Part shown: piece after piece, positions 1-31,582 of the stretch
Position numbering within the stretch: position 1 is the stretch's first letter
Layout: every line of letters begins with the position of its first letter
Virus record (IMG/VR): IMGVR_UViG_3300032305_001731
Span: 1-31,582 of that record
Source: a virus
Lineage: Duplodnaviria > Caudoviricetes
Reading direction: 5' to 3' (one strand)
DNA: 31,582 nucleotides
Position numbers and translations under genes: made by a program
Notes under the pieces: generated by a model
Databases searched by the model: none
What the model saw: the letters and a program-made list of their open reading frames with translations, nothing else
Told to the model about the DNA's origin: nothing

Positions 1-123
1 GCCGTTTACGAGGCCCATATTGGGCCGCTTGCGCCGGGCCTTGACGTGCATCACCGCGATGATAACCCAGGCAATAACTTGCCTGAGAACTTGGTCGCCC
101 TTACGCGGGCTGAGCACCACGCA
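1..123. repeat. Terminal direct repeat, left copy (assembly overlap of a circular or circularly permuted genome)
   Basis: 1-123 is identical to 31460-31582; both the terL and HNH reading frames run through the junction without a stop. Confidence 0.95.
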
Positions 124-294
124 GAGCACAGGCGTGTCGGTTTTGACGTGTTTGGCCCCGGGAGCACAGGCGTCTGCGTTGTCTGCGGCGCCGAAACTAG
201 AACAGTTCGAGCCGTCCCAGCGCAGTATTGCGGAAATACGTGTGTTGTCCGCGCTATCCGAAAGCGTGCCCGTTTACAACTTGAGTGTGGCTGA
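1..294 (+). CDS. Nested HNH endonuclease, 3' part
   Basis: VHHRDDNPGNNLPENLVALTRAEH is an HNH_3-type core; C-terminal CVVC...YCGNTC resembles a zinc site; TGA at 292-294. Confidence 0.85.
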   Translation, partial: AVYEAHIGPLAPGLDVHHRDDNPGNNLPENLVALTRAEHHAEHRRVGFDVFGPGSTGVCVVCGAETRTVRAVPAQYCGNTCVVRAIRKRARLQLECG

Positions 295-493
295 CGGCTA
301 TTTGCCTGAATATTACGCAAACGGCATTCTTACGCATAATTGCCAGATGACCGCCGGCGGATACGAGGGCGATGGCTCGCCTGACCGGGTGGACGCCATG
401 GTCTGGGGCTTCACGGAACTATTTCCGGCAATCAACCGGGCGAAGGCCAAGCCGCGCGAGCGAGAGCGCGCGCCAGTCAGTTGGATGGGATGA
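2..493 (+). CDS. terL: Terminase large subunit, 3' part (intein C-half plus 50-aa C-extein)
   Basis: In frame with 30009 through the overlap; C-extein CQMTAGGYEGDGSPDRVDAMVW carries the last nuclease Asp motif. Confidence 0.93.
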   Translation, partial: PFTRPILGRLRRALTCITAMITQAITCLRTWSPLRGLSTTQSTGVSVLTCLAPGAQASALSAAPKLEQFEPSQRSIAEIRVLSALSESVPVYNLSVADGYLPEYYANGILTHNCQMTAGGYEGDGSPDRVDAMVWGFTELFPAINRAKAKPRERERAPVSWMG

Positions 494-705
494 TGGCGCC
501 GGCACCGCTGCGCATTGTGCATGCCGGCATTCGCTACGGCGTGACTGCTGACGGCCAGCAGGTGGCGTGGCTGCCCCCGTCCATGTGGGCTGCTGCGGCG
601 GCCCTGGTGCGGCAGATGGACGAGATGAACGCGACGGCCGAGCGCATGCAGATGCTCTACGACGCGGCGGAAAATGCGGCTTTTGCGGAGTTGGCAAAGC
701 CCTAA
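490..705 (+). CDS. Hypothetical protein
   Basis: ATGA overlap with the terL stop; fills the gap before portal. Confidence 0.6.
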   Translation: MMAPAPLRIVHAGIRYGVTADGQQVAWLPPSMWAAAAALVRQMDEMNATAERMQMLYDAAENAAFAELAKP

Positions 706-712
706 CCAGGGA

Positions 713-736
713 CCGGCACGCTGTGAAGCGCCCCGG
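713..736 (+). promoter_or_regulatory. CGCT-GTGA-AGCG hairpin, copy 1 (portal leader)
   Basis: Core CGCTGTGAAGCG at 719-730; same 12-mer at 2694 and 3704. Confidence 0.7.
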
Positions 737-742
737 CATCGC

Positions 743-2665
743 ATGCCTGACAAGATCATTGAGGACGCGCTGGAGCAGTATCGCTTCAGTGCGGAGGGCA
801 GTTCACACATCCGCGAGCTGGCGCTTGAGGACATCAAATTCGCCCGGCTGGGTGAGCAGTGGAAAGACAAGGACCGCCGCGCCCGTGAGGAAGAGGGCCG
901 GCCGTGCCTGACGGTCAACCGGCTGCCGACATTCATCCGCCGCGTGGTGAACGATGCGCGCCAGAACAAGCCCAGCATAAGCGTGCATCCGGTGGACGGC
1001 GGCGCAGATTACGACACGGCGCAGGTGATTGGCGGGCTGATCCGGGCCATTGAGCGCGGCAGCAACGCGGCCCTGGCCTATGACACGGCGATCGACAACG
1101 CGGCCAGCTGCGGGTTTGGGTTTTTCCGCATCACCACGGACTACTGCAACGCTGAGACTTTTGACCAAGAGGCGCGGATCGAGCGGGTTGCCAATCCGTT
1201 CTCGGTGCATTGGGACGTGTCCAGCACGCAGTTTGACGCAAGCGACTGGGGCTTCGCTTTTGTCTCCGACCTGCTGACCGACGACGAGTTTAAGCGCCGC
1301 TACCCTAAGGCCGACCATGCGTCCGACTGGCGCGAGGGCCAGGGCGAGGGGATGGAGGACTGGGTTGACGACGAGCGTGTGCGCGTGGCCGAGTATTGGA
1401 CGCGTGAAGAGCGCAAGCGCAAAATCCTACGCCTGACTGACGGCCGCGTGATGCGTGCGGACCAGATGGACGAGCTGGTGCAGATCGGCCCCGGCTTGGC
1501 GCTGCCGATGAAGGACACGCTGGCGTTTCAGGGGCTGGCGGTTAACGGCGAGCGCGAGGCGGCCTATCATGAGGTGACGCGCCGCGTCATCAACGCGGTT
1601 GAGGTGCTGTCGGAAGAGAAGTGGCCTGGTAGCATGATCCCGATCTGCCCGGTGTGGGGCGAAGAGGTGATTTATCGCGGCAAGCGGCATTTCCGCAGCC
1701 TCATCCGCGATGCGCGCGACAGTCAGGTCATGTTCAACGCCTGGCGCTCGGCCAGCACTGAACTGGTGATGCTGGCGCCGCGCGCGCCCTGGTTGGTGGC
1801 GACCGGCAGCATTCCGCCCGACGAAGTGCTGAAGTGGGAAACGGCCAACACCCGTAACCACGCATATCTTGAGTACGACCCAGCCATGGGGCCGATGCCG
1901 CAGCGCATCCCGTTCTCTGGCGTGCCGGCTGGTGCGCTGCAGGAGGCGCTAAACGCCCAGGACGACATGAAGGCGGTGACTGGCATCTATGACGCGGCGC
2001 TGGGCGCGCGCGGCAATGAGACGAGCGGCCGGGCCATCATGGCGCGGCAGCGCGAGAGCGACACCGGCACGTTCCATTTCATCGACAACATGGCGCGAGC
2101 CATCCAATACGCCGGCCGGGTGCTGATTGAGATTATCCCGAGCATCTACAGCGAGCGCCAGACCATCCAAATCCTGGGCGACGACGAGAAGCAGCGGGTG
2201 GAGCGGGTGACCGCGGCTGTGGGCTCGCCGCCGAGCGCCGAGGACCCGGACGGCAAAATCTACAATTTGGCCGCCGGCAAGTACGATGTAACGGTCAAGG
2301 TGGGGCCGAACTACCAGACGCAGCGCGAAGAGAGCGTGGCGGCCATGTCGGAGCTGATGCGGGCCTATCCGCCGGCAGCCGAGGCGCTGGGTGATCTGGT
2401 CGTGCAGAATATGGACTGGCCGGGCGCCGACAAGGCATCCGAGCGCATCCAGGTGCTGCAGTTTGCCAAGGGTATGGAGATGGGCCTGCCCTATCAGGTG
2501 CTGGCCGATCTGATGCCGCAAGCCGCGCGGAAATTCCCGCAGCCACAGCCTCCGCAGCCGCAAGGGCCGCCAGGGATGCCGCCGGGCATGATGCCACAGC
2601 CAATGCAGGGGATGCCGCTAGGCATGCCCCCAGAAATGCCGCCTGCGCCTATGCCGCAGGGGTAA
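743..2665 (+). CDS. Portal protein (P22 gp1-like)
   Basis: Follows terL; motifs GEQW, RPCLTVNRL..VVN..RQN, GNETSGRAIMARQ; ATG at 743 preferred over 674; Pro/Met/Gly-rich tail. Confidence 0.9.
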   Translation: MPDKIIEDALEQYRFSAEGSSHIRELALEDIKFARLGEQWKDKDRRAREEEGRPCLTVNRLPTFIRRVVNDARQNKPSISVHPVDGGADYDTAQVIGGLIRAIERGSNAALAYDTAIDNAASCGFGFFRITTDYCNAETFDQEARIERVANPFSVHWDVSSTQFDASDWGFAFVSDLLTDDEFKRRYPKADHASDWREGQGEGMEDWVDDERVRVAEYWTREERKRKILRLTDGRVMRADQMDELVQIGPGLALPMKDTLAFQGLAVNGEREAAYHEVTRRVINAVEVLSEEKWPGSMIPICPVWGEEVIYRGKRHFRSLIRDARDSQVMFNAWRSASTELVMLAPRAPWLVATGSIPPDEVLKWETANTRNHAYLEYDPAMGPMPQRIPFSGVPAGALQEALNAQDDMKAVTGIYDAALGARGNETSGRAIMARQRESDTGTFHFIDNMARAIQYAGRVLIEIIPSIYSERQTIQILGDDEKQRVERVTAAVGSPPSAEDPDGKIYNLAAGKYDVTVKVGPNYQTQREESVAAMSELMRAYPPAAEALGDLVVQNMDWPGADKASERIQVLQFAKGMEMGLPYQVLADLMPQAARKFPQPQPPQPQGPPGMPPGMMPQPMQGMPLGMPPEMPPAPMPQG

Positions 2666-2692
2666 CGACACGTCCGCACACGCGGGCGCGCA

Positions 2693-2706
2693 GCGCTGTG
2701 AAGCGC
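2693..2706 (+). promoter_or_regulatory. GCGCT-GTGA-AGCGC hairpin, copy 2 (scaffold leader)
   Basis: Intergenic; followed by a second GC hairpin with a GCAA loop. Confidence 0.65.
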
Positions 2707-2755
2707 CGCTTTCTCAGCGCCGGGGGCAACCCCGGCCCGATAGACCGGAATAAAT

Positions 2756-3670
2756 ATGTCAGAGACCATCGAGACCGCTGGGCAACCAGGAACGGTTGAC
2801 GAGGACCTGCGCGACGTAGCGGCACCCGCTTACGGCATGCAGGACGATGGCGCGGAAGGCGCCGACGAGCAGGACGAGGCCAAGCCGGAAGAGATCGAAG
2901 AGATCGAACTTTCGTTTGGCGCGAAAACGCTCAAAGTGGCGAAGAGCGCCATTCCTGACGATGTTCGCGCGGAGTTGGAAGACTTCACGCGGAATATTCA
3001 GGGTGACTACACCCGCAAAACACAGGAAGTCGCCGAGCAGCGCAAAGAGGTGGAAGCACAGCGCGAGCTGTATTCCAAACTCCAAACGCTGGGCGGTGAG
3101 GCTAGGACTGCGTTTTATGCGGGCGAGGCTCTACTGAAAGAGCTTCAGCAGCTTGAGCAGATCGACTTGCGCCAGTTGCGGCAGTCCAACCCGGACCAAG
3201 CCCGCTGGATCAGTGACGAGATTGCCATCAAGCGCGGTGAGTTTAACCGCCAGGTCAATGCAGTTTCGCATTACGAACAAGCCATGACCGCAGAAGAGCA
3301 GCGCGCAGTCGCCACGCTCGCGGAAGCCGGCCGGGCGCGTATTGCCAAAACTGTGCGGGGATTTGACCAGGCCGCAGAGCGCCAAATGATCGAATATGCG
3401 GTGAAGGCCGGCATAAGCGAGCAGGACGCGCAGAAGTGGCCGCTCAATCCAATTACGGCCGAGTTCGCTTGGAAGGCAATGCAGTACGACAAGCTGCAAG
3501 CATCCACCAAGGCCGCAACTGCGGCAAAGCCCAATGCTGCTCCCTCGGCTCCGGTTCGTGCCGTCAGCGGGAAGTCAACCGGCGCTTCGGTCAAGTCTCC
3601 CGAGCAGATGAGCGACGACGAGTATTATCGTTGGGAGATGTCCAAAACCGTCAAGGCGATGCGCCGCTGA
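2756..3670 (+). CDS. Scaffolding protein
   Basis: Between portal and coat; acidic N-terminus, DYTRKTQEVAEQRK coiled coil, C-terminal MSDDEY motif. Confidence 0.8.
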   Translation: MSETIETAGQPGTVDEDLRDVAAPAYGMQDDGAEGADEQDEAKPEEIEEIELSFGAKTLKVAKSAIPDDVRAELEDFTRNIQGDYTRKTQEVAEQRKEVEAQRELYSKLQTLGGEARTAFYAGEALLKELQQLEQIDLRQLRQSNPDQARWISDEIAIKRGEFNRQVNAVSHYEQAMTAEEQRAVATLAEAGRARIAKTVRGFDQAAERQMIEYAVKAGISEQDAQKWPLNPITAEFAWKAMQYDKLQASTKAATAAKPNAAPSAPVRAVSGKSTGASVKSPEQMSDDEYYRWEMSKTVKAMRR

Positions 3671-3698
3671 GAGCGGGCCGCCTGACATAGAAAGGGAA

Positions 3699-3720
3699 CG
3701 GAGCGCTGTGAAGCGCCCCG
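3699..3720 (+). promoter_or_regulatory. CGG-A-GCGCT-GTGA-AGCGC-C-CCG hairpin, copy 3 (coat leader)
   Basis: The 17-mer CGCTGTGAAGCGCCCCG is identical to copy 1. Confidence 0.7.
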
Positions 3721-3729
3721 CGTAAACGC

Positions 3730-4914
3730 ATGTCGAATACACTGCTCACTGTTGACAAGATCACGCGCAAGGCGCTCGTGGTCCTGCACCAGAACCTAAA
3801 CTTCATTGGCAACATCGACCGTCAATATGACAGCTCGTTTGCCAATGCTGGCGCGCAGATCGGTGACACCCTGCGCATCCGCCTGCCGAACCAGTACACG
3901 GTTCGCACCGGCTCCACCTGGTCCGCGCCGGCGATCACCGAGCAGTCGGTGAGCCTGCAGGTCAACCGCTACCGCGGTGTGGACATGAACTTCTCCGATC
4001 AGGACCTGACCCTGAAGGTGGAAGACTTCACCGAGCGCCACATCAAGCCCGCCATGGCGGTGCTGGCCTCGCACATTGAGAACGATGCGCTCTCGATGTG
4101 CAACAGCGTCTATCAGGCGGTGAACAACGTGGGCACGGCCATCGGCACCCGCAACGTGAACCTGGCCGGCAAGGCGCTGACTGACTCGCTGGCGCCGCCC
4201 AGCGACCGCAACATCATCCTGAACACAACTGACCGCGTGGATTTCCTGGAAGCCACCAAGGGTCTGTTTCAGGATAGCACGGCGATCAAGCAGCAATACC
4301 GTGAGGGCATGATCGGCCGCATGGGTGGTTTTGACTTCTACGAAAACACGCTGATCCCGACCGCCACGACCGGCACCGCCGCATCGGCAACCACCTACAC
4401 GGTGAACGGTGCGTCTCAGACCGGCGCCGCCATCACTGTCGCTACCGGCTCCACCACCTTTGCCGTGGGCGACGTGATCACCTTCGCCGGCTGCAACCGC
4501 GTCCATCCTGAGACCAAGACCGACACGGGCAGCCTGCAGCAGTTTGTCATCACCACGGCCTATGCCGGCGGCGCTGGCAACCTGGCCATCTCGCCTTCCA
4601 TCGTGACTTCTGGCGCCCGCCAGAACGTTTCTGCCAGCCCGACCAATGGCGGCGCGGTGGTGAAGGTGGGCGGCGCCTCGGCCGTCTACAAACCGAGCCT
4701 GGCGTTCCACAAGGATGCGTTCACCTTCGCCACGGCCGACCTGCCGATGCCCAAGGGCACCGACATGGCCTACCGCAGCGTGATGGACGGCATTTCCATG
4801 CGCATGATCCGGGACTTTGACAGCGTCAACGCGCGCTACATCACCCGCCTGGACGTGCTGTATGGCTATGTGGCGCAGCGCCCCGAGCTGGCCTGCCGCA
4901 TCCTCTCGAACTAA
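3730..4914 (+). CDS. Major capsid protein (P22 coat-like)
   Basis: MSNTLLT..ITR.AL..L, IGDTLRIRLP, C-terminal RLDVLYG...RPELACR; strongly biased codons. Confidence 0.92.
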   Translation: MSNTLLTVDKITRKALVVLHQNLNFIGNIDRQYDSSFANAGAQIGDTLRIRLPNQYTVRTGSTWSAPAITEQSVSLQVNRYRGVDMNFSDQDLTLKVEDFTERHIKPAMAVLASHIENDALSMCNSVYQAVNNVGTAIGTRNVNLAGKALTDSLAPPSDRNIILNTTDRVDFLEATKGLFQDSTAIKQQYREGMIGRMGGFDFYENTLIPTATTGTAASATTYTVNGASQTGAAITVATGSTTFAVGDVITFAGCNRVHPETKTDTGSLQQFVITTAYAGGAGNLAISPSIVTSGARQNVSASPTNGGAVVKVGGASAVYKPSLAFHKDAFTFATADLPMPKGTDMAYRSVMDGISMRMIRDFDSVNARYITRLDVLYGYVAQRPELACRILSN

Positions 4915-4926
4915 GGGGGCGCGGAC

Positions 4927-5265
4927 ATGGCAGTTTCAACCATTGGCGGCAATATCCTTGCCGCTGGCGTGTTTACCATAAGCATCGACGTGGCGTCTGT
5001 TGCGGCCAATATTTCGGCAGAGCAGACGTTTACCGCGCCAGGGGTTCTCCCTGGCGATATGGTGTTTGTGAACACGCCGTCTGTCGGCACCGCAACCTTG
5101 AACGCGGGCCTGGGCGTGACCGGCGCCCGTGTGACGGCGGCCAACACTATCGGCCTGCGGTTTATGAACAGCACGGCCGGCGCGCTCGATCCATCGGCGG
5201 CGGCTGCTTACACCGTTTTCGTGGTTCGCCCCGAAAGCGGCACGCTTACGGGCTTCGCGCCCTAG
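4927..5265 (+). CDS. Probable head decoration/cement protein
   Basis: Small beta-rich Ala/Thr/Val protein directly after coat and before a terminator. Confidence 0.55.
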   Translation: MAVSTIGGNILAAGVFTISIDVASVAANISAEQTFTAPGVLPGDMVFVNTPSVGTATLNAGLGVTGARVTAANTIGLRFMNSTAGALDPSAAAAYTVFVVRPESGTLTGFAP

Positions 5266-5271
5266 TCGGCT

Positions 5272-5300
5272 GGGCGGGGGTTTCGGCCCCCGCTCTTTTC
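5272..5300 (+). terminator. Rho-independent terminator
   Basis: GGGCGGGGGT-TTCG-GCCCCCGCTC followed by TTTT. Confidence 0.75.
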
Positions 5301-5313
5301 CTTGGAGGATCAA

Positions 5314-5526
5314 ATGCCGCACATTGAATTTCCTAAAGTGCTGTATCTGCGCGGCTGGGACGATCTGGCCGCCTGCGTCACCGTGCAGGATGCCGGGCAG
5401 GAGCAGGAAGCCCGCGCCCAGGGCTACAGGGGCCTTGCTGAGCCTGTTGTGATGCCAGAGGCGGGCGAGGATGCCCCGGACGCGCCTAAGCGCCGCGGGC
5501 GGACTGCAAAGGCGGTTGAGGCGTGA
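5314..5526 (+). CDS. Hypothetical virion-module protein
   Basis: GGAGG SD before ATG 5314; basic KRRGR tail. Confidence 0.65.
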   Translation: MPHIEFPKVLYLRGWDDLAACVTVQDAGQEQEARAQGYRGLAEPVVMPEAGEDAPDAPKRRGRTAKAVEA

Positions 5527-6251
5527 GTTTGCTCACGATAGCGCAGGCGGTGGCCGACGACATCGGCCTGGACGTGCGCCCGATCTTGGTTGTGGGCAGT
5601 TCTGACGTGGACGCGCAGCGCATGCTGCGGATGGCTGGCCGCGTGTGTTCCGACCTTGCCACGCGCGCGCCATGGCAGGCGCTGCGGCGCGAGGTGACGT
5701 TCACGACCGTGGCGGCCGAGGTGCAGCCTGGCATCTTCCCGGCTGACTTCCACCGCATGTCGCCGGAAACGCTGTGGGACCGGACCAACAACATTTTCAT
5801 CTCGGGCCAGATGAGCCCGACCGAATATCAATCACGCAGGAACGCGCCGCTGTCCACGGGATATGCCGGGCCGATGCGGTGGTTTACCCGGCGCGATGAT
5901 GCGCTGCTGCTGTGGCCTGCGCCGCCGGCCGGCCTGACGGTTTCTTTTGAATATCAGAGCCTGGCGTTCTGCCGCTCAGCGGCCGGCGTGGATCAGACTG
6001 CGTGGGCGGCTGACACCGATCTTTCCAACTTGTCGGAAGAGCTGGTGACGCTGGGGCTGATCGCGCGTTTTCTAGAGGCGGACGGCCAGCCCTGGCAATC
6101 GGCCAGGGCTGAGTTTGAAAAGCGCTTGACGCGGGAAATGCGGGCCGACCGCAACGCGCCGCGCATCCTGATGGTGAGCGACATTTTCGGCGGATCGCGG
6201 CGCTTTAGCGGCGAGCCTGGGCCGGATGGCAATATCGGGTACTACTACTGA
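5523..6251 (+). CDS. Head-tail adaptor / tail tubular protein A-like
   Basis: Position, size and LLLWPAP..G.TVSFEY motif typical of podovirus adaptors. Confidence 0.65.
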   Translation: MSLLTIAQAVADDIGLDVRPILVVGSSDVDAQRMLRMAGRVCSDLATRAPWQALRREVTFTTVAAEVQPGIFPADFHRMSPETLWDRTNNIFISGQMSPTEYQSRRNAPLSTGYAGPMRWFTRRDDALLLWPAPPAGLTVSFEYQSLAFCRSAAGVDQTAWAADTDLSNLSEELVTLGLIARFLEADGQPWQSARAEFEKRLTREMRADRNAPRILMVSDIFGGSRRFSGEPGPDGNIGYYY

Positions 6252-7759
6252 TGGCGGACGTTCGCGCGGCCTCTCTGCCGGCCCCTGTGGGTGGGTGGGA
6301 CGTTCTCAACGCCATTGCGGACATGCCGCCCGAGAATGCTGTGCGCCTGGATAACTGGTTTTGCGAGCCTGATCGGGTGGAAACGCGCGGCGGCTACACC
6401 AGCCATGTCACCGGCTTTACGGACACGGTGGACACACTGCTGCCGTATCGGCCGCCAAGCGGTGGCGACAAGCTGCTGGCCGCGTCGGGCGGGGCTATCT
6501 ATGACGCCACAACGGCGGGCGCTGTCGGGGCCGCTCTGGCAACCGGCTACACCTCGGCGCGGTGGCAATATGTGCAGGTGACGACCTCCGGCGGCCATTT
6601 CATGCTGATGGTCAACGGCGTCAACGCGGCGCAGAGATATGATGGCAGCGCGTTCACCGCAGCCTCCATCACCGGTCCAACGTCAGCAAATCTTGCCTGG
6701 ATCAGCCTGCACCAGCGGCGGGTTTGGTTGGGCGAGCGCAATTCGCTTGTGGCATGGTATCTGGCGCCAAACGCAATTGCCGGCGCGGCCGTGCAGTTTG
6801 ACCTGACCAGCGTGGCGACCCTGGGCGGCTTTATTCAGACGATGGCCACATGGTCACGCGACGGCGGCGCGGGCGCTGATGACACGGCGGTGTTCATCAC
6901 TAGCGAGGGCGAGGCGCTGATTTACGCCGGCACTGACCCAAGCAGCGCCAGCACCTGGGGCCTGCAGGGTGTGTTCCGCATTGGCCGGCCGTTGGGGCGG
7001 CGATGCGCAATCAAATTTGGCGCTGACCTCTGCGTGTTCACTGAGGATGGGATCATCCTGCTGTCGCAGATTTTGCCGGTGGACGCATCGCAGCGCAGCG
7101 CGGCGGCGATTTCCCGCCAGATCAATGCGGCGGTGACGGCAGCGGCGCGGGAATACGGCAGTTCGTTCGGCTGGGAGCCTTTCCTGTATCCCGCGCGCAA
7201 CATGGCGATCTTCAACGTGCCGGCCGCTTATGGGGCGTTTGACCAGTTCGTGTTTAACACGATCACGCGCGGGCCTTCGCGGTTTACAGGCGTGCCGGCG
7301 CGCTGCTGGGGGCTGCTGGGTGGCCTGCCGTATTTCGGCTCTACCAATAGCGTCTGCCTATTTGACAACGGCTCTACAGACAATGGCGCCACGATTAACG
7401 CGGTGGCGGTACAGGCGCCCAATGCGTTTGGATCGCGGCCTTTGAAGAAGATGTTTCGCCGGGTGCAGCCGATCCTGCGCGCGGCCGGTGCGCCATCGTT
7501 TGGCGTGGATATTGCGCTAGATTACCGCACCTTCGCAGCGTTGCCTGGCGTAGTGGCTGTCGATGTTGGTGACCCGCTTTGGGATGGCGGGCGCTGGGAT
7601 AGTGCGACTTGGCTGGAACTGCTGGTGATTGACGAGATGCGCGGCGTGCGTGGCATTGGCCGCACTGGCGCTGTGCGCCTGGTGGTGGATACCGGGGCGG
7701 CCGGCCGGGTGGCCTGGGTGGGCACTAATGTCCTGTATGTGCCGGGCGGGCTGCTGTAG
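6251..7759 (+). CDS. Tail nozzle / head-stabilisation protein (P22 gp10-like)
   Basis: 502 aa, beta-rich, begins LPAPVGGW...NAVRLDNW; synteny. Confidence 0.7.
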   Translation: MADVRAASLPAPVGGWDVLNAIADMPPENAVRLDNWFCEPDRVETRGGYTSHVTGFTDTVDTLLPYRPPSGGDKLLAASGGAIYDATTAGAVGAALATGYTSARWQYVQVTTSGGHFMLMVNGVNAAQRYDGSAFTAASITGPTSANLAWISLHQRRVWLGERNSLVAWYLAPNAIAGAAVQFDLTSVATLGGFIQTMATWSRDGGAGADDTAVFITSEGEALIYAGTDPSSASTWGLQGVFRIGRPLGRRCAIKFGADLCVFTEDGIILLSQILPVDASQRSAAAISRQINAAVTAAAREYGSSFGWEPFLYPARNMAIFNVPAAYGAFDQFVFNTITRGPSRFTGVPARCWGLLGGLPYFGSTNSVCLFDNGSTDNGATINAVAVQAPNAFGSRPLKKMFRRVQPILRAAGAPSFGVDIALDYRTFAALPGVVAVDVGDPLWDGGRWDSATWLELLVIDEMRGVRGIGRTGAVRLVVDTGAAGRVAWVGTNVLYVPGGLL

Positions 7760-8202
7760 TGCTGGTATTTGCTCGCACGCCAGACGAGCAGGCTGCGGTT
7801 GCTGCGTGGGCGGCTGAGCGCATTGACGCGGTGCGTGGCGGTGATTTCGGGCCATGTCAGGCGGTGGCCGTGGTGCAGGGCGGCAAGATGGTCGCTGCCG
7901 CAGTGTTTCATGACTGGCAAGAGCAGGCCCGAACGTTGCAGTTGAGCATGGCGGCGGGAAGCCCGCGCTGGGCGACGGCTGACACGCTGCGCGGGTTGTT
8001 CCGATACGCCTTTGTGACGGCCGGAGCGCACAAGCTGTGGACTGCAACGCCGCACACCAACGCGCGCGCGCTGCGGTTCAACCTCGGCGTCGGCATGAAG
8101 CAAGAGGCGATGCTGCGTCATCATTTTGGCCCCAAGTCGCATGCGGCAATTTGTTCAATGATCGCAGCCGAGTGGCAGCGGTCCAAATGGTCCAAGGAGT
8201 GA
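7759..8202 (+). CDS. GNAT-fold virion assembly protein (P22 gp14 position)
   Basis: LFRYAF...N.RALRFN..VG.KQE..LR, a GNAT-like pattern. Confidence 0.7.
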   Translation: MLVFARTPDEQAAVAAWAAERIDAVRGGDFGPCQAVAVVQGGKMVAAAVFHDWQEQARTLQLSMAAGSPRWATADTLRGLFRYAFVTAGAHKLWTATPHTNARALRFNLGVGMKQEAMLRHHFGPKSHAAICSMIAAEWQRSKWSKE

Positions 8203-8207
8203 TTTAG

Positions 8208-10070
8208 ATGGGGAAGAAATCACCCTCACCGCCGCCCGCGCCCGATCCCGTCGCCACGGCGCAGGCGCAGGGCCAGATCAACGCTGACACTGCCCGGCTG
8301 CAGGGGCGCATGAACCGGCTGGATCAGGTTACGCCCTACGGCAATGTCACCTATGACGACATCGGCAACGACCGCTCCCGCGTCACCACAACGCTATCCC
8401 CGGCCCAGCAGCGCCAGCTTGAGCTGACGAACCAAGCGCAGGAGATTTATGGGACGGCGGCGGTGTCGCAGCTTGGCCAGACGCGCGATGCGTTGTCCAG
8501 GCCGTTCCAGTACAAAGGGCCGGACGTGCAAACGGCTGTGGCGGATCGTTCTGGTGGGCTCTTCTATAATCTGCCTGGCAATTATGAGAACGATCTTCGG
8601 CGCAGCGTCACCGACCGCACTGGCCAGGTTCAGCAGAGCGTGCAGGATCGCAACGGCCAACTTCAGCGAGACGTTTCCGACCGCACCGGCCAAATTCAGC
8701 AGAGCGTTTCCGATAGAAACGCGGAACTTGTGCGCAGCGTAATCGACCGCACGAGCGAACTGCAGCGCAGCGTCCAGGACCGCACTGGCGATGTGATCCG
8801 TGGCGTGCAGGACCGCAGTGGCGATGTAATGCGCCGCGCCGATTTCACCGGCATTGGCGACGCAAACCAGGCCCGTTCCGATGTGGAGGCGGCGCTACTT
8901 GCTCGCATGAACCCGCAGCTTGAGGCACAACGTGCGGCGCTTGAGGCGCGGCTTGTAAATCAGGGCATCACGCCGGGCTCGCAAGCTTGGGAAACCGGAA
9001 TGCGCGACTACGCGCAGGCTGCAAATGACGCTCGATATGGCGCCATCCTGAATGCGGGCCAGGAGCAAAACCGCATTTTCGACCTGGGCTTTTTTCAGAC
9101 GCAATTAAATAATGCTGCCGTCGGTCAGCAAATGGGCAACGACTTAGATCGCGGTGGTTTCTCAAATAATGCAACAAATCTAATAATGGGCAATGACCTT
9201 TCTCGTGGGGACTTTGTTAATAGGGCCACCGGCCAAGCCTTTGAAATGGACCTGGCACGAGCGCAGTTTGCAAATCAGGCTACTGGTCAAGCGACGCAAT
9301 CCGATCTGGCGCGCGGGCAATTTCGTAACCAAGCTGCTGGCCAGGCGTCTGCTCTTGATTTGTCCAACGCCGCCTTTCGCAACCAAGCTACTGGTCAAGC
9401 GACGCAGTCCGATCTGGCGCGGGCTGGCTTTGGCAATCAGGCCGTGCAGCAAGCATACGGCATGGACATGGGCGGCGCGCAATTTGCGAACGACACCACA
9501 CAGCGCGCGTCGGACATGTACACGCAGCGGGCTGGTTTTAATAACCAAGCGCAGCAGCAGGCGTTTGGCATGGACATGGGCCGGGCGCAGCTCAACAATG
9601 CGGGCTCGCAGCAGTCGCTACAGCAGCAGCTTGCGCTGCGCGGCCAGCCGATCAATGAGGCGGCGGCGCTGCTGAGCGGCCAGCAGATACAGTATCCGCA
9701 GTTTCAAAACGTGTCGCAGGTTGCGATCCAGGCGCCGGATTATCAGAGCGCTGTGGCGCAGAATTATGCGGCGGCAAATTCGCAATACAACGCGGCCCTG
9801 CAGCGGCAGGGTGCCAATAACGCGGCCATTGGGCAGTTTGGCGGCCAATTAGCAGGCGCGGCGGCGATGTATTTCTCTGACCGCCGCTTGAAGCGCAACG
9901 CCGAGCGCATTGGCACCGGCTCTCACGGGCTGCCGATCTACCGATATGAATACCTCTGGGGCGAGCCTGCCATTGGCTACATGGCCGACGATGTGGCGGC
10001 GGTGGCGCCGCATGCGGTCACGGTGGGGCCTGATGGGTTTGCGCAGGTCAATTATGGAGCGCTGGCATGA
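8208..10070 (+). CDS. Putative ejection/pilot protein with internal repeats and a C-terminal peptidase S74-like (intramolecular chaperone) domain
   Basis: MGKKSPSPPPAPDP start, Gln/Ala/Asn-rich; SDRRLK at 9876 followed by GLPIYRYEY..GYMA..V. Confidence 0.7.
   Translation: MGKKSPSPPPAPDPVATAQAQGQINADTARLQGRMNRLDQVTPYGNVTYDDIGNDRSRVTTTLSPAQQRQLELTNQAQEIYGTAAVSQLGQTRDALSRPFQYKGPDVQTAVADRSGGLFYNLPGNYENDLRRSVTDRTGQVQQSVQDRNGQLQRDVSDRTGQIQQSVSDRNAELVRSVIDRTSELQRSVQDRTGDVIRGVQDRSGDVMRRADFTGIGDANQARSDVEAALLARMNPQLEAQRAALEARLVNQGITPGSQAWETGMRDYAQAANDARYGAILNAGQEQNRIFDLGFFQTQLNNAAVGQQMGNDLDRGGFSNNATNLIMGNDLSRGDFVNRATGQAFEMDLARAQFANQATGQATQSDLARGQFRNQAAGQASALDLSNAAFRNQATGQATQSDLARAGFGNQAVQQAYGMDMGGAQFANDTTQRASDMYTQRAGFNNQAQQQAFGMDMGRAQLNNAGSQQSLQQQLALRGQPINEAAALLSGQQIQYPQFQNVSQVAIQAPDYQSAVAQNYAAANSQYNAALQRQGANNAAIGQFGGQLAGAAAMYFSDRRLKRNAERIGTGSHGLPIYRYEYLWGEPAIGYMADDVAAVAPHAVTVGPDGFAQVNYGALA
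8604..8834 (+). repeat. Seven degenerate 33-bp (11-aa) repeats, xVxDRxGxxxx
   Basis: SVTDRTGQVQQ SVQDRNGQLQR DVSDRTGQIQQ SVSDRNAELVR SVIDRTSELQR SVQDRTGDVIR GVQDRSGDVMR. Confidence 0.85.
9138..9623 (+). repeat. About nine degenerate 54-bp (18-aa) repeats, xDLxRAxFxNQAxxQAxx
   Basis: Visible in the translation; GCTACTGGTCAAGCGACGCA occurs twice at the DNA level. Confidence 0.8.
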
Positions 10071-10447
10071 GCATGTCTTTTGGCGGTGGCGACCCCTATG
10101 GCGCGCTGGTGCAGGCTATGGCGCAGCGTCGCCAGCGGATGGCGCAGCAGGCCCCGCAGCAGCAGCCTATGCAGCCTCTAGGCGGCACGATGGAACTCCG
10201 GGTGCCGCAGATGCCGCAGATGAGCGGGGCGGCCACCAACGGCGTTGGCGGCGCTATGGGCGGTATGTCGGCATCTTCCATGGCTGAGATGCTCAAGCGC
10301 ATGCGGGGCAACCCAGAGGATGGGCGCAGCTTCATGGAGCGGCTTGGCGGCGCAAGGCCGGACCTCGGCAGCCGGATGGGCGAATTTAAGGGCCAGCCAC
10401 TGCAAACCTATGACCTTGGGCAAGCGCCGACAGGGGGGCTCTACTGA
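10067..10447 (+). CDS. Hypothetical Met/Gly/Gln-rich virion protein
   Basis: Translationally coupled on both sides. Confidence 0.6.
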   Translation: MSMSFGGGDPYGALVQAMAQRRQRMAQQAPQQQPMQPLGGTMELRVPQMPQMSGAATNGVGGAMGGMSASSMAEMLKRMRGNPEDGRSFMERLGGARPDLGSRMGEFKGQPLQTYDLGQAPTGGLY

Positions 10448-12174
10448 TGGCCCAATCGAACGACGTTCTCGCGCAATTGCTGCTCCAGCAGTCGCGCCAG
10501 CAGGGCCGGCGGCAATCCGCGGCATCACGCTTGGCCGAGCAGATGATGGCCGGCCTGAACAACCCCACGCCGGTCTATAGCACTGGCGCCACGCTGGCGC
10601 GGGCGGGTTCTGGCCTGCTGGCAGGGCTATTGGCGCAGCAGGCGGAAAGCCGCGATCAGGCGCGCGAAGACGAGCAGATGCAGCGGCTGCAGGACCGGAC
10701 GGATAAGCGGGACTACACCAACCGGCAGGAACTGGCTTCGTTCCTTGGCGGCCCGTCTCAAGCACCAATACAGATGCCGCAGCCGCAGCCCCAGCAGCAG
10801 CCCATCCAGACAGCGCCAGAGGGGGCCGTCCTGCGCGAGCCCCTCGGGCCCTTGCCACAAGTGCAGCCCCGTGGAGAGGCCCCGCTGGCGGTGTCGCAGG
10901 GCATTGCCCAGCGCGCGGCCTTGGACCCTAACGCGCCGGATTATGCGGAGCGCATCGCCCAAATCAACAACGGCGTGATGGGGCAGACAATGCCCGGCCA
11001 GGCGCCGCAGCCGGTGCCGCGTTCTGCACAAACTGGCGCAGGCGCACCACCGCAGTCTGACGCGATGACAATGTATCTACGCGCCGTGAGCAGCCAAAAC
11101 CCGATGATCTCGCGCTTGGCGCCGGGGTATTTGGCGCAGGCGAACCGGGAGGATGCCCGGGCTGGGCGCGTCAACCCGACCGTTGAAATCAACGGCCCGC
11201 AAGGCCCTGGGACCTATGAGCGCCGGCAGGATGGGACGCTGGCGTTTATTGGCGGCCGGATGCCGCCGCAGGAAGGCGCGGAGACGTTTACCGGAGCGCC
11301 GCAGACCGTCATGCAGAACGGGCAGCCGGTGCTGGTGCAGATGGGCAATCGGGGCACCGTGCGGCCGATGCAGGGGTATGGGCCGCGCAATGAGGGCCAG
11401 TTTGGCGGCACTAGCATGGACGCGCAGGCGCTCAATATTCTGCTGGCGCCAAATGCTGATCCATCCAGCCCGACCTATGCGGCCGCGTTCAACCAGGCTT
11501 ATGGGCCTCGGACGGTGACGCAAGCAGACGGCACTGTTGTGACCATCCAGCCGCAGCCGCCGGCCGGCATTCGCGCGCCTGTTGTCAACAGCCAGCCCCA
11601 GGCGGTAGCGCAGCCCCAGGCGGCCGCGCCTGCGTTGCAGCAACCTGTTCAACCCCAGGCGTCGGCTGGCGCCGTGGCTCCCGAGGTGACGCAAACGCCC
11701 GGCGCAACCGTCACCCGCCTGGCGGGCACCACGGGCACGCTTACGGAATCTCAATCTCGATCCAACATGTTTGGCAACGCGATGAGTGAGGGCCACCGGA
11801 TCCTTCAAGAGATCCAAATTCCGAATAATGCGACTTTGGTGGCCTGGCGGAATGCGCCAGAAACGCTGGTTAACATGGCGCTGAACCAGAACGATCAGCA
11901 ATATTTCAACGCGCTGCGCCAGTTTGCGGCGGGCGTGCTGCGTAAAGAAACCGGCGCGGCGTTTAGCAATTCGGAATTGATGGACGTGCAATCCCGGTTT
12001 TTCCCAATGCCTGGGGACAGTCTGATCAATCGGCAGCAGAAGGCGCGCGCTCGGCAGCAGGCCATTGAGAGCATGCGGGCGGAAATCCCCGGGGGCTTCC
12101 GTGGGCAGTTGCCGCCGCCCCCTGCGGGCAACGCCCTTTCAATTGAAGGTTGGTCTGGGAGGGTGTTGCCCTAA
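10447..12174 (+). CDS. Putative ejection (DNA transfer) protein
   Basis: Gln/Pro/Ala-rich; C-terminal LRKETGAAFS..E....FFP.PGD motif; synteny with P22 gp20. Confidence 0.65.
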   Translation: MAQSNDVLAQLLLQQSRQQGRRQSAASRLAEQMMAGLNNPTPVYSTGATLARAGSGLLAGLLAQQAESRDQAREDEQMQRLQDRTDKRDYTNRQELASFLGGPSQAPIQMPQPQPQQQPIQTAPEGAVLREPLGPLPQVQPRGEAPLAVSQGIAQRAALDPNAPDYAERIAQINNGVMGQTMPGQAPQPVPRSAQTGAGAPPQSDAMTMYLRAVSSQNPMISRLAPGYLAQANREDARAGRVNPTVEINGPQGPGTYERRQDGTLAFIGGRMPPQEGAETFTGAPQTVMQNGQPVLVQMGNRGTVRPMQGYGPRNEGQFGGTSMDAQALNILLAPNADPSSPTYAAAFNQAYGPRTVTQADGTVVTIQPQPPAGIRAPVVNSQPQAVAQPQAAAPALQQPVQPQASAGAVAPEVTQTPGATVTRLAGTTGTLTESQSRSNMFGNAMSEGHRILQEIQIPNNATLVAWRNAPETLVNMALNQNDQQYFNALRQFAAGVLRKETGAAFSNSELMDVQSRFFPMPGDSLINRQQKARARQQAIESMRAEIPGGFRGQLPPPPAGNALSIEGWSGRVLP

Positions 12175-13865
12175 TGCCACGTTTTGAAATTACTGCGCCT
12201 GATGGCCGCCGTATGGAGGTTAACGGGCCGGAAGGCTCAACGATGGAGCAGGCCATTCAGTGGGCGCAGCAGAACATGCCGGCCGCGCGCGAGCGCAGCA
12301 CAATTGAACAGGTTGCTTCCGGCGCGGGGCAATATGGCGCAGGCATAAATCAAGGAATTGCCGCCCTTGTTGGTGGCCCGTTTGATTTGGTCAACCGAGG
12401 CCTGCGCGCCGTGGGGGTGCCTATCCCTGAAGGCAGTGTGGCAAATGCGGTGCAGCGCGGCATCAATGGCGTTGTGGGTGAGCCTGCGGAACCTAACGGC
12501 ACAATTGAACAATTATTGCGAGGCGCTGGGCGGGGCACTGTTGACGCGGCCACGATGGCCATTCCCGCAGCAGCCGTTGCGCGCGCTACACAAGTTGCCG
12601 GCCAAGCCCCCACCCTCATCAACAGGACATCAACAGCGCTTGCCTCGCAGCCGGTTATGCAAGGCGTCTCTGGCGCGGTGGGCGGCGCTGTTGGGGACGC
12701 GACGGATAGCCAGCTTGCTGGCACAGCCGCCGCATTTGCCACACCTCTGGCCGCGTCACTGGCTGGGCGGATGATTACACCCGTTCGCACGATGCCCAAC
12801 CCAGAACGGCAGGCGTTGGTTGCGGCGGCAGAGCGCGAAGGCATCCCTGTCACAGCGGGGCAGGCGACGGGCAGCCGTTTCCTTCAAAACATTGAAGGCA
12901 TGCTTGAGCAGTTGCCGTTTACCTCCGGCCCGCAGCGCGCAATCCGTGAGGCGCAAGAGCGCGCTTTTACAGCGGCATCGTTGCGACGAGCTGGCGTGAA
13001 CTCTGATGTGGCAACGCCCGATGTGCTGAATGCGGCCCGCACACAGATTGGCGGCGATCTTGGCGCCATTGCTAACCGCAATACGCTAGACGCGAGCCCG
13101 CCGCAGTTTCTCAATGATCTGGTTCAGGCATCAAATGAAGCTCGGCGCTATGCCGCTCGTGATGTTGAGCGCAGCGTCCTTAACCGTATTGATGACGTGC
13201 TAAACAAGATTGAACCCGGCGACACTATTCCAGGCCGAGCCTATCGAGAATTAGACAGCGATTTAGGCAAAGCCATCCGCGGCGCCGAAGGCGACATGCG
13301 GACCCGACTAAATGATCTGCGGCAGATAATGCGAAACCAGATGGACGCAAGCATTTCTCCCGCCGATGCGGCCGAGTGGGCAAGGTTGCGCCGCGAATAT
13401 GCAAACCTGATGGTGTCCGCGCGTGCCGCTGGCGGGGCGGGGGCGGGTGCTGCGCAGGGACAAATTTCGCCGCTAAGTTTGCGTGGCGCATTGAACCAAA
13501 GCACAGGCGGAAATTACGCGTTTGGTCAAGGCGATCAAAACGAACTGGCGCGCATTGGGCAATCCGTTTTGCGGGCGCCGCCGGACAGCGGAACTGCTGG
13601 CCGAACGGCCGCGGGCAACTTGCTGACGTTGACGCTGCCGGGAAGCGGCGGCGGCATGATTGGCGCGGCGCTGGGTGGGCCGCTCGGCGCGGCCGTGGGC
13701 GCTGGCGCCGGATTAGCCGCACCCCGCCTTGCTCAGATGCTTATGAACAGCGCAACAGGCCAAGCGTATTTGCGTAACAATCTTGTGCAAGACCAGGTTC
13801 TAACAAGGCAGCTTCTGGGCGCGCTTGCCGCGCAACAAAGTAACGCTGCGGTCAGCCGTCCATAG
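12174..13865 (+). CDS. Putative ejection (DNA transfer) protein
   Basis: MPRFEITAPDG..EV.GPEG start; Gly/Ala hydrophobic segments; PDSGTA motif; synteny with P22 gp16. Confidence 0.65.
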   Translation: MPRFEITAPDGRRMEVNGPEGSTMEQAIQWAQQNMPAARERSTIEQVASGAGQYGAGINQGIAALVGGPFDLVNRGLRAVGVPIPEGSVANAVQRGINGVVGEPAEPNGTIEQLLRGAGRGTVDAATMAIPAAAVARATQVAGQAPTLINRTSTALASQPVMQGVSGAVGGAVGDATDSQLAGTAAAFATPLAASLAGRMITPVRTMPNPERQALVAAAEREGIPVTAGQATGSRFLQNIEGMLEQLPFTSGPQRAIREAQERAFTAASLRRAGVNSDVATPDVLNAARTQIGGDLGAIANRNTLDASPPQFLNDLVQASNEARRYAARDVERSVLNRIDDVLNKIEPGDTIPGRAYRELDSDLGKAIRGAEGDMRTRLNDLRQIMRNQMDASISPADAAEWARLRREYANLMVSARAAGGAGAGAAQGQISPLSLRGALNQSTGGNYAFGQGDQNELARIGQSVLRAPPDSGTAGRTAAGNLLTLTLPGSGGGMIGAALGGPLGAAVGAGAGLAAPRLAQMLMNSATGQAYLRNNLVQDQVLTRQLLGALAAQQSNAAVSRP

Positions 13866-14082
13866 ACATGCCGCGCGCGGCTTTCCATCCGTAACGCAGC
13901 CACGCCCAGCAAAACATTAGCAGCCACACGCCACCAAAACCGGCAATGAGGGCGGCAAGTAAACGCTCTTTTGAGTTCGGGCTATCAACGGCCAGCCACG
14001 CCGCGCAGCCCAACGCGCACGACAGCGCGCACTGCCCAATCATTGCCCATCGCTGAGCTGGCGTTTCATCCATGCCTGCCAT
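13852..14082 (-). CDS. Small two-TM membrane protein, opposite strand
   Basis: Two hydrophobic stretches; fills the gap between ejection and fibre genes; start uncertain. Confidence 0.55.
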   Translation of the reverse strand: MAGMDETPAQRWAMIGQCALSCALGCAAWLAVDSPNSKERLLAALIAGFGGVWLLMFCWAWLRYGWKAARGMSMDG

Positions 14083-14119
14083 CCTAACGGGTGCGCGGGC
14101 TTTTTGCATGAGGTAATTG

Positions 14120-15628
14120 ATGCCCCGTTCTGCGTCCACCGGCGTCTATACGGCGCCGAGCAACAGCTTCAACCCGGCGGTGACCAACACCACCATCGGC
14201 AGCGCGGCCTGGAACGCCACGCAAGCGGATTATGTGACCGCGCTGGCCCATACCGCCAGCACGACCCGCGCGCTGTATCCCACGACCGGCCAGGTGCAGG
14301 ACAGCGGGTTTTTGTGGGGCGGCACTGCCGGCGGCACGGCTGATGCGCTGACGATCACGCTGACGCCGGCGATTACGGCCTATGCGACGGGGCAGATTTT
14401 TCAGTTTATCGCGGCCGCAGCAAACGTGACGGCGACTCCAACCATCAACGTCAACGGCGTGGGCGTCAAAACAATCAAGCGCCAGAGTGGTGCAGCGATA
14501 CAGGCCAGCGACATTTCAGCCGGCGCCGTGGTGCAGGTGGTATACAATGGCACTGACTTTCTGCTGACCGGCGTAACGGCCGGGCAAGCGTCCAGCCTGG
14601 GCGTGGTTCCGTATTCCGGTCGCACGTCAAACACGATTTTTGGTTCGGCGGATCGCGGTTATTTGGTAGACATTACCTCCGGCACGTTTACCCAGACCTT
14701 TGGCGCGGCTTCGGCGCTTGGTTCCGGCTGGTGGCTTTATCTTCGCAACAGCGGCACGGGCGAAATCACGCTTGACCCGAACGGTGCGGAAACAATCGAC
14801 GGCCTGACCACATTCATAATGTATCCCGGCGAGGCGCGGCTGATCCAGTGCGACGCGACGGCGCTGCGGTCTTTAGTGATTGAGCCGTTTATCCAGACTT
14901 ACACGGCTGGTGGGACGTGGAGGAAGCCGCCCGGCTATTCAGTGTTCGGCGGATTTGTTTGGGGTGCGGGCGGCGGCGGCGGGCGTTCTGGCACCACTTT
15001 TGGCGCAAGTGGTGGCGGCGGTGGCGCTTGCGTTCCTTTTTCGCTTCCGGCGGCTTCCTTTGGTACTACTGAGACAATCACCATTGCTACAGGTGGCACG
15101 GCGCAGACTGGCATCGGTACAGGCGGCCTTGGCGGCAATAGCTCTATCGGGACGGTTGTAATTGGGTATGGTGGCGGTGGTGGTGGCGGCGCCGCCGCTT
15201 CTAACCAGCCAGGCGGCGGTGGTGGTGGCGCGTTCAGCGCGGGAAATACTGCCTCAGGCACAGGAGACGTGCAGGGCGGGCAACCGCGCATGCCAAGCCC
15301 GGCTAATAATAATGTCGGATATGGGGGTGGTGGCAGCATTTCTGATAATGTCGGCAGCGCGGTCTATGGCGGTTCTGGCGGTAATCCGCTTGGTAGCCAG
15401 GCCACCATCTTTGCGCTTTACGGCGGCGGCGGCGGTGGCGGTGTTTCTTCCGGCGCCCAGATAGGCCCGCCCGGCACTTCAACTTTTGGCGGATCGGGCG
15501 GCGCGGCAGGTGACGCTGTTTCTGGAACGGCAGGCAGCGCGCCGGGCGGTGGCGGTGGCGCTACGCGCACGGGCACCACCAGCGGCGCAGGCGGCCGAGG
15601 CGAAGTTCGTATTTGGGGGCTCATCTGA
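14120..15628 (+). CDS. Tail fibre protein, glycine-rich C-terminus
   Basis: GAGG SD; T.TINVNGVG.KTI motif; polyglycine repeats ending GRGEVRIW. Confidence 0.8.
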   Translation: MPRSASTGVYTAPSNSFNPAVTNTTIGSAAWNATQADYVTALAHTASTTRALYPTTGQVQDSGFLWGGTAGGTADALTITLTPAITAYATGQIFQFIAAAANVTATPTINVNGVGVKTIKRQSGAAIQASDISAGAVVQVVYNGTDFLLTGVTAGQASSLGVVPYSGRTSNTIFGSADRGYLVDITSGTFTQTFGAASALGSGWWLYLRNSGTGEITLDPNGAETIDGLTTFIMYPGEARLIQCDATALRSLVIEPFIQTYTAGGTWRKPPGYSVFGGFVWGAGGGGGRSGTTFGASGGGGGACVPFSLPAASFGTTETITIATGGTAQTGIGTGGLGGNSSIGTVVIGYGGGGGGGAAASNQPGGGGGGAFSAGNTASGTGDVQGGQPRMPSPANNNVGYGGGGSISDNVGSAVYGGSGGNPLGSQATIFALYGGGGGGGVSSGAQIGPPGTSTFGGSGGAAGDAVSGTAGSAPGGGGGATRTGTTSGAGGRGEVRIWGLI

Positions 15629-16026
15629 TGAATTACGCCATCTTGGATGCGGATAGCCGCGTCATCAACATTGCCGTGGCGGATGCGACCTGGCAGCCCG
15701 GCGAGGGCCTGACCAAGCGCGAGGCTACGACCGGGTGCGAGATTGGCGGCCGCTGGACCGGCAGCGGGTGGGAGCCAAGCCCCATCCCGCCCGTGCCTGT
15801 GCCGGCCAGCATCACGCCGCTACAGGCCCGCCGCGCGCTGCGTGCTGCTGACCTGCTTGATGCCGTCAACGCCTGGATCGCAACCCAGCCCGACGACGCG
15901 CAGGAGGCGTGGGAATACTGCATTGAAGTGCGGCGGGACAGCCCGCTCATTGCCGGCGCGCAGGAGGGGCTGGGCCTTACCAGCGAGCAGGTTGACGACC
16001 TGTTTCGCGCAGGCGCCGCGCTGTGA
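15628..16026 (+). CDS. Tail fibre-associated/assembly protein
   Basis: VP.SITPLQAR.AL...WEY...RDSPL....LGLT.EQVDDLF pattern, commonly found after fibres. Confidence 0.65.
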   Translation: MNYAILDADSRVINIAVADATWQPGEGLTKREATTGCEIGGRWTGSGWEPSPIPPVPVPASITPLQARRALRAADLLDAVNAWIATQPDDAQEAWEYCIEVRRDSPLIAGAQEGLGLTSEQVDDLFRAGAAL

Positions 16027-16232
16027 GCCCGGGCGACCTCACGATCCTGAACCGGATTGCTGAGAGTAGCCCGGTTGTCGTCCTGATCCTCAGCGTCGCC
16101 TGCACCGTGCTGTGGCGCACGCTGCGGGAAGAAATGCGCGAGTGGCGGCACATCGCCGGGCGCAACACCGAGGCCGTCCATGCCCTGACTGTGGCGGTGG
16201 ACCGCCTGCGAGAGAAAATCGACGGACCATAA
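16023..16232 (+). CDS. Single-TM protein, holin-like
   Basis: TM VVLILSVACTVLW followed by a coiled-coil tail. Confidence 0.5.
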   Translation: MSPGDLTILNRIAESSPVVVLILSVACTVLWRTLREEMREWRHIAGRNTEAVHALTVAVDRLREKIDGP

Positions 16233-16273
16233 GCGCCGAAACACGGCGCTGCGGCGCCTGACGGGAGTTCCCA

Positions 16274-17359
16274 ATGGCACCGAAATCTCTACCGGAAGCC
16301 CTGTGCCGTGAGGCATGGGAGGCTGTAGCCACGACCGGCACATTAGCGGCCGCAGCTCGCAAATTGGATGAGCATCGAGAAACCGTCAAACACCGCTATC
16401 ACGAAGGCATCAGGCGTTTTGGCTGGGATGACGTGCTGCGCTCAGCCTTTTCGGCCAAGGCGTATAAAGAGCAGCCGCGCTTTACGCCACCAGAACTGGC
16501 GGATGCCTCAGAGGATATTGAGGCGTGGCTTGACCGCCGGGAAGGTGAGTTCGCCCGCAAGCGGGCGGCAAGTGACGCGCGCGAGTGGATGGAGTTCACA
16601 ATCACCGAAAACGCGCCGTTCGCTCTGGTTTTTGTGGGCGACCCGCACGGCGATGACGATGGATGCGACATTTCCCTATTGCGCCGGCATGTCGCGCTGA
16701 TTGAGCACACGCCCGGCATGTTTGGTGTTGGGATGGGTGACTGGGTAAATGCCTGGGTGGGCCGGCTTGAGCGCTTGTATGGCGAGCAGGCCACGACTAA
16801 GGCCCAGGGCTGGCGGTTTGCTGAGTGGATACTTGGCAAAGAGTTCTGGCTGTTGATGCTGCTCGGCAACCATGACCTGTGGCATGGCGCCGGCAGCCCA
16901 TTGCGCTGGATGTCGCGCGGCCACGCTGTCATGGCGGATTGGCAAGCAAAATTCCAAGTCCGGTGCGGCGATCAGGTTTGGCGCATCTGGGCCGCGCACG
17001 ATTTTCCCGGCAGCAGCGCATGGAACCGGCTGCATGCCCCGGGCAAACGGGCGGCTCTGACCGGGCATGATGCTGACCTGTTCATTGCTGCGCACCGCCA
17101 TTGCTTTGGCTTGGCCGAGCAGCAGGACGAACACACCGGCCGCGTGTCATGGCTAGCCCGGGCCAAGGGCTACAAAGTGGCCGACACCTATGCGGCAAAC
17201 CTTGGCTATGGCCAGGCGCAAGACCGCGGCCATTCTATTGTGGCTGTATGTGATCCGGCGACCGGGCGGATGACCTGCTTTTCAGATGTGGAAGAGGCGG
17301 CGCGCTACCTGACTTGGCTGCGGCGCCCACGGGTGCGAGTGCCGGCGGTGGCAGCATGA
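16274..17359 (+). CDS. Calcineurin-like metallophosphoesterase with N-terminal HTH
   Basis: GDPH, GD, GNHD, AH and AHRH motifs in order; N-terminal LAAAARKL..HRETV. Confidence 0.85.
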   Translation: MAPKSLPEALCREAWEAVATTGTLAAAARKLDEHRETVKHRYHEGIRRFGWDDVLRSAFSAKAYKEQPRFTPPELADASEDIEAWLDRREGEFARKRAASDAREWMEFTITENAPFALVFVGDPHGDDDGCDISLLRRHVALIEHTPGMFGVGMGDWVNAWVGRLERLYGEQATTKAQGWRFAEWILGKEFWLLMLLGNHDLWHGAGSPLRWMSRGHAVMADWQAKFQVRCGDQVWRIWAAHDFPGSSAWNRLHAPGKRAALTGHDADLFIAAHRHCFGLAEQQDEHTGRVSWLARAKGYKVADTYAANLGYGQAQDRGHSIVAVCDPATGRMTCFSDVEEAARYLTWLRRPRVRVPAVAA

Positions 17360-17565
17360 GCAAGTCCGTTTCCCGGAGCCCGCTCTACGCCGCCGCAGAG
17401 GCCGCTGTAGAGCGCGGCGCAACCGTCGCGCTGCTGACTTACTTTGATGACGAGGGCGCCCTGCATGTGGTGCCCATCGGCGACTCAAACACAAGCCCGA
17501 TCATGTTCGCGGGGATGCTCGCGCATGCGCAGATTTTGATGCTGACAGGAGACGATGAGGAATGA
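17356..17565 (+). CDS. Hypothetical protein
   Basis: ATGA-coupled on both sides. Confidence 0.55.
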   Translation: MSKSVSRSPLYAAAEAAVERGATVALLTYFDDEGALHVVPIGDSNTSPIMFAGMLAHAQILMLTGDDEE

Positions 17566-17720
17566 AGGCATATCTCAAAGCCCGCCTGTGCGAGGCGTCT
17601 AGCTGGAACGCGGTTTTGGGGGTGGTGATGGCGAGCTACATGCTGCCCCCGCCCTGGGCGTGGCTGGCTCTGGCCGCTGGCGTGGCCGGCGTGATGCTGC
17701 CGGACGGCGGCAAGCAATGA
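17562..17720 (+). CDS. Probable holin (52 aa, two TM)
   Basis: Not in the ORF track: MKAYLKARLCEASSWNAVLGVVMASYMLPPPWAWLALAAGVAGVMLPDGGKQ; coupled to the spanin. Confidence 0.65.
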   Translation: MKAYLKARLCEASSWNAVLGVVMASYMLPPPWAWLALAAGVAGVMLPDGGKQ

Positions 17721-17950
17721 TGGCGCTGCTGGCCTTCGTGCCGCTGCGCGTGGGCATCGCGGTGGGTGCGGCCATGGCTGTGGTGGCTGCGCTGGCCTGG
17801 CTGCGAACGGATGCGGCGCACGACGCGCGGCAGGCGGTGGCGGTGGAAGCCGCGCAACGTGAACAGGAAACACGACATGAGGCTGAGACCGCTGCTCGCG
17901 CTGCTGAGCGCGATGGTGCTGCTGACCGCCTGCGCGCCGGGCATTTCTAG
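17717..17950 (+). CDS. i-spanin (Rz-like)
   Basis: N-terminal TM then Ala/Glu/Arg helix; overlaps a lipoprotein gene. Confidence 0.7.
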   Translation: MMALLAFVPLRVGIAVGAAMAVVAALAWLRTDAAHDARQAVAVEAAQREQETRHEAETAARAAERDGAADRLRAGHF

Positions 17951-18092
17951 CCGGCCCTGTCCTCGCGTGTCGGAATTTCCGGCCGCGCAGCAGGCCCAGG
18001 CGGCGGTTGAGATCGAAGGCCGGCCGGCCATCACTGGCATGATGCAAGCGATGGCGGCGGATCGGGCCTATAATAGAGAGGTGTGCCGATGA
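17877..18092 (+). CDS. o-spanin lipoprotein (Rz1-like)
   Basis: MRLRPLLALLSAMVLLTAC lipobox; overlaps the 3' end of the i-spanin. Confidence 0.75.
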   Translation: MRLRPLLALLSAMVLLTACAPGISSRPCPRVSEFPAAQQAQAAVEIEGRPAITGMMQAMAADRAYNREVCR

Positions 18093-18730
18093 GGTTACTG
18101 TCCTGGGCGCTTGCCAAAATCCGCGGCAAGGCCCCACCGCCGGGCTCTGACATCCTGGGCGCTGCCACGCTACCATGGACGGGCGGCGTCCCGGCCGAGG
18201 CGCTGGAGCTGTCGCAGGCGCTGGAGGGGCTGCAGCTCAAGCCCTATGCCGACGCTGGCGGCGTCTGGACAATCGGCTACGGTTCAACCCGCGATCTGGG
18301 GGGCAAGCCGGTGACGGCTGCGACGCCGGCAATCAGTCAGGCGCAGGCCGAGGCCATGGCCGAGCGGGATCTGCAGCACGCGGCTAAGCTGGTGGCCGAG
18401 GCGTTCCCGCAAGGGTTGCCCCCGCGCTGGGCTGCGGCGCTGATCCTCATGGCCAACAACCTGGGCGATATCCGCAAGTGGGGCGGCAGCCTCAAATTCA
18501 TGGTGGACGGCCGGCAGTGGGGCGAGGCCGCCTACCAGATGCGGAAATACCGCAACGCCGCCGGCGTGCCGCTGCTGGGCCTGATCCGGCGGCGCTGGAC
18601 TGAGGCGGCATACGCCAGCGGCTACAGCGCCAGTGAGGCCAAGCGGCGGGCCTGGGCAGAGATTAAGACGCTGGACGACTGGCCCCGGCTGCCGGGCGAT
18701 CCGAGGCCGGCCCAAAAGAACACGGCGTGA
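18089..18730 (+). CDS. Endolysin, GH24 lysozyme
   Basis: E-x8-D-x5-T triad in EGLQLKPYADAGGVWTIGYGST; GLIRRR. Confidence 0.9.
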   Translation: MRLLSWALAKIRGKAPPPGSDILGAATLPWTGGVPAEALELSQALEGLQLKPYADAGGVWTIGYGSTRDLGGKPVTAATPAISQAQAEAMAERDLQHAAKLVAEAFPQGLPPRWAAALILMANNLGDIRKWGGSLKFMVDGRQWGEAAYQMRKYRNAAGVPLLGLIRRRWTEAAYASGYSASEAKRRAWAEIKTLDDWPRLPGDPRPAQKNTA

Positions 18731-18804
18731 ATCTTGGTGTCTGCCAGGTGTCAGCGGCGGCTGTGCGTTCCGTTCCTGTTCTGCATTTCTTGTCATGGTA
18801 GGGG

Positions 18805-18833
18805 TTGCCAGTTCCCAGCCATATCGCTAGGAA
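18805..18833 (+). promoter_or_regulatory. Putative sigma70 promoter ahead of the tRNA fragment
   Basis: TTGCCA-N17-TAGGAA, ending 11 nt before the tRNA 5' end. Confidence 0.55.
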
Positions 18834-18844
18834 ATCCCTCGTTC

Positions 18845-18887
<43 letters not shown>

Positions 18888-18972
18888 CAGCGCGGCCTGC
18901 AAGCCCCTGAAAATTAAGAGTTTTATTGGGGCTTGTTGGATTTGGTGTCTAAATCTGCCTTTTTGGCTCAAA

Positions 18973-19986
18973 TCAGCCCGCCATTCGCCGGCTCTGAACA
19001 TTGGATGCCAGCCCCCAAATCCTGCGGATCTCGCCTTCGTGCCCCGCCGGCATCAGGTGCGCATATGTCTCGACCTGCTGCACCGTGGCCCAACCGCCCT
19101 CAGTGCGCAGCAGCATCAAATCCCGCTCGATAGCGTAGTGCCAGGAGGCCCAGGTGTGGCGCAGGTCATGCACGCCGCGCAGCTCTACCTCGGCATTGCG
19201 GGCGGCAGTGGCCAGCGACTTCTTGATGTCAACGGCGCCGAACACTGGCCCCTCCCTATGCGGCAGGCTGGCCAGCATTGCCACGACCGCGGGCACCAGG
19301 CGCACAATGCGCTGCGTGCCGGCCTTGGTGGTGTCGGGCCATAGGCGCGCAATACCACCCCGCAAATCCACGTCTGCCCAGTCCAGCAGGTAGGTTTCCC
19401 CGCGCCGGCAGCCGGTGGCCACATACCATGTAATGAGCGGCGCCAGCCTGGGCGCGGCCTGGCGAAGCCCCTCTACCTCTGCCGGCAATAGGCATGGCGT
19501 GCGGCTTTTGGGCTGCCGGGGCGCCTCAAAATGCGGCATGTCGCACCAGCCCCGCCGCGCGGCATGCGTCAGCACAGCCTTGATGGGCACGATCACATTG
19601 CGCAGTCGCGTGGCTGGGCTGGCATCCGGCCGCAGCAGCGCGCGGCATGCTCTGTCCACTTCGGCCTGACCAATGGCGCTGAGCGGCGTCTCTCGAAAAT
19701 GCCGCAGCAGCCGCGCCAGTAGGTCCAGCGTGCCTTTGCTGCGCTGCTCAAACTGGCGATAGCTGGCGCTGGCCTCTACCCACGACCGAGTGCCACGACG
19801 CGGCCCATGGTAGGCATCGCGGAGGATTTGCGCGGTAAGCGCGGCGGCTTCCTCATTTGCTGTTCGGCGGTCATCGCTGCCAGCTCTGCGGCGTATCCTG
19901 ACCCCTTCTGTCGAGCCGGCGGGCGTAACGGTGCCGGTGATCCAGAGACCTTCACGGCCCTCGCGGGCTCCGACTTTAAGCGGCAT
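18973..19986 (-). CDS. int: Tyrosine integrase
   Basis: TGCRRGE (R), TKAG (K), HDLRHTWAS (HxxR), GGW, ETYAH (Y); GGAGG SD. Confidence 0.93.
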   Translation of the reverse strand: MPLKVGAREGREGLWITGTVTPAGSTEGVRIRRRAGSDDRRTANEEAAALTAQILRDAYHGPRRGTRSWVEASASYRQFEQRSKGTLDLLARLLRHFRETPLSAIGQAEVDRACRALLRPDASPATRLRNVIVPIKAVLTHAARRGWCDMPHFEAPRQPKSRTPCLLPAEVEGLRQAAPRLAPLITWYVATGCRRGETYLLDWADVDLRGGIARLWPDTTKAGTQRIVRLVPAVVAMLASLPHREGPVFGAVDIKKSLATAARNAEVELRGVHDLRHTWASWHYAIERDLMLLRTEGGWATVQQVETYAHLMPAGHEGEIRRIWGLASNVQSRRMAG

Positions 19987-20147
19987 GCGTCCTCCAGTGC
20001 GGCAATAGCGATGGCATCATAAATCACGGCTCGGCCTGGCCGCAGTACGGGAATACCGTAGTCTTTTTCCAGGCGGTGCAGCGTGCGGGGATGGATGCGG
20101 TATTCGCGCGCCACCTCGGCGCGGGTCTGGCGCGCCGGGCTAGCCAT
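19776..20147 (-). CDS. Excisionase-like HTH protein overlapping int
   Basis: TRAEVAREYRIHPRTLHRL...GRAVIY resembles a winged HTH; immediately upstream of int. Confidence 0.6.
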   Translation of the reverse strand: MASPARQTRAEVAREYRIHPRTLHRLEKDYGIPVLRPGRAVIYDAIAIAALEDACRLKSEPARAVKVSGSPAPLRPPARQKGSGYAAELAAMTAEQQMRKPPRLPRKSSAMPTMGRVVALGRG

Positions 20148-20382
20148 GCGGCGGCTCTGTCATTGTGATGCCCCAGGCTTCAGCCGCTTCTTCCAGCTTC
20201 TGCTTCACCCGCTCATATGTTTGGAGCGCGGCAATTTGCGCTTTGAAATCAGCCGTGTAAACCGCGCCATCAGACGGCTCTAAAGCAGCCAAGGCTACCT
20301 TGGCGGCCAGCCTATAGCCGTCAACAAAATCCACCTTCATGCGAGCCACGGCGGCTTGCACTAACGCATCCAAATCGCTCAT
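20140..20382 (-). CDS. Hypothetical protein
   Basis: Coupled ORF in the leftward operon. Confidence 0.6.
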   Translation of the reverse strand: MSDLDALVQAAVARMKVDFVDGYRLAAKVALAALEPSDGAVYTADFKAQIAALQTYERVKQKLEEAAEAWGITMTEPPHG

Positions 20383-20624
20383 GGCTTCACCTTCAGGGCT
20401 GCGCGGATGTAGTACAACAGCATTTGAGGCAGACTGTCGGGATTGGTCGGCGCGTCGTAGCAGCCTTGAATCATGATGGCGCTATTTTCCAGCGCCTCCC
20501 GCAACCGCGCGTTCTCGGCGCGGAGGGCGTCGCGCTCAATTTTCATCCAATTCGCACATTTTCTCCAAGCGACCATGTTGTGAAAGACTATATCGTCAAA
20601 ATCTCGCGGCTCTTCGTCGCTCAT
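20379..20624 (-). CDS. Hypothetical protein
   Basis: Coupled ORF with a short coiled coil. Confidence 0.6.
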   Translation of the reverse strand: MSDEEPRDFDDIVFHNMVAWRKCANWMKIERDALRAENARLREALENSAIMIQGCYDAPTNPDSLPQMLLYYIRAALKVKP

Positions 20625-21490
20625 GCGGCCACCTGCTGGGCCACGGCGTCCAGCGTTTCGGTGTATTCGTCTTCGACGTGCTGGGCGGCGTCAGCGTCAT
20701 GGTTTGCGCGGACGTTCTCGACGTGTTCGGACATCGAGAGCCACCACGCGCCCAAAGCGTCGGGGCCCTCGCCGGCCAGGGCCTGCATGGTGCGCTTGAC
20801 CGCCATCACCCACCGATCCAGCGTCGGGTCCGTCACTAGCGTGGCGTCGCGCGTAAGGCGCTGGAGGGGCGTGGCAGGCTCGGCCTGGACAGGTGCCGCC
20901 GGCCGCACATACGCCGCCGCAGCGTCAACCGTGGGGCCGCGGGCGGGGGGCATGGGCTCTACCGGCATGTCCTGCGCCTCTTCCTGCGTGATCAGGCCGC
21001 GCATAGCGTCGGCGTAAACGTCGCGCAGCAGGAAGCCGCGAGCGCGGAGCTGCATCATCCGGTCGGGGTATTGCTGCCACGGGCCTTGCTTTCCCCAAAG
21101 CGCCGCCTTCTTGGCATCGGCCACAGAGAAGGTGCGGCGCTCGGCCTTCGGTGCGCCTCGGCGCTTGGTTTCGCACCACCCAAAGCGGGCCTCGCCCTCG
21201 CCCTCGACGCCTTCGGTGATGTATTCGCAGGCCGGATGCGAGCGGGCCAGGGCAATGGCGGCGTCGCCCCAGACGCTGGGCCGGCCATTGATAACCGCAA
21301 TGTTCTGAATAGCCTGCAGCGGGCCCAGGCCAATTTCCGCGCCCCACTGCATTGCCACCATGACGTTGCCAGGCTTTCCTCGGAAATCCTTCGGCACCAT
21401 GTCGCTATTGGCCAGCATGTTGGCAAAGTGCTGGGCTTCGGAGAAGTTGCTGGGGGCAAGCGCGTTGCCCATGCGGGTTGTCAGGCTCAT
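20621..21490 (-). CDS. RecT-like single-strand annealing protein
   Basis: S.MVPK.FRGKP.N...G.E.GL.P.QA.QNIAVINGRPSVWGD and W..YP.RM...RA; start 21490 overlaps the upstream stop. Confidence 0.8.
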   Translation of the reverse strand: MSLTTRMGNALAPSNFSEAQHFANMLANSDMVPKDFRGKPGNVMVAMQWGAEIGLGPLQAIQNIAVINGRPSVWGDAAIALARSHPACEYITEGVEGEGEARFGWCETKRRGAPKAERRTFSVADAKKAALWGKQGPWQQYPDRMMQLRARGFLLRDVYADAMRGLITQEEAQDMPVEPMPPARGPTVDAAAAYVRPAAPVQAEPATPLQRLTRDATLVTDPTLDRWVMAVKRTMQALAGEGPDALGAWWLSMSEHVENVRANHDADAAQHVEDEYTETLDAVAQQVAA

Positions 21491-21957
21491 GTTGCGGATT
21501 TCCTCGCGTTGATGCGGAGGCTTGGCGCGCCTCCATTGGATAGGGTGCAACCCGGCACAGGGGCGCCAGCGCTCAGCAGCTTCAGAATTGCGGCCTTGTC
21601 TGGCGCTGCCGGCGGTTGCCGCATCAGCTCAGCCGGAATGGCGTCGATGTCGGTGATCCGCACGCCATCGCGGGCGGCGCTGATCGTGTAGGTGTGGTGG
21701 CGCCCCTCGACGGGCAGCGCCTTGGCAGGCAGCTCTTGCAGGATCATGGCAAAGCGCTCGCGCATGTCTTTGCAGGCGGCCTCGATGCCGGTGGCCATGG
21801 TTTCGGCCATGGCGATGGCGTCACCCAGCGCAGCGGCGGCGGCCGGCGCATCCTCGGCGGTGGCGACCTTGGCCAGCGCGGAACGAACGGCAAACGGCAA
21901 GGCGGCGCTATCCGCGTGCGCTTCTGCCGTCTCTGCAATCATGGCCAGGATGCTCAT
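21487..21957 (-). CDS. Siphovirus Gp157-like protein
   Basis: C-terminal I.D...IP.E.....PDK.AI...L..G..VPG..L; adjacent to the SSAP. Confidence 0.65.
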   Translation of the reverse strand: MSILAMIAETAEAHADSAALPFAVRSALAKVATAEDAPAAAAALGDAIAMAETMATGIEAACKDMRERFAMILQELPAKALPVEGRHHTYTISAARDGVRITDIDAIPAELMRQPPAAPDKAAILKLLSAGAPVPGCTLSNGGAPSLRINARKSAT

Positions 21958-22235
21958 ACCTCGCCCTTCCAGGCGCGGGCGGCCATATCCAGGCAGCGCA
22001 TGGCGTCGGTCACGTCATTGATGCCCAGCGCGATCACAGCCTCCGACAGCCAGGCCGTGGCGGTGTATTGGTGCTCCAGCGGCAGATCGGCGCCGGCGCG
22101 GCGGATCAGGGTGGCGGTGCGCTGTGTGGCGGCCATGTCGCCCAGCAGCGGGCGCTCATCGCGCACCATGACGGCGCCAGCGGGGATCGGCGGAATGCGG
22201 ATCGGGTCGGGGAAGCGGATGACGGTCGCGCTCAT
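21954..22235 (-). CDS. Hypothetical protein
   Basis: Coupled ORF. Confidence 0.55.
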   Translation of the reverse strand: MSATVIRFPDPIRIPPIPAGAVMVRDERPLLGDMAATQRTATLIRRAGADLPLEHQYTATAWLSEAVIALGINDVTDAMRCLDMAARAWKGEV

Positions 22236-22600
22236 GCTGCGCGCCCCTGCTGGATAAGGGCGTTCAGTGCCGCAATGCCGCGTTCAAACACAGCATTGCT
22301 CCGGTCGTCGTCGATCCGGGTGTTGATCTCGCATGTGGTAATGAAAGCGTCGATCCGGCTGCGCAGCGGGGCCAGCGCGGCCTCAAGCGTCGCCGCAACC
22401 TCGGCCACCAGCTCATCACCACCGCAGCCGCCGGCGATGTCCGAGCGCTGGTCCCAGACCTCATTGAGCAGGCCGCACAGGCTTTCGAGGCGGAGCGCGG
22501 CAGCAGCAAAGTGCTCGGTGGGGGTGTCGCCATCAGGCTCGGCGGCGGTGCTGTAAGGGCTGGCCGGGTGATCGGCGCGGAAATTGTCGGGGTAGGACAT
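22232..22600 (-). CDS. Hypothetical protein, first gene of the leftward early operon
   Basis: GGAGG SD upstream of ATG 22600. Confidence 0.6.
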   Translation of the reverse strand: MSYPDNFRADHPASPYSTAAEPDGDTPTEHFAAAALRLESLCGLLNEVWDQRSDIAGGCGGDELVAEVAATLEAALAPLRSRIDAFITTCEINTRIDDDRSNAVFERGIAALNALIQQGRAA

Positions 22601-22632
22601 CGGGGCCTCCATCGGTGTTGCGATGGAGGTAT

Positions 22633-22682
22633 TTAGCTCGAAGCTAACACAGTGCGCAAGTGTTAAGTTAGCCTAAAGCTAT
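22633..22682. promoter_or_regulatory. Left operator pair, TTAGC-N5-GCTA(A/T)
   Basis: 22633-22647 TTAGCTCGAAGCTAA; 22668-22682 TTAGCCTAAAGCTAT; AT-rich intergenic region. Confidence 0.7.
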
Positions 22683-22719
22683 TTAGCGCATCACATTTTT
22701 ATTAAGTTACCCCCCTTGA

Positions 22720-23061
22720 CTAATGCGCCCGCGCGTGCGGGGGGGGGGGGGGGTTAGGCAACAGGGTGGCCACGGCATCCCGGACGGCTTGCGGTGCGGC
22801 TTGCAGCCGCTGCAGCAGGTCGGCAAGCGCTGGATCATCCACGCGGATAATATGATGCCCTTCCTGCAACCAAGCCACGCTTGTGCCCAAAACTTGCGCC
22901 AGAGCCAATAGGTTTTCGCGCCGGGGAGCGCGCACGCCCTGGCACCACTGCGTGATAATCGGTCGCGATACACCAACTGCAACGGCAACATCCGTATGCT
23001 GCATGCCAGATGCTTTTATCGCGGCTTCGATGCGGCAGGCTAACGGGCTCTTTTCAGTCAT
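22720..23061 (-). CDS. CI-like repressor (XRE HTH, no S24 peptidase domain)
   Basis: DVAVAVGVSRPIITQW..G...P....L..LA..LG.SV.WL; divergent from cro; start 23061 preferred. Confidence 0.85.
   Translation of the reverse strand: MTEKSPLACRIEAAIKASGMQHTDVAVAVGVSRPIITQWCQGVRAPRRENLLALAQVLGTSVAWLQEGHHIIRVDDPALADLLQRLQAAPQAVRDAVATLLPNPPPPPHARAH
22739..22753. repeat. G15 homopolymer within the 3' end of cI
   Basis: 15 consecutive G; encodes poly-Pro on the minus strand. Confidence 0.9.
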
Positions 23062-23094
23062 AGGAGCCACTAGCCTGATCGGCATTTTAGCGGG

Positions 23095-23146
23095 GAAGCG
23101 TGAGGCTAATTTATCCAGTTGCGATAAAGTTAGCATGGTGCTAACT
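23095..23146. promoter_or_regulatory. Right operator pair between cI and cro
   Basis: 23095-23109 GAAGC-N5-GCTAA; 23128-23146 AGTTAGC-ATGGT-GCTAACT. Confidence 0.7.
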
Positions 23147-23154
23147 CTCCGGTC

Positions 23155-23370
23155 ATGGCCTCACAGATTATCCAGGACGCAATCAACCGAGCTGGCGGGC
23201 TAAAATGCCTTGCCGCAGCGGTGGGCGTGTCAGCTCCTTCGATCATAGGCTGGCGCAGGCGTGGTGAAATCCCGGTGGACCGCTTGGCCGCAGTCTCTGC
23301 CGCCACCGGCATTCCCGCCGCAGAACTGCGCCCCGACTTGGCTGCCGCTTTTGCGAGCGCCACGCCATGA
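23155..23370 (+). CDS. Cro/YdaS-like HTH protein
   Basis: AI..AGG...LA..VGVS..SI..W.....IP..R......TGIP..ELRPDL. Confidence 0.85.
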   Translation: MASQIIQDAINRAGGLKCLAAAVGVSAPSIIGWRRRGEIPVDRLAAVSAATGIPAAELRPDLAAAFASATP

Positions 23371-23888
23371 ACCACCTTGAACTGCGCGCCATCATCCTGG
23401 CCAATCCCACTGAGCCCCCGGCGGCCATCGCCGCGCGCGTTGGCATGTCTGTGTCGGCGGTGGGCTATGCGCGGTCCTACTTGATCCGCATTGGCCAAGT
23501 GGCGGCGCTTAAGCCGGCCAACCGGCCAATTACCGCAGCAGAGCGCGAGACGATCATTGCCATGCGGCGAGAGCTGCGCAGCTTTGAAGAAATCCGCGCT
23601 CACACCGGGCGCGGCATGGGGACGCTCACGGATATTGTTCGCGCGGCGATCAATGCCGGCGAGCTGCCGCCCGTTAAGCGGGTAGAGGCCCGGATTACCG
23701 CGCCCGAGCCAAGGCGACGCCCAGCTCCCAAGGTGCGGCTGTCGCTGAATATGACCGACTGCGAGCGCAGCGCCGTCGCCAGCCTGCGGCAGAGCGGCCA
23801 TCGCGGCACTGAACTTGAATTGCTCAGCATTTACAGGGGCTTCGTGGCTCGACGGGCGCGTGTCCATGCCGAGAGAATGCAGGCATGA
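23367..23888 (+). CDS. HTH DNA-binding protein
   Basis: IAARVGMSVSAV and a second HTH-like segment SFEEIRAHTGRG. Confidence 0.6.
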   Translation: MNHLELRAIILANPTEPPAAIAARVGMSVSAVGYARSYLIRIGQVAALKPANRPITAAERETIIAMRRELRSFEEIRAHTGRGMGTLTDIVRAAINAGELPPVKRVEARITAPEPRRRPAPKVRLSLNMTDCERSAVASLRQSGHRGTELELLSIYRGFVARRARVHAERMQA

Positions 23889-24196
23889 GTGAGCAAAACG
23901 CTATGCCCCGCAATGGCAATGACGCCGCCGCCGCTGTCACGCTCGCGTGTGCAGTGCATGGCTACAAGCGCGGGCTTTTCCTGGTCGCCGCCATGCTCGG
24001 CATTAAGCCAGACACGGCGCGCAAGCTGGCGCAGGGCGTCACCAGCGGCGCCACCATTCCACCCGAAACAGCCATAGCCGCTCGCCTGGAATTTTCCCGG
24101 CAGCGGTCGGCACAACTGCGTGCAGAGCTGCGCGCCCTGGAGATTCATGACGCCTCTACTGCTGCTGACCGCCTCGGCGTGGATTTGGCTCGGTGA
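23885..24196 (+). CDS. Hypothetical (CII-position) protein
   Basis: VAAMLGIKPDTARKL, HTH-like. Confidence 0.5.
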   Translation: MSEQNAMPRNGNDAAAAVTLACAVHGYKRGLFLVAAMLGIKPDTARKLAQGVTSGATIPPETAIAARLEFSRQRSAQLRAELRALEIHDASTAADRLGVDLAR

Positions 24197-24257
24197 TCGC
24201 GCGCATGACATCGCCAGAGCGGCCGTGGACTGCGCTGCGCGGCTGCGGCGGTGACGC

Positions 24258-24386
24258 ATGATGTGGCTCGGCATCGCCCTCGGCATGGCGCTCGGCACGG
24301 GCATCACATTGGGCCTGCTCTGGTGGTCCAGCTACCTGGCAGAGCGGGATTTAAATACGGATGAGCGGGGGTTGCATGACCACTGA
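24258..24386 (+). CDS. Small TM protein (42 aa)
   Basis: MMWLGIALGMALGTGITLGLLWWSSYLAERD... Confidence 0.45.
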   Translation: MMWLGIALGMALGTGITLGLLWWSSYLAERDLNTDERGLHDH

Positions 24387-24570
24387 ATTAACCTCCCGGG
24401 CGATCCCGCCAGGCGGGGTGCCCCGCATGGTGGCATTCCTGCCGGTCCTGACCTGCAGCCGCTGCTCTGCCCAGCACGTCTATGGCGGCGGCCATGACTG
24501 CCATGCCGCCATGCAGACGGCTCGCGCGGTGATGCTGTGCCAGGCGATTATGGAGGGTATCAGAACATGA
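24376..24570 (+). CDS. Hypothetical Cys/His protein
   Basis: CSRC...HDC; coupled downstream. Confidence 0.4.
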   Translation: MTTELTSRAIPPGGVPRMVAFLPVLTCSRCSAQHVYGGGHDCHAAMQTARAVMLCQAIMEGIRT

Positions 24571-24665
24571 GCAGCTTAGACCTGCTGGCAGGCTTCGCCT
24601 TTGGTGCGGCCGCTACTTTGATCGCATGCGGTGCCGTCGCCTGGTGGCTGGGGGGCGGCGAATGA
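24567..24665 (+). CDS. Small TM protein (32 aa)
   Basis: GGAGG SD; MSSLDLLAGFAFGAAATLIACGAVAWWLGGGE; ATGA coupling on both ends. Confidence 0.5.
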   Translation: MSSLDLLAGFAFGAAATLIACGAVAWWLGGGE

Positions 24666-24835
24666 GTGCGCCCGACACAGATACGCTCAACCGCTGGCGG
24701 GCCACGCTGGCCAGCTATGGCGGCGCCTATGCCGCGGCGGCTTACACGCTGGGCATCACTGAGGCGCTTTTGCGGAAATGGTGTCCGCCTCCGAAGGCGA
24801 AGGCGCCATACCGGCCTGTCAGGCGGTTTCGGTGA
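24662..24835 (+). CDS. Small HTH-like protein
   Basis: AAAAYTLGITEALLRKW. Confidence 0.5.
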   Translation: MSAPDTDTLNRWRATLASYGGAYAAAAYTLGITEALLRKWCPPPKAKAPYRPVRRFR

Positions 24836-25719
24836 GCAACCCATTTCTGGTCACCGGCCCAGCCGTCATAAGTTTTAGCGGCGGCCGCACCAGCGGCTAC
24901 ATGCTGTGGCGCGTCCTGCAAGCGCATGGCGGCACGCTTCCGGAAGGCGTGATTGTCTGCTTCGCCAATACTGGCCGAGAAATGCCTGCAACGCTGCGGT
25001 TTGTGCAGGACTGCGGTGAGCATTGGGGCGTGTCAATCCACTGGCTGGAGTATCGGCGCGACGCCGAAACTGGCCGGGTTTTTGCTGAAGAGGTCGGCCC
25101 GAACAGCGCCAGCCGCGATGGTGAGCCGTTTGCGGCGATGCTGCAGGGCAAGGGGTTTATGCCATCGCCGGTGCAAAGGTTTTGCACCACTGAACTAAAG
25201 GTTAGGACAATCCGGCGTTGGTGCGTCCAAAACTACGGCAAGGCCATAACATGGACCCAGGTGGTGGGTCTGCGGGCGGACGAGCCGCGCCGCGTTGAGC
25301 GGATCATGGACCCAGCCCGGCAGAAGAAGGCCGGCAAGGAAAGCCGGAACGTCGTTGTCCCGCTTGCGGTTGCCGGCATCACCAAGGATGACGTGCTTGC
25401 CTTTTGGCAGCAGCAACCGTTTGACCTGGGCCTTCGCGGTTCCTGGGAGGGCAATTGCGACGGCTGCTTCCTCAAGCGCCGGTCATTTATCACCCGGCTC
25501 TGGCAAGACGCGCCTGAGCGGGCGGCCTGGTGGGCCCAGCAGGAAGCATTGGCAGCTCTCAAAACGAGCGGTCGCGGTAATAGGTTCCGCAAGGACTGGA
25601 AGGGTGGTTACGACGGCATTCGCCGCGCGGCCGCTGCATCACCTCGGCTGCCCATGCTTGATCCAGATGATGACGCCGCCGACGTGTTTGCTGCCTGCGA
25701 TACGGGGTGTGGCGCATGA
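24832..25719 (+). CDS. PAPS reductase-family (adenine nucleotide alpha-hydrolase) protein
   Basis: ISFSGGRTS PP-loop, FANTGRE, RFCT.ELK, GLRADE..R, GNCDGCFLK. Confidence 0.8.
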   Translation: MSNPFLVTGPAVISFSGGRTSGYMLWRVLQAHGGTLPEGVIVCFANTGREMPATLRFVQDCGEHWGVSIHWLEYRRDAETGRVFAEEVGPNSASRDGEPFAAMLQGKGFMPSPVQRFCTTELKVRTIRRWCVQNYGKAITWTQVVGLRADEPRRVERIMDPARQKKAGKESRNVVVPLAVAGITKDDVLAFWQQQPFDLGLRGSWEGNCDGCFLKRRSFITRLWQDAPERAAWWAQQEALAALKTSGRGNRFRKDWKGGYDGIRRAAAASPRLPMLDPDDDAADVFAACDTGCGA

Positions 25720-26099
25720 TCCAAATCACGCTGCCCCTGCCGCCTAGCGCTAACCGCATGTGGCGCATGATGCGCGGCCAGATGCGCAAGAGCCCGGAAT
25801 ATCGCGCATGGATGGCCGACGCGGCCGTTCTGGTGGCCGTCCAGGCCGGTGGCGACCAAGCCCAGTGGTTCGGTTGCTCCATCGTGCTGCCGGCCACCAG
25901 GCGCGACCCAGACAATAGCGTGAAGGCGATCTGCGATGCCCTGCAGGCCGGTGGCGCCGTCCAGAATGACCGCATGCTGCGCCGGCTGGAACTGAGCGTG
26001 GACGACACCCGCGCCGAGGCTGATGGCGCCCTGATCCGCGTGTGGGCGACCGATGCGCCGGCGCCAAAACCCCGGAAAAGGAACCCGCGCAATGGATGA
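25716..26099 (+). CDS. RusA-like Holliday junction resolvase
   Basis: LPLPPSAN..W, RRDPDN.VK.I.DAL......ND. Confidence 0.8.
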   Translation: MIQITLPLPPSANRMWRMMRGQMRKSPEYRAWMADAAVLVAVQAGGDQAQWFGCSIVLPATRRDPDNSVKAICDALQAGGAVQNDRMLRRLELSVDDTRAEADGALIRVWATDAPAPKPRKRNPRNG

Positions 26100-26406
26100 A
26101 ATCCAAGTCCGCACGGTGCCGCTGCGCGAGCTGGCCCGGCATGTGTCGGAAGCCTACGGCGTCACCACTACCGACCTCGTGAGCGAGCGTCTGACGGGCG
26201 AAATCGTGCGGGCCAGGCTGTGCCTCTACTGGCTCGCCCGGCGCCACACCTTGCACTCCTACCCGACCATTGGGCGCGTGCTGCGGAGGGACCACAGCAC
26301 GGTCCTGAGCGGCCAGCGCAAGCACGCGGCGCGGATGCAGAGCGATCCGCAGGCCGCGCGCCTGACTTTTGAGATTGAAGCCCGAATTTCTGAGGTGACA
26401 ACATGA
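26092..26406 (+). CDS. Stand-alone DnaA C-terminal (domain IV) HTH protein
   Basis: YGV...DL.S.R....VRAR....LAR..T..SYP.IGR.L.RDHSTV. Confidence 0.8.
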   Translation: MDEIQVRTVPLRELARHVSEAYGVTTTDLVSERLTGEIVRARLCLYWLARRHTLHSYPTIGRVLRRDHSTVLSGQRKHAARMQSDPQAARLTFEIEARISEVTT

Positions 26407-26942
26407 GTGAACGTCAACCCGTGTCCCTAAAACTGCGCTTTGACGTGTTCAAGCGCGATGGGTTCATCTGCCAATACTGCGGCGCGCATCCGCCGGCTGT
26501 TGTGCTGGAATGCGACCACATCACGCCCGTGGCCTTTGGTGGCGGCAGTGAAATTGAAAACCTAGTTACCGCCTGCTTTGAGTGCAATCGGGGCAAGGGT
26601 GCTGGCAGCCTGTATGTGGCGCCTCAGTCGCTTGCCGATAAAGCGGCGGAAGTGAGCGAGCGTGAGGCGCAGTTGCGCGGCTACGCCGAGGTGATGGAGG
26701 CCCGGCGCCTGCGCATTGAGGAGGAGGCGTGGCGTGTGTTGGCGCTGCTTTATCCCGGCCAGGATACGGTGCCGCGTGATTCACTCCTCAGCGTCAAGCG
26801 GTTCATTGAGAAACTGGGGTTCCATGGCGTCCTTCATGCGGCGGAAATTGCATGTGGTGGCCCTGCCTATGGCAGCCGCGTGTTCAAGTATTTTTGCGGA
26901 GTTTGCTGGGGGAAACTTAGGGATGCGGAGGCTTGCGAATGA
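26403..26942 (+). CDS. HNH endonuclease (McrA/HNH_5-like)
   Basis: RF.VFKRDGF.CQYCG...L..DHI.P...GG....NLVTAC..CN.GK. Confidence 0.85.
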   Translation: MSERQPVSLKLRFDVFKRDGFICQYCGAHPPAVVLECDHITPVAFGGGSEIENLVTACFECNRGKGAGSLYVAPQSLADKAAEVSEREAQLRGYAEVMEARRLRIEEEAWRVLALLYPGQDTVPRDSLLSVKRFIEKLGFHGVLHAAEIACGGPAYGSRVFKYFCGVCWGKLRDAEACE

Positions 26943-27865
26943 GCCGCCCATCGTTCCAATTTTACCCTGACAATTGGCGCAACAATTCCAACCTGCGGCG
27001 ATGCTCCTGGGCGGCGCGCGGCGTGTGGGTGGAGGTGATCTGCCTCATGCACGACAGCGACCGTTACGGCACGCTGGGCTGGACGCTGAAGGAGATTGCG
27101 CAGGCGCTGGGTTGCCCGATGGCGCTGCTCAAGGAACTGGCCGCTAAAGGCGTGCTGAAGGGCTGCGACGCGGGCGAGTGCGAGCCCATGGTCTACACCC
27201 CACGCAGCGGCCGGAAGGATGGCGAACCCATCACCCTGCTTGCCACCCAGCCGGGGCCGATCTGGTATTCTAGCCGCATGCTGCGCGACGAATACGTCAG
27301 GCAGAATGCAGGTGCGTCTTCCCGGTTTGGCGGCACCAAACAAGACACCTCGCCACCCGCTGGGGGCGCACCTGACCCTTCACCCAGCCGGCGGCGTGGT
27401 GAATATCAAAGTGACGGCTCTACATCTTCATCTCCATCTCCACCTTCAGAAGTAAAAGAACCTTCGCTTCGCTCAGGGCTTTCGCCGGCTGCGCCGACGA
27501 CGCCGGCCGGGCCAGCCTCGGCTGCTCCAGACGCCAGAACAGCGCTTTTTCGAGAGGGCTTGGATCGGGCCGTCCGGCTGACCGGGAAGCCGCCGGCTGC
27601 CTGCCGGGCGATGCTTGGCCGATGGCTGCGGGATGCCGGCGACGATGCGGCGCTGCTCGGGCTGGTGCTGGCCGAGGCCGAGGTAAGCCGCCCGGCTGAT
27701 CCCTCGGCGTGGGTTGTGGCGGCGATCCAGGCCCGTGTTGGGCTGAGACACAGCCCGCAGCGCCAGCCCGCCAACACCGGCCTACGCGCCGCAGCCCTGG
27801 CCAATTTCCAAAACGTCCGCCCGATTTTCGACCTGGAAAGTTTTGCTGAGGAGCTGCCGCAATGA
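26939..27865 (+). CDS. Putative replication initiator
   Basis: RPSFQFYP.NW......L..CS.AARG.W....C.MH N-terminus, Ser/Pro linker, helical C-domain. Confidence 0.65.
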   Translation: MSRPSFQFYPDNWRNNSNLRRCSWAARGVWVEVICLMHDSDRYGTLGWTLKEIAQALGCPMALLKELAAKGVLKGCDAGECEPMVYTPRSGRKDGEPITLLATQPGPIWYSSRMLRDEYVRQNAGASSRFGGTKQDTSPPAGGAPDPSPSRRRGEYQSDGSTSSSPSPPSEVKEPSLRSGLSPAAPTTPAGPASAAPDARTALFREGLDRAVRLTGKPPAACRAMLGRWLRDAGDDAALLGLVLAEAEVSRPADPSAWVVAAIQARVGLRHSPQRQPANTGLRAAALANFQNVRPIFDLESFAEELPQ

Positions 27866-28572
27866 ATGCCATGACCCGCCTGCCGGCCCTGTCCCAGCCC
27901 CTGGCGATGGCCGTGGATGCCGAACTACGCAGGCCAGCAGCGCACCCCGACGCAGGCCCGGCACCTGTCCAGCCCATCGCGCCGCACCTGGCCGCCGAGG
28001 CCGAGCGCATGGCCCGCGCTGCCAAGTCGGCCATGATGCCAGCCAGCGCTGACGACATCGCCGCCTGGATCGGCCCGCTCAACGCCGCATGCCGCAACCC
28101 GCAATCCGCCGGCGACATCGCAGCCTGGGCCATGGCGGTGAGCTTCGCCGCTGACCGCATCCCGCGCCAGGCGTTCGGCCCCGATGCGCTGCGCGACCTG
28201 ATGGCCAAGAGCCCATTCTTCCCGGCGGCCGCTGACGTGCTGGCGGTGGTGCAGCCCGAGGCCAACAGGCTCGCCGCCAAGCTGCGGGCCCTGCGCGCCA
28301 TCGCAAGCCGGCCGACGAGCGCGCCAGCCAAACCCGAGCCCGACGCCAAGCCGTTCACCCTAACGCCCGAGCAGCAGGCCGCGCTGGCCGCGATGAAGGC
28401 CCCCAAGCGCGCCGCTTCCGTCACAGCCGCCGCTCGCCCAGCCCATCCCGGACACCTGCTGGCCGGCTACCGCGAGCAGCTGGCACGCGGTGGGCTCATG
28501 GCCGATGCGGCGCGGATCAGGATTGCTAAGCTGGAGACGGACTTCCCGGAGCTGGCCGAGGCTGTGGGGTGA
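27862..28572 (+). CDS. Hypothetical (helicase-loader position) protein
   Basis: Follows the initiator; FFP..A motif. Confidence 0.5.
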   Translation: MNAMTRLPALSQPLAMAVDAELRRPAAHPDAGPAPVQPIAPHLAAEAERMARAAKSAMMPASADDIAAWIGPLNAACRNPQSAGDIAAWAMAVSFAADRIPRQAFGPDALRDLMAKSPFFPAAADVLAVVQPEANRLAAKLRALRAIASRPTSAPAKPEPDAKPFTLTPEQQAALAAMKAPKRAASVTAAARPAHPGHLLAGYREQLARGGLMADAARIRIAKLETDFPELAEAVG

Positions 28573-28644
28573 TGGCTGTGGGGTCGATCGTTCGTACACG
28601 AACAATCACGCGCGCGGCCTTTGGGCTGACATGAGGGTGAAAGC

Positions 28645-29142
28645 ATGAGCAAGCAGCATCGAAAGCCTACGCCGATAGAGCCCGGCATGCGCCAGGCGAT
28701 TGCGCGCGGCGCTATGCCGATTACGCTGGTGATGCGTGGCGAGCATGGGGGGCTGCAGCGTCACGCGGCCTACCGGCTGCCGGCGACGCATGGCGACCAG
28801 CATCTGATCGACCAGATGGCGGGGCATGGCGTGCTGACGGCCCAGCAGCACCAGAATGCCTCCGCGCTGCTGTATGTTTTCCGCGCGGCGGGCCTCGATC
28901 CCGCGACATCCGCGCGCTACTCCGACCGCGTGCATGGCCAGGACGCTGGGGCCGTGTGTTTTATGACGATCTACCGCGACGAGATGGCGCGCATGTCGGC
29001 CAAGCAGTCGCACCTGATCAGCAAGGTGCTGCGCGGCGAAAGTGTGGTCCTGCACGATCTGGAGCAGCTCTGCGCCGGGCTGGACAAGCTGGACGCGCTG
29101 GCCGCGCGTTATGACGTGCTGCCGTGGGCGGAGGAAGACTGA
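28645..29142 (+). CDS. Hypothetical protein, possible late-gene regulator
   Basis: GAGG SD; occupies the Q position upstream of the late leader; function is inference only. Confidence 0.5.
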   Translation: MSKQHRKPTPIEPGMRQAIARGAMPITLVMRGEHGGLQRHAAYRLPATHGDQHLIDQMAGHGVLTAQQHQNASALLYVFRAAGLDPATSARYSDRVHGQDAGAVCFMTIYRDEMARMSAKQSHLISKVLRGESVVLHDLEQLCAGLDKLDALAARYDVLPWAEED

Positions 29143-29387
29143 TGAAGTGCACGATGGTTATTGAGACGCCTGATAAAGTTGAGTTTGAAATGTATTCGCA
29201 TTTTGCCGACGAGCCTGGCGATTTTCCGACTATTACGATTTGTATTAGGCCGGCCGATGTTGTGGGTTATACCTGGGAAACCGTTATTGACTTGCGACGG
29301 CATGAAGCGCTTGCCGCTCACGCAGCGCTAGGCGTCCTCATTAAAAGCATGGACGCGGTTGGATGGAAGCAAGAAAATAGCGCTTGA
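29142..29387 (+). CDS. Hypothetical protein, lower GC
   Basis: TGATG coupling; more AT-rich than its neighbours. Confidence 0.55.
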   Translation: MKCTMVIETPDKVEFEMYSHFADEPGDFPTITICIRPADVVGYTWETVIDLRRHEALAAHAALGVLIKSMDAVGWKQENSA

Positions 29388-29436
29388 CAGGCCACGCTGC
29401 CCCGTGGCAGTGCGTTTCTCAAGTCGATTTCGCACG

Positions 29437-29467
29437 CCCGGAGCCTGAAAAGGCTGCCGGGTTTTTT
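29437..29467 (+). terminator. Rho-independent terminator
   Basis: CCCGG-AGCCT-GAAA-AGGCT-G-CCGGG followed by T6. Confidence 0.8.
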
Positions 29468-29607
29468 GCTATTCCGGCCCTTCTCCACACGCTGCTGCCC
29501 GGCGCGGCGTATCCCTCGATCCAGCGTGCAAGCGTCAAGCGGCGGGCCGGTGCATGAGGGCCGCATGGACCGAAGCCGGGCAGTTTTCAACAAATCAGGA
29601 GGCGAAC

Positions 29608-29661
29608 ATGGCCAAGAAACCCATGCCAAAGGGCGGCAAAAAGGGCGGCAAGGGCTGCTGA
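29608..29661 (+). CDS. 17-aa basic micropeptide MAKKPMPKGGKKGGKGC
   Basis: AGGAGG at 29597-29602; stop lies 1 nt before the terS ATG. Confidence 0.6.
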   Translation: MAKKPMPKGGKKGGKGC

Positions 29662-29662
29662 T

Positions 29663-30058
29663 ATGGCTGCCTCATCCACCACGCGCCGAGGTAACGGCGC
29701 CGGCTGGGGTGGCGCTGCCAAGGGCGCCGGCAAGCAAGGCGCAGGGCACGGCCAGGGCCGCCCTGACGGCGTGAAAGACGGCCAGGGCAAGCAGGCGCAG
29801 GCCCGCGCAGCCCTGGAAGACGCGCTGCCGCTGGCGGTGCAGACGGTCATCGGCATAGCCGGCGACATCACAGACCAACGCGCGCTGCAGGCCGCGAGCA
29901 ACATCATAGACCGCGTGCTTGGCAAGGTGGGCGACAAGCTGACCGTGGCCGGTGACGCGGACGCGCCGTTGGTCATTCGGCGCATCATTATTGACCCGAA
30001 GGGGCCAGATGGACATTCAGACGCCGCGAGCGTTTCAGCCGTTTCTGCGGCCGAGTAG
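29663..30058 (+). CDS. terS: Terminase small subunit
   Basis: Directly upstream of and overlapping terL; GRP.G motif and AA..I.DR..GK. Confidence 0.7.
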   Translation: MAASSTTRRGNGAGWGGAAKGAGKQGAGHGQGRPDGVKDGQGKQAQARAALEDALPLAVQTVIGIAGDITDQRALQAASNIIDRVLGKVGDKLTVAGDADAPLVIRRIIIDPKGPDGHSDAASVSAVSAAE

Positions 30059-31582
30059 GTACAAAGGGGCGTTTGGGGGCCGGGGAAGTGGCAAAAGCCA
30101 TTTCTTCGCGGAGGCGGTGGTAGAGCGCTGCATCATGCAGCCTGGCAGCCGGATAGTTTGCGTTCGTGAGGTGCAAAAGAGCCTTAAGGACAGCGTAAAG
30201 CGGCTGATCGAGGATAAAATTTCCGCTCTGGGTGTTGGTGGCCGGTTTGACGTGAAGGCCACGGAGATCGGCACGCCGGGGGGCGGGGTGATCGTGTTTC
30301 AGGGCCTGCAGGACCACACGGCCGAGAGCGTCAAGTCGCTGGAGGGGTTCAACGTGGCCTGGGCTGAGGAGGCGCAGAGCCTCTCGGCTAGGTCGATGGA
30401 GCTGCTGCGGCCGACGATCCGCGCGCCAGGCTCGGAGCTGTGGTTTTCGTGGAATCCTCGCAGTGCGGCCGATCCTGTGGACGAGCTGCTGCGCGGCATT
30501 ACGCCGCCGCCCAATGCAATTGTGCGCCAGGTCAACTACAGCGACAACCCGTTTTTCCCGGTTGAGCTTGAGGCCGAGCGCGAATATGACGAGCGGACCA
30601 AGCCGGCGCGGTATGGGCATATCTGGCTGGGCGCTTACGAGCCTGTGGCGATCGGCGCCATCTGGGATCGCCTCATGCTGCACCGTAATCGGCGCCAGGA
30701 CATGCCGGAAATGTCGCGCATCCTGGTGAGCGTGGACCCCGCGGTGTCGAACGAGGCCGGCAGCGACGAGCATGGCGTCGTGGTGGTCGGCATCGGTGCG
30801 GATGGGCGCGGCTACCTGCTGGCGGATTACAGCCTGCGCGGATCGCCCATGCAGTGGGCGGGGCGGGCCGTGGCGGCGCTGGATGAGTTCGGCGCGGACG
30901 CAATCGTGATCGAGCGCAACCAGGGCGGCGACATGTGCGCCCAGACGCTGCGCACGGTGCGGCCGCATCTGCGGATCATCGAGGTGGTGGCCACGCGCGG
31001 CAAGCATGTGCGGGCCGAGCCTATCGCGGCGCTCTACAGCCTGGACCGGATCAGCCACGTTGGGACGTTCCAGCGGCTGGAGGATCAGATGTGCGTGGCG
31101 GCCGGCACGCTGATTGAAACTGAACGAGGACAAATAACAATTGATCAGGTGACAGTTTGTGATAAAGTGCTGACAAGGAACGGCTTTGCCCCAATCAAGT
31201 GGGTGGGTCGGACTGGATCAGCAACTGAGATTGTCGAGATAGCGACATCTCAATCACGATTGAAGGTCACTGCATGTCATCCGATCTTCTTACCGCTTCG
31301 TGGCGAGTTTGTGAGTGCCGGGACTGTGCGGCATACGGACTGCCTGCTCGAAAGCCCCAATTGGGGGTGTATGGCGCGCCCATTGCGTGGCGGGGAAAGT
31401 GGTATCACAGGATGCGCGCCGGTCATTACAGGCACGCCAAGGGAAAATTACTGCACCGAGCCGTTTACGAGGCCCATATTGGGCCGCTTGCGCCGGGCCT
31501 TGACGTGCATCACCGCGATGATAACCCAGGCAATAACTTGCCTGAGAACTTGGTCGCCCTTACGCGGGCTGAGCACCACGCA
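30009..31582 (+). CDS. terL: Terminase large subunit, 5' part (continues across the junction to 493); intein-containing, 647 aa precursor, ~411 aa spliced
   Basis: Manually translated, absent from the ORF track because it runs off the end: MDIQTPRAFQPFLRPSRYKGAFGGRGSGKSH (Walker A), VAWAEEAQ (Walker B), FSWNP, nuclease motifs VSVDPAVS, IERNQGG, RGKHVRAEP, LEDQM. Confidence 0.95.
   Translation, partial: MDIQTPRAFQPFLRPSRYKGAFGGRGSGKSHFFAEAVVERCIMQPGSRIVCVREVQKSLKDSVKRLIEDKISALGVGGRFDVKATEIGTPGGGVIVFQGLQDHTAESVKSLEGFNVAWAEEAQSLSARSMELLRPTIRAPGSELWFSWNPRSAADPVDELLRGITPPPNAIVRQVNYSDNPFFPVELEAEREYDERTKPARYGHIWLGAYEPVAIGAIWDRLMLHRNRRQDMPEMSRILVSVDPAVSNEAGSDEHGVVVVGIGADGRGYLLADYSLRGSPMQWAGRAVAALDEFGADAIVIERNQGGDMCAQTLRTVRPHLRIIEVVATRGKHVRAEPIAALYSLDRISHVGTFQRLEDQMCVAAGTLIETERGQITIDQVTVCDKVLTRNGFAPIKWVGRTGSATEIVEIATSQSRLKVTACHPIFLPLRGEFVSAGTVRHTDCLLESPNWGCMARPLRGGESGITGCAPVITGTPRENYCTEPFTRPILGRLRRALTCITAMITQAITCLRTWSPLRGLSTT
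31274..31582 (+). CDS. HNH endonuclease nested in the intein, -1 frame, 5' part (continues to 294; ~159 aa)
   Basis: Frame is open from 31229; ATG at 31274 preceded by GAAGG (31262-31266); reads ...WRGKWYHRMRAGHYRHAKGKLLHRAVYEAHIGPLAPGLDVHHRDDNPGNNLPENL. Alternative starts at 31367 and 31412. Confidence 0.82.
   Translation, partial: MSSDLLTASWRVCECRDCAAYGLPARKPQLGVYGAPIAWRGKWYHRMRAGHYRHAKGKLLHRAVYEAHIGPLAPGLDVHHRDDNPGNNLPENLVALTRAEHHA
31460..31582. repeat. Terminal direct repeat, right copy
   Basis: Identical to 1-123. Confidence 0.95.

Follow-up and report, generated by a model that had tools for sequence, protein, structure and literature searches.

The terL gene of one temperate phage carries an insert that is open in two reading frames at once, and this raises a question: what does the insert encode, how are its products made, and does it move? 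We address this question in the window, by which we mean the whole stretch of DNA that was analyzed (31,582 nucleotides; IMG/VR record IMGVR_UViG_3300032305_001731), and in its relatives. The reading that we favor, with a probability of about 0.7, is an intein with a likely separately translated HNH endonuclease in the -1 frame. This endonuclease likely nicks empty terL and copies the 708-nt element into it, and the terL product is predicted to splice to a 411-aa TerL. The element is real, mobile-looking, and widespread.

A terminase gene joined across the genome ends

The analyzed window is a complete P22-like temperate phage genome, with portal, coat, and integrase matches, and IMG/VR classes its record under "direct terminal repeats". 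With the repeat merged (Table 1), terL begins at ATG 30009, stops at 491-493, and encodes 647 aa. The initial annotation had proposed that TerL carries a 236-aa intein once the ends are joined; merging the 123-bp repeat confirms this, and all of its coordinates are correct. The N-extein matches Terminase_3 (E=1.3e-28) and Terminase_6C (E=8e-12) in Pfam, as well as TIGR01547 above cutoff. The predicted spliced TerL (411 aa) differs from the intein-free protein P0014 at 1 of 411 residues. In addition, terL is a mosaic (window 30009-30600): relative to the intein-free P0012, P0013, and P0015, the nuclease half is nearly identical and the ATPase half is divergent, with the breakpoint upstream of the intein site.

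Table 1. Features of the terL locus, in window coordinates
Feature	Position	Strand	Remarks
Terminal direct repeat, 123 bp	31460..31582 = 1-123	.	Assembly overlap; inside HNH core
TerL N-extein, residues 1-361, ends ...LEDQM	30009..31091	+	PBSX/Terminase_3 ATPase and most of RNase H-like nuclease domain
Intein, first part, C1 at 31092	31092..31582	+	N-terminal splicing region, about residues 1-90, then unstructured HNH shadow
GAAGG, weak Shine-Dalgarno-like	31262..31266	+	7 nt before ATG 31274; duplex energy -3.8 kcal/mol
Intein block B, T-A-C-H (T60, H63)	31269..31280	+	Ala-Cys codon junction spells HNH ATG in -1 frame
HNH ORF, first part	31274..31582	+	H61 at 31454, H79-H80 at 31508, N92, H101; HNH_3 E=6e-14
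HNH ORF, second part	1..294	+	CxxC about 175-186, CxxxC about 229-243; TGA 292-294 inside intein block F
Intein, second part	1..340	+	End of shadow loop; block F VYNLSV from 272; terminal His-Asn 335-340; TIGR01443 E=0.005
TerL C-extein, begins Cys+1 (CQMTAGG...)	341..493	+	Stop 491-493; identical to C-terminus of intein-free P0014

The host frame: A predicted intein with a featureless middle

The insert spans 708 nt (236 aa), from 31092 to 340 across the merged ends, and ends THN/C at 340/341. It is a predicted class 1 cis-splicing intein: Cys1, TxxH, block F, a His-Asn end, Cys+1, a Hint domain, and an exact empty allele are all present. C1, H63, V214, and N236 are invariant in 75 family inteins, and T60 is kept in at least 90%. 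Hint_2 matches the intein start just above its cutoff (E=2e-6; 28.5 versus 28.4 bits), and the family intein profile matches the gp41-1 intein (E=1.8e-20); a single-sequence search of PDB with the intein gave a weak match (E=0.04). An AlphaFold model of the intein copy on the sister contig L003 has pLDDT above 90 at residues 1-90 and 211-236, which are all-beta, and 46-58 over residues 91-200.

The in-frame text between blocks B and F had been described as motif-less and rich in Thr, Ser, and Cys. The description holds: these residues make up 26% of the in-frame middle versus 10.5% of spliced TerL, and a Pfam scan of this middle returned no match and no in-frame nuclease. A canonical full-length intein with an in-frame HNH or LAGLIDADG was considered and rejected; the HNH lies at offset 2 and nothing nuclease-like lies in frame.

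The -1 frame: An HNH endonuclease

Over the intein, the -1 frame is open from 31229, and an ORF of 159 codons runs from ATG 31274 to TGA 292-294. It was initially read as a stop-free HNH protein of about 159 aa with CxxC/CxxxC, which the HNH_3 match (E=6e-14) bears out. The full protein of L003 matches HNH_3 (E=1.3e-13), the only family that Pfam gives. The protein carries the catalytic His/Asn/Asp of the HNH_3 core, and the core residues H61, H79-H80, N92, and H101, invariant in 71 relatives, are all retained in the window. A single zinc pair is present, versus two in many relatives.

The AlphaFold model of the HNH has a pLDDT of 83.6, with low confidence at residues 1-30. Its best structural match is I-HmuI (PDB 1u3e), a nicking HNH homing endonuclease from a group I intron of phage SPO1, whose kin are described as nicking as well (PMC3428280). 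The match is middling (Z 7.7, below 8; rmsd 3.3; 78 aligned; next match 4.7), and an HNH profile aligns to I-HmuI over the N-terminal hairpin and the HNH core (E=2.7e-5). Unlike the window HNH, I-HmuI is intron-encoded, and its C-terminal DNA-binding part is not aligned; the window HNH has a Cys4 module there.

The suspicion that gene callers miss this HNH is well founded. The L003 protein was not found in a 15-billion collection, among 40 candidates 2 relatives turned up as called proteins, and the records of four cultured phages leave the gene unannotated inside terL.

The HNH frame is the one under selection

The initial annotation asked which frame purifying selection maintains, and the answer is the HNH frame, not the intein shadow: dN/dS is 0.19 in the HNH frame versus 1.15 in the shadow (8 disjoint pairs). 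Mismatch shares by HNH codon position are 0.28/0.19/0.50 (42-codon core, 166 pairs), and by the same measure 0.29/0.17/0.48 in free-standing relatives. For the selection, start, and recoding tests, 20 of 136 rows with gapped cores were dropped.

When the L003 HNH was recoded with synonymous codons, the host frame stayed open in 4% of 300 trials. For 81 relatives, about 3.5 open shadows are expected by chance, and the frame is open in 1 of 19 free-standing relatives; because the class is defined by its open shadow, this excess measures the purging of stops and not prevalence. Because terL is essential and the insert interrupts its nuclease domain, shadow stops are purged unless the intein turns split. 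Encoded in the -1 layout, the same HNH proteins would leave the host frame with 3.35 stops, versus 12.0 in the +1 layout, and this smaller number of stops to purge is the likely reason for the dominance of the -1 layout.

A family of terminase inteins

We searched with six HNH-frame proteins, seeds that are blind to inteins, and took the best 80 of 337 viral and the best 80 of 341 metagenome matches. With the seeds, these made 166 loci, or 136 non-redundant loci after removal of 30 near-duplicates. Among the matches listed, the HNH occupies the -1 frame of a contiguous intein in 87 of the 136 loci, the +1 frame in 6, and the intein frame itself in 1. Both intein halves are present but the host frame is interrupted in 4 loci, and a single half was identified in 7. 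The HNH stands without an intein in 29 loci, and in 2 more it has no intein yet lies inside an open frame. A first scan of genome contigs gave nothing and a deeper alignment gave 51 loci. The 45 non-redundant genome loci consist of 19 contiguous -1 inteins, 1 in +1, 15 free genes, and 10 other or unresolved loci. There are thus at least 106 non-redundant contiguous -1 loci (87 + 19), at many terL sites; the census shares refer to the nearest relatives of intein-borne seeds, not to all HNH genes. These homologues keep the -1 frame open and conserved, as the initial reading presupposed.

The hosts are mostly terminases. When 91 host N-exteins were scanned, 51 had terminase Pfam matches at E<=0.01, and 33 of 42 others match those by BLAST, some weakly; the hosts of L073, which has the -1 layout, and L166 are other proteins. 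Six cultured phages were examined. In Tetrasphaera phage TJE1, Rhodobacteraceae phage LS06-2018-MD07, Highwayman, and phiCDHM19, terL contains the contiguous -1 arrangement without any annotation of it; Vibrio phage 1.238.A (L234) has a split form; and BP10 has a free gene. A lead to a Brucella phage terL yielded no supporting paper and no such record among the rows listed.

Other arrangements occur around this core. In L035, L041, L064, L110, L132, and L234, the same HNH lies between intein halves and stops break the host frame; these fractured terL forms, one of them in a cultured phage, would need trans-splicing. The +1 frame is used in seven contiguous inteins (L036, L037, L058, L070, L084, L106, and L177) at up to four places in the tree. 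In L215, L219, and L204, the intein N half is in frame with the HNH, and L166 (1614-2525), an HNH intein in a methyltransferase/glycosyltransferase protein, is the one in-frame member examined. In an unrooted HNH tree (151 rows, 106 columns), the starred branches call for a minimum of 4 changes to the free label and likewise to the split label, and they allow a single +1 origin. L142 (1223-2600) and L154 (1476-2750) carry a related -1 HNH in an open gene without an intein; the host genes have what we take to be DNA-methylase-like motifs, and the loci resemble ShiLan-like inserts outside actinophages. P0042 (892 aa, Pfam PF06381) carries a close relative of the shadow of the window intein, which suggests that the element jumped into another host gene.

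Where translation of the HNH would begin

Members of the family have their own starts. In 56 of 81 members (9.2 expected), an ATG is found 24-45 codons upstream of the LHR motif; it often follows a stop by a few codons. Shine-Dalgarno (SD)-like duplexes of -5 or below show a modest excess at family ATGs (39% versus 19%, p=0.016). In 81 of 82 cases, the HNH stop falls among the final 30 codons of the intein. Own ATGs, together with slippery heptamers that are not enriched, point to internal initiation rather than frameshifting.

In the window lineage, the usual start position holds TTG 31361, which lacks an SD. Block B carries an open, SD-led ATG or TTG, formed from the intein Cys codon, in 7 of 7 sister elements (p=0.001 versus flanking positions). 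Such a start is present in 12 of 25 members without the usual ATG versus 4 of 75 with it, counts that span several clades and treat related members as independent. Across block B, the host-wobble mismatch share falls from 0.50 to 0.38 in 6 block-B-start pairs (p=0.027), versus 0.50/0.49 in 11 controls (1 of 12 control pairs was dropped). The SD of the window (-3.8) is weak: a value of -3.3 is attained at 42% of control positions. An NTG also arises in the -1 frame wherever a Cys codon follows A, G, or T, and this by-product is seen in 27 of 75 control members (6 open). We favor ATG 31274 over TTG 31361 by about four to one, and the HNH start in the window lineage likely overlaps block B. With start and stop spelled by block B and block F codons, about 30 codons of the splicing domain would also be dual-coding.

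The splicing domain would not be dual-coding if the HNH started downstream, at TTG 31361 or ATG 31412. We regard this as unlikely. TTG 31361 does sit at the family's usual start, about 85 codons after C1, where the sisters L005, L228, and P0153 have a Met; confidence in the HNH model begins near residue 31, and the first 30 residues look unstructured; and ATG 31412 has a duplex of -5.4. However, neither TTG 31361 (-0.1) nor the matching ATGs of L005 and L228 (0.7 and -0.6) have an SD, and four of six sisters (L006, L007, L224, and L226) have no ATG, GTG, or TTG at the equivalent position. A start at 31412 would lose two confident strands and invariant residues.

A promoter and terminator scan found 1 weak promoter-like site versus 0.5 expected and no terminator, and RNA folding at three junction and candidate-start windows found no stable structure (z 0.1-0.8). 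The earlier claim that the HNH is made separately from TerL stands as far as the family-level starts (56/81) and the block-B starts (7/7 sisters) reach. The claim narrows in one respect: both frames likely share one mRNA, so the HNH is uncoupled from TerL only at translation.

Empty alleles and a probable signature of homing

The IMG/VR contig L003 carries the same intein/HNH arrangement uninterrupted. In a comparison of 8 runs with L003, the whole stretch was found in single contigs of X1 and X3, which may be the source samples of the window and L003, and the intein in one X2 contig; no indels across the element are listed in any of the 8 runs. The initial annotation had named an indel that puts the HNH in frame as evidence against its reading, and L003 and the run contigs have none.

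Empty alleles were taken from proteins and run contigs. Contigs that skip exactly 708 nt occur in 4 of the 8 runs (X4, X6, X15, and X16), and since these include DNA runs, the empty allele exists as DNA. X4 and X6 also contain intein pieces, so both alleles co-occur there; in X4 the filled allele is outnumbered (contig depth 2.7 versus 71.6, a rough figure). The RNA contigs of X15 and X16 show the empty allele only, in small shares of the RNA runs, and are silent on expression of the insert. In viral contigs, the exact 21-nt N-extein pattern was found in the L003 contig only. Of 11 members inspected in the P0014 cluster, 6 are intein-free (two with a variant site sequence) and 3 have the intein, and two other TerL clusters mix long and short members, judged by length (P0004/P0137 and P0006/P0139).

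Between the window and L003, the intein differs at 5 of 708 positions, versus 77 of 1080 in the N-extein, 94 of 1139 downstream, and 4 of 153 in the C-extein, with 0 differences in the last 27 nt before the insertion site. Three of the five intein differences alter the protein text of the -1 frame; two of them are inside the ORF, both E to K. This pattern would fit homing with co-conversion: the insert appears ten-fold younger than the DNA on either side, and its borders are short and conserved. Extein and intein trees of 15 same-site proteins had too little support to show incongruence.

It is improbable that an expressed HNH has no role in driving homing, as a decaying copy or terminase cofactor, while the intein moves by recombination or a nuclease acting in trans. 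The single zinc pair, the two E to K changes between strains, and a second, free-standing HNH at 26403-26942 would suit this account, and HNH cofactors of lambda-type packaging are described (PMC3592412, PMC5304195). On the other side, most close TerL relatives lack the insert and therefore package without it, no invariant residue has been lost, divergence in the intein is ten-fold below that of its flanks, and the nearest structure is a homing enzyme, I-HmuI (Z 7.7, middling).

The site has neighbors of its own. An empty-site allele (L003:3256, run X15 record 3) bears a different insert 16 codons downstream, after ...DGSPDR, with an intein-like Cys start, and the TerLs P0007-P0009, P0011, and P0017 have an intein with a similar shadow at this downstream ...DGSPDR site. 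Two inteins appear to compete at neighboring sites of one terL.

Frameshifting and artefact

Programmed -1 frameshifting, which would give a fusion of TerL-N, intein-N, and HNH, is marginally less probable again. It could account for the -1 bias (87 versus 6 among the matches listed), and the -1 frame is open from 31229. Slippery heptamers are sites of the type X XXY YYZ; there is none in the junction of the window lineage, and 10 of 81 members have one versus 6.4 sites expected. Nor is there a stable RNA structure at the three junction windows. Moreover, 56 of 81 members have their own ATGs, +1 members exist, and the -1 bias is explained by the 3.35 versus 12.0 stops.

Compensating frameshifts around an in-frame HNH (the window junction lies inside the HNH, L166 is in frame, and the genome loci L215 and L219 have in-frame N halves) or an RNA intron can be considered refuted for practical purposes by the same text in L003 and whole contigs without indels, the same offset at no fewer than 106 non-redundant loci, empty alleles in DNA runs, and the lack of any Rfam match at E<=1.

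How the element may work

With these alternatives weighed, we return to an intein with its own HNH in the -1 frame. Ribosomes that read terL would make the 647-aa precursor, and splicing would yield the 411-aa enzyme and remove the meaningless shadow. Other ribosomes likely begin at 31274, by internal initiation on the terL mRNA, and would make the free HNH of about 18 kDa. The HNH likely nicks empty terL near the insertion site, an activity suggested by its kinship with I-HmuI, and repair from the filled allele would copy the whole 708-nt element into the empty gene. The window locus makes a good test case, since a near-identical empty allele is known and co-occurs with the filled one.

Comparison with known systems

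The initial annotation pointed to hidden-frame HNHs in some actinobacteriophage insertions and asked for a check of novelty. The novelty of the class falls away: out-of-frame endonucleases of the EndoVII, LAGLIDADG, and ShiLan HNH types are already published. For out-of-frame HNHs inside terminase inteins, we found no publication among the full texts searched, which include few subscription journals.

Gosselin 2025 (bioRxiv 10.1101/2025.01.02.630785) describes inteins of actinobacteriophages whose endonuclease VII-like HEN lies on the same strand in frame 3, and antisense HENs also. The window element shares with these a contiguous intein, a same-strand frame-3 (= -1) endonuclease, and an open, unstructured shadow. 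In the available text of that work, TerL is among the non-canonical intein hosts, invasion by a free-standing HEN is the proposed origin, HNH is listed only in frame, and successful off-frame integration is called extremely rare. Unlike those nucleases, the window enzyme matches HNH_3 and no endonuclease VII family in Pfam, with I-HmuI as its best structural match.

Phillips 2026 (bioRxiv 10.64898/2026.09.14.751524) reports a cyanobacterial dnaX intein with a +2 LAGLIDADG-like ORF endonuclease. Like the window element, it combines an overlapping HEN ORF, a putative SD, purifying selection in the HEN frame, and filled and empty alleles in one population. Unlike the window element, it involves a LAGLIDADG-like enzyme and one bacterial gene and site, and the text available speaks of neither HNH nor terminase. 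The window element works like the Gosselin and Phillips elements and is, by nuclease type, a member of neither group.

Two further systems are related in layout. The ShiLan element of Arsenault et al. 2025 (PMC11855218) is a hidden, out-of-frame HNH in phage DNA methylases, with no intein. As in the window, the HNH lies out of frame inside an open host frame; as described there, ShiLan has no splicing domain, its shadow stays in the host protein, and no RBS was found, whereas intein motifs flank the window HNH. Dassa et al. 2009 (PMC2677866) describe fractured genes, terminase among the hosts, in which a free-standing endonuclease lies between the halves of a split intein. In the window, too, an endonuclease ORF with a likely start of its own lies between the two halves of the intein and overlaps the C half, and the relatives L035, L041, L064, L110, and Vibrio phage 1.238.A share the split form with the same HNH. 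Unlike the fractured genes, the window has an unbroken host frame and splicing would be in cis; the enzymes described by Dassa et al. are GIY-YIG and Vsr-like.

Implications

We suggest tentatively, at somewhat less than even odds, that -1 HNH inteins are a major and stable class of phage-terminase inteins, with a stop (and in several lineages a start) borrowed from motif codons, and that they form a living series for the origin of split inteins through free, dual-coded, and split states. The "extremely rare" successful off-frame integration of Gosselin 2025 stands against 106 or more loci in one HNH family and four cultured phages. Because this one family has free, +1, in-frame, split, and intein-less forms, the invasion model and the split-intein model of Dassa et al. 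are testable within it. Full mobility may be retained by inteins that are classed as mini or decaying, and the counts behind the homing-cycle model would then change. The window locus also indicates that a loop of 110 residues can drift free of selection inside a protein-splicing domain, and it illustrates a second gene overprinted on a catalytic motif.

Elsewhere in the window, on the + strand, the second, free-standing HNH gene (Pfam HNH, E=6.5e-12) lies in the replication region, and a 313-aa ORF at 24778-25719 has a weak PAPS-reductase-domain match (E=3e-4, below cutoff) and is possibly a DNA-modification gene.
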